Positions 1-64,000 of a DNA stretch of 64,000 nucleotides are shown here, piece after piece. A program made the translations under genes and the position numbers. The DNA lies in NCBI GenBank assembly GCA_041651655.1, contig JBAZIW010000003.1, positions 8,917 through 72,916 of the forward strand, read 5' to 3'. Each line of letters starts with the position of its first letter. Positions within the stretch are counted from its first letter, which is position 1. Under the pieces are notes generated by a model. It made no database searches, was not told where the DNA came from, and saw only the letters and a list, made by a program, of their open reading frames with translations. Source of the stretch: Minisyncoccota bacterium (lineage in GTDB: Bacteria; Patescibacteriota; Minisyncoccia; Minisyncoccales; Minisyncoccaceae).

Positions 1-486
1 GTGGGAATTAACGATTTCAACTGCGGAACCGAATTCTCCCATATGCTGAGAAGCAATCGATTCAACTAATTCCTGAGTAGTCAATCGAATCATGTTGTCC
101 GGCACTTCGTTTTGAATCGGAAATCCTTCCGATTTTTCAATGAAGCTGTCAAAGTACATCGCATTATTGTTACCCGCAACAAAGAGGGTAAAGAAGAATG
201 CAACAACTATTATGCCGGTAATTCCACCACTAAGAATTGTCAGAGGTGATGAATTACCAAAGAAATCCCAGGTCAGGGAAATCCCGAATGCGATTACCAG
301 GTACCAAATCATGAGACTGTCGTTCACGTTGACGAAAATCAACAGCAAGCCGATGATCAGATAGGTTATTTCTTTTAGCAATACTACTGCACGGCTGTTT
401 TGGTTTCTCTTCCCAAAGCCAAGCACGAACTTGCCGATTGGCAAGCCGATTACGACCCATAATAAGAGCCAAATCCACCAAATCAT
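1..486 (-). CDS. hypothetical integral membrane protein (N-terminal part; ORF runs off the left window edge)
   Basis: Frame is open from ATG at 486 down to position 1 with no stop; it is absent from the ORF track because it is open-ended. The N-terminus MIWWIWLLLWVVIGLPIGKFVLGF is hydrophobic. A minus-strand TTGACA(565-560)-N17-TATAAA(542-537) promoter lies upstream. Confidence 0.55.
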   Translation of the reverse strand, partial: MIWWIWLLLWVVIGLPIGKFVLGFGKRNQNSRAVVLLKEITYLIIGLLLIFVNVNDSLMIWYLVIAFGISLTWDFFGNSSPLTILSGGITGIIVVAFFFTLFVAGNNNAMYFDSFIEKSEGFPIQNEVPDNMIRLTTQELVESIASQHMGEFGSAVEIVNSH

Positions 487-608
487 AGTAAACACCTTGA
501 GCTTTTCGGATTTCAAAGAGCGAAAAAGCTAACTATTTTATACAAAATATCAGCCAAACTGTCAATAATTTTGGTTTTTTAATTTAATTTTTGCTATAAT
601 CGATTTAT

Positions 609-1337
609 ATGAAAAATTGGATAAAAATTTCTATTATTATCATTTGTCTTTTTGTCGGACCATCTCTGTTTTCTTTTTTAATTAAAGAAGAACCGAAACC
701 TATATCTGTTAATGAAGATGCTATCAAAAAAGTAAAAACAGTTGTTGATACTTCTGCTTGGAATGAATACATTAATACCCAATTAGGATTTTCGATAAAG
801 ATTCCTCCCGAAACTCAAGGCCTTGATAGGTGCGGTGGAAGTAAAGAATCGCTTGTTCCTGTTAAAATCTTTCAAGACAACAATAATAACGCCGTCTATA
901 TCACACCCGAATATTATTATGACTACAGAAATGAAAAATGCGAAAAGATAGAAGCATCTCTTGCTTCATTAAAAGCTCAAGGCAATATTAATAAACCTTT
1001 TGTTGCCTGGAAAATTGATGTGGTAAAAATCAATAATCTTGATGATATTAAAAAATTCATCGATGATTATTATCATAATGGTTGTATCTATGCAAGCCAA
1101 CAATTAAATAAAGATGGCTTATATGATATTTATGTCACCGACGACGGTAAAACAACCGATGAAAACGGTTTAGGCTGTCCTGGAGAAATGCACTATAAAA
1201 TATTATATTCTCCAGAAAGACAAAAAATGATATCGATAAAACTTTCTATTGATTACGATTTCTTTCTATACAACGGTCCCTCCGGAGGCTTTGAAAATTT
1301 CGATCAGGAAATGATTAAAAGCTTAAAGTTTGAATAA
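609..1337 (+). CDS. hypothetical exported/membrane-anchored protein
   Basis: 242-aa ORF with an N-terminal hydrophobic segment (ISIIIICLFVGPSLFSFLI). An extended -10 TGCTATAAT (592-600) lies 8 nt before the ATG. Confidence 0.7.
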   Translation: MKNWIKISIIIICLFVGPSLFSFLIKEEPKPISVNEDAIKKVKTVVDTSAWNEYINTQLGFSIKIPPETQGLDRCGGSKESLVPVKIFQDNNNNAVYITPEYYYDYRNEKCEKIEASLASLKAQGNINKPFVAWKIDVVKINNLDDIKKFIDDYYHNGCIYASQQLNKDGLYDIYVTDDGKTTDENGLGCPGEMHYKILYSPERQKMISIKLSIDYDFFLYNGPSGGFENFDQEMIKSLKFE

Positions 1338-1404
1338 AATCTCCTACTATTGACAATATAGATTAATATATTGTATAATATATTTATAACAAGGAGGCTT
1401 GTTA

Positions 1405-1635
1405 TTGATTAACATTACTGATGGTCCAACAAAAGAAGAGCTTATCAAAGCTTTCGCCGATCGTACCAGAGTCGTAATGACCCTGAACGGTAACAAAAAG
1501 GAACAGAAGGTAATCAACACCCTTCAACACGAAGATGGAAGCGGATACAGTTTCAACTTCGTCACAATGGATGGTGTCAACGGGTATTACGATACTCGCA
1601 AAAGGCAGGGGATAATCAATTCTCAAAAAAAGTAA
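1405..1635 (+). CDS. small hypothetical protein (probable TTG start)
   Basis: TTGACA-N18-TATAAT promoter at ~1352-1381. AAGGAGG (1391-1397) sits 7 nt before TTG 1405; the ORF track starts the same frame at 1399. A hairpin terminator follows at ~1683-1720. Confidence 0.5.
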   Translation: MINITDGPTKEELIKAFADRTRVVMTLNGNKKEQKVINTLQHEDGSGYSFNFVTMDGVNGYYDTRKRQGIINSQKK

Positions 1636-1769
1636 GTCCCCATACTCCTAAATGCCCTCCAAAGGTTTAGGACGATGCAATAGCTCTCAGAGAAAATTCT
1701 CATCGAGAGCTTCTTTTATTATTGGGCTTATCCTATTGACAATATAATAATCTATTGTATGATGCAACA

Positions 1770-2003
1770 ATGCTCATTAAAAATTTAAAGAAAAGTCGTT
1801 CGAATAAATACATTTACGAGTTACGTTGGGAAAAGGAAACAAGTGGATTCTTTCCCTCTATAATCTTCGCTGATTCGGAAGTGATAGAAACCGCTCCCAC
1901 CAGTGAAGTGAAGCTTGCAGATATAATGGTTCAGAACGTAGAAAAGAGAATTCAAAAGATTCGCGACGATTTCATTCGCGAGGCAGCACGATCAAACTCA
2001 TAG
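1770..2003 (+). CDS. small hypothetical protein (leaderless start)
   Basis: TTGACA (1735-1740)-N17-TATGAT (1758-1763) lies 6 nt before ATG 1770. This is the same frame as track ORF 1755..2003. Confidence 0.5.
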   Translation: MLIKNLKKSRSNKYIYELRWEKETSGFFPSIIFADSEVIETAPTSEVKLADIMVQNVEKRIQKIRDDFIREAARSNS

Positions 2004-2084
2004 AGTTGATCGTTTTTTATTTTATAAACTTGCCAGTCCTTATTATAATTTAGTATAATAAATGCAGATAATAATAAAAATCAT

Positions 2085-2615
2085 ATGAAAAATTCTTGGA
2101 CCAAAGATGCTCCCAATCTTCTAGTGATTAATGGAATATTCACTGCCTTGTCAGTAATCTTAATTCCGATAGTTTTGCAAGACAACGGAGCGTTAAAAGA
2201 GAATTGGATTGCCCCAATATTTTTATTAATCTTCACTTTCGGTTTATTTGCCTTAACCGCGGCTAAGATAGCCGAAGCAGTTGAACAGAACAATCTGCAA
2301 AAATACGTTTCTTATCTATTATTATACAATCTAGCGGTAATCCTTTTGTTTGTTTCGATAGGATTGGTGATATATTATCATTATTCACCGTCTAATACGG
2401 TTTTAATCTATCTTATCGCCTCAATTACGCTGGTTTGTCTTCCTTGGATCAGAGACTTCTTCTGGCTGTTATTTGTGAACAAAAAAGACTTTGATAAATA
2501 CTTAGCCGGATTAAGGGGAGACACCGAACCGCAGACCGATTACTGGATATTCTCTTTCACCAAGCTATTCGGAGAGATAAGAGGATGGAATGACGCTCCA
2601 CGCAAAAAGAAATAA
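2085..2615 (+). CDS. hypothetical multi-pass membrane protein
   Basis: 176-aa ORF with several hydrophobic helices. Confidence 0.7.
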   Translation: MKNSWTKDAPNLLVINGIFTALSVILIPIVLQDNGALKENWIAPIFLLIFTFGLFALTAAKIAEAVEQNNLQKYVSYLLLYNLAVILLFVSIGLVIYYHYSPSNTVLIYLIASITLVCLPWIRDFFWLLFVNKKDFDKYLAGLRGDTEPQTDYWIFSFTKLFGEIRGWNDAPRKKK

Positions 2616-2757
2616 ATCAGTCTTTTTCATTTGACCGATTAAACATTGGATGCTATCATAGTTACAAGATAGTTAATTAATAGTAATATAGTCGAGACTA
2701 TTAAGGAACTAAACTTTAGGGTAAAACCTTAAAAATTATCAAGTAAATTTTAAATCA

Positions 2758-2955
2758 ATGGAAGGAACAATCAAAAACCTTACCGACAAAGGATTCGGCT
2801 TCATCACAGTTGATGGAGAGGAAAAAGATTTATTTTTTCACAGTAATGAACTTAAGGGCGTAAGCTTCGACGAGTTGAAAACTGGTGACAGAGTATCTTT
2901 CGAAAAAGGTGAATCTCCAAAGGGTCCTAACGCAGTAAACGTTAGCCGCATCTAA
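2758..2955 (+). CDS. cold-shock domain protein (CspA family)
   Basis: 65 aa with RNP-1-like KGFGFI and FFH motifs (MEGTIKNLTDKGFGFITVDGEEKDLFFHSNEL). Long ~100 nt 5' UTR downstream of TTGACC-N17-TATCAT. Confidence 0.9.
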   Translation: MEGTIKNLTDKGFGFITVDGEEKDLFFHSNELKGVSFDELKTGDRVSFEKGESPKGPNAVNVSRI

Positions 2956-2970
2956 GGAAATCAAACAAAG

Positions 2971-2996
2971 CCAGACTCTCTCGAGTCTGGTTTTTT
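2971..2996 (+). terminator. rho-independent terminator after the csp gene
   Basis: CCAGACTC-tctc-GAGTCTGG hairpin followed by TTTTTT. Confidence 0.8.
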
Positions 2997-3032
2997 GTTT
3001 GCATTAAAAATAAGGCTTGATATAATAAAAAC

Positions 3033-3542
3033 ATGGAAAAGATAACTTTTAGAGAACCGAAGACAAACGATGTGAAATCAGCCCTGGAAATGATTAGTTC
3101 TTTGGTAGACGAAAAAGCATACATACTGGTTCAGAAAAAACCAACCCTGAAAGAAGAAAAAGAATTTTGGAAAAAACTAATGAAAGAATCGAAAGAAAAA
3201 ATAAGGGTTGTTTCACTAATAGATGTTAACGGAAAAGTATACGGTATTAGCGATATTTCTCTGGTTGATAAAGAAGTAAGAAAACATGTCGGTGATCTCG
3301 GAATATCATTAAAAAAAGAAATAAGAGGTAGGGGATTAGGAGAAAAACTTTTAAGAAAGATTATAGATAAAGCTCGTAAAGAATTAAAAATAGAAATAGT
3401 AACCCTTACTGCTTTTTCAAAAAACAAGGTCGCCATCAATTTATACAAAAAGGTGGGTTTCAAAAAATTAGGCACCATTAAAAAGGGTGTAAGCCACTAC
3501 GGAAAATTAATGGATCAAGATATAATGGTAAAATATATATAA
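3033..3542 (+). CDS. GNAT-family N-acetyltransferase
   Basis: The R/QxxGxG/A-like acetyl-CoA motif IRGRGLGEKLLRKII and the overall 169-aa size fit GNAT. An extended -10 TGATATAAT ends 6 nt before the ATG. Confidence 0.8.
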   Translation: MEKITFREPKTNDVKSALEMISSLVDEKAYILVQKKPTLKEEKEFWKKLMKESKEKIRVVSLIDVNGKVYGISDISLVDKEVRKHVGDLGISLKKEIRGRGLGEKLLRKIIDKARKELKIEIVTLTAFSKNKVAINLYKKVGFKKLGTIKKGVSHYGKLMDQDIMVKYI

Positions 3543-3544
3543 AT

Positions 3545-3961
3545 ATGACAAAAACAACAAAAATAGTAATGACAGTTTATCTCTACACCGTCTCATTGAT
3601 TGCCTTAATCTTCTTTGCAGTCGGAATGGGCAATCTAATTAACACTTCTCTTAAAGCATTTGTTTTTACCGAAGCGGAAAAGAGAGATTACAGTATGTGT
3701 AACGAACAACCTTATTTCTATTCAACCGTTCAGGCTGAAAAGATAAAGGAAAGCGGAATAACTTTAGAAGAGCAGCAACAAATAGATAATATGATTAGCG
3801 ATTACAATAATTGGAAGATCAGAAACACCGGAGACTCCTGTATTAAGTCAGAACGACAGAAAAGAATGCTTGATTCAATCACTATGATTCTAATTGCTTT
3901 CCCAATCTACATTCTTCACTGGAGAATGGCCAGAAAAGAAAGAAATGAGGCTGAAAGCTAA
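3545..3961 (+). CDS. hypothetical membrane protein
   Basis: 138 aa with N- and C-terminal hydrophobic helices. Tightly coupled to the preceding gene. Confidence 0.65.
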   Translation: MTKTTKIVMTVYLYTVSLIALIFFAVGMGNLINTSLKAFVFTEAEKRDYSMCNEQPYFYSTVQAEKIKESGITLEEQQQIDNMISDYNNWKIRNTGDSCIKSERQKRMLDSITMILIAFPIYILHWRMARKERNEAES

Positions 3962-4043
3962 TATGTGGAAGAGGGCAGTTGCCCTCTTTTTTCTTTTATG
4001 CTAAAACATATTTAGTGTTATTTGACAACTATTGGTGATTACG

Positions 4044-4373
4044 ATGTTTGACAAAGAAAAAATCAAGGAAGAACTGAAAGGTGTACCGAACGATGAACTC
4101 AAGGAAAACATCAGGAAGCTTTTATATAAGAAAGACTTACCCGAAAAAGATGTTTTCTCATTAAAAATTCTAATCATTGAAGAACTGATCAGAAAAGGAA
4201 AACTGATTGTCTTACTCGATGATCCTTCCGGGATTCCGTATAAGACAAGAATCGAAACACTCAAACCTCAAGATATGGATCTCATTCTCAAGCAATACCT
4301 GTACCACAGTATACCCTTGGAATGCATTGTCCATACAGAAGGAGTAATCTTTAACCACATAGAGACGACATAA
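4044..4373 (+). CDS. hypothetical protein
   Basis: ORF-track frame 4032..4373; the first ATG is at 4044 (MFDKEKIKEEL). Confidence 0.5.
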   Translation: MFDKEKIKEELKGVPNDELKENIRKLLYKKDLPEKDVFSLKILIIEELIRKGKLIVLLDDPSGIPYKTRIETLKPQDMDLILKQYLYHSIPLECIVHTEGVIFNHIETT

Positions 4374-4418
4374 CCGTCTCTCTTTTTTTATAAAATAAAA
4401 GTGCTATAATATTACCAT

Positions 4419-4943
4419 ATGAAAAAAGCAGCTATTATTATCGCTTCGGAAAACTTTCGCGATGAAGAATATTTCGTCACCAAAGAAGTTCTTGAAAAGA
4501 ATGGCATTTCCGTTACCACGGTTTGCGACAAAACTAAAGCGATTGGAAAGTTCGGCGGGGAAGCTTTTGCCGACCTTTTGATTGATGATTTAAATATCGA
4601 TGATTTCGACGCTATCATCTTTGCCGGAGGTCAGGGAGCGGTAAAACTATTGGATAATGAAATGACCTATCTGATCTTAAGAAAAGCCATGATTATGAAA
4701 AAGCTGATTGCCGCAATCTGTATTGCTCCAACATTATTGGCCAACGCTGGAATCTTGAAAGAAAAGAGGGCCACTGTCTGGTCAACTGACATGGACAAAT
4801 CAGCCATCAGAATCCTTCAATTAAACGACGCTATTTATGAAAGAAAGTCCATTGTTCAAGACGGCAATATTATTACCGCTGAAAACGCTGAATACGCTCA
4901 GGAATTCGGAGAAGCCATTGCGGCTTATTTGACAAAAAGCTAA
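4419..4943 (+). CDS. DJ-1/PfpI family protein
   Basis: Nucleophile-elbow context AAICIAP and FAGGQG are typical of DJ-1/PfpI. An extended -10 TGCTATAAT (4402-4410) lies 8 nt before the ATG. Confidence 0.85.
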   Translation: MKKAAIIIASENFRDEEYFVTKEVLEKNGISVTTVCDKTKAIGKFGGEAFADLLIDDLNIDDFDAIIFAGGQGAVKLLDNEMTYLILRKAMIMKKLIAAICIAPTLLANAGILKEKRATVWSTDMDKSAIRILQLNDAIYERKSIVQDGNIITAENAEYAQEFGEAIAAYLTKS

Positions 4944-4956
4944 AAATAGATATAAT
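4929..4956 (+). promoter_or_regulatory. consensus sigma70-type promoter of rplJ-rplL
   Basis: TTGACA 4929-4934, 16-nt spacer, TATAAT 4951-4956. Confidence 0.7.
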
Positions 4957-4973
4957 CAGAGTATAAATAAATA

Positions 4974-5049
4974 TTCCACAGAAAACAGGCATTCATAAGT
5001 CCTGTTGAGGAAAAAACAATAGCAATATTGTGTTAGGTCGTCTGTGGAA
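4974..5049 (+). promoter_or_regulatory. structured rplJ leader (candidate L10-leader autoregulatory RNA)
   Basis: A 9-bp closing helix TTCCACAGA (4974-4982)/TCTGTGGAA (5041-5049) encloses hairpins AACAGG..CCTGTT and ACAATA..TATTGT. A U-run follows before ATG 5069. Confidence 0.5.
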
Positions 5050-5068
5050 TCACAGATTTTTTAATTAT

Positions 5069-5590
5069 ATGGCATTAACAAGAGAACAAAAGCAAAAAAT
5101 CATCACCGACCTTGAAACCAAAATCGATAAGCAAAAGTCAATCGTTTTCATGGACTTTAGCAAGATTAAGGTTAAGGAATTGGCTAAATTAAGAGAAAGC
5201 CTTAAGAAAGAAGGCAGTGAGATGAAAGTAGCCAAGAAGAGTTTAATGGAAATCGCTTTAAAGAATAAAAACGTTTCCCTTGATTCAAACAAATTAGCAG
5301 GAGAGGTAGCCATCGTCTTCGGTTACGAAGATGAGATCGCTCCCAGCAAAATAGTCTATCAATTCTCAAAAGAGAACGCTAACGCTAAAATCTTAGGAGG
5401 ATTTCTAGAAAACAAGTTTTGCGAAATGGCCGATGTTATCAAATTAGCCGAATTGCCAAGTAAAGAACAGTTATTGGGAATGCTTGTTGGAACATTATCC
5501 GCTCCAGCAACTAACCTAGTCGGTGTTCTTTCCGGTAATATGAGGAAATTGGTATTAGCCCTTTCCCAGATAAGAGATCAAAAAGCATAA
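5069..5590 (+). CDS. rplJ: 50S ribosomal protein L10
   Basis: MALTREQKQKIITDLETKIDKQKSIVFMDFSKIKVKELAKLR is a typical L10 N-terminus. Located directly upstream of rplL. The upstream extension to 5030 in the track is unlikely. Confidence 0.92.
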   Translation: MALTREQKQKIITDLETKIDKQKSIVFMDFSKIKVKELAKLRESLKKEGSEMKVAKKSLMEIALKNKNVSLDSNKLAGEVAIVFGYEDEIAPSKIVYQFSKENANAKILGGFLENKFCEMADVIKLAELPSKEQLLGMLVGTLSAPATNLVGVLSGNMRKLVLALSQIRDQKA

Positions 5591-5611
5591 TAAATAATAA
5601 AATATAAACAT

Positions 5612-6025
5612 ATGGCAGAAGAAACAGAAGTAATCGAAGTTCCTGAAAAGTTCAAAAAGTTAGTTGAAGAAGTAGAAAAAATGTCAGTTCTAGATTTAGC
5701 TGAATTAGTAAAAGTATTAGAAAAGAAGTTCGGTGTATCAGCTGCTCCTCAAATGATGGCTGCTGCTGCCGCTCCAGCTGCCGGCGCTGCCGCTGCTGAA
5801 GAGAAATCTTCTTTCAACGTAGTATTAACATCAGCCGGTGACAAGAAAATCGAAGTCATCAAGGTTGTAAGAGACTTGACCCAGAAAGGATTAAAAGAAG
5901 CCAAGGATTTAGTTGACGCTATCGCTACAGCTCCTCAAACAATCAAGGAGGATGCTAAGAAAGAAGAAGCTGAAGAAATGAAAAAGAAATTCACAGAAGC
6001 TGGTGCAACTGTAGAATTAAAATAA
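5612..6025 (+). CDS. rplL: 50S ribosomal protein L7/L12
   Basis: Ala-rich hinge [16 protein letters not shown] and C-terminal [18 protein letters not shown]...GATVELK. Confidence 0.96.
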
Positions 6026-6037
6026 GGATAACAAAAC

Positions 6038-6061
6038 GACTCCGTGAAAACGGAGTTTTTT
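6038..6061 (+). terminator. rho-independent terminator of rplL
   Basis: GACTCCGT-gaaa-ACGGAGT followed by TTTTT. Confidence 0.8.
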
Positions 6062-6066
6062 GTTTT

Positions 6067-6832
6067 AAAAAAAGAAAACCGCGGAAGCAATTTGTTTGCT
6101 TACGCGGCGGTGTTTGAAATAAGAAGTTGGTCGGAGGAGATGAGGGCTTTTGGGATTATCGAGCCTACTTGAACGAATTCTTTCGGTCTATTGATCTTTC
6201 CCTTGGGATGCCCTTACCTTGTAGCTGTTTGTAGCAACTACTTCACTGTGGTGTGGTTTGTCCTAGCTAACTTTGTAGCTTTTTAGCAATTCTCCTTTTT
6301 GTATTGCTATAGATTTTTTTGTTCGGGGGGTCACGGGGGACGAGAAAAAGCTGATCTTCCAGGGGTGTGAGCGGGTATCGATATCACTGATCAATGTGAG
6401 AGCAGAAACGCTTCTCCAAGATGCCGGCTCTTAACGCTCCGATGATGAGCTATGAACATTTAGACTCGTCGCCCAACAGGTCAGAAGAAACATGAGTGAG
6501 GATATTATCCCCATCATCCAACGGCGCTAAGAAGCGCCGAACTGTCAAAGATTTTTTATCATTGAAGTCCTCCTTACAGGGGGGTCCGGGCAGGCCTGGG
6601 TTACGGGTAGATCTCGGTACCGGCATTCATCACATAGGTGTTGGTAAGCTGCCTTATCACGATCATATTTCCCACCACCTCCAGGGGTGAAAAGTGTTCG
6701 AACGTTCTTACGTGCAATAGCTTTCTAGTGCCACCACTTCTTGGTGGCTGTTTTCAAGGATAATCAATATCCCTTAAAACAACCACCAAAACCATCTTCT
6801 TATTTAAATAAAATGAGCTATTAACTTACAAG
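6067..6832 (-). ncRNA. candidate ~760-nt structured non-coding RNA (unclassified)
   Basis: Minus-strand TTGACA (6865-6860)-N17-TATTGT (6842-6837) promoter. Minus-strand terminator hairpin 6079-6107 followed by UUUUCUUUUUUU (6078-6067). No ORF of 60 aa or more on that strand. G+C is visibly higher than in the flanks. Long helices are present, e.g. 6743-6759/6771-6787. Confidence 0.45.
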
Positions 6833-6913
6833 CCATACAATAACTTCTTTTGTTAATTTTGTCAAGAGGGGGACAATAAAACAAAAACACCCTCTCGGGT
6901 GCTTTGTTTTAAA

Positions 6914-7642
6914 TTACTGACAAAGACTGGCTGGTTGATTTCCTGTCGCAAGACAGATAACCTTCTTTAAAGAAGCTTTTTCAGATTCTTCTCCGGCAGA
7001 TTCGCCTGATCCGATTCTGAAATATTTACAACCAATTACCAAAGTGGGAACTGATCCGGTACTGTATTTATTAAAAACATCAGAATCTGTATCACTATCA
7101 ATGTTCTCGTGGTATGAAATAGTATCTCCGAATTCTTTAACTACACCTTGAAGGATCGGCTTCTCCCAGACACAGTGAGGACAGCCTGATGAACCAAAGA
7201 AGTATACAATCGGTTTTCCATTTTCAGAACAAACCTCTGTATCCTTTGCTTCAGAGAAACTTCCATCTAATTGTGTATCAGTAGTTTCTACTGTTGAACC
7301 TGTTTGTGTAGTGGATCCTGTTCCTTGATTTGGATCTTTAGTCATATCATATGGTTCACTGGCAAAAAGGTATTTTCCATCAGTACTTACATATGAACCG
7401 AATTTGTTTCCAGAAATTTCGATAGTTATTTTTCTAAGATTTCCAATCTGTTCTTTATCAACACTAACCAATGTTGCTGTTGTGCCTTCGGCTAATAAAT
7501 ATTTGTTAATGTATTCGATTCCTTTCTGAGCCGCTTTATCGGCCGAACCGAACATTGACTGAGAAAGCATTAACGCAAGAACGATAGAAATAACTGCAAG
7601 GATTATGGTGGCAATCTTCCACCTGTCTAACTTGATTTTCAT
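6914..7642 (-). CDS. membrane-anchored thioredoxin-fold (DsbA/thioredoxin-like) protein
   Basis: N-terminal TM helix (IATIILAVISIVLALML) and the CPHC active-site motif (FFGSSGCPHCVWEKP). Confidence 0.75.
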   Translation of the reverse strand: MKIKLDRWKIATIILAVISIVLALMLSQSMFGSADKAAQKGIEYINKYLLAEGTTATLVSVDKEQIGNLRKITIEISGNKFGSYVSTDGKYLFASEPYDMTKDPNQGTGSTTQTGSTVETTDTQLDGSFSEAKDTEVCSENGKPIVYFFGSSGCPHCVWEKPILQGVVKEFGDTISYHENIDSDTDSDVFNKYSTGSVPTLVIGCKYFRIGSGESAGEESEKASLKKVICLATGNQPASLCQ

Positions 7643-7736
7643 GACGTGTTTTTTATTATTATATTTTGAATTATATCAACTTAAGAATAAAAAAGCAATA
7701 ATCAAGCCCCGCGCTTGCGGGGCTGTTAATTAAATA

Positions 7737-8006
7737 TTATTCTTCTTCGTCCGCATCATCGTCGTCATCGCCGAATTCTTCATCAATATCGTCATCGTCT
7801 TCGTCGATATCATCGTCGTCGTCAATGTCGTCATCGTCTTCGTCATCATCATCAGATACTTCGTCATCAGAATCAAACTCTCCGGTAACTTCTTCATCTT
7901 CTTCTGTTTCTTCCTCTTCTGTCTCCTCTTCTTCAGGAGCTTCACAAGATTCGTCTTCTTCTAACATTGATACAACTTCTTCGTTTACTGTTTCTTCAAA
8001 AATCAT
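7737..8006 (-). CDS. hyper-acidic small protein (Asp/Glu-rich)
   Basis: 89-aa ORF, more than half D/E (…DDDDEDDDDIDDDDDIDEDDDDIDEEFGDDDDDADEEE). A hairpin AGCCCCGC-gctt-GCGGGGCT lies downstream at 7703-7724. Confidence 0.55.
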   Translation of the reverse strand: MIFEETVNEEVVSMLEEDESCEAPEEEETEEEETEEDEEVTGEFDSDDEVSDDDDEDDDDIDDDDDIDEDDDDIDEEFGDDDDDADEEE

Positions 8007-8210
8007 AAAATTTTATTAAAGGTTAATTGTGAACACTTTATCTTTTTTAGAAAAGATAATATTTGTTATTTTTGTTATAAAGTGCCGACCTTTTTCTATT
8101 GATGTTATCCATTATAATTATGGAAAGATTATTGTCAAGAGTCAAAATTATGGACATTTTAATCAAAACAGTTATAATCAATATAACGACATAAAGATTG
8201 CCAAAAAAGA

Positions 8211-8585
8211 ATGAATATTTTTATCAAATATCTATACTGGCAGCTAATACTCACTCCCAAAAAAGTTTTATTTATCCTTAAGAATTATCTTGCTTTTGGA
8301 TTTGATTTCTTTTCCATAAAAGAGACTTTACGCTCTCTTTTTTCTCCCTGGAGAAGATACCTCTGGGATTACGGCCGGGGATTTGATTTCGGTAGATATT
8401 TCGAAGTCTTCCTTTCCAATATCATCACCAGAGTAATCGGATTCATTATGAGGCTTTTCCTGATTGCTTTCTTTTTAATCTATGAAATTATCGTTCTAGC
8501 GCTGGGGATAATCCTGTTCTTCGCTTCAATAGTTTATCCCTTCTTCTTTATTGCAGCTTTAATATACGGCTTTAAATACCTATGA
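8211..8585 (+). CDS. hypothetical membrane protein
   Basis: 124 aa with a hydrophobic C-terminal half. 4-nt ATGA overlap with the following Clp-family gene. Confidence 0.6.
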   Translation: MNIFIKYLYWQLILTPKKVLFILKNYLAFGFDFFSIKETLRSLFSPWRRYLWDYGRGFDFGRYFEVFLSNIITRVIGFIMRLFLIAFFLIYEIIVLALGIILFFASIVYPFFFIAALIYGFKYL

Positions 8586-11095
8586 TTAACTTAGAAAAAA
8601 CAGACATTTGCGAAGCAGCACAAGTAGAACCTTTCTTCTGGTGCCTTAACCTCATTAAAAAGATTTCTCTCTTCTGTTTTGTTTTATTTTTAGCTTTCTA
8701 TGTCTACAACCTCATTAGTGCTCAAGAAACCGACCAGCTTTTTGGAGGAGCCATTATCACTCTGTCTCTTTTCTTTTTAATGTATAATCTTAATTCTTTT
8801 TTCAACGAATGCCTGAAAAGACTGAAAAGAAATACAACCCTCGAAAAAGCTTTAAGCGACAAGAGAGAAAATCTGGCTCAATTCCTTAATTTAAAATCAG
8901 CCAAGTATTTAGACGAAGCATATAGAAACTCAAAAAGAAAAGGATTACCTTATCCCAACTACGAAATAATCTTGGAAGCCTTTTTAGATGTTAAAAATCC
9001 TAAAATCATTTTTATCTTCTCAAGATTGTTGATTGATTTAAACGGACTAAAGAAAGAATTGAATTCAAAAGATTATTCAACTCAAGTAACAAGAGAAGAA
9101 TTTGAAGCCGTTTTTGAAGAAGCGGGAAAAATATCATTGAAAAGGGGAGGAGAAGAAATAAAAGAAGGTGATGTTATCGCGGCCTTGGCCAAAATTGAAC
9201 CCAATTTAAAACAAATCATTGTCGAATCGGATATTGAAGAAGAAGATTTTGAAAAGGTGAACGAATGGCAGGAAAGAATATATATTAAAATACAAAAAGC
9301 AAAACAATTCTGGGATTATGAAAATCTTTTGAAATTCGGATCATTAGGAAAAGATTGGACTGCCGGTTACACTCCTACTTTAGACAATTATTCCATCGAC
9401 TGGACCGATATTGTTAAAAGAAGGGGATTTGAAGATATTGTCGGCCACAAAGAAAGTGTTTCTCAATTGGAAAGAATCTTATCAAAGAAAGATGCTGGCA
9501 ATGCTTTGATTATCGGTGAACCGGGAACAGGAAGAAAAAACATCATTCACGGAGTGATTAAAAAAAGCTTAACCGGACAATCCTTACCTAATGTAAATAA
9601 CAATCGCTTTATCGAACTCGATATTATTTCTCTTTCTTCAACCACCACTTCTTTTGAGCAGATGGAAAGAATCTTAGAACAATGCTTCAGGGAGGTTTCT
9701 AATGCCGGCAATGTGATTTTAATCATTAACGACATTCATGACTTCTTAGGAGGCAAACAAAAGGCTGGAATCGTAGATATTTCCGGAATCCTTGGACCTT
9801 ATTTAAATTCTCCGTCTTTTAAGACTATCTGTTTAACTTCCTTTAAAGGATTGCATCAATACATTGAAGACAAGCCGTCTCTCTTAGCCCAATTCCAAAA
9901 AATAGAAGTTGAAGAGATGAGCAGTGAAGACACTTTGCATATTTTAGAGAATAAAGTTTTCAGATTAGAAACCGAACACCAGAAATTCATTCCTTTTAAT
10001 TCTTTAAAAGAAACTGTTGTTTTGTGTGAAAAATATATTTCTAATTTTCCTTTCCCGCAAAAAGCAATCAATCTTTTAGATGAAGCGGTGATATACAGTA
10101 GCCGAGATGCCGAAACAAATATTGTCATGCCGGAACATATTGATAAGATGCTTTCGGAAAAAACAAAAATCCCGGTTGGAAAAATTAGAAGTAAAGAAAA
10201 AGAAGTCTTATTGAACCTTGAAGAAACATTACATAAAAGAGTGGTCGGACAACACGAAGCGATTGATGAGATATCTTCGGCCTTACGAAGGGCCAGAACA
10301 GGCGTACAGACCCGCAAAGGACCAATGGGAAGCTTCTTGTTCTTAGGACCAACTGGAGTTGGAAAAACAGAAACCGCTAAAGCTTTAGCAGAAACATATT
10401 TCGGTTCAGAAGAAAAGATGATCAGAATCGATATGTCTGAATTCCAAAGAATCGATGACATTCCCAGACTTCTCGGTTCCGACGGACAACCAGGAATACT
10501 AACCTCCCAGGTTTCAGAAAATCCATTCTCTTTAGTTTTATTGGATGAAATAGAAAAAGCTCATCCCGATATTTTAAATGTCTTCCTTCAGGTATTGGAT
10601 GAAGGATATGTTAATGATAATTTGGGAAGAAAAATCAGCTTTACCAACACTATTATCATCGCTACCTCCAATGCCGGCTACAAGACCATTTTAAAGGCAA
10701 TAGAAGAGGATAAAGAGATGCCAGAGATAAAAAGAGAACTAATGTCTGACATCTTTGAAAAAGGAACCTTCAGGCCGGAGTTCATTAACAGGTTTGACGG
10801 AACAATCGTTTTCAAATCTTTAACTAAAGAAGATTTATTAATGATTGCTCAAATACAATTAAATAAATTGAATAATAATTTAAAGATAAAAAAGATTCAA
10901 TTAGTTATTACCGAAGAATTGAAGAATAAAATAGTTGAATTGAGTTACGACCCGGTCTTCGGAGCCAGAGAAATGAAAAGAGTCATTCAAGACAAGGTTG
11001 AAAATGTCATTGCGAGAAACCTCTTAAAAGATGCCATTCCTCAGGGAAGCAAGGTTCAAGTTGACCCCAATACTTTTGCGATAAATATTTCTTAA
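8582..11095 (+). CDS. ClpA/ClpB-family AAA+ ATPase with an N-terminal membrane segment
   Basis: The second nucleotide-binding domain is canonical (VGQHEAIDEISSALRRARTG...FLFLGPTGVGKTETAKALA, LLDEIEKAHPD, sensor GAREMKRVI). The first domain has the atypical P-loop GEPGTGRKN. The N-terminal ~70 aa are hydrophobic. Confidence 0.85.
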   Translation: MINLEKTDICEAAQVEPFFWCLNLIKKISLFCFVLFLAFYVYNLISAQETDQLFGGAIITLSLFFLMYNLNSFFNECLKRLKRNTTLEKALSDKRENLAQFLNLKSAKYLDEAYRNSKRKGLPYPNYEIILEAFLDVKNPKIIFIFSRLLIDLNGLKKELNSKDYSTQVTREEFEAVFEEAGKISLKRGGEEIKEGDVIAALAKIEPNLKQIIVESDIEEEDFEKVNEWQERIYIKIQKAKQFWDYENLLKFGSLGKDWTAGYTPTLDNYSIDWTDIVKRRGFEDIVGHKESVSQLERILSKKDAGNALIIGEPGTGRKNIIHGVIKKSLTGQSLPNVNNNRFIELDIISLSSTTTSFEQMERILEQCFREVSNAGNVILIINDIHDFLGGKQKAGIVDISGILGPYLNSPSFKTICLTSFKGLHQYIEDKPSLLAQFQKIEVEEMSSEDTLHILENKVFRLETEHQKFIPFNSLKETVVLCEKYISNFPFPQKAINLLDEAVIYSSRDAETNIVMPEHIDKMLSEKTKIPVGKIRSKEKEVLLNLEETLHKRVVGQHEAIDEISSALRRARTGVQTRKGPMGSFLFLGPTGVGKTETAKALAETYFGSEEKMIRIDMSEFQRIDDIPRLLGSDGQPGILTSQVSENPFSLVLLDEIEKAHPDILNVFLQVLDEGYVNDNLGRKISFTNTIIIATSNAGYKTILKAIEEDKEMPEIKRELMSDIFEKGTFRPEFINRFDGTIVFKSLTKEDLLMIAQIQLNKLNNNLKIKKIQLVITEELKNKIVELSYDPVFGAREMKRVIQDKVENVIARNLLKDAIPQGSKVQVDPNTFAINIS

Positions 11096-11108
11096 TAAAG
11101 AAAAATCA

Positions 11109-11157
11109 CTGTGGATAATTAACACCTAAAAAGGTGTTTTTTATTTCCCTGTGGATA
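11109..11157. promoter_or_regulatory. two perfect DnaA-box 9-mers (TGTGGATAA = TTATCCACA)
   Basis: TGTGGATAA at 11109-11117 and 11149-11157, in the same orientation. A third 8/9 copy AGTGGATAA is at 11287-11295. Confidence 0.5.
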
Positions 11158-11206
11158 ACTCAAAAAAACCTTTTAAATAAAGGGCTTTTGACGTGTTGAC
11201 GAGTGG

Positions 11207-11235
11207 TTGACAAGTTTTTTCAAGTGGTGTAAAAT
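11207..11235 (+). promoter_or_regulatory. promoter of the mraZ (dcw) operon
   Basis: TTGACA 11207-11212, 17-nt spacer, TAAAAT 11230-11235. Confidence 0.6.
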
Positions 11236-11243
11236 GGTCTTAC

Positions 11244-11268
11244 AGTGTTAATAAGTGGGGGAAAGTGT
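11244..11268 (+). promoter_or_regulatory. candidate MraZ operator (three AGTG[GT] direct repeats with 10-bp period)
   Basis: AGTGT 11244, AGTGG 11254 and AGTGT 11264. Further phased copies are at 11202, 11223 and 11287. Confidence 0.5.
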
Positions 11269-11303
11269 GGAAAACACCAAAACCCTAGTGGATAACCAAA
11301 AAC

Positions 11304-11735
11304 ATGATCATCGGTCAATACAATTACAATTTAGACCCAAAGAAGAGGTTAACCATTCCTACTAAATTTAGAAATGTCTTATCAGAAGGCGCTGTCATAA
11401 CCAGAGGTATTGATGGATGCCTTTTTTTGTACCCACAAAAACAATGGAACGAATTAGCTGACAAGTTAAGCAAACTTCCTTTATCACAATCCAATGCCAG
11501 AAGCTTTGCAAGAGTAATGCTAGCCGGAGCGATGGATGTTAAAGTTGATAGCCTAGGAAGAATTTTAATCCCTGATTATTTGAAAGAATACGCAAAGTTA
11601 AACAAGAGTGTTGTTATCGCCGGTCTATACGACAGAATTGAAATCTGGGATGAAGATGCTTGGAAGAAATACGGACAAACAACCAACACCCAAGTTGAAA
11701 GCATGGCTGAAGGATTAAAAGAATTAGGAATATAA
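11304..11735 (+). CDS. mraZ: transcriptional regulator MraZ
   Basis: Two SpoVT/AbrB-like halves with the DxxxR-type motifs LDPKKRLTIP and VDSLGRILIP. Located directly upstream of rsmH. Confidence 0.92.
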   Translation: MIIGQYNYNLDPKKRLTIPTKFRNVLSEGAVITRGIDGCLFLYPQKQWNELADKLSKLPLSQSNARSFARVMLAGAMDVKVDSLGRILIPDYLKEYAKLNKSVVIAGLYDRIEIWDEDAWKKYGQTTNTQVESMAEGLKELGI

Positions 11736-11736
11736 G

Positions 11737-12597
11737 ATGCACATACCAGTATTATTAAAAGAGGTCATTGAATACTTAGATATCAAGCCCGCAGGAAACT
11801 ATATCGACTGCACCTTGAACGGTGGCGGACATACCAGAGAGATATTAAAGAGAACCAAAGGAAAAGTATTGGGAATCGAAATAGATAAAGAGATATTTGA
11901 AAAGATTGAAAGAGAAAAGATAGAAAGATTGATTCCAATCAATGATTCATACATTAACATTAAGAGGATAGCAGAAGAGAACGGATTTAATAAGGTAGAG
12001 GGAATACTATTCGATATCGGAATGTCTTCATACCATATCGATGAAGCGGAGAGGGGATTCAGCTTTAACAAAGACGAACCACTGATAATGAATTACTCAA
12101 CCGGATTAACCGCTGAAGAAATATTAAATGAATGGAGCGAAGATGAGATTGAAAAAATATTAAAAGAATACGGCGAAGAAGATTTCAGTAAAAAGATAGC
12201 AAAAAAGATTATCGAAAGAAGAAAAGGAGAAAGAATAAAAAGCACCTTGCAATTAGTAAATATTATCAAAGAAGCGACTCCCGGATGGTACCATCATTCT
12301 AAAACACACTTTGCCACGAGAACCTTCCAAGCGCTTCGCATCAAAGTCAATAACGAGCTGGATAACTTCCGTAAAGCTCTCCCAGAGGCGTTAGAACTGT
12401 TAGAAAAGGAGGGAAGGTTAGTAGCCATTTCCTTCCATTCCTTAGAAGACAGGATTATCAAAGAATTCCTAAAGGAGAAAGAGAAAAACGGAGAAGTTAA
12501 AATAATAACCAAAAAGCCGATTGTTCCTCAAGATGAAGAGATAGCTCTTAATCCGAGAAGCAGATCGTCAAAATTAAGAGCCGCAATAAAAATATAA
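11737..12597 (+). CDS. rsmH: 16S rRNA (cytosine1402-N4)-methyltransferase RsmH
   Basis: MHIPVLLKEVIEYL...DCTLNGGGH...FDIGMSSYH...SFHSLEDRIIK is the typical MraW/RsmH signature. Confidence 0.93.
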   Translation: MHIPVLLKEVIEYLDIKPAGNYIDCTLNGGGHTREILKRTKGKVLGIEIDKEIFEKIEREKIERLIPINDSYINIKRIAEENGFNKVEGILFDIGMSSYHIDEAERGFSFNKDEPLIMNYSTGLTAEEILNEWSEDEIEKILKEYGEEDFSKKIAKKIIERRKGERIKSTLQLVNIIKEATPGWYHHSKTHFATRTFQALRIKVNNELDNFRKALPEALELLEKEGRLVAISFHSLEDRIIKEFLKEKEKNGEVKIITKKPIVPQDEEIALNPRSRSSKLRAAIKI

Positions 12598-12601
12598 AAA
12601 C

Positions 12602-12898
12602 ATGACCATCGCAAAAAACAATTCAAAAAGATTCTTCATGGTAATAACCTTAGCCTGCTTAGCCTTAGTTTGCTTTTATATTTTTCAGGTGGTAAAATTG
12701 ACTGAGTCGGGATATATAAAAGGAGAAAGAGAAACAACTATCAAAGAATTGAAGAAAGAAGTAGCTTCTTTAAAGCTTTCTGTTTCTAAAGACAGAAACC
12801 TCGTTAATATTGAAGAAAAGGTTTTAGAAGAAGGCTTTGAAAAGGTGAGTAAGCTAAACTATATCGTTGTTTCTGAAGCATCCGTTGCTTCCAAATAG
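12602..12898 (+). CDS. FtsL-like cell division membrane protein
   Basis: 98 aa with a single TM followed by a coiled-coil-like segment. Positioned between rsmH and the PBP gene. Confidence 0.6.
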   Translation: MTIAKNNSKRFFMVITLACLALVCFYIFQVVKLTESGYIKGERETTIKELKKEVASLKLSVSKDRNLVNIEEKVLEEGFEKVSKLNYIVVSEASVASK

Positions 12899-12904
12899 TT
12901 TCTT

Positions 12905-14626
12905 ATGTCTAATTTAAGAATAAACATCGTCATTGTCATCATCTTTTTAATAGGAGGGATAGTTTTATCCCGCTTATTTTATTTACAAATAGATCAGGCA
13001 GAATTTTATAAAGCCATGGCCCAAGGCCAACAGACCTCTTTATCGGAAACTCAGGGAGAAAGGGGAGAGGTAGCGTTTAAAAACGGAGAGATCTTGGCGA
13101 TGACCGAAAAAGAAGCCTATCTTTTTGTTTCTCCGGAAGAAATAAAAGAAAAAGAATCAACTGCGCAGATATTAGCCACCGAAACCGGAAAAGACGTATC
13201 TGTTCTTTTAAGTCTAATGAGTAAATCGGGAAGCTTCTACGAAATAGTAGAAGAAAGTATCAGCAAAGACAGGGCTGATAAAATTTCTGATTTAGAATTA
13301 GAGGGAGTGCATATCGGATACAAAACTAAAAGATACTATCCTCAAGAAGATACAGCTTCGCAAATCATCGGCTTCATCAATCAAGAAGGATTAGGCCAAT
13401 ACGGACTCGAAAGCTACTACGATGAACAGATAAAGGGAGAAACGACTGTTTCTAAGACTGAAAAGAATCCCTGGAGCTTCCTTTTTAAGCTTTCAGAAAA
13501 AGAATCTCTTAATGGAGCTTCTCTCGGTTTAACGATTGATTACAATATTCAATACATGGCGGAAAAAGTATTGTCTGCCGGGGTAAAAAAATATGCAGCC
13601 GAAGGAGGAGAAATAATTGTCATGAATCCCAACACCGGAGCAATCATCGCCATGGCTCAGAGTCCCAATTTCAATCCCAATAATTACCATGATGCATCAA
13701 TGGAATCTTTCCAAAATTCATGCGTCCAAAAATTATTCGAACCAGGCTCTATTTTTAAACCGATAACCATGGCTATGGCTATTAATGAAAAAGCGGTAAC
13801 ATCCGATACTGTTTTTGATGATAAACTAGGATATGCCCAATGTGGAACATATAAGGTATACAATTATTCACAAAAAGTCTGGGGCAAGGTAACCATGACT
13901 GAAGTTTTACAAGGTTCCATTAATACCGGAGTCATGTATGCGGAAAACCTAATTGGAAACAATAAATTCTATAACTATCTAAAATCATTCGGACTCTTTG
14001 AAAATACCGATATTGATTTAAGTGGAGAAGTATCTTCAAGAAACAATCAATTAAAAGAAGCTCTGGAAAGCAATAACCCGAACAACACCAGTTTTCCCAA
14101 TGCTTCTTTTGGACAAGGAATAGGAATTACTCCTTTGCAAATGATCAGAGCTTTTTCCACCATTATTAACGGAGGAAAACTATACAAGCCATATGTTGTT
14201 GAAACAATCACAACAGGGGACAAGACGGAAAAGATAGAACCGGTGATAGTTAAGGAAAATGTTGTCTCACCAGAAACCAGTACGACTTTAAAAAGCATGC
14301 TTATTAATGTAGTTGAAAAAGGATTTGGACACTTAGCGAAGATTCCCGGCTACTGGATTGGAGGCAAAACCGGAACCTCCCAGGTCCCTTACACTTCTTT
14401 AGGGATAAGCAAAGCCGGATATTCAGAACATACCTGGCAAACCTTTATGGGATTCGCTCCCGCTTTAGATCCTAAATTCATTATTCTGGTAAAATTAAAT
14501 AATCCGACCGCCACTAAAACATCTGAATATTCAGCCGTGCCTGTTTTCCATGATTTAGCCAAATACATCATTGATTACTGGCAAATTCAGCCTGATTACG
14601 ATGAAACGAGCTTGGACAAAGAGTAA
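12905..14626 (+). CDS. ftsI: penicillin-binding protein (FtsI/PBP2-type transpeptidase)
   Basis: N-terminal TM. Candidate transpeptidase motifs: SxxK-like SIFK (in LFEPGSIFKP) and KTG (GGKTGTSQ). dcw-cluster position. Confidence 0.85.
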   Translation: MSNLRINIVIVIIFLIGGIVLSRLFYLQIDQAEFYKAMAQGQQTSLSETQGERGEVAFKNGEILAMTEKEAYLFVSPEEIKEKESTAQILATETGKDVSVLLSLMSKSGSFYEIVEESISKDRADKISDLELEGVHIGYKTKRYYPQEDTASQIIGFINQEGLGQYGLESYYDEQIKGETTVSKTEKNPWSFLFKLSEKESLNGASLGLTIDYNIQYMAEKVLSAGVKKYAAEGGEIIVMNPNTGAIIAMAQSPNFNPNNYHDASMESFQNSCVQKLFEPGSIFKPITMAMAINEKAVTSDTVFDDKLGYAQCGTYKVYNYSQKVWGKVTMTEVLQGSINTGVMYAENLIGNNKFYNYLKSFGLFENTDIDLSGEVSSRNNQLKEALESNNPNNTSFPNASFGQGIGITPLQMIRAFSTIINGGKLYKPYVVETITTGDKTEKIEPVIVKENVVSPETSTTLKSMLINVVEKGFGHLAKIPGYWIGGKTGTSQVPYTSLGISKAGYSEHTWQTFMGFAPALDPKFIILVKLNNPTATKTSEYSAVPVFHDLAKYIIDYWQIQPDYDETSLDKE

Positions 14627-14652
14627 TATATATGATATCTAAAGATTGTATT

Positions 14653-14728
14653 GGTCCTATCGTCTAGAGGCCTAGGACATTAGATTCTCAATCTAAGAAC
14701 ACCGGTTCGAATCCGGTTAGGACCGCCA
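14653..14728 (+). tRNA. tRNA-Glu (anticodon CTC), CCA encoded
   Basis: Hand-folded cloverleaf: acceptor GGTCCTA/TAGGACC, anticodon stem TTAGA/TCTAA with loop TTCTCAA, T-arm ACCGG-TTCGAAT-CCGGT, then G-CCA. Confidence 0.9.
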
Positions 14729-14769
14729 ATTCATCTAAATGTAACTTTCTACTCTTTTTTTGTTTTATA

Positions 14770-15101
14770 AAAAAAGAAGAGGGACTGTTGATTTCAACAT
14801 TCCCTACAATATTGGTCCAGAGGTTTTTTGAACTTTCTCAGATGAGAGTATCTCATTGTCGACTCGTGCGATCATTAAGACGCGATCAAGAACCGGAGTC
14901 TTGCAATAGTGATTAGCTCACCATGCTTTACACTTGATCTCATTGTCTCCTCTTCTATTCTGCGAACCTGAGTCGTTTCTTCAAAACCAGTTGCCGGGAC
15001 TCGAACCCGAATTCCTTTCCTTTTTCTATTTTCCATAGCTAATGTTAGGAAAACCATATCCGGAAAGGCGCTTGCCGGAAGCCAACGCTTTTATCTGAAC
15101 C
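14770..15101 (-). ncRNA. candidate ~330-nt ncRNA containing a tRNA-like T-arm (unclassified)
   Basis: Minus-strand TTGACA (15135-15130)-N16-TAATAT (15113-15108) promoter. Terminator hairpin GGGA-TGTTGA..TCAACA-TCCC (14781-14804) followed by UCUUCUUUUUUU. Internal CGGGTTCGAGTCCCG (complement of 14995-15009). Confidence 0.35.
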
Positions 15102-15199
15102 AGCCTTATATTAGTTCAAATATTAAATTTGTCAATATTTGATAAAACTTTATTGACAGAATAAAATCATGTATATACAATTAATTTGGAGGTTTAAAA

Positions 15200-15271
15200 A
15201 TGGCATCTGGTATACTAATTGCTCTTCTTGGTCTTGGAGCAGTAGCCTGGATAATAACAAGGAGACGCTAA
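15200..15271 (+). CDS. 23-aa hydrophobic peptide MASGILIALLGLGAVAWIITRRR
   Basis: TTGACA-N17-TACAAT promoter (~15153-15181). GGAGG lies 8 nt before ATG 15200. A hairpin plus T-run terminator is at ~15273-15306. Confidence 0.45.
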   Translation: MASGILIALLGLGAVAWIITRRR

Positions 15272-15388
15272 AAGGTTTGCACATAACATGCAGCCTTTAT
15301 TTTTTTACTATCAACAGACTCAAAACTGACTTTTAGTCTGTTTTTGTTTATGATATAATAATAAAAAATAAGTATTGATAATTATAAA

Positions 15389-16351
15389 ATGACAACTCTA
15401 CTTTATATCCTTGTTTTCCTTGCTTCCTGTTTTGCTTTTTATCTATCGGGAGAATTGATAGTCAAAAGTTTGATAAAAATTGCTAAATTTCTCGGTTGGA
15501 AAGAATTCGTAGTTTCTTTTTTGGTAATGGCTCTGGTTGGATCTTTACCCAATCTATTTGTCGGTATTTCTTCAGCCCTGCATAATGTTCCGCAACTATC
15601 ATTCGGAGATGTTATCGGAGGAAACGTGGTAGATATGACTTTAGCAATCGCTTTGGCAGCTTTTTTTGCTAAAGGAGGAATTCCCGCTAAAAGCAAAACT
15701 GTACACAGCACTTTATTATTCACCGTTATTGCCGCTATTCTACCGATACTTCTTGTATGGGATAATAATCTTTCTCGAATTGACGGTGTCATTATGATTT
15801 CCTTCTTCTTTATATATGTTGCCTGGTTATTCTCTAAAAAAGAAAGGTTTACCAAGACTTGTGAAGATAGTGAAGCTCCGACTAAAAGCTTTAAGGCTTC
15901 TTTCAGTGGAGTATTTAAGATTCTTTTAAGTTTAGCGGTCTTTGCTATTGCTTCCGAAGGAATAGTGAGATCAGCCAAATACTTTGCCATTACTTTTGAT
16001 TGGCCAATCGTTTTAATCGGTTTATTCATTGTCGGATTAGGGAATTGTGCCCCGGAAATATTCTTTGCTATCTCTTCTGCGAAAAAGAATATGGAATGGA
16101 TGATTTTGGGAGATTTGATGGGAACAATCGTTGCTCCCGCCACCCTGGTTTTGGGAATCGTCGCTTTGATCAATCCGATCTATATCTCTGACTTTTCTCC
16201 CTTCGGAGTCGCCAGAATCTTCTTATTTATCGCGATAATCTTCTTCTTTTTCTTTATCAAAAACGACAGTCAAATTACCAAGAAAGAGGCTATCTTCCTG
16301 CTCTTTATCTATATCGCTTTCATCTTAACCGAGGTCTTTATCAGAATCTAA
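15389..16351 (+). CDS. Ca2+/cation antiporter (CaCA, Na+/Ca2+ exchanger family) membrane protein
   Basis: Two alpha-repeat signatures: GDVIGGNVVDMTLAIAL and GLGNCAPEIFFAISSA. About 10 TM segments. Confidence 0.8.
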   Translation: MTTLLYILVFLASCFAFYLSGELIVKSLIKIAKFLGWKEFVVSFLVMALVGSLPNLFVGISSALHNVPQLSFGDVIGGNVVDMTLAIALAAFFAKGGIPAKSKTVHSTLLFTVIAAILPILLVWDNNLSRIDGVIMISFFFIYVAWLFSKKERFTKTCEDSEAPTKSFKASFSGVFKILLSLAVFAIASEGIVRSAKYFAITFDWPIVLIGLFIVGLGNCAPEIFFAISSAKKNMEWMILGDLMGTIVAPATLVLGIVALINPIYISDFSPFGVARIFLFIAIIFFFFFIKNDSQITKKEAIFLLFIYIAFILTEVFIRI

Positions 16352-16415
16352 GCCGATTATTGACTATCTGACGATAAAATGATATAAACAAAAAGTATTA
16401 ATTAAGCAAAAAAAC

Positions 16416-16727
16416 ATGTTAGCAGTAATAAAAACAGGAGGAAAACAATACAGAGTTTCCCCGAAAGACAAATTAAAGATAGAAAAGATTGCCGCCGAAG
16501 AAGGCGCTGAAGTTGTATTTGACAATGTTCTTTTGGTTGAGAATGGAAAAGACTTAACTATCGGAGAACCATTAGTTAAAGGAGCTACCGTAACTGCCAA
16601 GGTTTTAAAACAAGCCAAAGCTGATAAGGTAATGACTTTCAAATACAAATCAAAGAAAAGATACAAACTTAAGAAAGGACACCGACAACAGTATACTGAA
16701 GTTGAAATCGTCGACGTCAAGAACTAA
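16416..16727 (+). CDS. rplU: 50S ribosomal protein L21
   Basis: MLAVIKTGGKQYRVSPKDKLKIEKI...KKGHRQQYTEVEI is typical L21. Confidence 0.94.
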   Translation: MLAVIKTGGKQYRVSPKDKLKIEKIAAEEGAEVVFDNVLLVENGKDLTIGEPLVKGATVTAKVLKQAKADKVMTFKYKSKKRYKLKKGHRQQYTEVEIVDVKN

Positions 16728-16743
16728 TTAAACTATTTAAAAA

Positions 16744-16770
16744 CCTGCTTCTCTATGGAGCAGGTTTTTT
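16744..16770. terminator. bidirectional terminator between rplU and dnaB
   Basis: CCTGCT..AGCAGG hairpin flanked by an A-run and a T-run. Confidence 0.7.
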
Positions 16771-18145
16771 AGTATCCGATGTCTCCTTCAAAGGAGTCTC
16801 GTCCGGTTTCAATATTCCTGAAGCAGGCTCTCTGTTTATCAAAGAATAGCTCCACTCTTCCAATCGGTCCGTTTCTGTGCTTGGCGATAATAATATCAGC
16901 AATTCCTTTTCTCGGACTTTCTTCCTGGTAAACATCTTCACGATAAATAAACATCACGACATCGGCGTCTTGCTCAATTGAACCGGAATCTCTCAAATCG
17001 GAAAGTCTGGGAATCTTAGGTGTTCTTTGTTCTACCGCTCTTGATAATTGAGATAAGGCCAAGACGGGAATATTCAATTCTCTGGCCAATCCTTTCAATT
17101 GTCTTGATATCTCGGTAATCTGTTGAACACTGTTAATGATTTTATTACTCGGCTCAATCAACTGTAAATAATCAACAATAATCAATCCTAGTCCGTGACT
17201 AGCCTGTAATCTTCTGGCCATAGCTCTCATCTGCAAAACACTGCAGCTGGAAGCATCATCAATATAGATGGGGGCCTCGGAAAGAGTTCCCAAAGCATGC
17301 TGAATACAAACAAAATCATTCTGATCTCCTTCGGTTGAAAGCATTCCTTGTCTTAATTTCCAAGAATCAATATTTGATTCGGAACTGATTAATCTATCAA
17401 TCAATTGATCTTTACTCATTTCAAGAGAGAAGATACCAACCGGCTTCTTTTCTTTTAAAGCAATATTCTTGGCAATGTCTAGTGCTAAACTTGATTTACC
17501 CATTGATGGTCTGGCCGCCAAAATAATCAAGTCTGAATTCTGCAAACCGGAAAGAAGGGAATCTAGGCCATTAAATCCAGTTGATGTTCCTCTTAAAGCT
17601 CCTTTCTGTTTTGATATTCTTTCAATTCTTTCAAAAGCTTCTTCCAAAAAAGGCTTGATCGGTAAGAAAGATTGAGTTAAGTTCTTTTGCGTAATACTGA
17701 AAATTCTTCTTTCAGCCGTATCTAATAAATCATCTGACTCGTTTTCTTCTTCATAACCCATTAAAGATATTTCTGTTCCGGCGGAAATCAAATCTCTCAA
17801 GATTCTTTTCTTCTGGACGATTTTAGCATAGGTCATCACGTGACTGGCAGTGGGAACAGTATTGATCAGTTCAGTTAGGTAAGCAGTTCCGCCCACATTC
17901 TCCAGCTGATTCCTTTCTTTCAACTTAGAAGAAACGGAAATCAAATCAATCGGCTCACCGCGGGCAAATAAGTCTTCGACCACCTGATAGATGTACTGGT
18001 GGTTCTTTTTATAGAAATCTTCGGAGTGTAAAATATCAGCAACCTTAGTGATTGCTTCCTTATCAAGCATTAAAGAGCCTAAAAGGCTTTTTTCTGCTTC
18101 AATGTCTTGAGGCGGTACTTTGATATTTGTATTTTCACTACTCAT
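16769..18145 (-). CDS. dnaB: replicative DNA helicase DnaB
   Basis: PPQDIEAEKSLLGSLMLD N-terminal motif, Walker A ARPSMGKSSLAL and IIVDYLQL. Start is set at ATG 18145, which lies 7 nt after TTGACG-N17-TACATT (leaderless). Confidence 0.93.
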   Translation of the reverse strand: MSSENTNIKVPPQDIEAEKSLLGSLMLDKEAITKVADILHSEDFYKKNHQYIYQVVEDLFARGEPIDLISVSSKLKERNQLENVGGTAYLTELINTVPTASHVMTYAKIVQKKRILRDLISAGTEISLMGYEEENESDDLLDTAERRIFSITQKNLTQSFLPIKPFLEEAFERIERISKQKGALRGTSTGFNGLDSLLSGLQNSDLIILAARPSMGKSSLALDIAKNIALKEKKPVGIFSLEMSKDQLIDRLISSESNIDSWKLRQGMLSTEGDQNDFVCIQHALGTLSEAPIYIDDASSCSVLQMRAMARRLQASHGLGLIIVDYLQLIEPSNKIINSVQQITEISRQLKGLARELNIPVLALSQLSRAVEQRTPKIPRLSDLRDSGSIEQDADVVMFIYREDVYQEESPRKGIADIIIAKHRNGPIGRVELFFDKQRACFRNIETGRDSFEGDIGY

Positions 18146-18183
18146 TAAGTATAATGTAGCAAACAACAAATTAAACGTCAATT

Positions 18184-19284
18184 ATGAAAATAGGCTTCAT
18201 TTCCTTTCATTCCTTCAGTAATCCGGGGGGAGTGAAAAACCATATTTTGGGATTATCCAAAGAATTTGAGAAAAGAGGCATTGAAACCAAAATAATCGTG
18301 CCCAGAAGAAAACTCAAAGAAAGCTACGGCAAGAATGTCATTCTCTTGGGAACTTCGATTCCTTTAAATATCGGAGGAACGCAAGGGGATTTGGTTTTCA
18401 ATTTTAATCCTTTGGCGATAAAAAGAATGCTTAATAAAGAAAATTTTGATATTTTGCATTTCCATAACTTTATCATTCCTTCCGCTTCTCAGATATTAGA
18501 AAGGTCTGATGCAACCAATATTATTACTTTTCACGCCAACACCGAATCAGTGCCACTTTTGGATGCGATGATAAATAACTTGAGTGGATTAATTAATCAC
18601 AAAGTTAAAGGAGTAATCGGAGTCGCTTCTTTTAATCTTGAACCATTTAAGAAGTACAACGGCTTAAAGAGGGTAATTCCCAATGGAATTGATTTGGAGA
18701 AATTTAATCCCGGAATTAAAAGATTGGATAAATTTGATAACAGTAAAATCAATATTCTTTTCTTGGGAAGAATTGAAGAAAGAAAAGGATTAATTTATTT
18801 ATTGAAAGCTTATAAAATTCTGCAAGAAAAACACGATAATTTAAGATTGATTATTGTCGGTGACGGTCCGCTCAAAGAAGAGTGTGAATCATATGCCAAA
18901 GAAAACAATCTTAAAGAAATCTATTGGGAAGGAGCTCAGGCCGGGGATGTTGTTCCTCAATATTTCTCAACTTGTGATATTTATTGCAGTCCGGCCATCT
19001 TCGGAGAAAGCTTCGGAATTGTTTTATTAGAAGCTATGGCCTTAGGTAAACCAGTTTGCGGCTTTGCCAATATGGGATACAAAGAATTATTACAAAATAC
19101 TGCCGGAGAAGAATATTTAGTTGAACCAAAAAATGAAATTGCATTAGCAGAAAAACTTGATAAATTAATTGGTGATGAAAATCTAAGAAAAGAAATGAGG
19201 AAGTGGGGACTACAAGAGGTTCAGAAATATTCTTGGGAAAAAATAGCCGATCAGGTTTTAGATTTTTACAAGGAATGCCAATAA
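18184..19284 (+). CDS. glycosyltransferase family 4 (GT-B fold)
   Basis: C-terminal EX7E-like region (ESFGIVLLEAMALGKPV) and FLGRIEERKG, typical of GT4. Confidence 0.85.
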   Translation: MKIGFISFHSFSNPGGVKNHILGLSKEFEKRGIETKIIVPRRKLKESYGKNVILLGTSIPLNIGGTQGDLVFNFNPLAIKRMLNKENFDILHFHNFIIPSASQILERSDATNIITFHANTESVPLLDAMINNLSGLINHKVKGVIGVASFNLEPFKKYNGLKRVIPNGIDLEKFNPGIKRLDKFDNSKINILFLGRIEERKGLIYLLKAYKILQEKHDNLRLIIVGDGPLKEECESYAKENNLKEIYWEGAQAGDVVPQYFSTCDIYCSPAIFGESFGIVLLEAMALGKPVCGFANMGYKELLQNTAGEEYLVEPKNEIALAEKLDKLIGDENLRKEMRKWGLQEVQKYSWEKIADQVLDFYKECQ

Positions 19285-19427
19285 TTTTTATTATTTTTAA
19301 AAATTAATCTTAAAAAAAGATATTCGTGCGGTATCTTTTTTTATTTTTAAGAGAATTATACCAAAAAAGTATTGACGTCTTTTATTATTTAAAGATATAA
19401 TAGATTTATTAAAATAATAAACAACAT

Positions 19428-19865
19428 ATGAAGGCAAAAAAATCCGCAAAAATAGAGTGGAAAAAAGTTACATGGTACTCAACAGCTCTCGCTGTGATTT
19501 TATATGTTGGTGTTTTTTTAATTGGTTTTTATCTTGGTCAAAAAATGAATGAACTAAAAACAGCAATTGAACAGATACCTACCAGCACTTACGTTCAAAA
19601 ACAAACAAATAACAATACCATTACTGCCGCAAATTTTGATTGCAAAAATGGTAAGACTATTAATGCTATCTTCTTCGATGACAAAGTAGAATTAACTTTA
19701 AGCGAAGGCAGTACTTTATTGCTTTTAAGAGCTGTTTCTGGTTCTGGAGCACGCTACACCAACACTGGTGAAACTTATATTTTCTGGAATAAAGGCGATA
19801 CCGCTTTCTTAGAAGAAGGAAGCGAAACTACATACGAAGATTGTGTCGTTGTTCCAGCTGAATAA
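19428..19865 (+). CDS. membrane-anchored MliC-like (lysozyme inhibitor family) protein
   Basis: N-terminal TM. C-terminal domain with two Cys and the SGSGARY motif (…FDCKNGKTI…RAVSGSGARYTN…FWNKGDTAFLEE…EDC). Confidence 0.65.
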   Translation: MKAKKSAKIEWKKVTWYSTALAVILYVGVFLIGFYLGQKMNELKTAIEQIPTSTYVQKQTNNNTITAANFDCKNGKTINAIFFDDKVELTLSEGSTLLLLRAVSGSGARYTNTGETYIFWNKGDTAFLEEGSETTYEDCVVVPAE

Positions 19866-19943
19866 ACTGTTTGACAAAAACAATTTATAGGTATATTTTC
19901 CACTTAAGGTTTTGTGCTCGTTCACAACCTAGGAGGAATTAAA

Positions 19944-20144
19944 TTGGACTTAAAACAACTAAGGAAAGAGTTTTCTAATTACTTACTCATCGTTTTTCTT
20001 TCGGCCTTCTTTTCAGCAATGTTCGCACTATATATGTATGTCTGGGACGTACGAAGCGGATTGCCCATATTCTTCATCGGATTCTTTATCGCTTCCTTTG
20101 CAGTTCTTTCTCTAATCTTACCCAAGGCGCCGAAAAAAACTTAA
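19944..20144 (+). CDS. small membrane protein (TTG start)
   Basis: TAGGAGG lies 7 nt before TTG 19944. Two hydrophobic helices. A terminator hairpin AGAGG-ataa-CCTCT plus T-run follows. Confidence 0.5.
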   Translation: MDLKQLRKEFSNYLLIVFLSAFFSAMFALYMYVWDVRSGLPIFFIGFFIASFAVLSLILPKAPKKT

Positions 20145-20198
20145 AGAGGATAACCTCTTTTTCTTTTTTAAAAAACCTGCATTGCTGCAGGATTTTTA

Positions 20199-21650
20199 TT
20201 ATTTCTTTTTAATTACCGTTTTCTCTCCCGAATCTTCAACTTGCCAACCCTTCTCATCTATTTCTTTTCTTATCTGATCTGATTTATCCCATTCTTTATT
20301 TTTTCTGGCTTCATTTCTCGCTTCAACTAATTTCATAATATCTTCAGGAACAATACTGATATCACTGGTCCAGACGGGAATACCGTCTTTTTCTATTTTA
20401 ATAATATACTTTGACTCAGAAAGATCTTCTGATTTAACTGAAGATAGTTTTAATCCGAAAACTTTATCAAAGTCAATTAATAAATCGTATTTCTCTGAAT
20501 CGGTAAGATTGTTATCTTTTAGCATATCCCAAGTTAAAGCAAGAGCCGAAGGAATATTCAAATCATCATCAATGAAACTGATGAATTTATTCTGGTATTC
20601 TTCATATTTTTTTGAATGATCGGTTTTCTCACTCCTTGATAACTCAACTGTCTTTTCGTAAAGCTTGCTCAAACTTGTTTCGGCAAATTCAAGACTTTCA
20701 TCACTGAAAACAAGCTTGCTTCGGTAGTGAGTATTTAAACATAAATAGCGATAGGCAAGGGGACTGATTCCTTTTTCTTTTAATGTTCCCAAGGTGACAA
20801 TATTACCGGAAGACTTGGACATCTTTCCGTCTTTCAAATTAAGGAATTCTCCATGCATCCAATAATTAGCCATCGGCTTGTCATATACCGCTTCGGCTTG
20901 GGCAATCTCATTAGTATGATGAATAAAGACATGGTCAATGCCTCCGCAATGAATATCAAAAGGTATTCCTAAATTATTCACACTCATTACCACACATTCA
21001 GTATGCCAGCCGGGAAAACCGACTCCCCAAGGAGATTCCCATTCCATTTGTCTCTTTTCATTCTTGGGACTGAATTTCCACAAAGCAAAGTCAGCTTTGT
21101 TTTTCTTTTCTTTTACTTCTTCAATTCTTCCTTTCATTTCTTTTCTTTCGTTCTCTCCCCAAAGTCTGCCGTACTTGTCTAATTTTGAAGTATCGAAATA
21201 TACTCCGTCACTAATAATATAAGTGAATCCTTTCTTTTCCATTTCCTTGATTAGTTCTATCTGCTCAGGAATGGTATCAGTCGCTTTAACCCAGATAGTT
21301 GGATCAATGACATTTAGAGACTTTAAATCTTTTTTAAAGAAGTCTGCATAGAACTGAGAAATTTCCCAAACGGTTTTTCTTTCTTTCTTGGCTCCTTTTT
21401 CCAGCTTGTCTTCTCCGGAATCAGAATCGGAAGTTAAATGTCCGACATCGGTCAGATTCATTACATGCTTAACTTTGTATCCATTATATATCAAAACTCT
21501 CTTTAAAAAATCTTCAAAGAGATAGGTTCTCATGTTTCCGATGTGAGCAAACCAATAAACTGTCGGTCCGCAGGTGTAGATTCCGACTTCTTTGTCTTTA
21601 ATCGGCTTAAACTCTTCTTTTTTCTTGGTCAGGGTATTATATATTTTCAT
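20199..21650 (-). CDS. cysS: cysteinyl-tRNA synthetase
   Basis: HIGH-type motif (FAHIGNMRTY), KMSKS, and the CGGIDH/WHTEC zinc-site context. ATG 21650 lies 6 nt after a TATAAT. Confidence 0.93.
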   Translation of the reverse strand: MKIYNTLTKKKEEFKPIKDKEVGIYTCGPTVYWFAHIGNMRTYLFEDFLKRVLIYNGYKVKHVMNLTDVGHLTSDSDSGEDKLEKGAKKERKTVWEISQFYADFFKKDLKSLNVIDPTIWVKATDTIPEQIELIKEMEKKGFTYIISDGVYFDTSKLDKYGRLWGENERKEMKGRIEEVKEKKNKADFALWKFSPKNEKRQMEWESPWGVGFPGWHTECVVMSVNNLGIPFDIHCGGIDHVFIHHTNEIAQAEAVYDKPMANYWMHGEFLNLKDGKMSKSSGNIVTLGTLKEKGISPLAYRYLCLNTHYRSKLVFSDESLEFAETSLSKLYEKTVELSRSEKTDHSKKYEEYQNKFISFIDDDLNIPSALALTWDMLKDNNLTDSEKYDLLIDFDKVFGLKLSSVKSEDLSESKYIIKIEKDGIPVWTSDISIVPEDIMKLVEARNEARKNKEWDKSDQIRKEIDEKGWQVEDSGEKTVIKKK

Positions 21651-21680
21651 ATTTCTATTATATATCAATGTGCTCTATAT

Positions 21681-22526
21681 TTAAAGATATCTTTCTCCGC
21701 GGTCAGGGAAGACCGTTACAATCGTCGCTTCCGGGTGTTCTTTCTGTATTTCACGACAAACATACATGGCCGCTCCCGAACTGGGCCCAACTAACACTCC
21801 TTTTCTGGCTAATTCGTCTTTAGTGTTTAAAGCTTTTTCTGCTTCTAGGTCGTATATCTCATCAATCAAATCAAAATCAATGATGGTTGGCACGAATCCG
21901 TCTTTTAAAGATCTTAAGCCTTCAATCGTCTGATTCTGGACCGGCTGGACGCCAATGATTTTAATCTGAGGATATTTTTCTTTCAATTTTCTTCCGATTC
22001 CAGTGATCGTTCCTCCCGTTCCCATCCCAGCGATAAAATAATCAATCTGTCTGCCTTCCATTTGTTTTAATATTTCTTCGGCTGTTCCATGATAGTGAGA
22101 TTCGGGATTGGCCTCGTTTTCGTATTGATTTAAAAAAACATGTCTTTCTCCGCTCTTGGCCATATCTTTCACATCGTTGATGGCAAACTTCCTGTATCTT
22201 AAATTCTCCATCAAGATCACTTCTCCGCCAAACACCTTGACCATCTTTATTTTTTCTTTACTGGTGCTCTCCGGCATTATCACTTTAACTTTGTATCCTT
22301 TCATCGCCGCAACCATCGCTAAACCGACTCCGGTATTACCACTGGTCGGCTCAATCAAAGTGTCTCCTTTTTTTATATATCCCGCTTTTTCCGCTTCATT
22401 AATCATATTTAAGGCAATCCTGTCTTTAATCGAACCACCGGGATTGAATCCCTCCATCTTTGCGAAGATATTATTTTCTATTTTTACCAACGGCGTATCG
22501 CCGATATGCTCTAAAATTGTTTTCAT
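21681..22526 (-). CDS. cysK: cysteine synthase (O-acetylserine sulfhydrylase, CysK/CysM family)
   Basis: PLP lysine context NPGGSIKDRIA, TSGNTGVGLA, and the GTGGT loop (GMGTGGTITG). Confidence 0.88.
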   Translation of the reverse strand: MKTILEHIGDTPLVKIENNIFAKMEGFNPGGSIKDRIALNMINEAEKAGYIKKGDTLIEPTSGNTGVGLAMVAAMKGYKVKVIMPESTSKEKIKMVKVFGGEVILMENLRYRKFAINDVKDMAKSGERHVFLNQYENEANPESHYHGTAEEILKQMEGRQIDYFIAGMGTGGTITGIGRKLKEKYPQIKIIGVQPVQNQTIEGLRSLKDGFVPTIIDFDLIDEIYDLEAEKALNTKDELARKGVLVGPSSGAAMYVCREIQKEHPEATIVTVFPDRGERYL

Positions 22527-22540
22527 ATTTTATTATTAAC

Positions 22541-22563
22541 AAAAAATCTCTGGTTAAGAGATT
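22541..22563 (-). terminator. attenuator terminator (segments 3:4) in the cysK leader
   Basis: Minus strand: AATCTCT-taacc-AGAGATT followed by UUUU-G-UU, ending 14 nt before the cysK ATG. Confidence 0.55.
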
Positions 22564-22601
22564 AGTTTTATATTCCGTATTATTAAAAACAAACCAATCT
22601 C

Positions 22602-22655
22602 TTAGTCTAATGGGGGACAGCAACAGCAGCAGATTTGTTTGTTTACGTTTTTCAT
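22602..22655 (-). CDS. Cys-rich leader peptide MKNVNKQICCCCCPPLD (candidate attenuation leader)
   Basis: ATG AAA AAC GTA AAC AAA CAA ATC TGC TGC TGT TGC TGT CCC CCA TTA GAC TAA read on the minus strand. The ATG lies 8 nt after the -10 hexamer. Confidence 0.6.
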   Translation of the reverse strand: MKNVNKQICCCCCPPLD

Positions 22656-22663
22656 ATGTTTCT

Positions 22664-22691
22664 ATTCTAACAAAAGAGATTATATTGTCAA
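22664..22691 (-). promoter_or_regulatory. promoter of the cys leader/cysK transcript
   Basis: TTGACA 22691-22686, 16-nt spacer, TAGAAT 22669-22664. Confidence 0.65.
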
Positions 22692-22728
22692 GAATTGACA
22701 AAATTATTCGGTTTGATAATATTTAATC

Positions 22729-22954
22729 AGCCACCTCGACATATTCTGATGTGGCAAAGAAATGCTGGCAAAGAAATCGGGAACATGCACACCTCGATAT
22801 AATGCAACATCTCTCTTTGTCAAGAATAAATATGATTGACTAATGGATCAACCAAGTAATTCGGTATCTTTTCACCTCCTCAATTACCATACTTGGAAAA
22901 CCATAACAGGATCCATTAGTCATGATATCTTCAAAGAGCAAACAAGCTCTTTTT
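22729..22954 (+). ncRNA. candidate sRNA cassette A
   Basis: TTGACA 22695-22700, TAATAT 22717-22722. 12-bp helix GACTAATGGATC (22848-22859)/GATCCATTAGTC (22910-22921). Terminator AAGAGC..GCTCTT plus TTTT at 22934-22954. Confidence 0.4.
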
Positions 22955-22992
22955 CATTTGACAAAAATTAATTCAAAAGATAATATATTTAC

Positions 22993-23179
22993 AGAACGTT
23001 TCCAAAATCGTTCAAAACTAAAGACTCAAAGAGGTCTTTTTAAGTTGAAAGCGATACTATATACTTTCTAAAACTTAAGATATAGAAAGTTGCAGAAGAG
23101 TTTGGTGAATATGTCGCGACAAATTTATTTCACACAAAACTCTTCTCCCTTATTACGGGGACCTGGTGGGTCTTTTTTT
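22993..23179 (+). ncRNA. candidate sRNA cassette B
   Basis: TTGACA 22958-22963, N17, TAATAT 22981-22986. 10-bp helix AGAAGAGTTT/AAACTCTTCT. The terminator ends in a T7 run at 23173-23179. Confidence 0.4.
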
Positions 23180-23213
23180 GTTTGACAAAAAATAGAAATG
23201 GTATAAAGATATA

Positions 23214-23346
23214 CTTGTTCAGTATTACCCATACTGAACACCTTGAAAGCCAAAAAGCTTTCCAAAGGGGAGGAGGATTGATTAACCACGATCATTTTCT
23301 TCTCCCCATCTCATATAATTTAAAACGAACCCGAAAGGGTTCTTTT
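23214..23346 (+). ncRNA. candidate sRNA cassette C
   Basis: TTGACA 23182-23187 and an extended -10 TGgTATAAA (23199-23207). 11-bp helix GGGGAGGAGGA/TTCTTCTCCCC. Terminator GAACCC-GAAA-GGGTTC plus TTTT (23327-23346). Confidence 0.4.
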
Positions 23347-23383
23347 GTTTGACAAATTTTTCTATTACCCTTATTATCAAATT

Positions 23384-23499
23384 GTAGCGACGGCTCTGGT
23401 GTGTTGAATAGGAGTTGCAGTTCCTTTAAAATTAGCTGAATGACCTACCCTCCAAAGCAAAACAAAAGAGCCACAAAAATTGTGGCTCATTTCTTTTTT
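23384..23499 (+). ncRNA. candidate sRNA cassette D
   Basis: TTGACA 23349-23354, N17, TATTAT 23372-23377. Terminator GAGCCACA-aaaat-TGTGGCTC (23468-23488) plus a T-run. Confidence 0.4.
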
Positions 23500-23535
23500 A
23501 TTGACAAAATCTTAAAAAAGACTAAGATAAAAAAG

Positions 23536-23729
23536 TACAAAAAATTAACACAAATCCTCGGACATGATGAAGAGGCGTATCTTTAAAAGAACAAGTTTCT
23601 TAAGGAGGTCTTACCAAGATTTGCTGTTAAATACAATTAAAAAGGTGGAAGGTTCTTTCCCGACACTATCCATAAAAATCCTTCCACCTTTATCCAATTT
23701 CCCGTGTTTTGAGCTTAAGGCTCTTTTTT
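23536..23729 (+). ncRNA. candidate sRNA cassette E
   Basis: TTGACA 23501-23506, N16, TAAGAT 23523-23528. 10-bp helix AGGTGGAAGG/CCTTCCACCT. A weak GAGC..GCTC hairpin plus T6 is at 23711-23729. Confidence 0.35.
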
Positions 23730-23776
23730 GTTTGCAAAACCATTGACAAAATATTATAAAGGTTTACAATTAAGAT

Positions 23777-24010
23777 AGAACCTTGAATAACCTGTATGTA
23801 ATATTTTTCCTCTGTTTATTTAAACCGAGGAGTCTGAACTTTTTTCAGAATACTACATACGATGGTGTTTCAAAGCACCATAATCAAATTGATTCTATTT
23901 TAATAATTTCTATCTCTATAAAATTATTTTAATACTATCAATCAATTGGAGAGCCATTTACATCAGTGCTCTCCTTTCTCTTTTATACGGAGCTTATCGC
24001 TCTTTTTTTT
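23777..24010 (+). ncRNA. candidate sRNA cassette F
   Basis: TTGACA 23743-23748, N16, TACAAT 23765-23770. Helices GTATGTA/TACATAC and ATGGTG/CACCAT. Terminators GGAGAGC..GCTCTCC (23948-23974) and GAGC..GCTC plus T8 (23990-24010). Confidence 0.4.
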
Positions 24011-24048
24011 ATTTGCTTTTTCAAGGAAAAAATAATAGAATATGGTAT

Positions 24049-25146
24049 ATGTCAAACTTAGTTTTATATCGTAAATACAGACCACAGTCATTTAAAGAGT
24101 TCATTGGACAGAAACACGTGGTTACCACCATCACTAACGAAATAGCCTCGGGAATGATTTCCCACGCCTATATGTTTTCCGGACACCGGGGAACAGGAAA
24201 GACAACTCTGGCTAGATTATTTGCTAAGGCCATCAACTGTCAAAACTTGAAAGGATCCGAACCGTGCAACAAATGTCCTTCCTGTTTGGAAATCAACGGA
24301 GGCAAGGCAGTAGATATTATTGAAATTGATGCCGCTTCAAACAGAGGCATTGATGAAATCAGAAGCATCAGAGAGGGAATTAAATTTGCTCCCAACTTTT
24401 TAAAATACAAAGTTTTGATTTTGGATGAAGCTCACCAATTATCAAAAGATGCGGCCAATGCATTATTGAAAATATTGGAAGAACCGCCCTCATATGCAAT
24501 TTTCATTTTAGCCACCACCGAAGCTCACAAAATGATTCCGACGATTGCTTCCCGCTGTCAGAGATTTGATTTCTATAAACTCTCTTTTGATGAGGTGGTA
24601 GAAAAACTTTCTTTCATTTGCAAAAAAGAAGGAATTGAAATCGAGAAAGAAGCCTTGGGATTGATCGCTTCCGCTTCCGAAGGTTCAATGAGGGACGCCG
24701 AGGGAACACTGAATCAAGTTTTAAATTTCTTACCGGGCACTAAAATCAAAGCAGAAGACGTTCAACTGCTTTTAGGATTAGTAGATATCAATTTGGTAGT
24801 TGAATTAACCGATTATTTGATAAAAAAAGACAAAGCCGGAGCTTTGAAGTTTTTGAATGACAATATTGAGAAGGGAATAGATATTTCTGAATTTACCAGA
24901 ACTCTTATTGACTATTTACGAAAATTGCTTATCCTAAAGATTGATTCAAGTTTAATCAGTTCAGTAATGCCTGGAGAAACTAAAGAAGTAGGGGAGAAAG
25001 CTAAAAAACAAGCCGAAGGGTTATTAGAAGACAATTTAAAGAAAACCCTTAATCTACTCTTAGACGCTGACAATAAAAGCAAGTATGCTTCAATACAGCA
25101 ATTGCCTTTAGAATTGGCTTTAATTGAATCAATCGGAATTGAATAG
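24049..25146 (+). CDS. dnaX: DNA polymerase III subunit gamma/tau (N-terminal clamp-loader core)
   Basis: LYRKYRPQSFKEFIGQKHV, Walker A GHRGTGKTT, zinc module CNKCPSC, LDEAHQLS, SRCQRFDF. ATG 24049 lies 7 nt after TAGAAT (leaderless). Confidence 0.92.
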   Translation: MSNLVLYRKYRPQSFKEFIGQKHVVTTITNEIASGMISHAYMFSGHRGTGKTTLARLFAKAINCQNLKGSEPCNKCPSCLEINGGKAVDIIEIDAASNRGIDEIRSIREGIKFAPNFLKYKVLILDEAHQLSKDAANALLKILEEPPSYAIFILATTEAHKMIPTIASRCQRFDFYKLSFDEVVEKLSFICKKEGIEIEKEALGLIASASEGSMRDAEGTLNQVLNFLPGTKIKAEDVQLLLGLVDINLVVELTDYLIKKDKAGALKFLNDNIEKGIDISEFTRTLIDYLRKLLILKIDSSLISSVMPGETKEVGEKAKKQAEGLLEDNLKKTLNLLLDADNKSKYASIQQLPLELALIESIGIE

Positions 25147-25151
25147 AATAT

Positions 25152-25222
25152 TGCGGGATCGTCTAATGGTAGGACAGTGGCCTTTGAAGCCATTAATCTT
25201 GGTTCGAGTCCAGGTCCCGCAG
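25152..25222 (+). tRNA. tRNA-Gln (anticodon TTG), no encoded CCA
   Basis: Hand-folded: acceptor TGCGGGA/TCCCGCA, anticodon stem GTGGC/GCCAT with loop CTTTGAA, T-arm CTTGG-TTCGAGT-CCAGG. Confidence 0.88.
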
Positions 25223-25301
25223 CCGTCTTATGCTAAGTCAGGTGACTGAGATGCATACATGAAAATCACTGGTTTCATTCAGTGATTTTTCATTAGCGAT
25301 A

Positions 25302-26588
25302 TTATTCAAGAATAATCTTTTTATCCTTTAATACCAATTTACTTTTTAAAAATGATAGAAGTTCTCGCTTTTCGGTAATCGTGCCCTCTTTTAATAAATA
25401 CTTAGCGTAATTGCGGATATCGATGTCTGAATTACTAACTTCCTTTTTATGCCCAAGCACTCCAATTCTAAATTTATTGAATCTCATTAATTCTTTTTCA
25501 ATTTTGTCTTTTATTCCTAGATTATCTAAATCAATCTTATCCACGAGTTCCGTCAATTCGTCTATTAGGCTCGTTTCGCTTATCGGCTGATTCTTGCAAT
25601 CAATATTCCTAGCTTTGGTACAAAAGTAATAAACATGACGGTTAGTACCGCCATCTTTTAATTTCCTAAACTTTTCATCAGCCGATATTCCTGATCCGCA
25701 ATATCCGCATTTGATTAATTTAGTAAAAGCGAATTCTTTTGATTCTGTCTTAGGTATAAAATTCTCACCAAGACTCATTTGCACTTTATCAAATAACTCC
25801 TTAGTTATGATCGGAACATGTTTGCCAATATACCAATTACCACTGCCAACTGGATATTCAAATTCTCCATAATAAAAGGGATTTCTTAAGATAAGGTAAA
25901 TATTAGCAAGAACTAATGGTTTGCCAGTTTTAGTTTTGAATCCTATATCTATCAGCCATCTGAATATTTTCCTGCCACTATATTGTTCGTTAGCCACTCT
26001 TTCAAACATTTGCTTGATTATCGGTGCTCGTTTATGATCTATTCTGCATTGGCATTTCTTATCAACATGCTTTTCATTAAGATATCCAGTTGGTGCAACT
26101 CCTGGACGATAGCCCATTTCACATCTAGTTCTTAATCCTCGTTTCACGTTGACCGCTTTATTATCATTCTCAAGTTTAGCTTGAGAACCTAATATCATTA
26201 AAAGAAACTTCTCGTTTGGGTTATTGGTAAACTTCTGACCATAAGTTCTTATCTCGATTAATAACTTTTGATCCATTAAATCTACAATCGAGCCTAAATC
26301 TCCAGCATTTCTACTCAATCTATCTGGAGCCCAGGTTAAAATACCGTTATATTTTCCTTCTCTTATCTCTTTAATTATCTGATTGAAAACCTCTCTTTGG
26401 CCGACTTCTTTAGAAGAATGAGATTCTCTTTTAATTTCAACTATATCTAAATTATCCCGTTCTGCTAAGGATAGCATTTCCTTTATTTGGGACTCTATTG
26501 AAAGAGCTTGTTTATCCTCAGCCTCAGTTGATTTCCTAGCATACAAACAATACTTAATCTGAGTGCCTGTAATAGGGGACTGCTCCAT
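25302..26588 (-). CDS. large serine recombinase (resolvase/invertase N-terminal domain + recombinase domain + zinc ribbon)
   Basis: Catalytic region YARKSTEAEDKQALSIESQ, WAPDRLSRN, and a zinc-ribbon CGYCGSG...YYFC. Located immediately downstream of tRNA-Gln. Confidence 0.88.
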   Translation of the reverse strand: MEQSPITGTQIKYCLYARKSTEAEDKQALSIESQIKEMLSLAERDNLDIVEIKRESHSSKEVGQREVFNQIIKEIREGKYNGILTWAPDRLSRNAGDLGSIVDLMDQKLLIEIRTYGQKFTNNPNEKFLLMILGSQAKLENDNKAVNVKRGLRTRCEMGYRPGVAPTGYLNEKHVDKKCQCRIDHKRAPIIKQMFERVANEQYSGRKIFRWLIDIGFKTKTGKPLVLANIYLILRNPFYYGEFEYPVGSGNWYIGKHVPIITKELFDKVQMSLGENFIPKTESKEFAFTKLIKCGYCGSGISADEKFRKLKDGGTNRHVYYFCTKARNIDCKNQPISETSLIDELTELVDKIDLDNLGIKDKIEKELMRFNKFRIGVLGHKKEVSNSDIDIRNYAKYLLKEGTITEKRELLSFLKSKLVLKDKKIILE

Positions 26589-26746
26589 ATTTTCATTACT
26601 TATTATCTTATGGATAAGGATGACGCAATGGCTCTATGGAGTCCAGGCCTCATATGTAGACAAAGTGGAGACTGAAAAACGGTGTTCTATTTTGTCATAT
26701 GGGTGTATAATAAATTTAGTCGAAATATTATAATGAATAAAATAAT

Positions 26747-27460
26747 ATGAAAAATATAATTTTAACAGTAATCCTTTTAGGAATCGTTTTAGCTGGCAAT
26801 GCATATGCCGTAGGCCAGAATAGTAATCCTGGAACAGTCAATCAACAGAATCAAGTTGATAACCAGGGGGAAAACACTCAAATCAAAACCGACGATACGG
26901 TAAATAGCGGCGGTCAAGTCCAGCAAAAAACTCAACAACAGTTGCAAGACGGCACCGGCGATGGAAATCAAGTTCAAAATCAGCAACAGGTGCAAAATCA
27001 AGTAAGCAATCAAGAAGAAACAAAACAAGTCCAGAACGACTCAGGGGTCCAAAGAAGAAGCCAAGTGTCCAATGCCGTTCAAGAGATGATTCAAGTGGCT
27101 GAGAGAAGTGGCGGTATTGGAGAACAGATAAGAACAATTGCTCAGGCTCAAAACCAGAATCAAATTAAACTGGAAGAAAGTATTGAGAAAGTACAGAAGA
27201 GGAGCAACTTAGTCAAATTTATCGCTGGCCCCGATTACAGGGAAATAAGCAATGCTGAAAAAATACTAGAGCAGAACCGAGAACAAATTCAGCAGATAAA
27301 TCAAATTAAGATGCAATTAGAAAATTCAGCCGACCAGCAGGTTTTAACCGAACAAGTTCAGCTTCTTGAAGTCGCCAACCTTGAAATAGAGAATGTATTA
27401 AATAATTCTCAAAAAGAATTTAGCTTGTTAGGATGGATGTTTAAATTATTTAAAAATTAG
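26747..27460 (+). CDS. secreted Gln/Asn-rich hypothetical protein
   Basis: Signal peptide MKNIILTVILLGIVLAGNAYA, a long Q/N-rich low-complexity region, and a C-terminal coiled-coil-like half. Confidence 0.65.
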   Translation: MKNIILTVILLGIVLAGNAYAVGQNSNPGTVNQQNQVDNQGENTQIKTDDTVNSGGQVQQKTQQQLQDGTGDGNQVQNQQQVQNQVSNQEETKQVQNDSGVQRRSQVSNAVQEMIQVAERSGGIGEQIRTIAQAQNQNQIKLEESIEKVQKRSNLVKFIAGPDYREISNAEKILEQNREQIQQINQIKMQLENSADQQVLTEQVQLLEVANLEIENVLNNSQKEFSLLGWMFKLFKN

Positions 27461-27589
27461 CCTATTTAAAAAGTCGGCCACAAATATGTGGCTGTTTTTT
27501 CTCTTGACAAATAATAGTTATGAATATATACTCATAATAGATAGAGATGTTGTCCCATCTCTGTATAAGAAACAATAAATTAAAAATAT

Positions 27590-27817
27590 ATGCCAGGTTT
27601 AGACAAGACAGGTCCTGCAGGAATGGGAGCAGGAACAGGAAGAGGAATGGGTCCATGTTGCGGAAGGACAGGTCGTGGATACGGATGGGGAATGGGAGCA
27701 AGAAGATTCTTCACTAAAAAAGAAGAAGCTGAATTGCTGAAAGAAGAGGCCGAAGCTCTTGAAGAAGAATTGAAAGCTGTAAAAGAAAGAATCAGCGAGA
27801 TAGAGAACCAGAAATAA
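27590..27817 (+). CDS. DUF5320-like small protein (Gly-rich N-terminus, coiled-coil C-terminus)
   Basis: MPGLDKTGPAGMGAGTGRGMGPCCGRTGRGYGWGMG followed by EEAELLKEEAEALEEELKAVKERISEIE. Confidence 0.7.
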   Translation: MPGLDKTGPAGMGAGTGRGMGPCCGRTGRGYGWGMGARRFFTKKEEAELLKEEAEALEEELKAVKERISEIENQK

Positions 27818-27859
27818 GAAATACCCGCTCTGCAAGGGGCGGGTTTGACTATTAATAAA

Positions 27860-28126
27860 ATGAAAGTAATAAAAATTGGAGCAATTTGGTGCCAGGGATG
27901 TAAAATAATGGGTCCGAGATGGAAAGAAATAGAAATAGAAAACCCTTGGCTTAAAACCGAGTTCTATGATTTTGATCAGAATAAAGAAATTGTCAGTAAA
28001 TACAATCCCACAGCCATGCCTTCTTTCATCTTTTTAGATAAAAATGACAATGAAATCTTGCGTTTAAGCGGAGAAGTAGATAAAATGAAAATAATAGAAG
28101 CTATTAATCAAAACAAAGACAAGTAA
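27860..28126 (+). CDS. thioredoxin-like protein
   Basis: WCQGC active-site motif (IGAIWCQGCKIMGP) and a cis-Pro context (PTAMPSFIF). The first ATG of track ORF 27845..28126 is at 27860. Confidence 0.65.
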   Translation: MKVIKIGAIWCQGCKIMGPRWKEIEIENPWLKTEFYDFDQNKEIVSKYNPTAMPSFIFLDKNDNEILRLSGEVDKMKIIEAINQNKDK

Positions 28127-28127
28127 T

Positions 28128-28406
28128 ATGGTAAGGCCAGTAAAACCAAGAAAGATATGCTTTAATCCAGGGGTGACATATTTTAAACCCCGAGCAATAC
28201 CTTTATCTTCGCTAGAAGAAGTTGATTTGGGCATGGATGAACTGGAGGTTTTGAGGCTTTGTGATTACAAGGGGCTTAATCAAAAAGAGGCCGCAATCAA
28301 GATGAAAGTATCGCAAAGTACATTGCAGAGAATTTTAGTCTCTGCCAGAAAAAAAGTTTCCGAAGCTATTGTTGAAGGTAAAGCTATAAAAATAAATAAT
28401 AAATAA
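28128..28406 (+). CDS. DUF134/UPF0251-family putative DNA-binding protein
   Basis: MVRPVKPRKICFNPGVTYFKPRAIP... followed by the sigma-70 region-4-like HTH LNQKEAAIKMKVSQSTLQRIL. Confidence 0.75.
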   Translation: MVRPVKPRKICFNPGVTYFKPRAIPLSSLEEVDLGMDELEVLRLCDYKGLNQKEAAIKMKVSQSTLQRILVSARKKVSEAIVEGKAIKINNK

Positions 28407-28410
28407 AAAT

Positions 28411-29322
28411 ATGAAAAAATCTATATTTTTAATTTTAATAATTTTAGTAGTTATCCTTTCTGCTGTTTTCTATTTTTATCAAAACAAAGCTACTAATGGA
28501 ATGATCATGCTGATTGAATTCGAAAAGATTGAAGGAGTCCTAAATTGGGAAAGAGAACTGGACAACAGAGGAATAGGTGCCTTAGTTAAAGTTCAAGATA
28601 ATGTACTAGAAGAATATCCAGACGTTTTTAAGAGATTGGCCAATAAAGGATACGAAGTGGCCGGAGGATATGATATCGCACCTTTTTGGGATATGCCCTA
28701 CGAAGAGCAATATCAATACATGAAAGAAGCTCAAGAATTGATTTATAATACCACTGGCAAGGAAATGAGAGTCTTTGGAAGCAGGTATTTCGCTTATGAT
28801 GAAAACACATTAAAAGCAGCTGATGCCTTAGGGATAGAATATGTATTAGCCAGGGGAACTCAAGGAGTCAAAGCTACAGTCTATGATCCCGAAGAATACA
28901 AAGTTAAGATAATATCTGTTTCAAACATAGTATTTGAAGATATGGGATCAGGCTCTTTATGTGATTATAGCCTTTGGGCCAGAGGAGCTGATGCCAATGA
29001 TTTTCAAAAGGTCGTCAATGAAAGTTTTTCAGAAGATGCAGAAAACCTGATACTTGTATCTCATGCCTATCTTGGCGGGACAAGGCAGGAATGGTGGAAT
29101 GTTTATCAAAACGCTTTGAATTCTAATAAGGTAGATTGGACATCTTTTGATTCTTGGATTTCCAAGGTCAAAGTATCTTCAATGCCCAACAAAGACATTC
29201 CTATCAACAAAGAGGTTAAATATGTCGCTCCTACTCCCGCTAAAGCAATAGAGGATTTTGAGCCAATTCCTAATCTTGACCAATTATTAAAAGAGGAAGA
29301 ATTCTGCCCAGTTTGTTATTAA
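28411..29322 (+). CDS. hypothetical membrane-anchored protein (C-terminal CPVC)
   Basis: 303-aa ORF with an N-terminal TM. No family confidently recognised by eye. Confidence 0.6.
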   Translation: MKKSIFLILIILVVILSAVFYFYQNKATNGMIMLIEFEKIEGVLNWERELDNRGIGALVKVQDNVLEEYPDVFKRLANKGYEVAGGYDIAPFWDMPYEEQYQYMKEAQELIYNTTGKEMRVFGSRYFAYDENTLKAADALGIEYVLARGTQGVKATVYDPEEYKVKIISVSNIVFEDMGSGSLCDYSLWARGADANDFQKVVNESFSEDAENLILVSHAYLGGTRQEWWNVYQNALNSNKVDWTSFDSWISKVKVSSMPNKDIPINKEVKYVAPTPAKAIEDFEPIPNLDQLLKEEEFCPVCY

Positions 29323-29431
29323 AAGCACGAGGAGACACGATATAATTCCTTTTGATATGTACCCCAAAAAGTAGACACATGGTGTCTCTTTTTTGTACGA
29401 TATAAGAAAAGGATAAAATAAAGATATAAAT

Positions 29432-29812
29432 ATGCAGGAAAAATTCACAAAAGGGCAGATTAAAAAGCTGTCGGAGAATAAGAATGTGGAAAGGTGCGGC
29501 TTAAGTTCGATAAGATACACTAAGAGCTTTAAAGAAAAAGCTTTGAAGCAATATAATGAGGGGCTGTCTGCGATTGAAATATTCGAAGCAGCGGGATTCG
29601 ATCTAGGCATAATCGGCAAAAGAGCGCCGAACCGGCTGATGAACCAATGGAATAACTCTCGTCGGCCGAAGCATAAGGAAATAGAATCCGACGAGGGCAA
29701 AGAAAAAAGAACTGGAAGGAGGAGGGAAATTAATGATCTTCGAGACAGAATAACCTACCTTGAGGCCGAGAACGATTTTTTAGCCAAGCTCCGGGCAAAG
29801 AAAAGAAGATAA
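29432..29812 (+). CDS. IS3-family transposase OrfA (HTH + leucine zipper)
   Basis: 126 aa. C-terminal heptad-like ITYLEAENDFLAKLRAKKRR. Confidence 0.85.
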   Translation: MQEKFTKGQIKKLSENKNVERCGLSSIRYTKSFKEKALKQYNEGLSAIEIFEAAGFDLGIIGKRAPNRLMNQWNNSRRPKHKEIESDEGKEKRTGRRREINDLRDRITYLEAENDFLAKLRAKKRR

Positions 29813-29871
29813 TCTTAGAGCCGTTCCAGAAATTTAGGATAATCAGAAAGATAGGAAGGAATCCGAATAAA

Positions 29872-30690
29872 ATGTGCAAGCTGGCTAAGGTATCCAAATC
29901 TGGATACTACAGATGGCTCAAAAATGAAGATAAGAAGCCCAAGGACTACGACGATTACCTTTTAGTCAAGGAAATATTCGAAAAAGGCAGATCAAAATAC
30001 GGCTGGCGGACGATCCAGATGAAGCTCTTGGAAAAAGGAATTAAGATGAATCACAAAAAGATAGAAAGGATTAAAAGGAAATATGATTTGATAACTAAAA
30101 TAAGAAGAAGAAATCCATATAAGGAAATGATGAAAAGGACAAAAGAGCATCGGACCTTCGGCAATATCCTGAACCGAGAATTCAAGCAGGAGGGTCCGCA
30201 GAAAGTATTCTGCACGGATATCACGTACTTGCCCTTTAACAGTAAAATAGCCTACCTCTCAGCAGTCAAAGACATCGCTACTAAGGAAATCGTCGGATGG
30301 AACCTTTCCAAGCGCCTGCAGATGGATATCGTCCTTGATACAATCAAGAGCATGGAAAAGAACGACGGCATTGATTCATTGAAAAACATAGTCATCCATT
30401 CAGACCAAGGATTCCACTATACCAGCCCAGGATACGTTTCAAAGATTAAAGAATTAAAGATGGTGCAATCCATGTCCAGGAAAGGCAAGTGCATCGACAA
30501 CGCTCCGATAGAATCATTCTTCGGGCACTTCAAAGACGAGGTCGACTACAAAAATTGCAAGACCTTTGAAGAGCTGAAAGAATTGACAGAAGAATACATT
30601 AGCTATTACAATAATGAAAGAAGGCAATGGAACATCCAAAAGATGACTCCGATAGAGTACAGAAACCATCTTTTAAATGCTATCCGTTAG
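29872..30690 (+). CDS. IS3-family transposase OrfB (DDE/rve catalytic domain)
   Basis: HSDQGFHYTS and CIDNAPIESFF motifs. This frame is open from 29764 and is -1 relative to orfA, overlapping its A-rich end (GCAAAGAAAAGAAGATAA). That is consistent with an OrfAB frameshift product. Confidence 0.88.
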   Translation: MCKLAKVSKSGYYRWLKNEDKKPKDYDDYLLVKEIFEKGRSKYGWRTIQMKLLEKGIKMNHKKIERIKRKYDLITKIRRRNPYKEMMKRTKEHRTFGNILNREFKQEGPQKVFCTDITYLPFNSKIAYLSAVKDIATKEIVGWNLSKRLQMDIVLDTIKSMEKNDGIDSLKNIVIHSDQGFHYTSPGYVSKIKELKMVQSMSRKGKCIDNAPIESFFGHFKDEVDYKNCKTFEELKELTEEYISYYNNERRQWNIQKMTPIEYRNHLLNAIR

Positions 30691-30767
30691 CTAAATTGTG
30701 TCTACTAAACGGGGTACAGATCACTTTTTTAAAGCAAAGATTTTTTAATAATTAAAAGATTAAAAAT

Positions 30768-32486
30768 ATGGGAATAGAGCAAATAGGTAATTTTCAACAA
30801 GATGAATTATCGGCAGAAAATTTTCGTAAATCAGAAGAAGAGAAGGAGGAATGTCGAAAAGTAGAAAATGGGCAAGAAGAAAGCGAGCGAATACATTCTG
30901 AAAATACAAAAAACGGAGAAGAATCGAAAGAAGAAATTTTAGAACTAAAAAATAAGGTAAGTAATGGTAATATGTATTTTATGAATACATGCTTTTCCTA
31001 TGAGGATTCCAAGTCAATCCCTCCTGAATTTATGGAAAAGTATACGAAATTTCAATTATGCCAAAAAGATGGAAAGTTAAAAGAAGCTTTAGAAATATAC
31101 GAAAAAGATAAAGCGGAGTTTGAAAAAACTAAAGAATTTAGAGAAGCTCTGGCTTATGCAGAAAGTAAATATATCGGCGGTTCTTATGCAAATGAACATG
31201 GACAGGAAAATATGGATAGAATAAAGAAAAGTATAGAGGAAGGAAACTACGAAGAACTTTTTGAAGTATATAAAAATAGAAAAGGCCCACAATTTGAAAA
31301 ACAAAAGGCATTTAAGGATGCTTGGGAGTATTTAGCTAAAAAATATCCTCAATCTTCTCATGAAGATAGACTAAAACTAAAGGGACGCGAGTATATGATA
31401 GCAAAAGAAAAAAATTCTTCTCGGGAAAATATAGAATTTCTGAAAGAAAAAGGATACTACGAAGAACTTTTAGCCATGTACTATAAAGAAGTCGAGGAGG
31501 AAGAAGCGGCAGAAGAGGGGAATAAAAACATAAATGAAAACAAGGAAAAGGAGCAGGAAAGAAAAAATAGAAAAGATCTAAATTTGGAAGAACAAAAAAG
31601 ATTGGAATATTTACAGCAAGAGCTAGGAATAAAAAACCACACAGAGCAAGAATCTAAGCAAGAACAAGAAAAAAAAGAATTACTTACTTTAATATCCCAA
31701 GAGGGAGGATTTAGGGCAATGATGTCTATGCCCCACAATAGAAAAACTCATGGTTCTGGATTTTCAATGATAGGAGATGAAAAGTCATTAAACAATGGTT
31801 CCATTGGAGCAGATTATCAATTTTATCCTAGAGATAATAGTAAGGTTCTTGATGTGTTAAGCGAAAAAGGATTAAATGAATTTGCAATGATCTATGAACC
31901 TTTGACAAAAAAAGAATATGAGACGATTGACGTTAAAGAAAGTAGTTTGTTTGGTCTTCGAAAAACAACAAAACAAGAAGAGCGACCAATTGGAGAAAAA
32001 CAGATTTTACATTCAGAACTTGTAAGAGGAGGTAAGGACGAAGCTTGTGTTCCTTTTAGGTACTATGTTTTTAGTCAGCGAGGAGACGAAAAAAAAGGTC
32101 ATAAGTGGTATGATTATATGAAAGGAGGAAGGGATGGTCAGCAACTAGAATTAGAAGTATTGCTTCCTAAATCAACAGCAAGTAAGCTACAGAAACTTAT
32201 GAATACAGATCCAATAATAGTTCGAGAAATCGCAGAACATTTTATGAAAAAAAAGCTTACAGAATTATATAATGGTGATGTTTGGGAGGGCAAAAAACCC
32301 GAAGAAGGAAGTATTGATCCAAACAAGACTAATTATGATTTTGATCATAATAATCCATTATGTCCGCCATGGGAAAAATGGGATAAAGAAGAAGGCGGAG
32401 GAAGGATATATATGCCAGCAAATTCTACTGTTGTTGGATGGAAAGATGAATTTGTAAAAAATGTAAAGAAAAAGGGGAATTCTTAA
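30768..32486 (+). CDS. hypothetical protein (E/K-rich repeat N-terminal half, unknown C-terminal domain)
   Basis: 572-aa ORF with repeated motif variants EGNYEELFEVYKN / EKGYYEELLAMYYKE. It exactly fills the gap between the IS right end and a solo IS end. Confidence 0.65.
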   Translation: MGIEQIGNFQQDELSAENFRKSEEEKEECRKVENGQEESERIHSENTKNGEESKEEILELKNKVSNGNMYFMNTCFSYEDSKSIPPEFMEKYTKFQLCQKDGKLKEALEIYEKDKAEFEKTKEFREALAYAESKYIGGSYANEHGQENMDRIKKSIEEGNYEELFEVYKNRKGPQFEKQKAFKDAWEYLAKKYPQSSHEDRLKLKGREYMIAKEKNSSRENIEFLKEKGYYEELLAMYYKEVEEEEAAEEGNKNINENKEKEQERKNRKDLNLEEQKRLEYLQQELGIKNHTEQESKQEQEKKELLTLISQEGGFRAMMSMPHNRKTHGSGFSMIGDEKSLNNGSIGADYQFYPRDNSKVLDVLSEKGLNEFAMIYEPLTKKEYETIDVKESSLFGLRKTTKQEERPIGEKQILHSELVRGGKDEACVPFRYYVFSQRGDEKKGHKWYDYMKGGRDGQQLELEVLLPKSTASKLQKLMNTDPIIVREIAEHFMKKKLTELYNGDVWEGKKPEEGSIDPNKTNYDFDHNNPLCPPWEKWDKEEGGGRIYMPANSTVVGWKDEFVKNVKKKGNS

Positions 32487-32488
32487 AC

Positions 32489-32516
32489 TGTACCCAAAAA
32501 GTGCAACCAGTGTCTC
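32489..32516 (+). repeat. solo IS3-type left-end inverted repeat (remnant)
   Basis: TGTACCCAAAAAGTGCAACCAGTGTCTC resembles the IS left end TGTACCCCAAAAAGTAGACACATGGTGTCTC. No transposase follows. Confidence 0.5.
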
Positions 32517-32733
32517 ATTTGTCTCATTTTATCCCGACTGAGACGCCTCAAATTAATCAATATTAAACAGTCAAAGAACCCTTACATTGATTGAAGAACA
32601 GAGGTTCCAGACTGACCATCACAGCCAACGATATAATATGAAAAGCAGGGAATTATTACCCTTGCTTTTTTTATACCAATCAATTAGGATAAGCCCAGCC
32701 CGTTTCAAATTAAAAATGGGTAAGGAAAAACTC

Positions 32734-33471
32734 ATGGGAAGATTTGTTACGCAAGTACTTTGTATTGCTGCGTGTATCGTTTTACTCGCATGCATGTTTT
32801 CAACCGGCTGTGTTGGACAGCAGAAAGCAACCATATCGGATCCTCAAGAATACTTTCCGTTAGCGGCAACATGGTCCTACCGGATAGATTCGGGAGACAC
32901 TGATGCTTTAACGTACCGAACTACGGAAAATAACGGCACCATCAAAATTGTGAGGTCTACTGTTAAATTCCAAGGATCTGAATCGTACTATCTGAAACTC
33001 AGAACAAAAATTCATTCTGTCACGACTGACAATCATGAAGGAGCGGTCATCGAAATTTACAGAGACGACCTCGGTCTCTTCAAAGATACTGATTCTTTTT
33101 ACTGGATAATGTCCAAAGAGAACGGCATCAAGGTTGATCAGTTAACCTATCATCCAGAAGGTATTTATCCGAGAGCGATATTCTTTATGCCTCCCTACGG
33201 ACAAAAAGGTTCAATTGATAACTATCTTGTCGGTGAAGAGGAAAGCATAACGTATATCGGGCCTGACGATAAAACGCCGGGATGCCAAGAACAGCCCTGC
33301 ATGTACTTTGTCCGAGAAATAAAACCGGGTAGCGGAAATTACGGTTATACGGATAAAGGATTTACCGAACAGCAGTGGTTTGCCAAAGGCAAAGGCTTGA
33401 TTCTGCTCAAACAGCAGGTCGACGGTAAAACCTCAATGACCTGGACCCTCGAAAAAGTTGTTCTTCTGTGA
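32734..33471 (+). CDS. putative lipoprotein (higher-GC, probably acquired)
   Basis: AAGGA lies upstream of ATG 32734. Signal plus lipobox MGRFVTQVLCIAACIVLLACMFSTGC. G+C is visibly above the neighbourhood. Confidence 0.6.
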   Translation: MGRFVTQVLCIAACIVLLACMFSTGCVGQQKATISDPQEYFPLAATWSYRIDSGDTDALTYRTTENNGTIKIVRSTVKFQGSESYYLKLRTKIHSVTTDNHEGAVIEIYRDDLGLFKDTDSFYWIMSKENGIKVDQLTYHPEGIYPRAIFFMPPYGQKGSIDNYLVGEEESITYIGPDDKTPGCQEQPCMYFVREIKPGSGNYGYTDKGFTEQQWFAKGKGLILLKQQVDGKTSMTWTLEKVVLL

Positions 33472-33527
33472 ATAAACATTATTTTTTAAAAATCGCCTAA
33501 TTGGTGATTTTTTGATAGAATAAAAAT

Positions 33528-33911
33528 ATGGAAATGGAAAGGTTTGAACAACTAGTAAACGAAGGGATTAAAGATATTCCGCAAAAATTCTTAGACAAAT
33601 TAGACAATGTCGGAATTGTTATTGAAGACGACCCGACTCCCGAACAATTGAAAAAGTTAAAAATCAGAAAAAATTATGTTCTTTTCGGATTATACGAAGG
33701 AATTCCCAAAACAGCGAGGTGGAACTACGCCGATGTTTTACCTGACAAGATTACCATCTTTAAAAATCCAATTGAAGAATCTGCTCAATCGGATGAAGAG
33801 ATAAAAAATATTGTTAAGGAAACTGTCTGGCATGAAATCGCTCATCATTTCGGCATGGACGAAAAAGAAGTAAGAGCAGCTGAATTAAGAAAAAAATCAA
33901 ATGACAAGTAA
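33528..33911 (+). CDS. zinicin-like metallopeptidase family protein (DUF1025-like)
   Basis: HExxH motif in VWHEIAHHFGMDE. Confidence 0.72.
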   Translation: MEMERFEQLVNEGIKDIPQKFLDKLDNVGIVIEDDPTPEQLKKLKIRKNYVLFGLYEGIPKTARWNYADVLPDKITIFKNPIEESAQSDEEIKNIVKETVWHEIAHHFGMDEKEVRAAELRKKSNDK

Positions 33912-34443
33912 TGAAGTTATAAAAGAAATCGGAGAAGATATTAAAAAGGAAGGAATCGGAGTGATTCCCACTGATACTATTTACGGAATAGTCTGTTCGG
34001 CATTAAAAAAGAAAAGCGTTGAGAAACTTTATAAAATCAGAAAGAGAGATTCGAAAAAGCCGATGATTGTTCTCATCTCTTCTCTCAAAGATTTAAATCT
34101 GTTTAACGTTAAGATAGATAAAAGTATTACTAATAAATACTGGCCGGGGAAGGTGAGTATTATCGTTCCCGTTAAAAAGTTTGAATATTTGCACCGAGGA
34201 AAAAACAGCTTGGCTTTTAGACTGCCGGACAATAAAGCCTTAATTAAGTTAATTAAAATAGCCGGACCGATTGTTGCTCCCAGTGCCAATACCGAAGGAA
34301 ACAAGCCGGCAGAAACAATTGAAGAAGCCAGAGAATACTTTAAAGATAAAATTGATTTCTATGTTGATTGTGGAAAACTGAAATCTAAACCGTCAAAGAT
34401 AATCTCGCTGTTAAATAATAATATTGAGATTATCAGGAAATAA
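33901..34443 (+). CDS. tsaC: L-threonylcarbamoyladenylate synthase (YrdC/TsaC domain)
   Basis: GVIPTDTIYGIVC, KIRKRDSKKPMIVLI and VAPSAN are typical of the YrdC/Sua5 family. Single-domain size (180 aa). Confidence 0.82.
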   Translation: MTSNEVIKEIGEDIKKEGIGVIPTDTIYGIVCSALKKKSVEKLYKIRKRDSKKPMIVLISSLKDLNLFNVKIDKSITNKYWPGKVSIIVPVKKFEYLHRGKNSLAFRLPDNKALIKLIKIAGPIVAPSANTEGNKPAETIEEAREYFKDKIDFYVDCGKLKSKPSKIISLLNNNIEIIRK

Positions 34444-34458
34444 TAGTAAGATATTAAT

Positions 34459-35142
34459 ATGAATAAATTAATCATCGTCAGACACGGAGAAAGCGTCTGG
34501 AACAAAGAAAATGTCTTTACCGGTTGGATTGATGCTCCTTTGTCAGAAGAAGGAATTAATCAGGCCAAAGCAGCCGGCAGAATCCTTAAAGAAAAAGGTT
34601 TTACTTTTGATTTAGCTTTTACTTCAGTTTTACAAAGAGCCTACAATACTCTCGATTTGATTTTAGAAGAAATGAATCTTGTTGTCCCAACAGAAAAATC
34701 TTGGAGATTAAATGAAAGACATTATGGCGGATTACAGGGAATGAATAAAGACGAAGCCAGAACAAAATTCGGTGAAGAACAAGTAAAGATATGGAGAAGA
34801 AGCTACGACGTCAGGCCTCCAGTTGAAAAAGAGGTAGAAGAATATAAATACGAAGAGATTAGAGAGGGGAACGTTCCTTTAACTGAAAGCTTAAAAGACA
34901 CCGAAGAAAGACTTCTTCCTTACTGGCAAGAAACAATTGTTCCACAAATCATGTCCGGTAAAAAGATAATCATTGCCGCTCACGGAAACAGCATCAGAGC
35001 TTTAATTAAAAACATTGAAGGACTCTCGGGAGAAGAAATTGTTAAAATAGAAATACCGATGGGTAATCCTTTGGTTTACGAATTGGATGATAATCTAAAG
35101 CCAATCAACAAATACTATTTGTCAGTCCCGGTTCTTGACTGA
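34459..35142 (+). CDS. gpmA: 2,3-bisphosphoglycerate-dependent phosphoglycerate mutase
   Basis: Catalytic RHGESVWN, ERHYGGLQG and AAHGNSIRAL. Confidence 0.93.
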   Translation: MNKLIIVRHGESVWNKENVFTGWIDAPLSEEGINQAKAAGRILKEKGFTFDLAFTSVLQRAYNTLDLILEEMNLVVPTEKSWRLNERHYGGLQGMNKDEARTKFGEEQVKIWRRSYDVRPPVEKEVEEYKYEEIREGNVPLTESLKDTEERLLPYWQETIVPQIMSGKKIIIAAHGNSIRALIKNIEGLSGEEIVKIEIPMGNPLVYELDDNLKPINKYYLSVPVLD

Positions 35143-35170
35143 TAAAATACATATGGTATATTAAATCCAT

Positions 35171-35869
35171 ATGTTAAGTGAAAGACAAGAACAGATAATA
35201 AAAAGCTTGGTTCGGGAATACATTAAAACCGCCGAACCGGTGAGCTCTAAATTCTTAGCCGAAAAACACGATTTCGGCCTTTGTCCTTCAGCGATAAGAA
35301 TTGAATTGCAAGCATTAATCAGGGAAGGCTTCTTGGAACAACCCCACACATCAGCGGGAAGAATTCCAACCGACAAGGCTTACCGATTTTTTGTCGATCA
35401 CTTAAAAGAAAAAAGAGAAGAAAAAATGGAAGAGGAATTGGAAGATATAATTAAGGGAGTGGAAGATAAATTCAGAATGGCTTCGGAAATCGCTAAGTTC
35501 ATTGCCGACAATTCATCAAGCTTTGTTAATTTGTATTTCGCTAAAGAAGGATTGAACCTGAAAGAAGGATTGGATGAAATATTTAAAGAACCTGAATCCA
35601 GAGATGAAAGTTTCATTAACAGCTTTGTTAACTTTCTGACAAACTTCGAAAAGAATGTTGATAAGCTGCAAGCTAATTCAAAAACACAAATATTTATTGG
35701 AAAAGAAAATCCGATTGTTAAATCTAAAGACATGACGATGATTTGTTCCGAATGCAATCTGCCTTCGCAAAAAGTAATCATTACCATTATGGGACCAAAA
35801 AGAATGGACTACGAAAAAAACATAAAATTAATTAATTCATTAAATAAAGTATTAGAAGAACTCATATGA
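35171..35869 (+). CDS. hrcA: heat-inducible transcription repressor HrcA (short form)
   Basis: N-terminal winged helix LSERQEQIIKSLVREYIKTAEPVSSKFL...LEQPHTSAGRIPTDKAYRFF. Upstream of grpE-dnaK-dnaJ. Only 232 aa. Confidence 0.8.
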   Translation: MLSERQEQIIKSLVREYIKTAEPVSSKFLAEKHDFGLCPSAIRIELQALIREGFLEQPHTSAGRIPTDKAYRFFVDHLKEKREEKMEEELEDIIKGVEDKFRMASEIAKFIADNSSSFVNLYFAKEGLNLKEGLDEIFKEPESRDESFINSFVNFLTNFEKNVDKLQANSKTQIFIGKENPIVKSKDMTMICSECNLPSQKVIITIMGPKRMDYEKNIKLINSLNKVLEELI

Positions 35870-36339
35870 AAGAAGAACAAACAACAGAAGAACCAAACAA
35901 GGAGTTGGAAGAGTTAAAGCAGAAAAAAGAAGAATACTTTGCCGGATGGCAGAGAGAAAAAGCCGACTTCCTTAACTACAAAAAACAGGAATTTGAAAGA
36001 TTGAAAGGCACCCTTTGTATTGCCAAGGAAAGCGTCTTTGAAGACATTATTCCTATTTTAGATAATTTCAGATTAGCGGAAAAAGCCATTTCAGAAGAGG
36101 ACAAAAACAACCAAAGCGTTATCGGCCTATTAATGATTAAAAAGCAGCTAGAAAGCGCCTTAAAGGCCTTGGGATTAGAGGAAATTCAAAGCATCGGCCA
36201 GAAGTTTGACCCCAGTCTTCATGAAGCCGTAGAAGAGATAGAAGGAGGGGAAGAGGGAGTAATAATTGAAGAAATAGAGAAGGGATATTCGTACAACGGC
36301 AAGATATTAAGACCTTCAAAAGTTAAGGTAGGAAAATAG
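35866..36339 (+). CDS. grpE: nucleotide exchange factor GrpE
   Basis: DNFRLAEK..., FDPSLHEAV, and a C-terminal beta domain GYSYNGKILRPSKVKV. ATGA overlap with hrcA. Confidence 0.9.
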   Translation: MKEEQTTEEPNKELEELKQKKEEYFAGWQREKADFLNYKKQEFERLKGTLCIAKESVFEDIIPILDNFRLAEKAISEEDKNNQSVIGLLMIKKQLESALKALGLEEIQSIGQKFDPSLHEAVEEIEGGEEGVIIEEIEKGYSYNGKILRPSKVKVGK

Positions 36340-36343
36340 CATA

Positions 36344-36370
36344 TTATCACTCTTGACAAGAGAGTGATAA
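36344..36370. promoter_or_regulatory. CIRCE-like HrcA operator (TTATCACTC-N9-GAGTGATAA)
   Basis: Perfect 9-bp inverted repeat with a 9-nt spacer. It differs from the canonical TTAGCACTC-N9-GAGTGCTAA at one position per arm. Confidence 0.7.
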
Positions 36371-36381
36371 TCAAATAATAT
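36353..36381 (+). promoter_or_regulatory. dnaK promoter embedded in the CIRCE element
   Basis: TTGACA 36353-36358 forms the CIRCE spacer; 17-nt spacer; TAATAT 36376-36381. Confidence 0.6.
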
Positions 36382-36411
36382 TGAAATATAAGAATAAAAA
36401 ATAAAAGAACT

Positions 36412-38310
36412 ATGTCAAAGATTTTAGGAATAGACTTGGGTACAGCCATAACCAAATCTGCTTCAATTATTAATGGAGAACCAAAAGCACTAGAAAATAG
36501 AGAAGGCTCGATTTTAACACCTTCAATTATTGCTCAGACCAAAGGAGGAGAAAGGGTGGTTGGAATTCTTGCTCAAAGACAGGCGATCACCAATCCAAAA
36601 AATACCATTTCTGCAGTTAAGAGATTTATCGGCAGAAGATTTTCCGATGCCGAAGTGCAAAAAGAATTAAAACTTCTTCCTTACGAAACCAGAGAAAAAT
36701 CAGACGGTGAAGTTGAGGTTAAAATGGGAGACAAATGGTACAACCCGATTGAAATCTCTTCAATGATTTTACAGAAAATAAAAGCTGACGCTAAAGACAA
36801 ATTAGGAGAAGATATTAAAAACGTTGTTATCACTTGTCCGGCCAACTTTGACGACTCTCAAAGAAAGGCAACCATTGCGGCCGGAGAAATTGCCGGATTC
36901 AATGTTTTGCGTGTCATCAATGAACCAACCGCCGCAGCTCTAGCTTACGGCTTCGGTAAAAAAGATGCTCAAAAAATATTGGTATACGATTTTGGAGGAG
37001 GTACGTTTGATGTGACCATCCTTGATGTTTCTCCCGAAGTAGTTGAAGTTTTAGCTACCGGCGGAGAACCTCACTTAGGAGGAAATGATTTCGATCAAAG
37101 AATAATCGATTGGATTTTAACTGAATTTAAAAAAGAACAGGGAATTGATTTAGTTAAAGATCCTTTAGCTTTACAGAGATTAAAAGAAGCAGCAGAAAAA
37201 GCCAAGACTGAATTATCTAGTGCCATGGAAACTAACATCAATCTTCCTTTCATCACTTCCGATGCTGACGGTCCAAAACACTTGGAATACAAGCTATCAA
37301 GGTCTCAATTCGATTCAATGACTAATGATTTAATTACAAGGTCAATTGATAGGGTTAAAAAAACCTTGGAAGAAATCAAGATGGACAAAAACGAGATTAA
37401 CGAAGTTATTCTTGTTGGAGGAACAACATTGATTCCGGCCGCCAGAGACGCAGTTAAAAACTTCTTCGGCAAAGAACCAAACAAATCAATTAATCCTGAA
37501 GAAGTAGTTGCTATCGGTGCCGCCATCGAAGCAGAAATATTAACGGCTAAAAAAGAAGGCAGAACTCCCGAAGGAGATATTAAGAGTGTCCTATTGCTTG
37601 ATGTCTTACCGTTATCACTAGGAATCGAAACCTTGGGCGGAGTCTCAACTCCGATGATTATGAAGAACACCACCATTCCCACTACCGGCTCACAAGTTTT
37701 CTCAACTGCGGTTGATAATCAGCCGTCGGTTGAGATAAACGTTTTGCAGGGAGAAAGATCAATGGCTACCGATAATCGTTCTTTGGGCAAATTCGTTTTA
37801 GACGGTATTCCTCCAGCACCAAGAGGCATTCCTCAGGTTGAGGTTAAATTCGATATTGATGCTAACGGAATTTTAACCGTAACCGCGATTGATAAGGCTT
37901 CGAATAAATCTCAATCAATTAAAGTTGAAGGTTCGATTGGAATCTCCAAAGAAGATATTGAAAAGATGAAAAAGGATGCCGAAGTTCATGCCGCTGAAGA
38001 CCAAAAGAAAAAAGAATCTATCGAGGCAAAGAACATCGCCGACAATTTAATCTACCAATCGGAGAAAACAATCAAAGATGCGGGAGAAAAAGTTTCCGCT
38101 GAAGCAAAAAAAGAAGTGGAGGACAAAATTTCTGAATTGAAAAAAGTAAAGGATGGTGATAATATAGAAGAAATAAAAAAGAAAACTGAGGAACTATCCC
38201 AAGCCATTCAGAAAGTCGGTGCCGCAATGTATCAAACAACTCAAAATCAGGAACCGAAAAAAGAAGAAGGACCTGAAAGCGCACCGGAAGCTGAAACTGA
38301 AAAAGAATAA
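36412..38310 (+). CDS. dnaK: molecular chaperone DnaK (Hsp70)
   Basis: ILGIDLGT, DFGGGTFDV, VILVGGTTLIPA and the overall Hsp70 layout. Confidence 0.97.
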   Translation: MSKILGIDLGTAITKSASIINGEPKALENREGSILTPSIIAQTKGGERVVGILAQRQAITNPKNTISAVKRFIGRRFSDAEVQKELKLLPYETREKSDGEVEVKMGDKWYNPIEISSMILQKIKADAKDKLGEDIKNVVITCPANFDDSQRKATIAAGEIAGFNVLRVINEPTAAALAYGFGKKDAQKILVYDFGGGTFDVTILDVSPEVVEVLATGGEPHLGGNDFDQRIIDWILTEFKKEQGIDLVKDPLALQRLKEAAEKAKTELSSAMETNINLPFITSDADGPKHLEYKLSRSQFDSMTNDLITRSIDRVKKTLEEIKMDKNEINEVILVGGTTLIPAARDAVKNFFGKEPNKSINPEEVVAIGAAIEAEILTAKKEGRTPEGDIKSVLLLDVLPLSLGIETLGGVSTPMIMKNTTIPTTGSQVFSTAVDNQPSVEINVLQGERSMATDNRSLGKFVLDGIPPAPRGIPQVEVKFDIDANGILTVTAIDKASNKSQSIKVEGSIGISKEDIEKMKKDAEVHAAEDQKKKESIEAKNIADNLIYQSEKTIKDAGEKVSAEAKKEVEDKISELKKVKDGDNIEEIKKKTEELSQAIQKVGAAMYQTTQNQEPKKEEGPESAPEAETEKE

Positions 38311-38366
38311 TTTAAAGAATTATAAGAATGGCAAAATGAATAATTTTGCCTTTCTTATTTATTGCC

Positions 38367-39452
38367 ATGACAAAAGACTATTACAATATATTAGGAGTGG
38401 AAAAGACAGCTTCGGCTGAGGATATCAAGAAGGCCTACTACAAACTGGCCAATCAACATCATCCTGATAAAAAAGGAGGGGATGAGGCTAAATTTAAGGA
38501 AATCAATGAGGCCTACCAAACTCTGTCCGACAAAGACAAAAGAGCACAATATGACCGCTTTGGAAGGACATTCAACGGCGCTCAGGGCGGTTTTAATCAA
38601 CAGAACGTTAACTGGGAAGATATCATGGGCGGCATGGGAGGTGATTTTGGAAATATTGAAGATATCTTTAATATGTTCAGCGGTGGTTTTGGTGGGGGAA
38701 GAAAAAAACAAAAAGATGTGAGAAAGGGAAATAATCTTGAAATGATTCTTGAGCTTGATTTAGAATCAATTCTTCATCCTCAAGACAAAGAAGTGATCAT
38801 CACTAAAAAATCTACCTGTGAAAGATGCAGTGGTGCTGGTGCTGAACCGGGAACAGCAGTTAAAGAATGTTTTACCTGTCGAGGAACGGGAAGGGTTCAA
38901 GAACTCAGAAGAACATTCTTGGGAACCATCAGTCAATATGTCATTTGTCCTGATTGTCATGGCGAAGGGGTAAAACCGGAAAAACCGTGCAATGTTTGCC
39001 ACGGCGAAGGAAGGATTAAAAAAGAAGAAAAGATAAGGATAAATATCCCGGCTGGTGTTGACAATAACCAGATAATTAAGGTAAAAGGGAAAGGTGAAGC
39101 AGGGAAACGTGGAGGGGAAGCAGGAGACCTATATATCAGGATATCCATCAAGCCTCACAAAGTTTTTGAAAGAAATGGAGATGATATTTATCTAAAACAA
39201 ACCATTACTTTTTCTGAAGCAACACTGGGAGGAAAGATAAAGATACCGACTCTGGAAGGAGAAAAAATAATCGTCAAAGTTCCCAACGGAACTGAATCAG
39301 GAAAGATACTCAAAATTTCTAAAAGGGGTATTCCTCATTTTTCAGGCATTGGCAGAGGTAACTTGTATTTACAGTTAAATATTGATACTCCCGAAAAGTT
39401 AACCAGAAGACAAAAAGAATTGTTAGAAGAATTAAAAAAAGAGGGACTTTAA
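38367..39452 (+). CDS. dnaJ: molecular chaperone DnaJ
   Basis: J domain with HPD (DYYNILGV...[12 protein letters not shown]), a G/F region, and four CxxCxGxG zinc motifs. Confidence 0.95.
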
Positions 39453-39465
39453 AATCCCTCAATAC

Positions 39466-39541
39466 GCCCCAATAGCTCAGTTGGTAGAGCAACATCCTTT
39501 TAAGATGAAGGTCACAGGTTCGAATCCTGTTTGGGGCACCA
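39466..39541 (+). tRNA. tRNA-Lys (anticodon TTT), CCA encoded
   Basis: Acceptor GCCCCAA/TTGGGGC, D-arm GCTC-AGTTGGTA-GAGC, anticodon loop CTTTTAA, T-arm ACAGG-TTCGAAT-CCTGT, then A-CCA. Confidence 0.9.
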
Positions 39542-39636
39542 CAATTAAACTTTCAAAATTTGCCGCGTGAAGCGCGATATTGTCGAAAGCCCTTAAAATT
39601 AGTATTGATAATTTAATAAATTAAAATAACAATATT

Positions 39637-40296
39637 ATGAACAACGAAGAACAAAATCAGAGCAAGGTTCATATAATTTCTATCGGTTTGGTATTGAGTT
39701 GGGTTTTTGGAGTATTGACAGCAATAAGTGGTGTAATGTTTTTATTTTCGCAATTCCTTACAGGTATTTTGATGTTACTACTTTCGGCGATATTATTACC
39801 ACCGGTAAATAAATTTATTGCCAATAAATTACATTTCTCAATTTCTAGAGGATTGAAATTTGTTATGGTAATTATTTTACTCAGTGTTATTGGGGCAACA
39901 ATGCCTACTAATCAAAATACTATTTCTAACACAAATACAGTTCCAAGTGCAGAACAAGCAGACGAGATTGAAACAGAAGATACGAGTATACCCAGAGAGT
40001 ATAAATCTGCCCTCAACAAAGCCTCTTCGTATGCTAACACAATGCACATGTCTAAGCGCGGAGTTTACGATCAGTTAGTTTCGGAATATGGAGAGAAGTT
40101 TTCGGCAGTCGCCGCACAGTATGCAATAGATAATGTAAAAGCTGACTGGAATGCAAATGCCTTAGTTAAGGCAAAGAGTTATCAAGACACTATGAACCTT
40201 TCGCCATCTGCCATTCATGACCAATTAACTTCTGAGTATGGTGAAAAATTCACTGAAGCAGAAGCGGACTATGCTATTCAACACCTTAATGATTAA
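39637..40296 (+). CDS. membrane protein with two Ltp-like (host cell surface-exposed lipoprotein family) repeats
   Basis: N-terminal TM helices, then a duplicated module: YKSALNKASSYANTMHMSKRGVYDQLVSEYGEKFSAVAAQYAIDN and ALVKAKSYQDTMNLSPSAIHDQLTSEYGEKFTEAEADYAIQH. Confidence 0.68.
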   Translation: MNNEEQNQSKVHIISIGLVLSWVFGVLTAISGVMFLFSQFLTGILMLLLSAILLPPVNKFIANKLHFSISRGLKFVMVIILLSVIGATMPTNQNTISNTNTVPSAEQADEIETEDTSIPREYKSALNKASSYANTMHMSKRGVYDQLVSEYGEKFSAVAAQYAIDNVKADWNANALVKAKSYQDTMNLSPSAIHDQLTSEYGEKFTEAEADYAIQHLND

Positions 40297-40406
40297 AAAT
40301 ATATAAAAATTTTCAATACAATCATTGGCTCAAATTTCATTAAACAAACGCACAAAACAAAAACTGACTATTAGTCAGTTTTTGTTTATGATATAATTTA
40401 AAAAAC

Positions 40407-40814
40407 ATGAAAAGTTTACTAAATATTTTTAAACCTATAATAAGTATCTTTCCGAGCAATATATTCTTTGTGAGCGGATTATTGTTTTTATTAATCGGAA
40501 TGAGTGCGAATGTATTCTTCTTGAATAGAACGCTCGGAGATAAATTTGCTTGTTTAACCGTTAATAGTAACAGTTGTCCGATTGCGGATAGCTTTTTTGG
40601 TTATACTTTAATCTATTTTTATCTTATGATATTTTCTTACGGACTTTCTATATTTTTATTGTTATCAGCTTTTATTTCGATAAAACTATTTAAAAAATTA
40701 CCCGACAGAAAGCCATCAACCCTAACAAAAATATTTTCTAATCTTTGTTCTTTAATTATTATAATCATATTTTTCCTTTTACTTTTAATCATTTACGAAT
40801 TAGTGTGGTTGTGA
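40407..40814 (+). CDS. hypothetical multi-pass membrane protein
   Basis: 135 aa, very hydrophobic. An extended -10 TGATATAAT (40389-40397) lies 9 nt before the ATG. Confidence 0.6.
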   Translation: MKSLLNIFKPIISIFPSNIFFVSGLLFLLIGMSANVFFLNRTLGDKFACLTVNSNSCPIADSFFGYTLIYFYLMIFSYGLSIFLLLSAFISIKLFKKLPDRKPSTLTKIFSNLCSLIIIIIFFLLLLIIYELVWL

Positions 40815-40873
40815 TTGACAATGAATTATTGAAATAGTAGTATGGGGGCATAAACCTCAGGGAGGGTTTAATA

Positions 40874-41353
40874 ATGTACATTAAAGCATTTGAGTATGGA
40901 CATGAATGGGAACTTGTTCTTGATTTCCTTAAATGGTGGATTAAGAGCGACAACTGTTCAAAAGACATAAAGATAGGCGATAGTGTCAATGGCGGTAAGG
41001 CCGTCCGAGACATAGATCACACTATCTGTGTCACCCAAAAGGGAAAATTTGAACTGCTAATTGAAAAAGATGCCATCATGAGCGACGGACCCAAAAGAAA
41101 GCTGAAATCTGATGAGCTCTATTTAAACAAAAAATTACTGCTCGGCGGGACTGGCTTTGATAAGTCCGTCAAAAAAATCAAAGAGTGGCTCAAAAAAACC
41201 GAGGATTACGATCCCCGGGCAATAGACTACGAAAAAGCATGCTTGGAAGGACAAAAATTCGACATGGTAGGAACAGGCTTCTATTTCGAAACTATTGATA
41301 CAAGCTACCGTAAAATTCTTATCACTGCTTCCGTTGTCGGCATCCCTAAATAA
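40874..41353 (+). CDS. hypothetical protein
   Basis: 159-aa ORF with no recognisable motif. Confidence 0.55.
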   Translation: MYIKAFEYGHEWELVLDFLKWWIKSDNCSKDIKIGDSVNGGKAVRDIDHTICVTQKGKFELLIEKDAIMSDGPKRKLKSDELYLNKKLLLGGTGFDKSVKKIKEWLKKTEDYDPRAIDYEKACLEGQKFDMVGTGFYFETIDTSYRKILITASVVGIPK

Positions 41354-41418
41354 ATCTGGAAAAATTTCCAGTTTTTTTATTGTTATTTTCATTATCTTGT
41401 GTTAATTTATGATAAACA

Positions 41419-41895
41419 ATGAATAAATACGTTTTCCCATATGAAGAGCAATTAGATAGGATAAAAAGACTGGAAGAAGATATCCAGCGTTTTTCTATTT
41501 CCTCGGATGATAATTTTGAAAAAGCGATTGATGCTTTTACCTCTTTCTTTATCCAGTGCTATCACTTGCGGGACTGGCTGGTTGAAAGCCGTTACAGCCG
41601 AAGGGATATTGATATCTTCATTTCGGAAAGCTTTTCCTTATCTCTTTGCCGGGATATCGCCAATAAGCAAAAACACAAAACTATTGATAAATACGAACCG
41701 CAAAATCATTTAGTCGAACACAAGGTTGAAGGTTCTAATATTTTATCACCGATTATCCGCTATTACGATCCTCACCGAAAAGAAAATAGATACGGTGTTG
41801 ATGTTGAAGAATTTGGGACATTGGTTGATGTGATTGAGTTGGCGAAAAAATGCATTGACGAATGGCAAAGATTCTTATACATCTACTCAATATGA
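41419..41895 (+). CDS. hypothetical protein
   Basis: 158-aa ORF. Its stop overlaps the mnmA start (ATGA). Confidence 0.55.
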   Translation: MNKYVFPYEEQLDRIKRLEEDIQRFSISSDDNFEKAIDAFTSFFIQCYHLRDWLVESRYSRRDIDIFISESFSLSLCRDIANKQKHKTIDKYEPQNHLVEHKVEGSNILSPIIRYYDPHRKENRYGVDVEEFGTLVDVIELAKKCIDEWQRFLYIYSI

Positions 41896-42986
41896 AGACA
41901 AAAAAAGAAACAACTATCGCGGTCGGAATGAGTGGAGGAGTTGATTCAACCATGACCGCATTAATGCTGAAAAACAAAGGATACAACGTTGTTGGACTAA
42001 CAATGCAGATTTGGGATAATAATCCTAATATTAAAGGAACTAGCAGCGGCTGCTACGGACCAAATGAAAAATACGATATTATGGATGCCAAGAAAGCAGC
42101 TAAAATGATTGGGATTAAGCATCATGTCATTAATCTGCAAAAAGAATATCAGAAAGCAGTAATAGAGTATTTCAAAGGAGAATATCAGAAGGGAAGAACT
42201 CCCAATCCCTGTGTGATGTGCAATTCAAAAATAAAATTTGGATTATTGATTGATAAAGCATTAAAAAGCGGAATCGAGTTTGATTATTTTGCTACTGGGC
42301 ACTACGCCAGAGTTTCTTTTGATAAAAAAAGAAATCTATATTTATTAAAAAAAGGATTGGATAAAAATAAAGATCAATCTTATTTTCTTTACCGATTAAA
42401 ACAGAATCAATTATCAAGGATAATGTTTCCTATGGGAAATAAAAAGAAGGACGACATTAAATTATTTGCCAAGAAACATGGATTCAGTGAATATGCCAAC
42501 AAGCAAGAAAGCCAGAACTTTGTAGAATGCGACAGCTATTCGGAATTGCTTCCAAACGGAAAACCGGGAATGATTATCGACTACAACGGCAAGGTATTGG
42601 GAGAACACAAAGGAATCACCAATTATACTTTAGGACAGAGAAAGAATATTAATATTGGAGGATTAAAAGAACCGTATTACGTTCTTAAAATAAATGCCAA
42701 GAAAAATAGCATTGTTGTCGGACCGAGACGTCTTGCTTTCTTTGATAAAGTTTCGGTCAAAAATGTTAATTGGATAATTCCTTTTGATTCAATTAAAAAG
42801 AAAAAGATTGATGTGAAGGTGAGATACGGAGCAAAATCAGCTCCGGCCGTATTCGTTTCAAAGAATAAAGACAAGGCTGTTTTAAAATTCAGCAAGCCTC
42901 AGTTTGCAGTTACACCCGGCCAATCAATTGTCTTTTACGATAAAGACTATGTGGTCGGAGGCGGAATAATTGATAAAAATGAATAA
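41892..42986 (+). CDS. mnmA: tRNA 2-thiouridine(34) synthase MnmA
   Basis: PP-loop VGMSGGVDS, the catalytic Cys context TPNPCVMCN, and ATGHYAR. Confidence 0.93.
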   Translation: MKTKKETTIAVGMSGGVDSTMTALMLKNKGYNVVGLTMQIWDNNPNIKGTSSGCYGPNEKYDIMDAKKAAKMIGIKHHVINLQKEYQKAVIEYFKGEYQKGRTPNPCVMCNSKIKFGLLIDKALKSGIEFDYFATGHYARVSFDKKRNLYLLKKGLDKNKDQSYFLYRLKQNQLSRIMFPMGNKKKDDIKLFAKKHGFSEYANKQESQNFVECDSYSELLPNGKPGMIIDYNGKVLGEHKGITNYTLGQRKNINIGGLKEPYYVLKINAKKNSIVVGPRRLAFFDKVSVKNVNWIIPFDSIKKKKIDVKVRYGAKSAPAVFVSKNKDKAVLKFSKPQFAVTPGQSIVFYDKDYVVGGGIIDKNE

Positions 42987-43017
42987 CAAAAAAAGACCCT
43001 TGCGGGTCTTTCTTGTT

Positions 43018-43764
43018 TTATCTGAATAGATAAGTGATACTGACGGTTGAAGTAATCTTGTTTTCTCCTGTTTGTATTGTCGGAGACATAACTCCCGCAC
43101 CGGCGGCTGATTCTAATTTATAAGAATAGTTTTGATCGTATGATACGTAAGGAGTGTAAGAACTGTCTGAGAAGTTCATGATTTTCACCATTTTAATTCC
43201 CAAAGCTTTTTCTAAGTTCTTAGCTTTTTCCTGAGCATCTTTAATAGCTAAGTTCTTAGCATCTTCTTTTACCTTTTCATCATCGTCAACGATGAAAGAA
43301 AGACTACTGATGTCGTTAGCTCCTTTTTCTGTTGCTCCAGAAATCACAGCTCCAATTTTGCTCAAATCTCTAATCTTTACATTAATGGTCTGAGTAATTT
43401 CATATCCAGTCAAACTTCTGGCTCCTGTCTTATCGTTCCATTCATAATAAGGATTAATATTAAAGTTGGTTGTCTTAATATCCTTATCTGCGATTCCTTG
43501 GCCTTTAATGAATGATAGAATTTCATTCATTTTTACCGTGTTTTCATTAGTGGCGGTGGCAACGTCTTTGCCTTCTGTCTTAACCGATATGTTTATTAAA
43601 CCGACGTCGGGAGTGGCATAGACTTCTCCAGTTCCAGAAACGGTAATTATTTGATTTTCATTAGCTTGGCTTTTCTCGTTTATCGAAGCGGCGAGGAAAG
43701 CAATAATCATTATTACTAAAACGATTATTAAAAATTGAAAGAATTTGTTTTTAATTATTTCCAT
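43018..43764 (-). CDS. SIMPL-domain (DUF541, BP26-like) protein
   Basis: N-terminal TM, then ITVSGTGEVYATPDVGLINISV and a C-terminal ISVTY-like end, as in SIMPL proteins. Confidence 0.78.
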   Translation of the reverse strand: MEIIKNKFFQFLIIVLVIMIIAFLAASINEKSQANENQIITVSGTGEVYATPDVGLINISVKTEGKDVATATNENTVKMNEILSFIKGQGIADKDIKTTNFNINPYYEWNDKTGARSLTGYEITQTINVKIRDLSKIGAVISGATEKGANDISSLSFIVDDDEKVKEDAKNLAIKDAQEKAKNLEKALGIKMVKIMNFSDSSYTPYVSYDQNYSYKLESAAGAGVMSPTIQTGENKITSTVSITYLFR

Positions 43765-43776
43765 ATTTTTTAATTA

Positions 43777-44178
43777 TTATTTATTATATACTTCCGAGTG
43801 GACGAGAACATTTCTGTTGTTAAAGTACATTTTTGTTGTCGTTCCACCTTCGACCATTTGCAATACATTTGTTTTTTCTCCATTAAATGTTTCTTCTCCC
43901 ATACCACTGACGTTGGGGCTACTTTCTATCGTTTTATAAAAATCATTACTTTCTAGTGTTACTTGATTGGTATTTCCGCCGGAAGAAATAATTGAAACTG
44001 AAAAAATGATAAGCAGGGCGGAAAAGGAAAGGGAAGAGAAAGTAAGCTTCCAGTCCCAGTATTCTTTTTCCACATCAAAATACTCATTCTTTAGAAGAAC
44101 TGCTTTAAGTTTCTTTTGGTGTCCTTTCAATTCTATTCTATCCTTATTCGCTTTTTGAAATAATTCTTCTATTGTCAT
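43777..44178 (-). CDS. putative anti-sigma factor (single-pass membrane protein)
   Basis: 4-nt overlap with the upstream ECF sigma gene. A central TM (LTFSSLSFSALLIIFSVSII). Confidence 0.5.
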   Translation of the reverse strand: MTIEELFQKANKDRIELKGHQKKLKAVLLKNEYFDVEKEYWDWKLTFSSLSFSALLIIFSVSIISSGGNTNQVTLESNDFYKTIESSPNVSGMGEETFNGEKTNVLQMVEGGTTTKMYFNNRNVLVHSEVYNK

Positions 44179-44759
44179 ATGTTTACTAAAAACTCGCTGG
44201 CATCTTTTTCAAGAATGATTCTTAACTCTTCTTTAGCTCTTTTACTATAGACCCTAATTGTTGATTCGTTCTTATTCAAGACCTGGGATATTTCTTCGTA
44301 GGACATTTCTTCAAAATATTTCAAATGAAGGATATCCTGATAGATTGGTTTCAATTGCTTAATCGCTTTATTCAAAATCAAAAGATGTTTGTCGTTATCA
44401 ATCTTCTTTTCTATTTCTTCAACCACCTTATTATTATCTCCCAATTCTTTAAAGTCCGGATCATCAATGGTTAATTTGTATCGGTTCTGTTTTCTGAAAT
44501 ACTGATTGACTTCGTTGGTGGCTATTTTAAATATCCAGCCACTGAAACTGAAAGGTCCGTTCCTCCATTCAAACTGGTCTAAATTCTTCAAGGCTTTCAA
44601 GAAAGCATTGGAAGTAATGTCCTTGGCATATTCAGTGTTTAAGACTCTTCGAAAGACATAATTTAAGACTTTGTCGTAATACAAATCAAACAGACTCCCG
44701 AAAGCGTCTCGGTCTTTATTCTGCGCTCTTTCTACTAATTCTTTTACATCTGTGTCCAT
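44175..44759 (-). CDS. ECF-type RNA polymerase sigma-70 family factor
   Basis: Region 2 (DRDAFGSLFDLYYDKVLNYVFRRV) and region 4 HTH (MSYEEISQVLNKNESTIRVYSKRAKEEL). ATG 44759 lies 6 nt after TATAAT. Confidence 0.85.
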   Translation of the reverse strand: MDTDVKELVERAQNKDRDAFGSLFDLYYDKVLNYVFRRVLNTEYAKDITSNAFLKALKNLDQFEWRNGPFSFSGWIFKIATNEVNQYFRKQNRYKLTIDDPDFKELGDNNKVVEEIEKKIDNDKHLLILNKAIKQLKPIYQDILHLKYFEEMSYEEISQVLNKNESTIRVYSKRAKEELRIILEKDASEFLVNI

Positions 44760-44843
44760 ACATCTATTATAATACATTTAAAGGAATATTGTTACAGTCC
44801 TTTGTTGAAAAAAGGGCAAAAATACCCTAAGATTGTATTATTA

Positions 44844-44914
44844 GCGAGATTAGTATAGTGGTAATACGTTTGCTTCCCAAGCAAAGGACGCCAGTTCGAT
44901 TCTGGTATCTCGCT
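44844..44914 (+). tRNA. tRNA-Gly (anticodon CCC), no encoded CCA
   Basis: Acceptor GCGAGAT/ATCTCGC, anticodon stem TTTGC/GCAAA with loop TTCCCAA, T-arm GCCAG-TTCGATT-CTGGT, discriminator T. Confidence 0.85.
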
Positions 44915-44915
44915 C

Positions 44916-46193
44916 ATGAATTTCTATCTTAAAACATATGGTTGCAAGCTTAATCAGGCTGACTCAGAACTGATTATAGGACTGCTATTAAAGGAACATA
45001 AAGAATCCTCAAAAGAAGAGGCTGATTTTGTCGTTTTAAATACTTGCGGAGTAGTTGAGAGAACCGAAAGGAAGATTTTAAAAGAAGCAACTGAATTAAA
45101 GAAAAAAGGTAAAAAGATTATCATTTCCGGTTGCCTGCCTTTAATCTCTTTTGATGAGTGCAATAAAACAGCTGACGGAATTATCGGACCGACAAATATT
45201 TCTTCCATTCCTTTAATTGTTAAAAAAGTATTAAAAGGAGAAAAGGCAGTTGATGTTAAAAAGAAAAAGATTGATAAGTCTGATCTTTGTTTAAAAAAGA
45301 AAAGAGGAGAAAGAGAATCTTGTTCGGCCATCATTCCTATTGCCGAAGGATGCTTGGGCTCCTGCTCTTATTGCGCCACCAGATTGGCAAGAAAAGAATT
45401 GAACTCTTTTGATATTGAAAATATTGTCAAAGAAGCAAAGTCTATCATTTCTTCTAATTTCAAAGAAATACAACTGACTTCCCAGGATCTTTCCGTTTAC
45501 GGAATGGAAAAAGGAAAACAAATGCTGCCCGAATTATTGGAAGAATTGATAAAGATAAAGGGAGATTTCAAAATTAAATTAGGAATGATGAATCCGGGCC
45601 ATGCCTTAAAAATGATTAAAAAACTTTTAAAAGTCTATGAATCGGAAAAGATGTATAAATTCATTCATATTCCTCTGCAGTCAGGAGATAATGATTTGTT
45701 AAAAAAGATGAACAGGGGATATTCTGCTTCTGATTTTATATCCGTTGCCGAAGCTTTTAAAAAGAAATTCAAAGACGGGGTCATCGCTACTGATATCATT
45801 GTCGGGCATCCCTTGGAAACCGAAGCATCTTTTGATAGAACAATTAAAGTTATTAAAAAGATAAAGCCGGATATAATTCATATTTTCAAGTTTTCTAAAA
45901 GAAAGGGGACTCCTGATTTTAAATTAAAAGACTATCCCGACAGAATCAAGAAAGACCGATCAAGAATTGTTTCTGAATTGTTCGAAAATTTGAATCTAGA
46001 GAAGAATAAAAAATATTTAGGAAAAGAATTCAAAGTTTTAATTGTTGAAAAAAGAAAGAACAAATACTTATCCCGAACTGACTCGGGCAGGGCAGTGGTT
46101 TTAGATAAAGGAGAAGTCGGCTCTTTTGTTAAGGTTAAAATAGCTGACTATCGCTGGAATTATTTACTCGGAGAAATCATTGACAATTATTAA
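44916..46193 (+). CDS. radical-SAM methylthiotransferase (MiaB/MtaB/RimO family)
   Basis: UPF0004 N-domain (YLKTYGCKLNQADSE, VLNTCGV), radical SAM CSYCATR, and a C-terminal TRAM-like domain. Confidence 0.88.
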   Translation: MNFYLKTYGCKLNQADSELIIGLLLKEHKESSKEEADFVVLNTCGVVERTERKILKEATELKKKGKKIIISGCLPLISFDECNKTADGIIGPTNISSIPLIVKKVLKGEKAVDVKKKKIDKSDLCLKKKRGERESCSAIIPIAEGCLGSCSYCATRLARKELNSFDIENIVKEAKSIISSNFKEIQLTSQDLSVYGMEKGKQMLPELLEELIKIKGDFKIKLGMMNPGHALKMIKKLLKVYESEKMYKFIHIPLQSGDNDLLKKMNRGYSASDFISVAEAFKKKFKDGVIATDIIVGHPLETEASFDRTIKVIKKIKPDIIHIFKFSKRKGTPDFKLKDYPDRIKKDRSRIVSELFENLNLEKNKKYLGKEFKVLIVEKRKNKYLSRTDSGRAVVLDKGEVGSFVKVKIADYRWNYLLGEIIDNY

Positions 46194-46244
46194 TATTATG
46201 TTATACTAAAGCCAGTTCTTACTATTAAAGAACCGAGGTTTGAA

Positions 46245-46967
46245 ATGGAATTCATCGAAAAAATCCGTAATCTTTACGAGGAAGGGAAGATAGAGGAAGC
46301 AATGAACGCTATCTCCTCAAAGTATCCTCTGATTGACGAAATGCCCAGAGATGTGCTTGAAGTCGAAGCGTGGTGCCTCTTCCGGTTCGAAAAATACGAA
46401 CTGGCAACAAAGGCCGCACTCATGCTGACTGAAAAAGGAAGTCAGAAGGGATATGAGCTTCTCGCTCAAATTGTCGGATATGTGAACAAAGATGACGCGC
46501 TACTGGAGCAAATTTTCCAGAAGCTGCCCGTCAACGTCAGCGTATGTAATGCGTACGCGATACGTGCACGAGACCCGGATAGCCATATCGAGGTCAAGAA
46601 AGTACTCCTGGCGGCTATCTTGTATATGAACGAGGAAGAAATCGCTGCTGCCCATCTCCTCAACAACACTGCCAGACTATTAATGGCAAAAGGTTACGAG
46701 GGTATAAATATGGACGTCGTGACAGCGATCGGGTTCTGGCAAATCTCTCTCTCAAAGTATGGTAGCAAAAACTACCACCATCGAGCGGCAGTCTACTTCT
46801 GGCTATCGAAAGCATATGAAAAGCTCGACATGCTGGACGAAGCCAGAGAAAACGCAAAAAAATCGCTGGCCCTCTGGGTAAAACAAATTAGTCTTGACCC
46901 AGGCAACCCGAAGTTCAACAAAAATCTTACCGGAGCAGAAAAAAGGCTCGAAGAGTTAATGCGCTAA
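46245..46967 (+). CDS. hypothetical helical-repeat (TPR-like) protein, higher GC
   Basis: 240-aa ORF with a helical-repeat-like composition. G+C is visibly above the surroundings. A strong terminator lies at 46985-47010. Confidence 0.55.
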   Translation: MEFIEKIRNLYEEGKIEEAMNAISSKYPLIDEMPRDVLEVEAWCLFRFEKYELATKAALMLTEKGSQKGYELLAQIVGYVNKDDALLEQIFQKLPVNVSVCNAYAIRARDPDSHIEVKKVLLAAILYMNEEEIAAAHLLNNTARLLMAKGYEGINMDVVTAIGFWQISLSKYGSKNYHHRAAVYFWLSKAYEKLDMLDEARENAKKSLALWVKQISLDPGNPKFNKNLTGAEKRLEELMR

Positions 46968-46984
46968 CTCTAAAAAAGCGCAAC

Positions 46985-47010
46985 CCAAGAAACAATTTCT
47001 TGGTTTTTTT
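46985..47010 (+). terminator. rho-independent terminator
   Basis: CCAAGAAA-caa-TTTCTTGG followed by T7. Confidence 0.8.
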
Positions 47011-47081
47011 ATTGTTTTTTTCAATGTTGTTTGATTTTTCAAAATATGATATTCTTTAAGTATTAAATAACAAACTTTATT

Positions 47082-48275
47082 ATGCCAAACTTCAATAAAA
47101 ACATCGTCGGATTGATTCTTATCGCTATTTCTTTTGTTGCCGGCTTCTATTACCATGAATTTATTTTTCAACAGTACTACAAAGCCGCTTACTCTTTTGA
47201 TCAAATCGATTTTTCTCTATTGAAAAAAGTTTGGGATCAGGTTTCAACCGATTACGTTGACCCGAGCAAAATTGATAAGACAAAAATGACTTACGGAGCG
47301 ATTGCCGGAATGGTTGAAGCAATCGGTGACCCTTATACTGAATTCTTTAACCCGGAAGAAGCTAAAAAACTGGAAGAAGATTTAGCCGGAAGCTTTGAAG
47401 GAATCGGATTGCAAATAGGCGTTAAAGATGATCAAATTATCGCCATCTCTCCGATAAAAGGAACACCCGCTGAAAAAGCCGGATTAAGACCAGGAGATTT
47501 AATTTTAGCGGTTGATAAAACACCGACCACCGGTTTATCAGTTGACGAGGTTGTTAACATAATCAGAGGACCAAAAGATACTAAAGTTACCTTAACTATT
47601 TCCCGAGAAGAAACCGGAACTAAAGATATTGAAATCACCAGAGCGATAATTAAGGTTCCTTCCATGGATTATGAAATAAAAGAGATTGCCAATGGAAAAA
47701 AAATAGCCCACATTACTCTTTATCAATTCTCAGACTCCGCATCTCAAGATTTTAAAAACTCGGCAATTGAAATTTTAAACAATAACGTTTCGGGAATCAT
47801 TCTTGATGTCAGAAGTAACCCTGGAGGATTGGTAAATCAAGCCACCGCTATTGCCGGATGGTTCTTGGAAAGAGGCCAACTGATTGTTATCGAAAAAGAT
47901 AAAAACGGGGAACAAGTAGAATTAAAATCAAACGGACCGTCAAACTTTGCTTCTTTACCCGTAGTCGTTTTAATTAATGATGGTAGCGCCTCTGCTTCAG
48001 AAATATTAGCCGGAGCCTTGAAAGATGACAGACAAATACCGATCATCGGAACAAAATCATTTGGTAAAGGGACTGTTCAACAAATAACCAGTCTTGATGA
48101 CGGCTCAAGCTTGAAAATCACTACCGCTAAATGGTATACTCCTTCAGGGGTAGCCATCCAGGATACCGGCATTGAACCGGACATCAAAGTTGATTTGACT
48201 CAGGAAGACTACGACCAAAACAAAGACCCTCAGTTCGACAAAGCAATGGAAGAAATACAAAAACTAATAAAATAA
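47082..48275 (+). CDS. carboxy-terminal processing protease (peptidase S41)
   Basis: PDZ segment GLRPGDLILAVD, catalytic Ser context GSASASEI, and FGKGTVQ. Confidence 0.88.
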   Translation: MPNFNKNIVGLILIAISFVAGFYYHEFIFQQYYKAAYSFDQIDFSLLKKVWDQVSTDYVDPSKIDKTKMTYGAIAGMVEAIGDPYTEFFNPEEAKKLEEDLAGSFEGIGLQIGVKDDQIIAISPIKGTPAEKAGLRPGDLILAVDKTPTTGLSVDEVVNIIRGPKDTKVTLTISREETGTKDIEITRAIIKVPSMDYEIKEIANGKKIAHITLYQFSDSASQDFKNSAIEILNNNVSGIILDVRSNPGGLVNQATAIAGWFLERGQLIVIEKDKNGEQVELKSNGPSNFASLPVVVLINDGSASASEILAGALKDDRQIPIIGTKSFGKGTVQQITSLDDGSSLKITTAKWYTPSGVAIQDTGIEPDIKVDLTQEDYDQNKDPQFDKAMEEIQKLIK

Positions 48276-48279
48276 AAAT

Positions 48280-48732
48280 ATGAAGGTAATATTATTAAAA
48301 GACGTGCCGAACACTGGTCGCAAGAACGACCTCAAAGAAGTTTCTCCCGGCTTTGCCAGAAACTTTTTAATCTCCAAGGGATTAGCAGTTATTGCTGATG
48401 CTGACTCTTTAAAAAAGTTGGAACTGAAAAAGAAAGTTGATACAGAAAATGCTGCCAAGGAATTAAAGGAAGTTGAAGCGATTGTTTCAAAGATTGACGG
48501 ACAGGAAATTGAAATCAATGTTAAGACCGGAAAAGAAGGACAGCTTTTCGAATCAGTTAACAAACAGAAGATTAGCGAACACTTAAAAGAAATGGGATAC
48601 AATGTCGACAAAGAAGATGTTGTTTTGGAAGCCCCCATCAAGGAAGCAGGTGAATTTCCAGTCAAATTAAGGTTCGGCCACAATTTGGAAGCCGAGGTAA
48701 GAATAATAATTAAGAATTCAGAAGAGAAATAG
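48280..48732 (+). CDS. rplI: 50S ribosomal protein L9
   Basis: MKVILLKDVPNTGRKNDLKEVSPGFARNFLI is typical L9. Confidence 0.93.
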   Translation: MKVILLKDVPNTGRKNDLKEVSPGFARNFLISKGLAVIADADSLKKLELKKKVDTENAAKELKEVEAIVSKIDGQEIEINVKTGKEGQLFESVNKQKISEHLKEMGYNVDKEDVVLEAPIKEAGEFPVKLRFGHNLEAEVRIIIKNSEEK

Positions 48733-48767
48733 TTTTTATTTCTCTTTTTGATTAAATATATATAGAT

Positions 48768-50402
48768 ATGGCATATTATATTTTTGTCGGAGGCGGAGTA
48801 ATGAGCAGTGTTGGAAAAGGAGCCGCCACCGCTTCAATCGGAAAAATACTGCAAGGAAGAGGATTTAAAGTTTCGGCTATTAAAATTGATCCTTATATCA
48901 ATGTTGATGCCGGTACTATGAACCCCATTGAGCATGGAGAAACTTTTGTCACCAATGACGGAACCGAATGCGATCAAGATGTAGGTAACTACGAAAGATT
49001 CTTGAATATCGAATTATCAACTGATAATTACATGACCACCGGCAGAGTTTATCAAACCGTTATTCAAAAAGAAAGGAATCTTGAATTCAACGGCCGCTGT
49101 GTAGAAGTGGTTCCCGACATTCCCAATGAAGTAATTTCTCGAATTGAAAAAGTAGCCAAAAAAGACAAAGCTGATTTTGTGATGATTGAAATCGGAGGAA
49201 CAGTGGGGGAATACCAAAATCTTCTTTTCTTGGAAGCAGCCAGAATGATGAAATTGAAACATCCCAAAAAGGTTCTTTTTGCATTGGTTACTTATTTACC
49301 GACCATTAAGACAATCGGAGAAATGAAAACCAAACCATCTCAAACTTCAGCCCGACTATTAAATGAAGCGGGAATTCAACCTGACTTCATTTTAGGCCGA
49401 GCTTCGGTTTCATTAGACGAACCGAGAAAAAGGAAAATTTCTGTTTTTTGTAATTTAGATACAAAGGATGTTATTTCCGCTCCCGACGCCGATTCAATCT
49501 ATGAAATACCTTTCAATTTTGAAAAAGAAGGATTAGGAGACAGAATCTTAAAGAAGTTAAAATTAAGATCCAAAACCCATGACATGAAAGAGTGGGATAA
49601 GATGGTTAAGACGATTAAAAAAGAAAAGGAAGATGTGAAGATTGGAATCGTCGGAAAGTATTTCGAATCAGGAGAGTTCTCTTTAACCGATTCATATATC
49701 TCTGTCATCGAAGCGGTAAAGCATGCTGCCTGGGCCAATAACAAAAACCCGGATATTCATTGGTTATCAGCTCAGAAGTTTGAAACTGGAGACAAAACTG
49801 AATTAAATAAGTTAAAAGAATACGACGGTATTATCGTTCCCGGAGGATTCGGTACCAGAGGAACGGAAGGGAAGATAAAGGTGATTGAATATTGCAGAAA
49901 AAATAAAATCCCTTTCTTGGGACTATGTCTCGGACTACAATTAGCCACCATTGAATTTGCAAGAAATGTTTGCGGTATCAAAGATGCAACTTCAAGAGAG
50001 TTTGATGCTAAAGCCAAAAACCCGGTAATTGATTTGATGGAAGAACAGAAAGATTTAATGAAGAAGCACAACTACGGCGGAACAATGCGTTTAGGTTCTT
50101 GGGATTGCAAAGTCATAAAAGGAACTAACAGCTACAGAGCCTATAAATCAGAATTGATTTCAGAGAGACATCGCCACCGCTATGAAGTCAATAATGATTA
50201 CCGAGATTTATTGATTTCTAAAGGATTGATAATCGGAGGAATTAATGAAAAAAAAGACTTAGTTGAAATTGTTGAATTGAAAGACCATCCGTTCTTTGTC
50301 GGAGTTCAATTCCACCCGGAATTAAAATCAAGACCTTTGTCTCCACATCCATTGTTTAAGGAATTTATAAAAGTAGCGGGAAACAAAAAACCAGAGGCCT
50401 AA
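48768..50402 (+). CDS. pyrG: CTP synthase
   Basis: YIFVGGGVMSSVGKG, the GATase triad context GLCLGLQ, and FVGVQFHPE. Confidence 0.97.
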   Translation: MAYYIFVGGGVMSSVGKGAATASIGKILQGRGFKVSAIKIDPYINVDAGTMNPIEHGETFVTNDGTECDQDVGNYERFLNIELSTDNYMTTGRVYQTVIQKERNLEFNGRCVEVVPDIPNEVISRIEKVAKKDKADFVMIEIGGTVGEYQNLLFLEAARMMKLKHPKKVLFALVTYLPTIKTIGEMKTKPSQTSARLLNEAGIQPDFILGRASVSLDEPRKRKISVFCNLDTKDVISAPDADSIYEIPFNFEKEGLGDRILKKLKLRSKTHDMKEWDKMVKTIKKEKEDVKIGIVGKYFESGEFSLTDSYISVIEAVKHAAWANNKNPDIHWLSAQKFETGDKTELNKLKEYDGIIVPGGFGTRGTEGKIKVIEYCRKNKIPFLGLCLGLQLATIEFARNVCGIKDATSREFDAKAKNPVIDLMEEQKDLMKKHNYGGTMRLGSWDCKVIKGTNSYRAYKSELISERHRHRYEVNNDYRDLLISKGLIIGGINEKKDLVEIVELKDHPFFVGVQFHPELKSRPLSPHPLFKEFIKVAGNKKPEA

Positions 50403-50410
50403 ACCTCTGG
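50391..50410. terminator. bidirectional hairpin between pyrG and rpmA
   Basis: CCAGAGG-cctaaa-CCTCTGG with flanking A- and T-rich runs. Confidence 0.6.
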
Positions 50411-50424
50411 TTTCTCTTTTTAAT

Positions 50425-50703
50425 TTATTTAGCGTCTACATTCACTACCTTAGCCAATCTCTGTGAACCATCAAATATCTTCTTTCTCTTGGTTTCAAAA
50501 GAAACAAGACCGTCCTTTACAGCGTAAAGAGTGTTGTCTTTGCCCATCTTAACGTTGTGACCGGCAATGAATTTAGAACCTCTTTGGCGTATGATAATAG
50601 AACCAATTTTAGCTTTTTGGCCTTCGAATAGTTTAACTCCTAAATATTTTGGTTGGGAATCTCTTCCCAAGCGGCTTGTACCCGCGGCTTTGGTTGTTGC
50701 CAT
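50425..50703 (-). CDS. rpmA: 50S ribosomal protein L27
   Basis: [20 protein letters not shown]...[14 protein letters not shown] is typical L27. Not adjacent to rplU here. Confidence 0.93.
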
Positions 50704-50768
50704 TTTGACTCTTTGTCGATTTTACCTTAATATATATGTATTAATCGGCAGTTATTATTAACAAAGAA

Positions 50769-50954
50769 ATGTTAACAAAAATAATGGATTTTGTCAAAGA
50801 AAACCAGGACAAAATAGTCCTTATTGTCTGTATCCTCCTGATTGCTCTTTTGTGCTTTTTTCTAGGATATATCTTTGCTAAAACTCAAGAAAAAGAGCCG
50901 ATAGAAATAATTGAAGGAAAGAGCTTAATACTAATACAAAATGAAAATTCCTAA
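50769..50954 (+). CDS. small membrane protein
   Basis: 61 aa with one TM (IVLIVCILLIALLCFFLGYIF). Overlaps the uppS start. Confidence 0.45.
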   Translation: MLTKIMDFVKENQDKIVLIVCILLIALLCFFLGYIFAKTQEKEPIEIIEGKSLILIQNENS

Positions 50955-51657
50955 TCACGTCGCAATCATCCCGGACGGCAACAGACGCTGGGCCAAGAAG
51001 AAAAACTTAGCTTCGTTTGTCGGTCACCAGAAAGCTTTTATCGGCCACCAGAAAGGAGCCGGAACAGCAGAAGAAATAATCGAAAAAGCCTTGGAAATGA
51101 AGATTCCATATTTAACAATCTGGGGCAGTTCTTTGGATAATATTTTAAAAAGATCTAAGAGTGAAGTTAATTGCCTTTTAAAGATCTTTGAAAAAGAATT
51201 CGATAAATTAGCTGACAACGAAAAGGTTCACAAAAACAAGGTCAAGGTAGAAGTAATAGGGAAGTGGAGAGAATATTTTCCCGCGTCAACGATTAAGGCA
51301 ATCGAGAACGCAATTGAAAAAACAAAAAACTACGACAAATATTTAGTTACTTTTTTAATGGCCTACAATGGAACCGATGAAATGATTGATTGCATTAAAA
51401 AGATAAAAGAAAAGAGGGGAGACGTGAATGAAAAAACTATATTAGAAAATCTCTGGACTAAAGATTTGCCTCCCGTTGATTTATTAATCAGGACCGGCTG
51501 CGAAAACGATCCTCATCTTTCCGCCGGCTTTATGATGTGGCACACTGCTTACTCTCAATTATATTTTACTAATAAATATTTTCCTGACTTTAAGGAGAAA
51601 CAATTCGAGGAAGCAATAAAAGATTATTCCGAAAGAGAAAGAAGAGGTGGAAAGTAA
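50941..51657 (+). CDS. uppS: undecaprenyl/isoprenyl diphosphate synthase (cis-prenyltransferase)
   Basis: HVAIIPDGNRRWAKK, DLLIRTG and ERRGG. Contains an in-frame GHQKA-FI-GHQKG tandem duplication. Confidence 0.9.
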   Translation: MKIPNHVAIIPDGNRRWAKKKNLASFVGHQKAFIGHQKGAGTAEEIIEKALEMKIPYLTIWGSSLDNILKRSKSEVNCLLKIFEKEFDKLADNEKVHKNKVKVEVIGKWREYFPASTIKAIENAIEKTKNYDKYLVTFLMAYNGTDEMIDCIKKIKEKRGDVNEKTILENLWTKDLPPVDLLIRTGCENDPHLSAGFMMWHTAYSQLYFTNKYFPDFKEKQFEEAIKDYSERERRGGK

Positions 51658-51711
51658 TCAATTGACTTTTTAGTATTTTATATTACTATATAGCCAGCCC
51701 ATAACAACTAA

Positions 51712-52290
51712 ATGGGAGTGATGACAATGATGGCGTTTTACTACGTACCTTTACAAGAGAACAGGATGAATTTCAGCTTGAGCCGTCATCCTACTTTCGA
51801 AAAATATATCGTCAAAGATGGCGTTGGAGTCCTTGTCTGTTATGACAACGAAAGCGACTACAATGAGGAGGCTATAAGAACAAACAACTACGGAGTTCAC
51901 GATACCTGGACTATCATCGAAGGAGAGAATGTCAAAGACGTTATCAAAAAATTCTATCTTTTCTTTGAGGGAACACATATCGGAGGAAATCACATTGACT
52001 CCAAGGCTCTCCGAATAGACAGGGGAAGAAGGATTGTAAAAATTCCTTACTGCCACTTAATGGGAAGAAGTAAAATAGATCAAAGATTTACTTGCGGCCC
52101 AGATGGAATTTTCGGAGGATGCGTTCTTGGAGGAATCACAGATCTTCCAGACGGGGATTGTGCCATGAAAAGATTTTGCCACATCGGTGCATTCGATTTT
52201 TCAAAAAGACTTCCCAAAGGATACGTCATTAAAAAAGTCGTGGTTGAAAACATTGTTTACAACTTTGCCGACACGAGAGCATTAGCTTAA
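51712..52290 (+). CDS. hypothetical protein (higher GC)
   Basis: 192-aa ORF preceded by a TTGACT...TTACTAT promoter-like sequence. Cys/Gly-rich C-terminal half. Confidence 0.5.
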   Translation: MGVMTMMAFYYVPLQENRMNFSLSRHPTFEKYIVKDGVGVLVCYDNESDYNEEAIRTNNYGVHDTWTIIEGENVKDVIKKFYLFFEGTHIGGNHIDSKALRIDRGRRIVKIPYCHLMGRSKIDQRFTCGPDGIFGGCVLGGITDLPDGDCAMKRFCHIGAFDFSKRLPKGYVIKKVVVENIVYNFADTRALA

Positions 52291-52374
52291 ACCAGTAATT
52301 ATTTTTCTGGTTTTTATTTTATTTATAACTTCTTGACAAAATATACTCCTCGTTTTATAATACTCTCAGTAACT

Positions 52375-52731
52375 ATGAACGAGATAAGTAAAGATCCAAG
52401 ACGGGGAACCACAGTTCCTCACAGAATGGTTTGCATATCGAACACCGGCCTTGTTCCTGTCAATGAGATCCCCAAGGATCCAAACCGGCAGGGAAACGAA
52501 CTCTCCATCGCAATGGGGTTTCCGGTAGAAAGGCATGAATATCTTCTCCGGTTAGGAAGACTGAGGGAGATGGTAGAGAATGGTGACATTCGTCCAGCTA
52601 GGGACAACGCCATCAACATGGGCATCGAAGCATCTGATGCCGCAAGCGTTATCGCTTCGGGAATTCTGAAGTATAACGAAGAAATAAATTTGGGAGGCAT
52701 GTTTCCAGAAGTGAGAACATGTTCCTCCTAA
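52375..52731 (+). CDS. hypothetical protein (higher GC)
   Basis: TTGACA 52333-52338, N17, TATAAT 52356-52361, then ATG 52375. This is the first ATG of track ORF 52333..52731. Internal repeat NEISKDPRRG / NEIPKDPNRQG. Confidence 0.45.
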   Translation: MNEISKDPRRGTTVPHRMVCISNTGLVPVNEIPKDPNRQGNELSIAMGFPVERHEYLLRLGRLREMVENGDIRPARDNAINMGIEASDAASVIASGILKYNEEINLGGMFPEVRTCSS

Positions 52732-53070
52732 ATTTTCATCAAACACAGCGAGGGGATACACTTGACAGGCCGCAAAGCCTGATATATTATTAAATCATAA
52801 ACGTCGGACAATGTAGGTTAAGCGACATTTCAGGGGGCTTAAAAGCCCGTGTTACATATCTATCATTGTTTTACACGTTTTAGCCCTAAAATCACGACCT
52901 TTTAAAATGCGTTTATAGAAATCATTTGATAACTATATCACCTGTATTTATTCCCTAAAAATATTTTTGTGAAAAAAAATAAAAATTAAAAATAATTTGT
53001 TTAACAATACATCAATGTTTTACAATTAAGCTCTAATTTACGTTTCTACAATAATAATGATCATAACCTC

Positions 53071-54030
53071 ATGCAAAAATCCAATAAACCAATCATAAAA
53101 CATATTCCTGACTTCTTAGATTATTGTGAAATAGAAAAAGGTCTATCTGATAACACTCAGAAAAACTACGGCCGCTATTTAAAGAAGTTTACCGACTGGC
53201 TGAAGGCCACCAAAAAAGAAAATATGTTGCCGCATGATTTAACTCCCGAAGAAATTTGGAACTATAGATTGTTCTTAGCCAGGTTTAAAGATAAGAACCA
53301 GGACAAGCCGTTATCCAAGCTGACCCAAAACTATTACCTAATCGCCCTACGATCGCTTTTGAGCTTCTTCACTGATAAAGATATTATCTCTTTGCCGGCT
53401 GATAAGATACAATTGCCCAAGGATGCCAAGAAAGAAAAAACTGTGAAGTTTTTGACCTTGGACCAAATAGAAAAACTACTCCTTGCTCCCAATACCGAAA
53501 CTAATGACGGGCTACGTGACCGAGCTATTCTGGAATCCCTCTTTTCGACCGGCCTAAGAATCGCCGAATTAGTAGCTCTTAATAAAGAGCAGTTTAAGGC
53601 CTTAAGTGATAAGAAAGACCTTGAACTTGGCATTATCGGCAAAGGCAAGCATCCCCGTACTGTTTACTTCTCGGAACGAGCCCTGGATTGGGTCAAAAAA
53701 TACCTTAAAACCCGTGATGATGAGGATAAAGCTCTCTTTATTCATTATCGGGCCAGAACCGCCTCAGAAGGCCGTTTAACGGCTCGTTCCATTGAAAGAA
53801 TCGTGAAGAAGTATGCCACGCTCGGCAATATTCCTTTCTTTACCACTCCGCATACTTTAAGGCATAGTTATGCCACGGATTTACTCGGCCAAGGAGTTGA
53901 TTTAAGAACCATTCAAGAATTCTTGGGACACAAAAATATTGCCACCACTCAGATCTATACCCACGTGACCAATAAGAGACTGAGAGATGTTCACCGACAA
54001 TTTCACAGCGGCAAAAACATGAAAAACTAA
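53071..54030 (+). CDS. tyrosine recombinase (XerC/XerD family)
   Basis: C-terminal catalytic region HTLRHSYATDLLGQGVDLRTIQEFLGHKNIATTQIYTHV, and an N-terminal SAM-like domain. Confidence 0.88.
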   Translation: MQKSNKPIIKHIPDFLDYCEIEKGLSDNTQKNYGRYLKKFTDWLKATKKENMLPHDLTPEEIWNYRLFLARFKDKNQDKPLSKLTQNYYLIALRSLLSFFTDKDIISLPADKIQLPKDAKKEKTVKFLTLDQIEKLLLAPNTETNDGLRDRAILESLFSTGLRIAELVALNKEQFKALSDKKDLELGIIGKGKHPRTVYFSERALDWVKKYLKTRDDEDKALFIHYRARTASEGRLTARSIERIVKKYATLGNIPFFTTPHTLRHSYATDLLGQGVDLRTIQEFLGHKNIATTQIYTHVTNKRLRDVHRQFHSGKNMKN

Positions 54031-54149
54031 TCTCGCCTCTTCCCCTTTAAATATGTTCTGATATAAATGTCGCACAATATTGTTGCATATTTATAATTTA
54101 ATAGATATATTAAAAACAGTACATTTGTACTAGGAGGAAAACAGACACC

Positions 54150-54179
54150 ATGACGTGTACCGTTGCAGTCGTTGGCTAA
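54150..54179 (+). CDS. candidate 9-aa peptide MTCTVAVVG
   Basis: TTGCAT-N17-TATATT promoter (54083-54111). 5' palindrome AGTACATTTGTACT (54118-54131). AGGAGG at 54132-54137. Downstream hairpin plus T-run at ~54234-54252. Confidence 0.35.
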   Translation: MTCTVAVVG

Positions 54180-54320
54180 GTTGTGAAGCAGATGTGTGGG
54201 CGGACGAAACAAACAAGTTCGCCCCACTAAAATACCGCATTAGGCGGTTTTAATTTGCACTTTTTTTAATTAATGATATATTGAAAAAAGTACATTGTAC
54301 TGGGAGGGATAAGCAAAACC

Positions 54321-54347
54321 ATGTGTTGTATTGCACTCGTTTGCTGA
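54321..54347 (+). CDS. candidate 8-aa peptide MCCIALVC (paralog of 54150..54179)
   Basis: TTGCAC-N16-TATATT promoter (54255-54282). Palindrome AGTACATTGTACT (54289-54301). GGGAGG at 54302-54307. Confidence 0.35.
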   Translation: MCCIALVC

Positions 54348-54466
54348 GCACCGACACCCAATCTGCTCGTCAAGGTGTATGCCTTGATATGGTCTGAATC
54401 GGAGAAAACATTTCAATAATGTTTATCTCTTGAAACATATGCACTGCAAAAATAGGAGGAATAAGC

Positions 54467-54529
54467 ATGTCTCCATCTCCTGGATATGGGTGCCTCGTCA
54501 CCCGTTTCACAGCGATCGTCGTCCGATGA
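54467..54529 (+). CDS. candidate 20-aa peptide MSPSPGYGCLVTRFTAIVVR
   Basis: AGGAGG lies 7 nt upstream of ATG 54467. An 8-bp hairpin GGGAAGCA..TGCTTCCC lies downstream. Confidence 0.3.
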   Translation: MSPSPGYGCLVTRFTAIVVR

Positions 54530-54802
54530 TTGTTACCTGATCTAAAAAAGGACGACTTGAAAGCACTCGTACCGAATGGGAAGCACGATTTATACATCTT
54601 GCTTCCCCATGAACATCTTGCAAAAAATCAAAAAATAAGTATAATGATTTCAGTACACCAAAGGAGGTGAAGATTATTTCTTTATTTGAATTCATCGTCA
54701 TAATGCGTGAAAACGAAAAGACAAGACCGGTATAGATTATCGAATAACTCACTCTTTTTTATGGAAGATACAATCTTCCGAATCTCACAAAATTGTTCCG
54801 CT

Positions 54803-55525
54803 TTAGGCGGATTTTATTAACTTCAAAAATTCATCAGCTTTGAGAGAAGCGCCTCCGACCAAAACCCCGTCCATTTTAGCTTCAACAATATATGAATGGA
54901 CATTATTTGAATCAACGCTTCCTCCGTATAGAATCCTGATATTTTCAGCAACTTCTTTATTAAACTTCTTGATCAAGAAATCCTGAATAAAAGATTTAAT
55001 TTCTCTAATATCTGAAACTTCGGCAAACTTTCCCGTTCCGATTGCCCAAACCGGTTCGTAAGCTAAAATAATTTTCTCGGGATTAGAAATATTATTCAAA
55101 CAAACATCTAATTGTTCTGATAGGACCTCAAAAGTCTTGCCCTCTCCCCTCTCTTCCCCTTTTTCACCGATACAGAGAATCGGGGTTATTTTAGACTCTA
55201 AAACCTTAATTAATTTAGAATTGATTTCTTCGTTAGTTTCCTTGAAAATATTCCTTCTTTCCGAATGGCCCAGGATAACATATTTAACTCCCAAGTCTTC
55301 AAGCATGGAAACAGAGTTTTCTCCGGTAAAAGCTCCTTCTTTTTCAAAACAATTCTGAGCGCCGAATAGAATTCGGTCATCAATCAAAGAATTGATAAAA
55401 ACAGACGGCGGACAAATAATGACCTCTTCATCATTAACTCCGTTAATTACTTTTTCCAATAATTCTTTAGCCTCGGCAAGGCTTTTAGGATTACACTTCC
55501 AGTTGGCAACGATTAATGGTTTCAT
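54803..55525 (-). CDS. tpiA: triosephosphate isomerase
   Basis: VANWKCN, ILGHSERR, YEPVWAIGTG, GGSV...GGASL. Confidence 0.94.
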   Translation of the reverse strand: MKPLIVANWKCNPKSLAEAKELLEKVINGVNDEEVIICPPSVFINSLIDDRILFGAQNCFEKEGAFTGENSVSMLEDLGVKYVILGHSERRNIFKETNEEINSKLIKVLESKITPILCIGEKGEERGEGKTFEVLSEQLDVCLNNISNPEKIILAYEPVWAIGTGKFAEVSDIREIKSFIQDFLIKKFNKEVAENIRILYGGSVDSNNVHSYIVEAKMDGVLVGGASLKADEFLKLIKSA

Positions 55526-55531
55526 ATATTT

Positions 55532-56515
55532 TTATTTATTTTGATTTCTTAAAAATAAAGCTTGATCTTCAGGATAGATTGATAAGACTTTCATTTGTGA
55601 TTCTATCTCGAATCCGGCCAGAATCGATACTCTCGGAAAAATAGAAAAATACCAATGGAAGTATGGATATTCTTTATCCAGTGGAGCGGTATGCAGATAG
55701 AAATTATATGACGGATTATTCAATCCTTTATACATTCTTAAAAGAACTTCTTTAAATATTTCTGCCAAGCTTTCTTTTTCTTTTTCAGTAATTTCTTCAA
55801 ATCTCGAAGCATGTTTTTTGGGAGAAATAATAGTCTGATATACAAGCTTGGGAGCAAAAGGAATATAGGCGATAAAATCTTTATTCTCAAAAACAATTCT
55901 TTCTTTTAGATTCTTTTCTTCTTTATTGATTTTGCATCTAAGGCATTCATTATTTTTTTTAAAATAATCGTTGTGCTTATCCAGCATTACTTTCAAATCT
56001 TTATCAATTAACGGAGCGGTAAAAATCTGAGAATGAGGATGGGGTTGACTACTAGCAGCTTCTTTTCCGTGATTATGAATAATAACGACATTCTTCACAA
56101 AGTCGTAATTCTTGAAATCAATGATTCTTTCTTGGAAACAAGTAAAGACTTCTTTGATTTTATCTATCGGCAAAAGAGCTAAGCTTTTTTCATGATCTTT
56201 CGTAATAACCAATTCATGAAATCCTTTAGATTTAATCTTGGAATAAATATCTGTTTCTTTTTCTTTTCCGCTTTCCTGAGAAGGGATAAAAATGGGATAT
56301 TTGTTGGGAATAACAGCCGTTGTCCAATCATTGAGATCCTTGGTATCACTCTTAACTCCGTTTGAATAAACCAAAATAGGCTTTTCCTGTTTTTCAATAT
56401 TACAAAAAGGACAATCAGATGACTTGTCTTTTAATCTTTCGGCCCGGAGCGGAGAAATAATGACCCAATCGTCATTTAAAGAATCGTATCTCAATTCAGT
56501 TTCTTTTTTATCCAT
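55532..56515 (-). CDS. galT: galactose-1-phosphate uridylyltransferase-like (HIT superfamily, GalT branch)
   Basis: N-terminal CPFC zinc motif and the HxHxQ active site (QPHPHSQIF). Confidence 0.78.
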   Translation of the reverse strand: MDKKETELRYDSLNDDWVIISPLRAERLKDKSSDCPFCNIEKQEKPILVYSNGVKSDTKDLNDWTTAVIPNKYPIFIPSQESGKEKETDIYSKIKSKGFHELVITKDHEKSLALLPIDKIKEVFTCFQERIIDFKNYDFVKNVVIIHNHGKEAASSQPHPHSQIFTAPLIDKDLKVMLDKHNDYFKKNNECLRCKINKEEKNLKERIVFENKDFIAYIPFAPKLVYQTIISPKKHASRFEEITEKEKESLAEIFKEVLLRMYKGLNNPSYNFYLHTAPLDKEYPYFHWYFSIFPRVSILAGFEIESQMKVLSIYPEDQALFLRNQNK

Positions 56516-56600
56516 ACCGATATTCTATCATTTTAAATTTATTTTTACAAAAAAAAGAAGGGTACTAATTTTCTTTTATTTTAAAAGTAATTAATACCCA

Positions 56601-56855
56601 TTAATGAGAAACATCAAACTCGCCGAGAGCACCGATATTTTGTACTTCTCTGAAGAATGATGATTCACAGAGAGATGATGATCCTACAAGAATCCTGCTT
56701 CCGCCACGGGAAGTTTCTTCCGGAGGAGGCTGAATTACTTGAACAATTTTTCTGGGTATTATTATACCCCTGAATGTTAAAGGAATTGCAGTTTCTCCTT
56801 TGTGCTGTTCAGTTGTTAAGGGAGCTTTGTTTTCAGCGGTGTGTTGTGAAACCAT
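56601..56855 (-). CDS. hypothetical small protein (or non-coding transcript)
   Basis: A perfect TTGACA (56899-56894)-N17-TATAAT (56876-56871) promoter lies upstream. 84-aa ORF with no recognisable motif and higher GC. Confidence 0.35.
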   Translation of the reverse strand: MVSQHTAENKAPLTTEQHKGETAIPLTFRGIIIPRKIVQVIQPPPEETSRGGSRILVGSSSLCESSFFREVQNIGALGEFDVSH

Positions 56856-56945
56856 ATTCCACCAATTAAAATTATAATGTTTTTAAAAAAATCTGTCAAA
56901 TCGACAGATATTTTCCTTAATAATAAAAAGAGAGGGACAAATAGC

Positions 56946-57143
56946 TTATTCGGCTATTGGTAAACCTCTCTTTTCCATGTAGAGTATGGACAGAACGTCC
57001 AATTGCAGAGAAGAAGAGCTCCTCGGCATCTCCACTTGCTCCCGAAATCCTCGGGCGCTGCTGATAGGTGCGTTCAACGACTGTTCAATTCTTTTGGAAG
57101 GAATGGTCCTCCCTGCGACTTTAATGAACCCCTCGTTCATCAT
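56946..57143 (-). CDS. hypothetical small protein (or non-coding transcript), leaderless
   Basis: TTGACA (57178-57173, inside the last codons of map)-N17-TATAAT (57155-57150), then ATG 57143 after 6 nt. A terminator-like helix AGAGAGG..CCTCTCT plus T-run spans its stop. Confidence 0.35.
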   Translation of the reverse strand: MMNEGFIKVAGRTIPSKRIEQSLNAPISSARGFREQVEMPRSSSSLQLDVLSILYMEKRGLPIAE

Positions 57144-57166
57144 GTCTATATTATAAAACACGTTTT

Positions 57167-57967
57167 TTATTCTGTCAATACCCTAACTCCGTCTTTGGTA
57201 ATTGCCACCATGTCTTCAAAGTGGGCCGACAAAGAACTGTCTTCGGTAATATATGCCATTCCCCTTTTTTTAATATCGTAATCTCCCATGGAAAGCATTG
57301 GTTCAATACAGAAGACCATTCCCTCTTTCATTACCTCTCCCCAGCTTTTTTTCCCGTAATTTAAAACATCTGGATCTTCATGTAGTTCCGCCCCGATTCC
57401 GTGGCCGCATAAATTCCTAATTGAACTAAATCCCTGCTGTTCGCTAAACTTGCAAATAGCCTCACCCAATTCACCAAATGTGTTTCCGGCCTTAACCTTG
57501 GAAATACCCCTCTTTAAAGCCTTTTTGGTGGCTTTAACGAGTCTTTGGACTTCTGGGTCAGCCTCTCCAACCAGGTAGGTTCTGGCCATATCAGTATGGA
57601 ATCCTTTCTTTAAGTTGGGATATTTAGTTTCATCGATTTCTGCTACAAATTTATTCAAATGAAAAAAGATGCCTAAATCCAAAGTAACGATGTCTCCATT
57701 TTTTAAAACCCTCTTATCCGGAATTCCGTGAACGATTTCTTCGTTAATAGAAAAACAGAGACAAGACGGAAATCCGTCCTGTCCTTTAAAACTAAATTCT
57801 CCGTCATTTTCTGTAATCATCTTCTCAGCCATTTTTTCCAATTCTGTTCCCGAAACTCCAACGGCAATATGGCTCCCCAATTCATCAATAATTGATTTCA
57901 ATATCTTCCCTCCTTTCGCCATCACTTCTATTTCTTCTTTTGTTTTAATTGTTATCATCTTTTTCAA
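57167..57967 (-). CDS. map: type I methionine aminopeptidase
   Basis: Metal ligands in the contexts DIVTLDLG, HGIG, FCIEP and the AHFEDM region. The start could instead be the in-frame ATG at 57958. Confidence 0.94.
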   Translation of the reverse strand: MKKMITIKTKEEIEVMAKGGKILKSIIDELGSHIAVGVSGTELEKMAEKMITENDGEFSFKGQDGFPSCLCFSINEEIVHGIPDKRVLKNGDIVTLDLGIFFHLNKFVAEIDETKYPNLKKGFHTDMARTYLVGEADPEVQRLVKATKKALKRGISKVKAGNTFGELGEAICKFSEQQGFSSIRNLCGHGIGAELHEDPDVLNYGKKSWGEVMKEGMVFCIEPMLSMGDYDIKKRGMAYITEDSSLSAHFEDMVAITKDGVRVLTE

Positions 57968-58625
57968 TTTCTTTCATAATGTCGTTAAAAACATTTTCAA
58001 TTGATTGTTCACCGTTAATCTTTATCAATCTTCCGGCTGATTCATAATAATTGATTGTTTCTCCGACTTCTTCTCTGAACCATTCCAATCTTTTTTGAGT
58101 TCCTTCGACTGTATCTTCCGGTCTGATGATTAATTTTTCTCCGCATTCCGGACAAACGTCTAAATCATTTGAATCGGAAATGATAAAGATCTTTCCGCAC
58201 TTCGGACAAATCTTTCTTTTGGCAATTCGATTGATCGCTTCTTCGTCAGAAATATCAATCAATAAAATCTTCACCCTCGAATCCCATTCGAACCAACCCA
58301 AAGCGTCATCCATTAATTGTGCCTCCAGTATTTTTCTGGGAGAACCGTCAAGAATAATTCCTTTGAATTCATCTCCTTTGTTTTTAAATTCATCGAACTT
58401 TTCCATCCATAGTTTAAAAACTACTGGTGGTGGAACAATTCCTCCATTGTCGATAACAGCCGAAATCTTATTAGCTGAAAAATCTCCTGCTTTCTTCCTT
58501 TCTCTTAATAATGCTCCGGTGCCCAAGAAATCCAATCCCAGTTTATCTTTCAAAAGATCGACCTGGGTTCCCTTTCCCGATCCGGACTTACCTAATAATA
58601 TTAAGATTAAAGGAGACTTTTCCAT
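57945..58625 (-). CDS. adk: adenylate kinase (zinc-lid form)
   Basis: P-loop LLGKSGSGKGTQ and lid CPKCG...CPECG. Start is set at ATG 58625 (MEKSPLILILLG). Confidence 0.93.
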   Translation of the reverse strand: MEKSPLILILLGKSGSGKGTQVDLLKDKLGLDFLGTGALLRERKKAGDFSANKISAVIDNGGIVPPPVVFKLWMEKFDEFKNKGDEFKGIILDGSPRKILEAQLMDDALGWFEWDSRVKILLIDISDEEAINRIAKRKICPKCGKIFIISDSNDLDVCPECGEKLIIRPEDTVEGTQKRLEWFREEVGETINYYESAGRLIKINGEQSIENVFNDIMKEIEKDDNN

Positions 58626-58718
58626 ATGTTTTCTTTTATGCTTATGTTTTATTATAAAATACAAAACAAAAAAATAGAAGACTGGTTTATCCCCAATCTT
58701 CTATTTCTTTAAATTTAC

Positions 58719-59963
58719 CTATGAATCATATTCTCTCATTTCTAACTGAGAATTGATTTGTTTCATTGTATCCAAGGCTACCGAAACGATAATGATTAGA
58801 GCAGTTCCTCCGATCATAAAGCTGAATTGCTGAACTCCGGTCGCACCCTGAATAATTGATGGCATAACAGCGATTAATCCCAAGCTGGTTGCACCGACTA
58901 CCAAAACTCTTGATAAAATTGCTTGCAAGAATTGAGCAGTGTTTTCTCCTGGTCTAATGCCTGGGATGAATCCTCCCATTTTCTGTAAATTAGTAGAAAT
59001 ACTTTTAGGGTCAAAAGTAACGGCAGTGTAGAAAAATGTAAAAATAAAGACTAAGACGAAATAGATTATTCCGTAAATCCAAGCATTATTTAACGCATCG
59101 GTTATAAAGCCCCAATTAAAGAATGAAGCCAACATTGATGGAATCATCAAAATGGAAATGGCGAAGATGACGGGAATAACTCCGGCCGGGTTAATATTCA
59201 AAGGTAAATAAGTTGAAGCACCGCCGTACATCTTGTTGCCTCTCACTCTCTTGGCATAAGATACGGGAATATTTCTTCTTCCCTCATTAATTAGAACCAC
59301 ACCGGCGATAATAGCCACTGATAATATTAAAAATAGAATGTATGAAAAGATCTGACTCTGGTCAAAAGTTAAAAACATCTTTTGAACGTTGTTTGGGAAA
59401 TCAGCGACGATACCGGCAAAAATCAATAATGATACTCCGTTTCCAATTCCTTTTTCAGAGATTAACTCTCCCAACCACATCAAAATAGTTGAAGCAGCGG
59501 TAATCGCCGCTACGGCCGCAATAATAGTTACTGGGTCCAAAGCTCCGATTACTCCCTGAGCTTTCAAGTAGAACAACATAGCATAACCCTGAATCATCGC
59601 CAAAGGAATACCGGCAATTCTGCAGTATTGATTGAATTTCTGTCTTCCAGCTTCTCCTTCTTCTTTATACAACTTTTCCATTTGAGGAAAAATCATAGTT
59701 AAAAGTTGGAAAACGATGACGGCGGTGATGTAAGGTCCAAGGCCAAGCATGACAATCGATACTTTGTCCAATGCTCCTCCAGTAAACAAGTTCATCATTC
59801 CGAAGAATTGATTGCCAGCAAAGAATTGCTGAATTCTGGCCACATCGATTCCCGGAACGGGAATATTAGCCATTAATCTAAAAGTAGCAAAAACTCCTAA
59901 AACAAAAAGTATCTTATATCTTAAGTCTTTTGCCTTAAAAATTTCTGTAATCTTTTTGAACAT
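58719..59963 (-). CDS. secY: preprotein translocase subunit SecY
   Basis: 10-TM layout. LGLGPYITAVIVFQLL and GIGNGVSLLIFAGI are typical SecY. Confidence 0.96.
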   Translation of the reverse strand: MFKKITEIFKAKDLRYKILFVLGVFATFRLMANIPVPGIDVARIQQFFAGNQFFGMMNLFTGGALDKVSIVMLGLGPYITAVIVFQLLTMIFPQMEKLYKEEGEAGRQKFNQYCRIAGIPLAMIQGYAMLFYLKAQGVIGALDPVTIIAAVAAITAASTILMWLGELISEKGIGNGVSLLIFAGIVADFPNNVQKMFLTFDQSQIFSYILFLILSVAIIAGVVLINEGRRNIPVSYAKRVRGNKMYGGASTYLPLNINPAGVIPVIFAISILMIPSMLASFFNWGFITDALNNAWIYGIIYFVLVFIFTFFYTAVTFDPKSISTNLQKMGGFIPGIRPGENTAQFLQAILSRVLVVGATSLGLIAVMPSIIQGATGVQQFSFMIGGTALIIIVSVALDTMKQINSQLEMREYDS

Positions 59964-59968
59964 AGTTT

Positions 59969-60454
59969 TTACTTTTTAGTTTTTGCTTTAGAAACTCCTT
60001 TCTTTTCAACTTCTTTTACCGATTTAGTTTTAACCGTTCCTCCGGCTTTTTCTATTTTTTCCTGGACAGTCTTTGAAACCAAGCAACCTTCAATAGTTAA
60101 AGCTTTCTTAATTTCTCCTGTTCCTAAAATTTTAATTGTTGGAAGTTTTCCATCAACTTTTCTGATAATCCTTTTAGCAACCAATGATTCGGGATTAACA
60201 AGAGCGTTTGTTTCAAATGCTTTTTCTAAAACATCCAAATTAACTGCTGAAACTTCGGTTTGAGTATTGAAATTATATCCTCTTAGCTTAGGATATCTTT
60301 TGATCCAACCACGGATAATCGGTTTGAACTTTGCACCGGCTCTTCCCTTCTGTCCTTTTCCTCCGCCGCCGCAATATGTTCCTTTCTTTCCTCCGCGACC
60401 AACCCTCTTCTTTCTCTTAGTGGTTGTATTCTTTTTTAATTCGTGTAATTGCAT
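59969..60454 (-). CDS. rplO: 50S ribosomal protein L15
   Basis: MQLHELKK...KRVGRGGKKGTYCGGGGKGQKGR. Confidence 0.93.
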   Translation of the reverse strand: MQLHELKKNTTTKRKKRVGRGGKKGTYCGGGGKGQKGRAGAKFKPIIRGWIKRYPKLRGYNFNTQTEVSAVNLDVLEKAFETNALVNPESLVAKRIIRKVDGKLPTIKILGTGEIKKALTIEGCLVSKTVQEKIEKAGGTVKTKSVKEVEKKGVSKAKTKK

Positions 60455-60455
60455 A

Positions 60456-60935
60456 TTATTTCTTCGTCAATTTAGCCAAAGCTTGCATTGTCGCTTGTGC
60501 ATTGTTTAATTTATTTCTTGTTCTAGATAATGTCTTAGAAGAAATATCCTGAATTCCGGCTAAAGAACAAATAATTCTCACTGTTCCTCCGGCCACCAAA
60601 CCTTTACCTTTCTTTTGTGGTTTTAGTATAACGCGAGAAGGACCGAACTTAGCTTCAACTTCAAAAGGAATTGTTCCTTCAGTTGTCGGAATGTCTTTCA
60701 AATTCTTTTTAGCAACTCTGGTTGCTTTTTCAATGGCTTGAGAAACATCCAAACCTTTGGCAGCACCGATACCAACTTTGCCCATCTTGTTTCCGGCAAC
60801 GATAACGGCTCTGAATCTCATCGTCTTTCCTCCTCCGGTTACCTTAGTAACTCTGGCCAAGTCTAAAAGCTTGGATTCAAATTCATCCTTTACTTCGTTC
60901 TTCTTATCAAATTTTGTGTTTCTTTCTCTTTTCAT
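60456..60935 (-). CDS. rpsE: 30S ribosomal protein S5
   Basis: RVTKVTGGGKTMRFRAVIVAGN..GKVGIGAAKG...LVAGGTVR. Confidence 0.95.
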   Translation of the reverse strand: MKRERNTKFDKKNEVKDEFESKLLDLARVTKVTGGGKTMRFRAVIVAGNKMGKVGIGAAKGLDVSQAIEKATRVAKKNLKDIPTTEGTIPFEVEAKFGPSRVILKPQKKGKGLVAGGTVRIICSLAGIQDISSKTLSRTRNKLNNAQATMQALAKLTKK

Positions 60936-60941
60936 ATTTAA

Positions 60942-61295
60942 TTAGAATTTTAATCCGCCTTCTCTTGCACCTTCGGCTAAGGCCTTAACACGACCGTGAT
61001 ACTTATATCCTCCACGATCAAAAATCACTTCAGTTATCTTTTTCTCAACTGCCTTCTTGGCAATTTCCAAACCAATCTTCTTTGAAGAATCAGATTTCTT
61101 GTCTTTACCTTTAGTGGTTGAATCGTTTACAGCCAAAAGAGTCTTGCCGGTAGCATCGTCAATCAATTGAGCATAAATATGCTGGTTCGAACGGAAAACG
61201 CAAAGTCTTGGCTTACTAGCAGTACCATCAGCCTTTGCTCTTACCCTCTTGTGCCTTATTATTCTTTTTGCTTTTTTTTCTAACATGTATTTCAA
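60942..61295 (-). CDS. rplR: 50S ribosomal protein L18
   Basis: RHKRVRAK...[19 protein letters not shown]...[26 protein letters not shown]. The start may be the ATG at 61286. Confidence 0.93.
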
Positions 61296-61300
61296 ATATA

Positions 61301-61843
61301 TTATGCACCTGCAGCTGCCTTCTTGCCAAGCTTTCTCTTAATAATTTCTGTATCGTATTTAATACCTTTTCCTTTGTACGGTTCTGGTGGCTTAACCTTT
61401 CTAATGGTGGCAGAAGTCTGTCCGACTAATGCTTTGTCTATTCCGGAAACGGTGATAACGTTCTTTTCTACCTTAAATTCAATTCCAGTAGGAGCTTCAA
61501 TATCCACTGTGTGACTTAAACCGACATCTAAAACCAACTTCTTGCCTTCGGTTCTAGCTTTAAAACCGACTCCGTTGATCTCCAATTTCTTTTCAAATCC
61601 TTTAGTGACTCCGTCAATCATGTTTGAAACCAAAGTTCTAGTTAAACCCCAAAGAGCGTTAGATTTCAAATCCAATTTCTTAGGAGTAAAATGAATTGCA
61701 TTCTCTTTTATTTCGATTGCAATCGCATCAACAGCTTTCATTGATAAAGAACCTTTAGGTCCTTTAACCTCGATATCTGTTCCGTTGATCTTTACTTCAA
61801 CTCCGGCTGGTATTAAAATTTCTTTTTTTCCTATTCTTGACAT
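61301..61843 (-). CDS. rplF: 50S ribosomal protein L6
   Basis: [36 protein letters not shown] 61843 lies 1 nt after the rpsH stop. Confidence 0.95.
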
Positions 61844-61844
61844 A

Positions 61845-62237
61845 TTACCAAATTTCACAAATTATTTCTCCTCCGATCTTCGCCTTTCTCGCTTCTTTAT
61901 TAGTCATTATTCCTTTCGATGTGCTGATTAATGAAATTCCGTGTCCTGATTTAACCGGCTTCAACTCATTGTGAGTTGAATAGATTCTCTGTCCTTGTTT
62001 AGAAATCTTCTTAATCTTTGTGATAACAGACTTTCCTTCTGGATCGTATTTAAAATCAACAACAATCTTTCTCTTTGACAATCTTCCTTTCTTATCAATA
62101 CCCTCAATCAAGCCTTCTTTCTTTAAAACCTCAAGAATTGCATACTTGTAATCCGAGTATGGATAAAGAGCTATCTGTTTCTTTTCGACAGCTAAGGCGT
62201 TATTTATTGAACTGATCATGTCTGCTATTGGGTCCAT
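61845..62237 (-). CDS. rpsH: 30S ribosomal protein S8
   Basis: DPIADMISSINNA...ILEVLKKEGLI...GGEIICEIW. Confidence 0.95.
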   Translation of the reverse strand: MDPIADMISSINNALAVEKKQIALYPYSDYKYAILEVLKKEGLIEGIDKKGRLSKRKIVVDFKYDPEGKSVITKIKKISKQGQRIYSTHNELKPVKSGHGISLISTSKGIMTNKEARKAKIGGEIICEIW

Positions 62238-62252
62238 TTTCGTTATATATAA

Positions 62253-62438
62253 TTACCAACTACTTTTCTTAACTCCGGGCAACTCTCCTTTGTTCGCCAT
62301 TTCTCTGAAGCAAATTCTGCATAGGCCGAACTTTCTGATGTAACCATGTTTTCTTCCACACTTAAAACATCTTCTTACTATTCTTGAAGAAAATTTCGGT
62401 GTCTTTGCTGATTTTGCTATTTGTGATGTTTTTGCCAT
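62253..62438 (-). CDS. rpsN: 30S ribosomal protein S14, zinc-binding type Z (61 aa)
   Basis: [23 protein letters not shown]...W. Confidence 0.94.
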
Positions 62439-62457
62439 AATTTAACACTTTTTGACT

Positions 62458-63024
62458 TTAACTTTTCTTAAAGGGAAAGTCAAGTAACTTAAACAATTCC
62501 AATCCTTCGGCTTTGCTCTTGGCAGTGGTTGTAACTGTAACTTCCATTCCTAAAATAATCGGAGACTTTTCTGGAGATATTTCCGGGAAAGCAATATGCT
62601 CTTTAATTCCCAAATTCAAATTTCCTTTCTCATCAATTGATTTAGGATTAATTCCCAAGAAATCTCTGGAACGAGGTAAAACAACGTTAACCAATTTTTC
62701 CAAAAAGTCGCTCATTTTCTTTCCTCTCAAAGTAACCTTTGATCCAATAATACTTCCTTCTCTTAATTTAAAAGTAGAAATTGATTTTCTGGCTACGGTT
62801 GTTACCGGCTTTTGTCCGCAAATACTGGAAAGATTAGTTAAGATATAGTCAACGAATTTTCTCTGTTCATCTTTTGTCTTCGGAGAAATAACTCTTCCAA
62901 AACCAATATTGATAACTACTTTGTCCAATCTTGGAATCGCCATAACGTTTTTGTATCCGAACTTTTCCTTCATTTGAGGGACGGCGATCTTCTTGTATTT
63001 TTCTTTAATGCTTGTTATTGCCAT
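62458..63024 (-). CDS. rplE: 50S ribosomal protein L5
   Basis: NVMAIPRLDKVVINIGFG...RGKKMSDFLEKL...DEKGNLNLGIKEHIAFPE. Confidence 0.95.
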   Translation of the reverse strand: MAITSIKEKYKKIAVPQMKEKFGYKNVMAIPRLDKVVINIGFGRVISPKTKDEQRKFVDYILTNLSSICGQKPVTTVARKSISTFKLREGSIIGSKVTLRGKKMSDFLEKLVNVVLPRSRDFLGINPKSIDEKGNLNLGIKEHIAFPEISPEKSPIILGMEVTVTTTAKSKAEGLELFKLLDFPFKKS

Positions 63025-63034
63025 AATATTTTAA

Positions 63035-63340
63035 TTAAATGCGTGCTCCACATTTCTTACAAACGCGGTATTTCTTTCCTTCAACTATTTCGTATCCGAC
63101 TCTGGTTGCTTTTCCGCACTTAGAACAAACCAACTCAACGTTTGAAATATTGATTGCTCTGGGAGCAGAAACTACCTGTCCTTTCTGTCCGGATTTCTTG
63201 GGCTTAACATGCTTCTTTACCAAAGCAATTCCTTCAACAACAATTCGGCTTTTTGTAGGAATAGATTTCAAAACCTTTCCTTTTTTGCCTTTGTCATTGC
63301 CCGCGATTATTAAAACTTGATCGTCCTTTTTTATCTTCAT
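63035..63340 (-). CDS. rplX: 50S ribosomal protein L24 (with C-terminal CxxC...CxxC zinc ribbon)
   Basis: KOW motif MKIKKDDQVLIIAGNDKGKKGKV, and CSKCGKATRVG...VCKKCG. Confidence 0.93.
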   Translation of the reverse strand: MKIKKDDQVLIIAGNDKGKKGKVLKSIPTKSRIVVEGIALVKKHVKPKKSGQKGQVVSAPRAINISNVELVCSKCGKATRVGYEIVEGKKYRVCKKCGARI

Positions 63341-63344
63341 ATGT

Positions 63345-63716
63345 TTAAACTAAATCTTTTGTCATTGTTGAAATCTTTTCGAATCCTTTTTCTCTCACCT
63401 CTCTCGCAACTGGTCCTAAGATTCTTGTTCCCTTAGGTTCCTTTGATGCGCCTTCAAGCATAACGATAGCATTATCATCGAAACGAATATATGTTCCGTT
63501 GCTTCTTCTAACTGCACCTCTCTCTCTGACGATAACGGCCTTTAGAACTTGGTGCTTCTTTACTACCTTTCTCGGTTCGGCATCTTTTACGGCAACCACA
63601 ATAATATCACCCAGTGATGCGTATCTTCTATATGTTCCGCCTAAAACACGGATACATTTAGCCATCTTGGCGCCTGAATTGTCGGCTACCTTTAATAATG
63701 TCTGTACTTGTATCAT
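63345..63716 (-). CDS. rplN: 50S ribosomal protein L14
   Basis: MIQVQTLLKVADNSGAK...IRFDDNAIV. Confidence 0.96.
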   Translation of the reverse strand: MIQVQTLLKVADNSGAKMAKCIRVLGGTYRRYASLGDIIVVAVKDAEPRKVVKKHQVLKAVIVRERGAVRRSNGTYIRFDDNAIVMLEGASKEPKGTRILGPVAREVREKGFEKISTMTKDLV

Positions 63717-63722
63717 TTTCTT

Positions 63723-63965
63723 TTATTTACTTAGATATTTTGAAACCACTTCCCATTTCTTATCTTTTGACATCGGCTTTGCTTCTCTGATTACAACCTT
63801 GTCTCCCATTTTAAATTCTCCGGTCTCTGTGTGAGCCTTGTATTTCTTGTGAATCTTGTATCTTCTCTTGTACTTCGGATGTTCTTTAATTCTTTCAACC
63901 TCAACTACAACAGTCTTCTGCATTTTATCCGATACTATTTTTCCTATTAATTCCTTTTTTGGCAT
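63723..63965 (-). CDS. rpsQ: 30S ribosomal protein S17
   Basis: GKIVSDKMQKTVVVEVERIKEHPKYKRRYKIHKKYKAH. Confidence 0.93.
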   Translation of the reverse strand: MPKKELIGKIVSDKMQKTVVVEVERIKEHPKYKRRYKIHKKYKAHTETGEFKMGDKVVIREAKPMSKDKKWEVVSKYLSK

Positions 63966-64000
63966 ACTATTTTTTATTTAATATAGTCAAAATCCTAGCA

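Follow-up and report, generated by a model that had tools for sequence, protein, structure and literature searches.

Locus and gene context

The window analysed here is a 64,000-nucleotide stretch of the ~0.65 Mb genome of a member of the Minisyncoccales (Paceibacteria, CPR/Patescibacteria). An RNA gene, running from ~6830 to 6067 on the minus strand, is inserted in it between a thioredoxin-like gene (6914-7642), resembling those of extracytoplasmic thiol-disulfide oxidoreductases, and the convergent rplL. The original prediction had singled out this interval for its lack of minus-strand ORFs of 60 aa or more and for a G+C content above that of its flanks, and both observations hold. In 6026-6913, no ORF exceeds 58 aa on the minus strand or 64 aa on the plus strand; G+C amounts to 0.43-0.50 against 0.36 (0.435 for the region, 0.45-0.505 in 200-nt windows, 0.363 for the whole window). 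It also expected rpoB to come after rplL; this has no bearing here, because convergence of Trx and rplL is the ancestral state of the lineage and the RNA gene was inserted at their junction. A degraded protein gene, named then among the findings that would refute the prediction, does not agree with the 11-19 stop codons per frame in 6026-6913, nor with the indels outside the small ORF sORF1 (see below), 63 of 74 of which are not multiples of 3. Neither terminal repeats nor a transposase are found at the RNA locus, and no maturase gene lies near it.

Transcription unit

The following features delimit the unit:

6884-6905, minus strand: intrinsic terminator of the upstream thioredoxin-like gene (terminator scan), kept in all homologous loci
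6837-6865, minus strand: promoter, TTGACA (6860-6865), 17-nt spacer and TATTGT (6837-6842)
6067-6836, minus strand: predicted primary transcript of ~765 nt (promoter and terminator positions; alignments A1, A2 and A4)
6067-6108, minus strand: intrinsic terminator, hairpin 6078-6108 and U-run 6067-6077 (helix 25, with 2 compensatory pairs)

The terminator at 6884-6905 sets the thioredoxin-like gene apart from the RNA unit. Directly after its hairpin (6905-6884) comes the promoter TTGACA-N17-TATTGT, as originally proposed. Of 18 loci scanned, 17 have a TTGACA-N15-19-TAnnnT motif in front of the units; locus L022 has a different -10 element, recognised by eye. The hairpin and U-run noted earlier at the far end are also present and covary in homologues; other species carry different terminator hairpins at the same place, and a terminator hairpin closes the units inspected. 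Transcription would start near 6830 and end in the U-run. The covariance model of the 5' hairpin (see below) scores higher on the sense than on the antisense strand in every locus. A consensus scan detects no plus-strand promoter within 6026-6913, although an atypical one could escape it, and a weak plus-strand terminator-like site (6730-6748) is not conserved. The promoter and terminator support the separate minus-strand transcription unit facing rplL that had been postulated. At the level of sequence and conservation, the RNA possesses its own promoter and terminator outside an operon, as do dual-function sRNAs.

Structure of the RNA

The structural elements, from the 5' end, are:

6790-6805, minus strand: closing stem, 5' strand AAAUAAGAAGAUGGUU, pairing with 6117-6132
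6739-6791, minus strand: 21-bp 5' hairpin, the family signature (alignment A5; covariance model, 62.5 bits)
6730-6748, minus strand: alternative hairpin (Y:X'), GCCACCA-agaag-TGGTGGC (sequence complementarity)
6497-6544, minus strand: two hairpins directly 3' of the mini-ORF sORF2, GGCGC/GCGCC (6519-6544) and GGGGAU/AUCCUC (6497-6513) (helices 11 and 12)
6334-6475, minus strand: central domain, a 38-bp irregular rod with invariant loops including the apical AGCGUUUCUGCU (model R2, alignment A9)
6221-6309, minus strand: three local hairpins, 6284-6309, 6265-6280 and 6221-6241 (helices 18-20)
6143-6214, minus strand: 3' domain, nested AGGGC/GCCCU and GGGA/UCCC with an AGUA/GAA (loop-E-like) junction (alignment A7)
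6133-6142, minus strand: C-rich tail CAUCUCCUCC, anti-SD-like, possibly pairing with the AGGAG loop 6291-6296
6117-6132, minus strand: closing stem, 3' strand, pairing with 6790-6805

The region folds more stably than expected by chance, with MFE z-scores of -4.45 (minus strand) and -5.33 (plus strand). The consensus fold of the whole RNA, derived from and counted on the same 8 closely related sequences, contains 20 compensatory pairs versus 6.6 in shuffles. Four elements display compensatory changes: the 5' hairpin, the closing stem, the central domain and the 3' domain. The promoter, the hairpin, the closing stem and the terminator are conserved across species, and this covariation, together with the retention of elements between species, supports the earlier view of a large RNA with conserved structure. 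The local hairpins then picked out by eye, AGCAAT/ATTGCT, AGCTA/TAGCT and GGCGC/GCGCC, correspond to helices 18, 19 and 11 of the consensus fold.

The 5' hairpin is the best-documented element: in alignment A5, 95% of the cells are paired, against 31-47% in slid controls, and 17 of its 21 pairs show compensatory changes. The 17-bp helix originally described is therefore real, albeit longer than thought, being the 21-bp hairpin 6739-6791. The competing hairpin at 6730-6748 is also present. In this second fold (Y:X'), the 5' hairpin gives up its 3' strand to a copy of its 5' strand located further downstream, GUGGUGGC, so that X:Y and Y:X' are mutually exclusive. Of 25 units tested, 13 have a Y:X' complementarity exceeding that of shuffled sequences (p<=0.033), and the complementarity is kept as the sequences change. 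These alternative folds, already proposed from the single sequence, thus recur with covariation in many homologous units. The closing stem also has compensatory variants in other units, e.g. AAGAAGGU/ACCUUCUU and AAAGGAGGUG/CACCUCCUUU.

Some 450 nt of covarying structure lie 3' of the two small ORFs. The GGCGC hairpin at its start is kept in distant units. In the central domain, 93.3% of alignment A9 is paired and 26 of the 38 pairs are compensatory, versus 9.4 +/- 2.1 in shuffles and 6-11 in slid controls, counts that lean towards structure because A9 was fitted to the model. The 3' domain has 15 pairs, four of them compensatory (A7); it displays the best sequence conservation of the RNA and is recovered by nhmmer even in those long units that are the most distant. 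The loop of hairpin 6284-6309 bears AGGAG(A) at 6291-6296. A single position covaries between this loop and the C-rich tail (A-U in the window, L003 and L004, G-C in L002, L011 and L014, G.U in L006), which is at most suggestive of a pseudoknot.

Small ORFs

Two small ORFs lie between the 5' hairpin and the central domain:

6672-6682, minus strand: SD-like GGAGGUGGUGG 5' of sORF1, an invariant block in alignments A1 and A4
6601-6666, minus strand: sORF1, 21 codons, MIVIRQLTNTYVMNAGTEIYP (nine alleles, 54-75 nt)
6569-6575, minus strand: perfect SD AAGGAGG of the mini-ORF, 6 nt before its AUG
6545-6562, minus strand: sORF2, 5 codons, AUG AUA AAA AAU CUU UGA (MIKNL)

The locus had been described as a large structured non-coding RNA; the first adjective stands, the second does not. 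The conserved 21-codon ORF was missed because the threshold had been set at 60 aa. All seven gap events within sORF1 are multiples of 3, versus 11 of 74 outside it. Single-nucleotide codon differences comprise 84 synonymous and 118 non-synonymous ones, read as a synonymous excess, and the stop codon is aligned in all nine alleles. Across units, ORFs of this type span 17-41 codons and stay in frame despite fast sequence evolution. On this indirect evolutionary evidence, sORF1 appears to be translated, like the short ORF of dual-function sRNAs.

Its peptides are hypervariable and Cys-rich in many species, with a conserved core of only M(P)MIV and a weak xE(T/I) motif. They have no signal peptide, and a scan of nine of them yields no Pfam or NCBIfam match. 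The 17 peptides analysed have GRAVY values between -0.65 and 0.69 and a 15-aa hydropathy that never exceeds 1.37, with no membrane-spanning segment. A longer ORF that would join the 5' purine tract and the hairpin to sORF1 in one frame is open in L024a and interrupted by one UGA in the window. It was rejected because indels in the stretch separating the hairpin from sORF1 have lengths not divisible by 3, and because the "peptides" read from the hairpin bear no relation to one another.

Most long units carry an M-x-x-L-stop mini-ORF of 3-5 codons, 25-48 nt past the sORF1 stop, and the order sORF1, sORF2, GGCGC hairpin is retained in distant units. SD-AUG spacing is 6-13 nt in the large majority of sORF-bearing units. 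Both sORF1 and sORF2 have a strong SD, and an SD-like motif precedes only 4-5 of the 56 genes of the window, which weakens arguments from the SD for sORF2; the SD-like motifs of the RNA could be structural rather than initiation sites. Some long units (L022, L140a) contain no evident sORF. Short units of 200-250 nt possess the 5' hairpin and the switch, without an evident SD-led ORF.

SD-led mini-ORFs in structured RNAs are known from the 23S rRNA pentapeptide mini-gene, the lambda bar minigenes and attenuator leader peptides. As in these, sORF2-type ORFs have 3-5 codons, a strong SD and a folded RNA context, with a hairpin immediately 3' that a terminating ribosome could melt. A difference is that no structural gene is controlled downstream, the unit stopping at a terminator of its own that faces rplL; M-x-x-L does not match the published macrolide-resistance pentapeptide consensus.

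Distribution and evolution

The RNA gene is found in 14 of 37 comparable species genomes, in only one subclade of the Minisyncoccales/Paceibacteria, and every homologue sits between the thioredoxin-like gene and the convergent rplL. In some genomes, tandem arrays of 2-3 paralogous units extend up to 1.5 kb. A short form is carried by Ca. Microsyncoccus archaeolyticus PMX.50, an enriched archaeal parasite of the same lineage, on BTXY01000002.1 near 93.29-93.52 kb (locus L039, 3290-3510).

Overall, the RNA region changes about as fast as synonymous sites do. Between loci L001 and L002, the Trx DNA is 99.6% identical and the RNA region 74%, and alleles are mosaic between strains. In distant units, nhmmer aligns the 5' and 3' parts and leaves out the sORF1 segment. 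A scan of JGI metagenomes with an exact 20-base 5' motif returned 21 stretches; only eight of these are genuine, and they share the same genomic context. Viral contigs were scanned with two patterns, which returned 0 and 24 stretches, and the hairpin model confirms none of the latter. A k-mer survey indicates that sequence diversity within the family is too high for such scans.

Comparison with known RNA families

The original prediction had assigned the RNA to no class. The models of OLE, GOLLD, ROOL, HEARO, raiA, introns, RNase P and tmRNA indeed leave it unmatched. No relevant Rfam match is obtained with the whole window at the gathering threshold or with 14 homologous loci. At E<=10 on 5900-7000, only chance-level hits appear (mir-5615 on the hairpin, snoRNA-like), with none to OLE, GOLLD, ROOL, HEARO or raiA. 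The invariant GUGAUGA...CUGA might be read as a C/D-box or k-turn, for which Rfam snoRNA scores are at chance level only. No description of the RNA was found in PubMed Central or bioRxiv full text.

Several identities were discarded. For tmRNA, ARAGORN finds none in the window, Rfam gives no match, and sORF1 has its own SD and AUG. A group I/II intron or RNase P RNA is likewise unmatched in Rfam, and the unit, with a promoter and a terminator of its own, interrupts no gene. A leader-peptide attenuator disagrees with the end of the unit at 6067-6108 and with rplL, the next gene, being convergent, as in all homologues. The short forms were compared by eye with 6S RNA, an idea rejected because the 21-bp hairpin is local and there is no 5'-3' rod.

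The RNA resembles OLE, GOLLD, ROOL, HEARO and raiA in size class, modular multi-domain fold, variable insertions and narrow phylogenetic range. It differs in lacking a covariance-model match, in the absence of the genes associated with OLE (oapA) and HEARO (IscB), and in lacking the tRNA or phage context of GOLLD and ROOL. To our knowledge, none of these five RNAs carries translated ORFs.

Interpretation

The best explanation, to which we give about an even chance of being correct, is a new clade-restricted, independently transcribed RNA gene of dual function, both coding and structured. One sigma-70-type promoter and one intrinsic terminator frame a predicted RNA of ~765 nt, whose 5' and 3' ends are clamped by the closing stem. 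Its body consists of the 21-bp 5' hairpin, the 38-bp rod, small hairpins and the 3' domain with its loop-E-like junction. This body is probably the primary functional part, because it is better conserved than the peptide and present without the ORF in short relatives. The bistable 5' element (X:Y versus Y:X') may gate ribosome access, as may helices joining the SD region of sORF1 to its distal part, and translation of the two tiny ORFs might in turn remodel the fold. As a riboregulator or a scaffold for bound proteins, the RNA may exert its effect in trans.

The closest parallels, drawn like those with hok/aapA and the mini-ORFs from established knowledge, are RNAIII of Staphylococcus aureus, which carries hld, and other dual-function sRNAs such as SR1/SR1P, SgrS/SgrT and Pel/sagA. 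In common with this group are independent transcription, strong structure over several hundred nt, long-range 5'-3' helices, a short ORF (~20-40 codons) in the 5' third, C-rich single-stranded motifs and ORF-less relatives. In contrast, the present RNA has no sequence or model similarity to them, is longer (0.6-0.8 kb), and possesses a second mini-ORF of 3-5 codons and a covarying bistable 5' switch. It also forms tandem paralogue arrays, encodes a hypervariable peptide and belongs to an SD-poor CPR host, and its trans role is one that we infer. Indirect hints towards action in trans are a body conserved above the peptide, C-rich motifs and ORF-less variants.

A real, if distinctly less probable, alternative is an mRNA for a small protein, in which a long structured UTR acts in cis. 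The 17-41-aa peptide would be its key product (e.g. secreted, host-directed or the precursor of a modified peptide), and RNA structure would serve nothing but stability and translational control. The conserved frame of sORF1, its hypervariable and often Cys-rich product, the neighbouring oxidoreductase-like gene and the mosaic alleles (Trx 99.6% versus RNA region 74% in L001/L002) would all suit such an mRNA. However, the 3' domain and the 5' hairpin are conserved far above the peptide, short and some long units have no evident SD-led ORF, and ~450 nt of covarying structure past the ORFs would be costly for a ~0.65 Mb genome. The peptides, moreover, show neither signal peptide nor family match, and no maturase gene is nearby.

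That the RNA is purely non-coding and ornate, its SD-like and AUG motifs structural and the in-frame indels a coincidence or by-product of helix geometry, is unlikely. SD is rarely used in this genome and the peptide sequence is scarcely conserved between species, as this reading would have it; the conserved N-terminal codons of sORF1 also pair with its middle codons (helix 8), and RNA structure alone would therefore constrain them. Against this stand the seven in-frame indels out of seven (11 of 74 outside), very unlikely by chance, the stop aligned in all alleles and the SD-AUG distance of 6-13 nt in most sORF-bearing units.

An elaboration of the dual-function RNA that we regard as quite a long shot would make it a translation-gated ribonucleoprotein device of archaea-parasitising Minisyncoccales, reading or titrating anti-SD availability. 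In a genome nearly without SD initiation, SD-led tiny ORFs and SD/anti-SD-like helices would sense the state of the ribosome. Diversifying selection would act on both the hypervariable peptide and the variable central domain, owing to a part played by the RNA or peptide in host interaction or defence.

A type I toxin-antitoxin-like system (hok/sok, aapA/isoA), in which the mRNA of a toxic peptide is kept inert by 5'-3' fold-back and SD occlusion, is very improbable. The long-distance 5'-3' pairing, alternative 5' folds and SD occlusion are those of hok- and aapA-type mRNAs, as are the intergenic position between core genes, the patchy distribution within the clade and the tandem paralogues. 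The peptides, however, are not hydrophobic membrane toxins (maximum 15-aa hydropathy <=1.4, no membrane-spanning segment), and a consensus scan of 6026-6913 detects no antisense promoter of the usual type and no antisense RNA gene. The structured body is much larger, the transcript being 2-4 times as long as known toxin mRNAs, and ORF-less units exist.

Decayed DNA, i.e. a functionless pseudogene or a mobile-element or phage remnant, would fit an insertion in one subclade evolving overall at about the synonymous rate, but is hardly credible given the compensatory changes that maintain helices, the promoter and terminator kept across species, the invariant blocks, the lack of terminal repeats, transposase and any coding frame except the tiny ORFs, and the lack of a confirmed copy in pattern scans of the viral contig collection.

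Significance

Genomes of Patescibacteria (CPR) measure ~0.6-1 Mb, with little spare DNA, and we know of few RNA families described as specific to them. Since the gene is nonetheless conserved, an RNA of 0.6-0.8 kb with a strong promoter likely has an important role. The RNA is directly testable in Ca. Microsyncoccus archaeolyticus PMX.50, because public metatranscriptomes exist for this organism (Kuroda et al., mBio 2024, PMC10936435). The locus offers a natural case of a large structured RNA combined with a micro-ORF with evolutionary support for translation and a covarying bistable switch, useful for studying dual-function RNAs and translation in SD-poor bacteria. The ribosome-sensing device, if true, would represent a new functional class of bacterial RNA.

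Locus and transcription unit

The gap between rplL and the membrane-anchored thioredoxin-like (Trx-like) gene spans 888 bp. It holds no ORF larger than 64 aa, with 11-19 stop codons in each frame, and its G+C content is 0.435 overall and 0.505 at its peak, against 0.363 for the window. The locus comprises the following features.

5612-6025, plus: rplL
6038-6057: rplL terminator, back to back with that of the RNA unit
6078-6108 and 6067-6077, minus: RNA-unit terminator, a hairpin followed by UUUUCUUUUUUU
6545-6562, minus: sORF2, a five-codon mini-ORF (AUG AUA AAA AAU CUU UGA)
6601-6666, minus: sORF1, a 21-codon ORF (AUG AUC GUG AUA AGG ... UAA), peptide MIVIRQLTNTYVMNAGTEIYP
6672-6682, minus: SD-like motif of sORF1, GGAGGUGGUGG
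6865-6837, minus: promoter TTGACA-17-TATTGT, downstream of the Trx-like terminator
6905-6884, minus: Trx-like gene terminator hairpin
6914-7642, minus: membrane-anchored Trx-like gene

The original prediction of a large structured RNA gene is thus confirmed in its observations, namely ORFs, composition, promoter, terminators and helices. Of the 18 loci scanned, 17 have a TTGACA-N15-19-TAnnnT pattern ahead of the units; in locus L022, a TTGACA with a different -10 was spotted by eye. A terminator hairpin closes the inspected units, its sequence varying among species while pairing is preserved. Either strand is predicted to fold more stably than shuffled sequence (MFE z-scores of -4.45 for the minus and -5.33 for the plus strand). 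With a hairpin covariance model, the RNA-sense strand outscores the opposite one at every locus (62.5 vs 48.1 bits in the window), and the minus strand is the predicted transcribed strand. The rplL terminator hairpin qualifies as a terminator in either direction, and at the short-form loci L036, L037, and L039 rplL and the RNA unit seem to share a single bidirectional terminator.

Distribution and family membership

The Trx-like protein homologues are annotated as Candidatus Paceibacterota, and the genome records say Minisyncoccales. Among 80 species-level genomes fetched via the Trx-like protein, 37 possess the convergent Trx/rplL junction, with a gap of 37-180 bp in 22 of them and of 298-1499 bp, with the element inside, in 14. 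This split indicates that the RNA gene is an insertion into an older junction, in one subclade only; the absence of rpoB after rplL, remarked on originally, is unrelated. A pattern scan of metagenomes retrieves the element in eight contigs from four JGI datasets, only in the Trx/rplL context, and scans of viral contigs are negative. Contigs encoding a 100% identical L7/L12 protein share the element, with a mean column identity of only 81% and many indels.

The 64-kb window harbors one copy. Elsewhere, two or three paralogous units with individual promoters and terminators form tandem arrays (L016:3200-4170, L017:1213-2411, L018:3203-4697, L024:3221-4594, and L140:2554-4100) that mix short units, long units with sORFs, and long units without. 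SD-led Cys mini-ORFs (MCIDCF, MCC, MCYC) occur in the short units of L016, L017, and L018. A short form of ~200-250 nt is found in L036, L037, and L039, the latter being Ca. Microsyncoccus archaeolyticus PMX.50, an enriched archaeal parasite. Its RNA (L039:3290-3510, BTXY01000002.1) is apparently ORF-less and exposes UUUCACCUCCUAAC, an anti-SD-like sequence; public metatranscriptomes are available for this culture.

Rfam 15 at the gathering threshold reports four tRNAs and nothing else in the whole window, no credible match at E<=10 over 5900-7000, and, in 14 homologous loci, nothing beyond one tRNA and one L10 leader, both elsewhere in the loci. The latter lies upstream of rplJ (L022:5055-5168, 49.2 bits); the region upstream of rplJ in the window has no such match at the gathering score. 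ARAGORN finds no tmRNA in the window. The element resembles OLE, GOLLD, and ROOL in size and modularity, but neither these nor the other classes proposed for comparison match it. For Patescibacteria or Minisyncoccales, literature searches found no account of an RNA of this kind. The element is a real, new RNA family with a narrow distribution.

RNA structure

Compensatory pairs support the 5' hairpin, the closing stem, and the central and 3' domains. The 5' hairpin (6739-6791), the long helix noticed at the outset, has 21 bp that are 95% paired across 21 units, with both partners changed in 17 of the pairs; when the partner is slid by 1-3 columns, pairing falls to 31-47%. The closing stem joins a purine tract just upstream of this hairpin (6790-6805) to a pyrimidine tract at 6117-6132. 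This pyrimidine tract ends 46-54 nt ahead of the unit end in 12 of 18 units tested, and the distal part of the stem covaries (GAUGGUU/GACCAAC, GAUAA/UUAUC, GGUGU/AUACC, GGAGGUG/CACCUCC).

For the whole RNA, RNAalifold on eight close sequences yields 169 pairs, 96.7% of them paired, a fraction inflated by deriving the fold from the same alignment; 20 pairs are compensatory, where shuffles give 6.6 +/- 1.8 and slid controls 2-6. A covariance model of the central domain (6334-6475), built on the same eight sequences, recovers it in L102, L140, L142, L139, and L015, five loci that are more distant. In a 15-sequence alignment fitted to that model, its 38 pairs are 93.3% paired and 26 are compensatory, where shuffles give 9.4 +/- 2.1 and slid controls 6-11. 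The 3' domain (6143-6214), the best conserved in sequence, contains 15 pairs (four compensatory) and an AGUA/GAA junction that we take to be loop-E/sarcin-ricin-like. A pseudoknot between an AGGAG loop (6291-6296) and a CUCCU tail (6135-6139) is possible, with one covarying position.

The mutually exclusive 5' folds initially proposed recur as predictions: Y, the 3' strand of the 5' hairpin, can pair alternatively with X', a downstream copy of that hairpin's 5' strand, and the competing 7-bp hairpin (6730-6748) and the small hairpins listed with it are all present. X' tracks the changes of Y among units (CCACC, UCAUC, CUAUC, GGCCAU, GGUCAC), and the Y:X' duplex beats shuffles (p<=0.033) in 13 of 25 units tested, most strongly in short units (p=0); it is the minimum-free-energy fold in two units. 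The alternative is therefore a conserved feature, although not a universal one.

Small ORFs

Among close relatives, sORF1 exists as nine distinct alleles of 54-75 nt. All seven gap events within it are multiples of three, vs 11 of 74 outside, and its single-nucleotide codon differences comprise 84 synonymous and 118 non-synonymous ones, where neutrality predicts about one quarter synonymous. In more distant units, the corresponding position is occupied by an ORF of 17-41 codons, in most cases behind an SD-like motif; the encoded peptides often begin with M(P)MIV or MTV, are often Cys-rich, and are otherwise unrelated. Pfam and NCBIfam scans of sORF1 peptides return no family match.

sORF2 starts 25-48 nt past the sORF1 stop, is led in the window by AAGGAGG at 6 nt, and has M-x-x-L-stop variants in most long units (MIKL, MKKL, MMRL, MTRL, MREL, MIRL). 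A GGCGC/GCGCC hairpin is immediately 3' of it. No SD-led ORF is evident in the short units or in some of the long ones (L022, L140a). The SD sites of the sORFs stand out, since only 4-5 of 56 likely window genes have an SD-like motif within 20 nt upstream. In many genes of the window, a TATAAT-like box lies 5-10 nt before the start codon (e.g., 609, 3033, 4419, 40407), and the pattern suggests that translation in this organism is largely leaderless or SD-independent.

Other features of the window

An 89-aa ORF consisting of little else than Asp and Glu runs (7737-8006, minus) overlaps, in another frame, a Lys/Met/Thr-rich ORF of 71 aa (7730-7945); related loci have a homologous small gene of 75-89 aa at the corresponding position. 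A 1.5-kb stretch (22527-24012, G+C ~0.33) has no ORF above 88 aa and only chance-level Rfam hits at E<=0.1; it lies upstream of a gene (24013-25146) resembling by eye that of DNA polymerase III gamma/tau (dnaX). A small-ORF cluster (27590-28406) comprises a Gly/Met-rich 75-aa ORF (MPGLDKTGPAGMGAGTGRGMGPCCG...), a thioredoxin-like ORF of 93 aa that contains WCQGC, and an ORF of 92 aa.

Interpretation

Sequence comparison establishes for the predicted RNA a transcription unit of conserved architecture, a covarying fold of several domains, a 5'-3' clamp, a bistable 5' element, and a frame-conserved micro-ORF. The RNA region diverges overall at about the third-codon-position rate of the neighbor genes, very unevenly: hardly any change falls in the 5' 200 nt or the 3' domain, and sORF1 and the central domain are variable and mosaic. 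Loci L001 and L002 share 99.6% DNA identity in the Trx-like gene but only 74% in the RNA region, where sORF1 and the central domain hold most of the difference; this contrast suggests that alleles at the RNA locus were replaced or recombined.

One rival reading is an mRNA for a small peptide whose long UTR acts in cis. The RNA body is better conserved than the peptide and present without ORFs, which argues that it would be the main functional entity. A purely non-coding RNA is another rival; of the "structured non-coding RNA" originally proposed, the structure holds, but the frame conservation of sORF1 indicates that the predicted RNA is not purely non-coding. A type I toxin mRNA is unlikely: the sORF1 peptides are not hydrophobic, and a promoter scan found no antisense promoter at the locus. 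Decayed DNA is contradicted by the covariation.

With the RNA body as the main functional entity, the micro-ORFs would couple its fold to translation. The RNA may act in trans, and RNAIII/hld-type dual-function RNA is its closest functional analogy.

Follow-up and report, generated by a model that had tools for sequence, protein, structure and literature searches.

In the 64,000-nucleotide stretch of DNA analysed here (the window), from an ultra-small bacterium of the CPR (Minisyncoccota/Patescibacteria), a cysK-like gene encoding a PLP-dependent member of the cysteine synthase family (cysK) is followed after 30 nt by the cysteine--tRNA ligase gene cysS, and it is preceded by an unannotated short open reading frame (ORF) with five consecutive Cys codons, a promoter of its own and a set of complementary RNA segments (Table 1). 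The cysK-like product scores 334 bits against TIGR01136 (cysKM), slightly below the cut-off of 344, and the cysS product scores 434 bits against TIGR00435 (cut-off 340), in agreement with the cysteine synthase and cysteinyl-tRNA synthetase named in the original prediction. The sequence before cysK (UUGUUAAUAAUAAAAUAUG) contains no Shine-Dalgarno (SD) motif. The promoter boxes in front of cysS are kept in the window subclade and in L164, L166, L168, L172 and L173, and cysS probably has a separate leaderless promoter; the cysK that follows the leader in deeper clades is monocistronic. Taken together, these two points make the leader a cysK leader first.

Table 1. Features of the cysK-cysS locus and its leader (window coordinates)
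Feature	Position	Strand	Remarks
Divergent -35 box, TTGACA	22695-22700	+	back-to-back with the leader -35 box; outside the attenuator
Leader -35 box, TTGACA	22691-22686	-	kept in 19/19 leaders of the window's clade
Leader -10 box, TAGAAT	22669-22664	-	TG-extended; 16-nt spacer to -35
Leader ORF, MKNVNKQICCCCCPPLD + stop	22655-22602	-	17 codons, unannotated
seg1, AAACAAACAAAUCU	22644-22631	-	pairs with seg2; immediately 5' of the Cys run
Five-Cys codon run, TGC TGC TGT TGC TGT	22631-22617	-	proposed sensor
Pro-Pro codons	22616-22611	-	follow the Cys run, where read-through would switch to termination; role speculative
seg2	22604-22587	-	22604-22591 pairs with seg3 (antiterminator); 22600-22587 pairs with seg1; then U-run
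AAGAGATT	22603-22596	-	within the seg2 region
seg3, core AATCTCTT at 22563-22556	22568-22555	-	pairs with seg2 (14 bp), or with seg4 via AAUCUCU 22563-22557
seg4, AGAGAUU	22551-22545	-	3' arm of the putative terminator hairpin
U-tract, UUUUGUU	22544-22538	-	after the 3:4 hairpin; proposed premature termination site
cysK-like gene	22526-21681	-	cysteine synthase family; presumed regulated gene; ATG at 22526
cysS -35 box, TTTAAA	21685-21680	-	17-nt spacer to -10
cysS -10 box, TATAAT	21662-21657	-	6 nt before the ATG
cysS	21650-20199	-	cysteine--tRNA ligase
cysS terminator, CCTGCAGCAATGCAGG-T6	~20191-20176	-

Promoter and predicted start of the leader transcript

The leader promoter is the best promoter match of the region, with 11 of 12 consensus positions and a TG 5' of the -10 box, and its two hexamers, the 16-nt spacer and the 8 nt between the end of the -10 box and the leader ATG were all confirmed at the minus-strand positions given in the original prediction. 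Between the -10 box and the ATG, 20 leaders (all 19 members of the window's clade and L180) have 7-8 nt, and those of deeper clades have more, 9-19 nt. A gap fixed at 7-8 nt suggests a leaderless mRNA, or one with a leader of at most 2 nt. SD-like motifs were found for 5 of 62 ORFs and a -10 box 6-9 nt before the start for 9 of the 62, and the anti-SD motif is absent from a Parcubacteria subgroup (PMC9297842). The leader ORF mRNA appears to be leaderless, and both the constant gap and the scarcity of SD motifs fit that start.

The divergent -35 box on the opposite strand is homologous to the promoter of a conserved small ORF-less unit. The inverted repeat TTGTCAA-TTC-TTGACAA formed there was considered as an operator and rejected: its outer arm is the -35 box of the divergent promoter, and the spacing between the two -35 boxes ranges from 3 to 33 nt among relatives, which makes a fixed palindromic operator unlikely.

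The leader ORF and its cysteine codons

The leader ORF (ATG AAA AAC GTA AAC AAA CAA ATC TGC TGC TGT TGC TGT CCC CCA TTA GAC TAA) was found exactly as originally described. Its conservation in relatives, which had been named as a check, was observed throughout: a short ORF with 1-11 Cys codons, followed by a hairpin and a U-tract, is present in 28/28 distinct cysK leaders obtained from Patescibacteria relatives. The MAGs behind them include ones from groundwater and wastewater samples (for example JBBACA01, JBAQMK01 and OZ246399). All close relatives have 4-6 Cys codons per ORF; the number ranges from 1 to 11 in deeper clades, where several leaders have a single Cys codon. Change in the Cys columns is synonymous only (309 pairwise differences, none of them non-synonymous), and the two Pro codons are kept in 17/18 and 15/18 sequences with a variable third position. 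One leader (L003) has a 2-nt deletion inside the Cys run, either real or an assembly error.

Runs of at least four Cys codons are rare, 0.12 being expected per shuffled window. The only second run of this kind within the 64 kb, at 7472-7483 (+), was rejected as another leader since it is antisense to a real gene (6914-7642). Metagenomes were scanned with a CysK alignment; the scan picked universal CysK motifs and yielded mostly distant non-CPR loci, which served only as a negative control; the scan also yielded two useful loci (L081 and L084). No upstream run of at least three Cys codons was seen at the other ~150 cysK loci. CysK has more than 2,400 homologues in CPR. Four of the longer leader peptides had no exact match in a collection of 15 billion proteins.

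Alternative RNA helices

All four RNA segments lie where the original prediction had placed them, including the 13/14 complementarity of seg1 and seg2, the U5 after seg2 and the UUUUGUU after seg4. The pairing of seg2 with seg3 was found at the predicted place too, its extent having been understated: the helix is 14 bp long and takes in the whole stop codon. Within the window the seg2...seg3 pattern is found a single time, against 0.12 expected. The comparison of folding energies suggested at the outset gave -12.5 kcal/mol for the 1:2 hairpin (z -1.8), -15.3 kcal/mol for the 2:3 helix (z -5.6) and -4.9 to -5.4 kcal/mol for the 3:4 hairpin (z -3.75 for -5.4), which has 7 bp with 2 G-C pairs. 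The 3:4 stem was not called in a consensus terminator scan and is at the weak end of the gene-end terminators of the same window (-5.7 to -17.5 kcal/mol); a hairpin plus U-tract as strong as 3:4 was found in only 4% of intragenic control windows. At equilibrium and without a ribosome, folding of the full leader favours the antiterminator, so that an untranslated leader would terminate only with kinetic trapping by 1:2. The 1:2 hairpin with its U-run may serve as a pause site; as the actual terminator it is unlikely, having a 30-nt loop and a U-run that is missing in L168.

Among the 28 distinct leaders, every hairpin is followed by a run of at least four U, and in each of them the 2:3 helix takes up 5-9 nt of the 5' arm of the terminator. 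Covariation in relatives, another check proposed with the original prediction, was detected for 2:3 and 3:4 across clades in anchored alignments and not within the window's own clade. Both sides change in 8/13 pairs of 2:3 (27 cells against 8.4+-2.8 in shuffled alignments, reached in 0/500) and in 4/7 pairs of 3:4 (18 cells against 4.0+-1.6, reached in 0/500). The 3:4 cells are paired in 98-99% of cases across relatives, and slid controls for both helices gave far lower scores. In alignment A4, column 29 of seg3 (U/C) co-varies with both of its alternative partners, column 6 of seg2 and column 48 of seg4 (A/G). The cross-clade alignments were anchored on the predicted pairs and are thus biased to the structure, most of all for 1:2, whose pair counts carry this circularity and give weaker support than those of 2:3 and 3:4. 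In alignment A3 (the window's clade plus L180) there was no significant covariation, with one double-sided change per helix and with shuffles reaching the observed value in 239/500 and 36/500 trials for the two helices; within the window's clade the helices are kept by sequence identity. The case from covariation therefore rests on the anchored cross-clade alignments.

Modelled ribosome position and helix choice

The effect of a ribosome on the leader was modelled by footprint-constrained folding, i.e., a thermodynamic model with an assumed ribosome footprint. Imposing the footprint brought the predicted terminator probability to ~0 on each of the Cys codons and to ~0.9 with the ribosome at the stop. 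In the first version it was no higher than 0.09 when the A site held the first Cys codon (27/28 leaders) and 0.83-1.0 at the stop codon (26/28 leaders). This version allowed seg1 to pair with seg2 across the bound ribosome and was dropped as sterically implausible. The main result held in a stricter version in which only RNA 3' of the ribosome folds, with the switch falling 1-3 codons past the end of the Cys run in almost every leader, and single-Cys leaders obey the same rule. Both outcomes foreseen in the original prediction, i.e., the 2:3 antiterminator with a ribosome stalled at Cys and the 3:4 terminator with a ribosome at the stop codon, were reproduced by the footprint model. Across clades the Cys codons keep a constant position with respect to the RNA switch; one leader (L184) fits the attenuator model only in part. 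Whether the Pro-Pro codons fall within the termination zone is ambiguous in the stricter model, the value being 0.00 or 0.82 depending on the assumed footprint edge.

Discussion

We propose, with a probability of about 0.78, that the element works as a ribosome-mediated transcription attenuator, sensing charged tRNA-Cys and regulating cysK and, through read-through, cysS as well. The proposal is built on the anatomy of the sequence, its conservation, selection on the codons, covariation and the modelled thermodynamics of the switch, and the leader combines features expected of a leader-peptide attenuator: an ORF with cognate codons, mutually exclusive helices and a codon position compatible with the switch. 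Transcription would start at the AUG or at most 2 nt from it, and a 70S ribosome would consequently load on the 5' end without an SD. When Cys-tRNA is scarce, the ribosome would stall in the five-Cys run with its footprint ending 5' of seg2; seg2, including the stop codon, would then be free to form the 14-bp antiterminator with seg3, the weak 3:4 hairpin would be excluded, and RNA polymerase would read into cysK. When Cys-tRNA is plentiful, the ribosome would reach the Pro-Pro-Leu-Asp-stop end and cover seg2, seg3 would pair with seg4, and the hairpin and U-tract would end the transcript 14-18 nt before cysK. If the ribosome has departed or was never loaded, seg1 may hold seg2 in the 1:2 hairpin with the same outcome.

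A more ambitious version of the proposal is speculative, and we consider it improbable as a whole. It would have an EF-P-dependent pause at the Pro-Pro codons, at the switch boundary, hold the ribosome on seg2 and so enforce termination despite an antiterminator that is ~3x stronger, giving the leader two speed signals, Cys-tRNA supply being one of them. In this version the attenuators would form an ancient, class-wide Patescibacteria family, the first ribosome-mediated one described there, working on leaderless mRNA with anti-SD-less ribosomes.

Among the other readings, the one that survives best keeps the Cys-sensing leader ORF and makes the output translational: the rearrangement would open the cysK start region, instead of or besides antitermination. 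The proven mycobacterial leaderless polyCys ORF Ms5788A acts by exposing a ribosome-binding site; the 3:4 hairpin of the window's clade ends 16-23 nt from the cysK ATG, near enough to hinder an initiating ribosome, and a stem of -5 kcal/mol makes a poor terminator. However, cysK has no SD to mask, and the scarcity of SD-like motifs (5/62 ORFs), together with the anti-SD-less Parcubacteria subgroup (PMC9297842), makes control by SD masking unlikely here. The cysK start region is unpaired in both predicted folds, and the U-tract comes right after the hairpin in every leader. Clades richer in GC have this hairpin as a strong canonical terminator (-8 to -16 kcal/mol); in L008, L009, L010, L081 and L185, which are among them, it lies 38-154 nt upstream of cysK, too far away to mask the start codon. 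We regard a translational output as an unlikely alternative.

It is very unlikely that the leader ORF encodes a functional Cys-rich micropeptide (metal-binding, redox-active or the precursor of a peptide) whose only tie to cysK is co-transcription, the hairpins being ordinary ones. At the level of the encoded protein, purifying selection acts on the Cys and Pro-Pro residues, and independent roles for such peptides were left open by Canestrari et al. (bioRxiv 10.1101/834739). The N-terminal sequence, the length and the Cys number of the peptide, however, differ freely between clades, whereas the position of the Cys codons relative to the switch does not; the ORF is always linked to cysK and occurs nowhere else in the window, maturation or transport genes are not found nearby, and seg2, seg3 and seg4 co-vary as alternative helices. 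Least likely of all is a chance Cys run with cysK under a promoter-binding protein or a metabolite- or tRNA-binding RNA: the inverted repeat does overlap the -35 box, and T-boxes regulate cysK, cysE and cysS in Firmicutes, but the repeat is variably spaced with a divergent -35 box as its outer arm, an Rfam search at E<=10 gave neither a T-box nor any other family, and a run of a kind so rare by chance is conserved in frame at a fixed distance from the AUG.

If transcription attenuation operates as proposed, its interest lies in the host. Gene regulation in CPR/Patescibacteria is almost unstudied, these bacteria being mostly uncultured and having very few recognisable regulators, and a conserved Cys-sensing leader would provide them with at least one classical cis-acting mechanism. 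Transcription and translation would presumably be coupled there despite reduced, anti-SD-less ribosomes and leaderless mRNAs, and cells whose metabolism is usually called host-dependent would regulate their own cysteine synthesis. With 1 to 11 sensor codons and terminators from weak to strong, the leaders form a compact, variant-rich family for studies of attenuator tuning, and annotation pipelines could take up the leader as a concrete feature that is now unannotated.

Comparison with known regulatory leaders

No Rfam family matches the leader at gathering or permissive thresholds. The absence of a T-box, noted in the original prediction, was borne out by searches of 20000-25000 (E<=10) and of 22900-24050 (E<=5), neither of which gave a T-box match. 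The Cys T-box leaders of Firmicutes (cysE-cysS, cysK) likewise sense tRNA-Cys charging, control the same genes and choose between a terminator and an antiterminator; unlike the Patescibacteria cysK leader, they bind uncharged tRNA directly, without a leader peptide.

The classical attenuators (trp, his, leu, thr, ilv and phe of Proteobacteria; trp and ilvB of Actinobacteria) share with the Patescibacteria leader the four segments with 1:2, 2:3 and 3:4 pairing, cognate codons, a stop codon bordering seg2 and a terminator, here a putative one, just ahead of the first structural gene. The Patescibacteria leader differs in that it is directed at cysteine, its mRNA looks leaderless, the leader peptide has no SD and the host is a CPR bacterium with a reduced genome; the sensor codons lie just 3' of seg1 and not inside it, and in the window's clade the terminator stem is very weak, with an antiterminator ~3x stronger.

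Attenuation by a Cys leader peptide is a known mechanism, and the novelty is the Patescibacteria lineage. The original prediction, which knew of no description for a cys operon in this kind of organism, stands as regards the lineage and has to be qualified as regards the mechanism, for which there are three precedents. Cys leader peptides were predicted in Actinobacteria in 2005 (PMC1262725), mycobacterial Cys leaders, among them a leaderless polyCys ORF in front of cysK1 of M. tuberculosis, were shown experimentally (bioRxiv 10.1101/834739), and for cysS of Rhodobacterales the prediction was an upstream Cys-Cys uORF followed by a terminator (PMC8632094). A literature search for attenuators in CPR or for 'Cys leader' found nothing.

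The Rhodobacterales case, uORFC-8-2 (Brewer et al. 2021, PMC8632094), is likewise a predicted ribosome-mediated attenuator with a tandem-Cys uORF and a terminal stem followed by a U-run, and the gene that it controls likewise serves the supply of Cys-tRNA. Its two Cys codons are numbers 14-15 of the uORF and fall inside the first stem; the motif occurs only before cysS in Rhodobacterales and was not reported to be leaderless, whereas the Patescibacteria leader precedes cysK, has 1-11 Cys codons and carries the Cys run in the seg1-seg2 loop; the window leader thus lies outside the definition of uORFC-8-2 (tandem Cys in the first stem, cysS, Rhodobacterales).

The candidates of Mycobacterium, Propionibacterium acnes and Bifidobacterium longum (Seliverstov et al. 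2005, PMC1262725) are likewise short ORFs with Cys runs near the stop codon. They precede cys or cbs operons; terminator hairpins were not found there, and Rho-dependent termination was proposed; the Patescibacteria leader, in contrast, has a conserved hairpin, a U-tract and an antiterminator.

A close likeness is to mycobacterial Ms5788A and to Rv2334A upstream of cysK1-cysE (Canestrari et al. 2020, bioRxiv 10.1101/834739; Mol Microbiol 114:93), which are also unannotated polyCys sORFs, leaderless as the window leader appears to be and first in the transcript, where a Cys stall lifts repression of cysteine-metabolism genes, including cysK, via an RNA rearrangement. The window leader has, as those sORFs do, at least two consecutive Cys codons before a cysteine-metabolism gene. 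The mycobacterial control is translational, with the SD of the next gene sequestered and a terminator not needed, whereas SD sequestration was not found at the window leader, which has no SD, belongs to an SD-poor genome and carries a conserved hairpin and U-tract with a competing antiterminator. As the phyla are unrelated and the leaders lack sequence similarity, the Patescibacteria leaders presumably arose independently of the mycobacterial ones, and cysteine attenuation would have an independent origin here besides the mycobacterial and alphaproteobacterial cases.

Leader anatomy and evidence for translation

The promoter, Cys-run ORF and four RNA segments of the original prediction (seg1 to seg4, pairing alternatively as helices 1:2, 2:3, the proposed antiterminator, and 3:4, the proposed terminator) were all found on the minus strand where it had placed them, upstream of cysK and cysS (see table). 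In a promoter scan the leader promoter was the best match of the region (11/12, near-consensus). Seg1, immediately 5' of the Cys run, is similar to the 5' part of seg3, which makes the two competitors for seg2; the seg2-seg3 pattern occurs once in the window. A search of the leader against Rfam matched no family, T-box included, in agreement with the earlier statement that no T-box signature is present. One other run of four Cys codons was found in the 64 kb; it is antisense to a real gene and was ruled out as a further leader.

Features of the window, with coordinates and strand
Feature	Position	Strand	Remark
Leader -35 box, TTGACA	22691-22686	minus	16-nt spacer to -10
Leader -10 box, TAGAAT	22669-22664	minus	TG extension
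Leader ORF, MKNVNKQICCCCCPPLD	22655-22602	minus	ATG 8 nt past -10
2:3 helix, 14 bp	22604-22591 with 22568-22555	minus	contains whole stop codon
cysK (cysteine synthase family) start	22526	minus	
Promoter-like site	21657-21685	minus	TTTAAA, 17 nt, TATAAT; within cysK end
TATAAT box	21662-21657	minus	6 nt, then cysS ATG
cysS start	21650	minus	
Second -35 box copy	22694-22700		
Insertion, ~260 nt	22700-22957		relative to L001, L004, L007
ORF-less unit	22958-23195	plus	promoter-like TTGACA (22958)/TAATAT, then ~190 nt
Terminator of this unit	23157-23183	plus	GGGGACCTGGTGGGTC-T8
Conserved 3' 60 nt of this unit	23133-23195	plus	
Three further ORF-less units	23349-24003	plus	fill gap to dnaX (24013)
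Promoter-like TTGACA of the three	23349, 23501, 23743	plus	
Terminators of the three	23468-88, 23711-23, 23989-24003	plus	
tRNA-Gln	25152-25224		
Large serine recombinase	25302-26588	minus	directly after tRNA-Gln
IS3-type transposase	29872-30690		
MliC-domain protein	19428-19865	plus	

Pairwise comparison of 18 leaders at the four Cys columns gave 309 synonymous differences (TGT/TGC) against 0 non-synonymous ones; the two Pro codons differ in their third position, with Pro retained in 17/18 and 15/18 sequences. This codon pattern is evidence for translation of the ORF. The -10 hexamer is 7 or 8 nt from the AUG in 19/19 leaders of the window's clade and in that of L180 (a related cysK locus from Nealsonbacteria), and the expected transcription start is thus at the AUG or no more than 2 nt from it; in deeper clades the gaps are 9-19 nt, without a Shine-Dalgarno (SD) sequence. 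In the window (36% G+C) an SD-like 4-mer precedes 5 of the 62 ORFs, and a TATAAT-like box (TA[TAG]AAT) ends 6-9 nt upstream of the start codon in 9 of the 62, so leaderless mRNAs seem common in this genome. Both the scarcity of SD motifs and the apparent frequency of leaderless mRNAs agree with the reported loss of the 16S anti-SD motif in a subgroup of Parcubacteria (PMC9297842).

Conservation of the element

Related cysK loci were gathered from one genome per species, from metagenomes and from contigs of CysK homologues (63-100% identical to the protein of the window or of locus L084); the relatives of the window's CysK, in records named Candidatus Paceibacterota or Minisyncoccales (NCBI phylum Minisyncoccota), assign the window to the Patescibacteria. 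The element, consisting of a TTGACA/-10 promoter, a short Cys-codon ORF and a hairpin plus U-tract followed by cysK, is present in every locus of the Patescibacteria radiation (CPR) with enough upstream sequence; all 28 distinct leaders carry the Cys-codon ORF, the conservation that the original prediction had proposed to look for. Peptides of the window's clade (73-100% CysK identity) include MKNINKQICCCCPPLD, MNKIITNQICCCCCPPID, MINENNKICCCCCCPPID, MENKANQICCCCSLSD and MENRINRTCCCCPL. Leaders of deeper clades are very unlike these in sequence; their peptides include MKCETNQICCCACCTLFGEVSFLNF (L084), MEKETNPKSCCECCCCDCCCTC (L180), MQSRINPQSKVCCNCCASFKEGVSLVINIK (L182) and MNNIIRTQTDSCCCALEKVSRVICMCLC (L184, Portnoybacteria); in a group with one or two Cys residues the peptides end in …CVCMSLF, …CLCINLF, …ICMSLF, …YCISLF or …LCIVLG. 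None of about 150 other cysK loci has a run of three or more Cys codons in an upstream short ORF. Four longer leader peptides were looked up in a collection of 15 billion proteins and 0/4 were present; the leader ORFs are therefore unannotated.

In L003 (L003:2877-2930), a 94%-identical relative, the Cys run has lost 2 nt, which puts the leader ORF out of frame so that reading continues through the terminator, either by assembly error or by natural sensor loss; L003 is a MAG whose contig names suggest long-read assembly. In 'Parcubacteria bacterium DG_74_2' the cysK leader has a divergently oriented neighbour gene (L182:1-895, L183:1-913) that matches Pfam TFIIB and Zn_Ribbon_TF, transcription factor domains of archaeal/eukaryotic type; the leader nonetheless combines a promoter of the bacterial TTGACA type with a U-tract terminator.

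Predicted alternative helices and modelled ribosome position

In the close clades and in L084, L180, L182 and L184, a hairpin followed by at least 4 U is 10-23 nt upstream of cysK; in L010, L081, L009, L185 and L008 the distance is 38-154 nt. The hairpin's stability ranges from about -5 kcal/mol in AT-rich to -16 in GC-richer genomes. In almost all leaders the stop-codon segment is complementary to the hairpin's 5' arm plus a few upstream bases; in leaders with a longer ORF the antiterminator segment sits just past the Cys codons.

Within the window's clade the 2:3 and 3:4 helices are 88.5% and 99% paired, versus 29-70% when slid; covariation of the helices is not significant there, and they are kept by sequence identity. 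Across clades, in gapless blocks with a single base pair as the anchor of each helix (seg3's conserved CUC core with its partners), both-sided changes were counted in 8/13 pairs (27 cells; shuffle 8.4 +- 2.8) of 2:3, in 4/7 pairs (18 cells; 4.0 +- 1.6) of 3:4 and in 10/13 pairs (38 cells; 12.1 +- 3.4) of 1:2, with 0/500 shuffles reaching the observed value for each, where the alignments lean towards structure because the anchors were taken from predicted pairs, the shuffle statistics are inflated by related sequences, and choosing the best duplex per sequence makes the 1:2 count circular in part. With this reservation the covarying stems anticipated earlier are found in 2:3 and 3:4; 98% of 3:4 cells are paired, and slid 2:3 and 3:4 score two- to five-fold lower. 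One seg3 position (U/C) varies in step with A/G positions of seg2 and of seg4 alike, which is the signature expected of two mutually exclusive helices.

In the window the energies are -12.5 kcal/mol for 1:2 (z -1.8), -14.4 to -15.3 for 2:3 (z -5.6 to about -6) and -4.9 to -5.4 for 3:4 (z -3.75). The comparison of 1:2+3:4 with 2:3 suggested in the original prediction favours 2:3: the minimum-energy fold of the ribosome-free, full-length leader is the antiterminator state, so that, without translation, termination would depend on prior formation of 1:2. The 3:4 stem has 7 bp with 2 G-C pairs; gene-end terminators of the window span -5.7 to -17.5 kcal/mol (cysS, -8.6), which places the leader terminator at the weak end, although only 4% of intragenic control windows contain a hairpin plus T4 as strong.

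When leaders were folded to the hairpin end with the ribosome footprint held unpaired, terminator-pair probability was at most 0.09 in 27/28 leaders when the A site contained the first Cys codon, and 0.83-1.0 in 26/28 when it contained the stop codon. Since this model permitted pairing across the ribosome, we refolded only the RNA 3' of it (footprint edges +11 or +14). In the window the probability was then 0.00 for all A-site codons up to the first Pro, and over the codons Leu/Asp to stop it was 0.82-0.92; the switch falls 1-3 codons past the Cys run in nearly all leaders, single-Cys ones included, and L184 follows the pattern in part. The model is thermodynamic and its footprint assumed; on these terms the arrangement is compatible with attenuation, and folding agrees with the proposal that a stall on the Cys run prevents the terminator and a ribosome at the stop codon allows it.

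Probable extent of control

The original prediction named cysK-cysS as targets; cysK stands, and cysS does so in part. The TATAAT site 6 nt before the cysS ATG is shared by the window's subclade with L164, L166, L168, L172 and L173, which makes a separate leaderless cysS promoter probable. In L005, L006, L161, L169 and L176 cysS directly abuts cysK; in deep clades cysK forms a monocistronic unit that has a terminator of its own. The element is thus best described as a cysK leader, with cysS in the window probably under dual control.

Neighbouring features

The unit at 22958 is a candidate novel small RNA, divergent from the cys leader promoter and without a match in Rfam; its 3' end is about 80% conserved in the distant relatives L166, L172 (two copies each) and L168. 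In L001, L004 and L007 the divergent promoter stands back-to-back with the cys leader -35, with 3 nt between. The three consecutive promoter-like/terminator-like units upstream of dnaX had no Rfam match. An SRP RNA gene is often found upstream of dnaX in bacteria; none was detected in these units. The region 25152-30690 may represent a mobile element that has integrated at the tRNA-Gln gene. The MliC-domain protein (c-type lysozyme inhibitor), small and anchored in the membrane, is unusual for a CPR bacterium.

Interpretation and comparison with known systems

Conservation, synonymous Cys codons, cross-clade covariation and footprint folding support the attenuator interpretation. We consider the element a predicted Cys-codon-dependent, ribosome-mediated cis-regulator of cysK (probability about 0.9, whichever step is controlled), and intrinsic transcription termination is its likely output. 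It is well supported, widely conserved and so far unannotated, and belongs to a radiation in which almost nothing is known of gene regulation. A less probable alternative is that the same Cys-sensing ORF acts on the start of cysK translation, as in mycobacteria. Leaderless polycysteine ORFs of M. smegmatis attenuate downstream cysteine genes translationally, by pairing that hides the SD site, and Rv2334A lies upstream of cysK1-cysE in M. tuberculosis (Canestrari et al., bioRxiv 10.1101/834739; citing paper PMC13236596). A polycysteine sensor, here predicted to be leaderless, is common to those elements and the present one, but their defining SD sequestration is not found here. Upstream of cysS in Rhodobacterales, Brewer et al. 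(PMC8632094) predicted a transcription attenuator that is ribosome-mediated and contains two tandem Cys codons. Cysteine versions, of which the original prediction was unaware for cys operons, are therefore already known; our literature search found no paper on attenuators in CPR bacteria. Attenuation by termination remains our preferred reading: the predicted working is that of the classical trp-type attenuator, a textbook mechanism, and what is novel is the sequence family and the lineage.

Follow-up and report, generated by a model that had tools for sequence, protein, structure and literature searches.

In Patescibacteria (CPR), whose genomes measure about 0.6 Mb and are not known to encode many transcription factors, regulation by RNA is almost unexplored. 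The locus described here raises the question of what occupies the 1,522 nt between cysK and dnaX, a gap longer than any other without ORFs in the window (the whole 64-kb stretch of DNA that was analysed). We consider it likely that six separate, independently transcribed small-RNA genes form an island on the plus strand of this spacer, and that they belong to new families and evolve cassette by cassette. About 1.3 kb of such a small genome would then be devoted to six conserved RNA units that are predicted to be strongly promoted and structured.

Architecture of the cysK–dnaX spacer

The six units and the two elements that flank them are as follows.

22527–22691, minus strand: leader of the cysK–cysS operon, outside the array; promoter TTGACA 22691–22686, 16 nt, TAGAAT 22669–22664
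22695–22957, plus strand: unit 1; −35 at 22695–22700, −10 TAATAT at 22717–22722; predicted RNA ~22729–22957 (~229 nt)
22958–23181, plus strand: unit 2; −35 at 22958, −10 TAATAT at 22981–22986; predicted RNA ~22993–23181 (~190 nt)
23182–23348, plus strand: unit 3; −35 at 23182; predicted RNA ~23217–23346 (~130 nt)
23349–23500, plus strand: unit 4; −35 at 23349, −10 TATTAT at 23372–23377; predicted RNA ~23384–23499 (~116 nt)
23501–23742, plus strand: unit 5; −35 at 23501, −10 TAAGAT at 23523–23528; predicted RNA ~23535–23729 (~195 nt)
23743–24012, plus strand: unit 6; −35 at 23743, −10 TACAAT at 23765–23770; predicted RNA ~23777–24011 (~235 nt)
24013–24051, plus strand: dnaX promoter; TTGCTT 24013–24018, 17 nt, TAGAAT 24036–24041; motif conserved in relatives

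The six −35 boxes are TTGACAAA matches and account for 6 of the 16 found on both strands of the window, where 6.1 are expected by chance over the whole length. All six lie within 1.05 kb. In five of the six units the −10 hexamer scores 10–11 out of 12 at a distance of 16–17 nt, whereas that of unit 3 is weak (AAAGAT at 17 nt), with A−11 and T−7 retained. Among relatives the −10 hexamers are preserved though the spacers drift. The 100% conservation of the −35 boxes is partly circular, because a search for TTGACA was used to delimit the cassettes.

Nine terminator-like sites are present in 1.8 kb, compared to 1.1 expected. Six are on the plus strand, with stems that end at 22952, 23175, 23342, 23488, 23723 and 24003 and a T-run after each. 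Two of these terminators are weak, as the T-run is interrupted in unit 1 and the stem is only 5 bp long in unit 5. As expected of an sRNA gene, each unit combines a promoter and an intrinsic terminator of its own outside ORFs, both elements being recognized as consensus matches. The folding z-scores of the plus strand are −5.5, −3.5, −8.2, −1.1, −3.1 and −6.4 for units 1 to 6. Each unit would consist of a near-consensus housekeeping promoter, a structured transcript of ~115–235 nt and an intrinsic terminator, and the T-run of the preceding terminator would occupy the position of an UP element. The sole repeat family in the array is the joint, a T-run followed by (G)TTTGACAAA, which is present in five copies.

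The preliminary description had anticipated most of this layout. The unusual length of the spacer, the hairpin and T-run that close each unit, and the combination of stereotyped junctions with unrelated interiors are all borne out; a repeat search returned the joints only and the interiors share nothing. All six −35 coordinates proposed there are exact and five of the −10 hexamers are good, that of unit 3 being the poor one. The four long helices are present, namely AGAAGAGTTTGGTG/CACAAAACTCTTCT, GGGGAGGAGGA/TCTTCTCCCC, AAAGGTGGAAGG/CCTTCCACCTTT and the long helix of unit 1, although the left arm of the last had been placed about 11 nt too far to the right. GGAGG and CCUCC motifs do occur, but at only about twice their density in the window; this is not significant within the window, and the detail was rejected as evidence. 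A qualification concerns the left 165 nt of the spacer (22527–22691), which belong to the minus-strand cysK leader.

Three terminators double as minus-strand hairpin and T-run sites (23488–23468, 23342–23327 and 23240–23216). This, together with the tandem, variable and strain-specific nature of the loci described here, speaks for an RNA-based toxin–antitoxin or defence locus composed of toxic peptides, antisense RNAs or RNA antitoxin repeats. We regard this reading as extremely unlikely, because a conserved small hydrophobic ORF is absent from both strands, good minus-strand promoters were not found inside the array, repeats are confined to the joints, and a Pfam scan of the neighbouring genes revealed no nuclease or other defence gene. 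Type I toxin–antitoxin systems, CRISPR and TIGR-type arrays were rejected as specific candidates, since a coding signal is absent on both strands and the joints are the only repeats.

Clusters of sRNA genes such as Qrr1–5, LhrC1–5, PrrF1/F2 and OmrA/OmrB are known in bacteria. They resemble the island of small-RNA genes proposed here in being intergenic, in specifying RNAs of ~100–250 nt, and in having their own sigma-70-type promoters and intrinsic terminators arranged head to tail. Some of them were born by tandem duplication, which has parallels in two relatives of the present locus (L011 and L057). However, each known cluster is made up of paralogues that belong to a single family and share a seed, whereas the six units would represent six unrelated families, none of them in Rfam. 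Furthermore, they reside in the ultra-small genome of a Patescibacteria host, in which most mRNAs have no Shine–Dalgarno (SD) sequence.

Coding potential, conservation and known families

Mismatches in the units are distributed over codon phases with p = 0.14–0.97, compared to p < 1e-23 for dnaX. This lack of codon periodicity, together with indels that are mostly 1–2 nt long, argues that the units are not protein genes. The Pfam search of the eight longest ORFs gave nothing except one match at chance level (E = 0.022; 15 bits, with the cut-off at 27 bits). ORF 23564–23746, which had been dismissed as non-coding, has no Pfam match and no coding signature. None of the six units has a start codon at its predicted transcription start site, and when leaderless and SD-led ORFs starting with ATG, GTG, TTG or ATT were searched for, unit 5 alone was returned. 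In units 2, 3 and 6, neither the frame nor the sequence of the candidate ORFs is stable among close relatives.

These data bear on the possibility that the cassettes are micro-protein genes, SD-led or leaderless, as in the other small-ORF cassettes of this genome. Elsewhere in the window, spacers hold small protein genes with promoters and terminators of this style, conserved peptides are encoded in the xerD–tpiA spacer, and unit 5 carries an SD and a mini-ORF. Nevertheless, we find the micro-protein explanation quite unlikely, given that conserved SD-led coding is restricted to unit 5, that predicted transcription starts and candidate ORFs behave as just described, and that the helices change in a compensatory manner. 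The units 1, 2, 3, 4 and 6 are, as far as can be read from the sequence, non-coding RNAs of five unrelated families absent from Rfam. The earlier reading of six units, each with a promoter, a structured RNA and a terminator, in place of a dnaX leader or decayed coding sequence agrees with the hexamers, terminators, codon phases and helices, with conservation above that of four-fold sites and with the separate promoter of dnaX; the mini-ORF of unit 5 is a qualification.

The preliminary description had proposed a comparison with Rfam by cmscan. In such a search of the window and 28 related loci against Rfam 15, only tRNAs were found at the gathering threshold, and no family matches the array. 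In E-value mode the best matches scored 15–29 bits, compared to gathering thresholds of 38–442 bits for the same families. SRP RNA is often located upstream of dnaX in Firmicutes. This RNA, as well as 6S RNA, RNase P RNA, tmRNA, T-boxes and riboswitches, was looked for and rejected, as neither threshold brought up any of them in the window or its relatives. Paralogues of the units were found neither elsewhere in the window nor in four further loci. A k-mer complement search of the 64-kb window for targets gave matches of 11–14 nt, which is the chance level.

Four-fold sites, which serve as the neutral reference, are 0.67–0.78 identical to those of the relatives L001 and L013. The identity to the same two relatives is 0.97 for unit 2, 0.95–0.96 for unit 6, 0.89 for unit 3 and 0.90/0.74 for unit 5. 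Outside their cores, units 1 and 4 have diverged about as fast as neutral sequence. The helices of units 1, 3 and 4 are retained despite sequence change. Compensatory substitutions, the mark of a structured non-coding RNA, are found in the pairs of unit 6 and in P2 of unit 4, and the hairpins of unit 3 are kept.

It is highly improbable that the region is neutral debris, that is, decayed genes, remnants of mobile elements or functionless duplications of promoters and terminators. The variable cassette content of close relatives, the near-neutral divergence of units 1 and 4, and the presence of a serine recombinase and an rve integrase nearby would fit such an origin. But in units 2, 6, 3 and 5 conservation greatly exceeds that of four-fold sites, compensatory changes keep the helices, the hexamers are kept despite spacer drift, and neither phage records nor viral contigs nor Pfam families show any similarity. 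A phage or mobile origin was rejected separately, as a blastn search of 50,697 phage records gave no match and two IMG/VR motif scans were empty. A replication origin or other DNA-level element was considered on account of the switch in gene orientation and GC skew at this place; it was rejected because the helices evolve by compensatory changes of the RNA type.

Predicted structures of the six RNAs

The RNA of unit 1 contains a perfect 13-bp helix (22837–22849/22910–22922), the loop motif UCACCUCCU at 22872–22880 and a terminator stem at 22933–22952. Its homologues are found in L001 and L055, and the long helix shows one compensatory pair (TTGACTAATGGAT/ATCCATTAGTCA versus TTGACCAATGGAT/ATCCATTGGTCA).

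Within unit 2, a terminator-like hairpin, AAAGACUC..GAGGUCUUUUU, lies at 23020–23041, about 50 nt into the RNA. It is followed by the helix AGAAGAGUUU/AAACUCUUCU, the invariant CUCUUCUCCCUU and the final terminator at 23157–23175. Among the 13 homologues (12 distinct sequences) the early hairpin is kept in all 12 distinct sequences. Covariation is seen in only 2 of 23 pairs, as the unit is too conserved for it to show. The early hairpin and the terminator at the end make a short and a long form of the RNA possible. In this respect unit 2 resembles the sRNAs gated by riboswitches or attenuators (SreA/SreB and EutX/Rli55), but unlike them it has no aptamer-sized sensor in front of the early hairpin.

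Unit 3 folds into three hairpins. H1 (23216–23240) has the loop UUACCCA, and H3 is formed by GGGGAGGAGGA (23267–23277) and UCUUCUCCCC (23298–23307); the terminator is at 23327–23342. The three-hairpin layout is common to eight homologues, with differing stem sequences. It was judged from folds of the individual sequences, the MAFFT alignment being misregistered for a formal count of pairs.

The RNA of unit 4 is built around what is by sequence a canonical K-turn. The K-turn consensus runs in the order C-stem, 3-nt bulge, tandem sheared G.A/A.G pairs and NC-stem. In unit 4, P1 (GUAG 23384–23387/CUAC 23445–23448) and P2 (CGGCU 23391–23395/AGCUG 23434–23438) are separated by C-GA (23388–23390) on the 5' side opposite AAU-GA-C (23439–23444) on the 3' side. 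The resulting arrangement, 5' GUAG-C-GA-CGGCU ... AGCUG-AAU-GA-C-CUAC 3', agrees with the consensus in the correct strand order. The fit is exact in 6 of 8 unit 4 homologues; that in L047 lacks the bulge and that in L055 has a bulge of 2 nt. P2 covaries (CGGCU/AGCUG, CAGCG/CGCUG, CAGCAA/UUGCUG and CGGUGA/UCACUG), and 94% of cells pair. Further elements of the unit are an inner hairpin, which is variable, the unpaired CCCUCC at 23448–23453 and a terminator at 23468–23488. A covariance model of unit 4 (R1) found nine syntenic copies and nothing else in 513 kb. With Kt-7, box C/D RNAs, the SAM-I riboswitch and T-box stem I, unit 4 shares the C-stem, the 3-nt bulge (AAU), the tandem G.A/A.G pairs, the NC-stem and a non-bulged strand of the form N-G-A. 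It differs from these families in the rest of its structure, which lacks a box C/D, riboswitch or T-box core and has no Rfam match at E ≤ 10. The RNA probably binds a protein.

The RNA of unit 6 has a GC content of 25% and four or five helices. A first terminator-like hairpin, formed by GGAGAGC (23949–23955) and GCUCUCC (23969–23975) and followed by UUUCUCUUUU, precedes the final terminator at 23990–24003. Compensatory changes affect 18 of 26 pairs among 14 distinct homologues. The observed score was reached by none of 500 shuffles, and pairing amounts to 90.6%, compared to 38–60% in slid controls.

Unit 5 is the exception in the array. A strong SD, GGAGG at 23604–23608, precedes the mini-ORF AUU UGC UGU UAA (23619–23630). 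A long hairpin (23641–23652/23680–23691), which covaries, and the terminator (23711–23723) follow. GGAGG(U) is invariant in eight homologues. The mini-ORFs encode MCC-stop in L002, MCCC-stop in L003 and L055, MRCCDCF-stop in L047, and AUU-Cys-Cys-stop in the window, L001 and L013. Translation would start at an AUG 5–7 nt after the SD in four homologues and at an AUU 10 nt after GGAGG in three; AUU in place of AUG is the start in the window and in the two relatives closest to it. Elsewhere in the clade, a conserved micro-ORF likewise combines an SD with an AUU start. The ORFs have two or three Cys codons among 2–6 codons, TGC/TGT changes are synonymous and changes in length comprise whole codons. 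Like a leader peptide, the predicted frame is short and rich in the presumed regulatory codon. However, unit 5 is followed by the unit 6 promoter and not by a protein gene, and a clear competitor to the terminator was not found. For these two reasons unit 5 was not classified as a classical attenuator; with its conserved SD-led Cys mini-ORF, it is not purely non-coding either. The unit may report the supply of Cys-tRNA by means of the position of the ribosome on the three- to four-codon Cys frame just upstream of the long hairpin, which would decide whether the 5' strand and the long hairpin are free. Unit 5 is thereby a candidate sRNA with an activity gated by translation of a Cys mini-ORF.

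Flanking genes and cassette turnover

The left neighbour of the array provides a related case. In the minus-strand cysK–cysS leader, a near-leaderless ORF (22655–22602) encodes MKNVNKQICCCCCPPLD followed by a stop. The leader can form the pairings 1:2, 2:3 (antiterminator) and 3:4, the last being the terminator AUCUCUUAACCAGAGAU plus U6 at 22562–22541. The arrangement is kept in 19 of 19 spacers (the window and 18 relatives), and so is the leader peptide, with 4–6 consecutive Cys codons, interrupted by Leu in L012, and synonymous TGC/TGT changes. The run of cognate codons, the stop in region 2, the pairings and the cognate operon downstream are those of an attenuator, and 22527–22691 is accordingly read as an attenuator of cysK–cysS that works through a leaderless poly-Cys leader peptide. 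In mycobacteria, leaderless polycysteine short ORFs act as attenuators in which the ribosome position reports the supply of cysteine (Canestrari et al., bioRxiv 10.1101/834739). The cysK–cysS leader is a close analogue, and unit 5 has a comparable Met-Cys-Cys(-Cys)-stop. However, the mycobacterial attenuators sequester a ribosome-binding site, whereas the cysK leader ends in a classical four-region terminator/antiterminator. Unit 5 differs from them in having no downstream protein gene, in being SD-led rather than leaderless, and in having only two or three Cys codons.

On the other side, the ATG of dnaX (24049) is only 7 nt past the −10 hexamer, which implies a leaderless start. The same layout of −10 and ATG without an SD is found for many genes in the window, and the protein genes of this organism almost never use an SD. 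It is very unlikely that the whole spacer is a long dnaX 5' leader with multiple promoters and attenuators, whose conditional terminators tune read-through. All units are oriented toward dnaX, some terminators are weak, and the early terminator-like hairpin of unit 2 has an alternative flanking helix, as such a leader might. Yet the promoter in front of dnaX is separate and conserved, its ATG is leaderless, every unit has a strong promoter of its own (apart from the poor −10 of unit 3), and unit 6 is followed by another cassette, not dnaX, in L004–L006. Furthermore, relatives without the array keep dnaX beside cysK.

A synteny comparison, also proposed in the preliminary description, showed that cassettes are conserved, lost and duplicated as whole units. 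About 30 related contigs of Minisyncoccales/Paceibacteria have 1–6 such cassettes at the same place. The array is present where the first 100 residues of DnaX are at least 85% identical; in relatives below about 77% in which cysK adjoins dnaX, the spacer is mostly 250–400 nt long, with two of about 790 nt. Unit 1 is precisely absent from L013, L002, L003 and L047, and the loss of cassettes is exact at the joints. The tandem paralogues c1/c2 of L011 and c3/c4 of L057 have their first 80–95 nt in common. The island of small-RNA genes would thus change by deletion and insertion of whole units at the repeated terminator/promoter joints, and tandem duplication would create new units, with the promoter and 5' domain retained and the 3' part exchanged. 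Integron-type cassette arrays likewise vary by whole units among close relatives and have a stereotyped joint as a boundary. Unlike them, the present array has no integrase or attC-like site, its joints are ordinary terminator and promoter sequences, and the order of shared units is conserved, so that the changes resemble homologous deletion and duplication. The array would be a clear natural example of sRNA genes that are gained, lost and duplicated as cassettes.

In trans, the RNAs may serve as riboregulators or may bind proteins or ribosomes. One speculative and rather unlikely extension is that the array is a nursery of ribosome-directed regulatory RNAs, which engage or mimic the anti-SD of the ribosome; the promoter and 5' handle would be kept, the 3' effector swapped, and a Cys-tRNA sensor added by unit 5. 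Many cassettes in the clade have a perfect SD, GGAGGUGAU, often with no ORF or with an ORF of 1–4 codons, and others carry the loop UCACCUCCU. GGAGGT(G) is enriched more than 10-fold across the cassette families of the relatives. C-rich unpaired motifs are found in the loops of units 1 (UCACCUCCU) and 3 (UUACCCA) and in the tail of unit 4 (CCCUCC). The loop UCACCUCCU is identical to the 3' tail typical of bacterial 16S rRNA. Given the near absence of SDs in mRNAs, the array offers a testable handle on SD- and anti-SD-like motifs in an SD-independent bacterium. At least five of the units, including the compact K-turn RNA, are candidate new RNA families for curation of the Rfam type.

Other spacers of the window contain small protein genes with the same style of promoter and terminator. 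A similar class of micro-ORF cassettes occupies the xerD–tpiA spacer, where the conserved peptides are MCC[IV]AL[VI]C and MSPSPGYG...

Organization of the cysK-dnaX spacer

The source genome of the window belongs to Patescibacteria of the Minisyncoccales/Paceibacteria type, and its DnaX is 96-99% identical to those of the MAGs JBBACA01, JBAQMK01, OZ246399 and DCUP01. The spacer between cysK and dnaX is 1,522 nt long and no ORF-free gap in the window is longer, which bears out its preliminary description as unusually long.

Features of the region (window positions)
20199-21668, minus strand, cysS
21681-22526, minus strand, cysK
22527-22691, minus strand, predicted cysK-cysS leader (promoter, poly-Cys ORF, attenuator pairings)
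22695-22957, plus strand, unit 1
22958-23181, plus strand, unit 2
23182-23348, plus strand, unit 3
23349-23500, plus strand, unit 4
23501-23742, plus strand, unit 5
23743-24012, plus strand, unit 6
24049-25146, plus strand, dnaX
25152-26588, minus strand, large serine recombinase directly after tRNA-Gln
29872-30690, rve-family integrase, 3 kb beyond the recombinase

The plus strand of the spacer carries TTGACAAA at 22695, 22958, 23182, 23349, 23501 and 23743, exactly where six -35 boxes had been described; the whole window has 16 matches on its two strands, these six included. The accompanying claim of a -10-like hexamer at 16-17 nt holds for five units, where it scores 10-11 of 12; the best that unit 3 offers is AAAGAT, at 17 nt. 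There are nine terminator-like sites (hairpin plus T-run) in 1.8 kb compared to 1.1 expected, and six of them are on the plus strand, one closing each unit as previously noted. The sole repeated sequence in the array is the joint between cassettes, a T-run followed by (G)TTTGACAAA, present in five copies. The repeat analysis found no similarity among the unit interiors, again as described. All six predicted transcripts fold better than their shuffles (z-scores of -5.5, -3.5, -8.2, -1.1, -3.1 and -6.4 for units 1-6). The long helices are present, but one left arm had been misplaced and lies at 22837-22849. Because promoters, terminators, joints and folding agree, the preliminary description of this architecture is correct, apart from that arm.

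The array is unlikely to be the leader of dnaX, because dnaX has its own predicted promoter (TTGCTT-17-TAGAAT, followed 7 nt on by the ATG), and array-free relatives retain this promoter-ATG arrangement. No sign of a phage origin was found, as far as sequence searches show. The serine recombinase and the rve-family integrase may mark an integrated element adjoining dnaX. At 22684-22702, the -35 box of the cysK-leader promoter and that of unit 1 together make a near-perfect palindrome, ATTGTCAAgaaTTGACAAa. Most relatives keep it, and a dimeric regulator could also bind there.

Conservation and turnover of the cassettes

For comparison, 102 loci around dnaX homologs were fetched. Contigs with at least 85% identity over the first 100 DnaX residues have 1-6 plus-strand cassettes built in the same way, which sit between cysK and dnaX wherever cysK is also on the contig. 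In relatives below about 77% DnaX identity in which cysK is still beside dnaX, the spacer is mostly 250-400 nt (about 790 nt in two), and those inspected contain no cassettes. Clustering of 100 cassettes gave 32 families. Identity within families is 86% for the -10 hexamers compared to 61% for the spacers; for the -35 it is 100%, a value that is circular in part, since TTGACA served to cut the cassettes.

Units 1 to 6 follow each other in the window; unit 1 is absent from loci L013, L002, L003 and L047, whereas L004-L006 and L053 have unit 2 then unit 6, plus other cassettes, and more distant genomes have other families. In L013 the cysK-side promoter region is joined straight to the unit 2 promoter, so that unit 1 is missing exactly between two TTGACA joints. 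Cassettes c1/c2 of L011 (L011:5230-5689) and c3/c4 of L057 (L057:2900-3500) are adjacent paralogs with about 85% identity from the promoter through the first 80-95 nt, but with unrelated 3' parts. Tandem duplication therefore makes new cassettes, whose 3' parts diversify.

Between the window and L001/L013, dnaX and cysK share only 67-78% identity at four-fold degenerate sites. Over the same comparison unit 2 is 97% identical, unit 6 95-96%, and unit 5 90% and 74%; unit 3 (89%) and unit 4 (74%) were compared with L013 only and unit 1 (73%) with L001 only. Since units 2, 3, 5 and 6 exceed the four-fold sites, purifying selection is indicated for at least four units. The helices are also conserved. 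In 14 sequences of unit 6, compensatory changes occur at 18 of 26 predicted pairs, 90.6% of all cells are paired compared to 38-60% with the partners slid, and none of 500 shuffles reaches the observed score. In folds of the single sequences, unit 3 keeps three hairpins with differing stem sequences in eight homologs; the long hairpin of unit 5 covaries, and a 13-bp helix of unit 1 is kept, with one compensatory pair (in L055).

Substitutions between the window and its relatives favor none of the three codon phases in any unit (p = 0.14-0.97, compared to p<1e-23 for dnaX), and indels are mostly of 1 or 2 nt, both of which argue against active or decayed coding sequence. Pfam searches of the eight longest ORFs gave nothing beyond one chance-level match (E = 0.022; 15 bits, where the cut-off is 27 bits). 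Because many genes here, dnaX included, look leaderless, it matters that the predicted transcription start does not coincide with a start codon in any unit. The earlier statement that the array lacks a convincing protein ORF stands, except for a tiny Cys frame in unit 5. Rfam 15, run on the window and 28 related loci, gave only tRNAs at gathering thresholds and chance-level matches in E-value mode; no family matched the array. The window contains no further copies of the units, and no target complementarity beyond chance-level 11-14-mers.

What is demonstrated, at the level of sequence, is six units delimited by predicted promoters and terminators, non-coding evolution, selection on sequence and helices, and cassette-wise turnover. 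The units are probably separate functional RNA genes, in support of the preliminary reading, each predicted to be transcribed separately and to act in trans. The array would represent heterologous tandem sRNA genes of new families in a CPR genome. Any particular molecular function can be named with low confidence only.

Individual units and Shine-Dalgarno motifs

In unit 2, a terminator-like hairpin some 50 nt from the start of the RNA is conserved, and CUCUUCUCCCUU is invariant close to the 3' end. Unit 4 contains a K-turn of textbook form (5' GUAG-C-GA-CGGCU ... AGCUG-AAU-GA-C-CUAC 3') with an NC-stem, tandem G.A/A.G pairs, a 3-nt bulge and a covarying C-stem. In this unit an inner hairpin varies, a CCUUUAAAA stretch is unpaired and conserved, and the 3' tail is of the CCUCC type. 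The covariance model of unit 4 found only syntenic copies in 513 kb. Unit 4 would function as a ribonucleoprotein via the K-turn.

In unit 5 an invariant GGAGG(U) precedes a tiny reading frame: AUU-UGC-UGU-UAA in the window, L001 and L013, AUG-UGC-UGC-UAA in L002, MCCC* in L003 and L055, and MRCCDCF* in L047. A conserved 5' strand, AACAC, can base-pair with the Cys codons of the frame, and the stop codon lies 10-14 nt upstream of a 10-12-bp hairpin. Unit 5 may sense Cys-tRNA supply by way of where the ribosome stands on this frame. The clade does use AUU starts behind a Shine-Dalgarno (SD) sequence, as a conserved ORF of the xerD-tpiA spacer shows.

SDs are almost never present at protein genes of the window: an SD-like 4-mer precedes only about 5 of 69 ORF starts. 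Many ORFs look leaderless because a TATAAT-like hexamer lies 6-9 nt upstream of the ATG. Strong SDs (GGAGGU; 1393, 15188, 23604, 54133, 54303, 54455 and 54663) are mainly ahead of micro-ORFs in intergenic cassettes. The density of GGAGGT(G) is 0.86-0.98 per kb in the relatives' cassettes compared to 0.03-0.14 per kb in the window; the motif is present in 12 of 32 families, often as GGAGGUGAU (spacers of L005-L012, L048, L050, L055-L062, L070 and L084). Frequently no canonical start codon comes after it, or the frame there has just 1-4 codons. The GGAGG and CCUCC motifs noted earlier in the units are present, but the enrichment of GGAGG and CCTCC in the window array is only about 2-fold. Unit 1 and L011 c1 display the hairpin loop UUUUCACCUCCU, which matches the typical bacterial 16S 3' tail. 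The paralog L011 c2 and L055 c1 have GGAGG at the equivalent place. A link between the array and the ribosomal anti-SD is speculative.

Other candidate intergenic RNAs of the window

The minus-strand region 22527-22691 is predicted to be a leaderless poly-Cys leader-peptide attenuator of the cysK-cysS operon. Its ORF, within about 8 nt of the promoter, encodes MKNVNKQICCCCCPPLD*, and its stop codon falls in region 2; the RNA can pair as 1:2 and 2:3 and has a 3:4 terminator followed by U6. The peptide is kept in 19 of 19 spacers examined (window plus 18 relatives), with 4-6 consecutive Cys codons (Leu breaks the run in L012) and synonymous TGC/TGT changes. Polycysteine attenuators have been described in mycobacteria (10.1101/834739); the cysK-cysS leader is of the same kind, but adds a classical transcription terminator.

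A second plus-strand cassette array, with the same architecture as unit 5, lies in the xerD-tpiA spacer (54031-54802; L103-L106 from 3461 onward), which ranges from 451 to 1161 nt in length. The transcripts predicted from its three promoters begin AAAAA(C)AGUACAUU(U)GUACU, and each has an SD and conserved micro-ORFs. These are MCCIALVC* (MCCVALVC, MCCIAFIC, MCYCVALVA and MICVVLIC in relatives; consensus of the Cys-rich type MCC[IV]AL[VI]C), MTCTVAVVG*, MSPSPGYG...AIVVR* and the AUU-started ...ISLFEF...RENEKTRPV* of about 20 residues.

After rplJ-rplL comes an ORF-free region of about 800 nt (about 6060-6900; GC 0.43 compared to about 0.36), with terminator hairpins and a promoter-like site of the minus strand on its flanks. 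It has no Rfam match even at E<=1. Its fold z-scores are -3.9 (minus strand) and -5.4 (plus strand), and it may be a large structured RNA.
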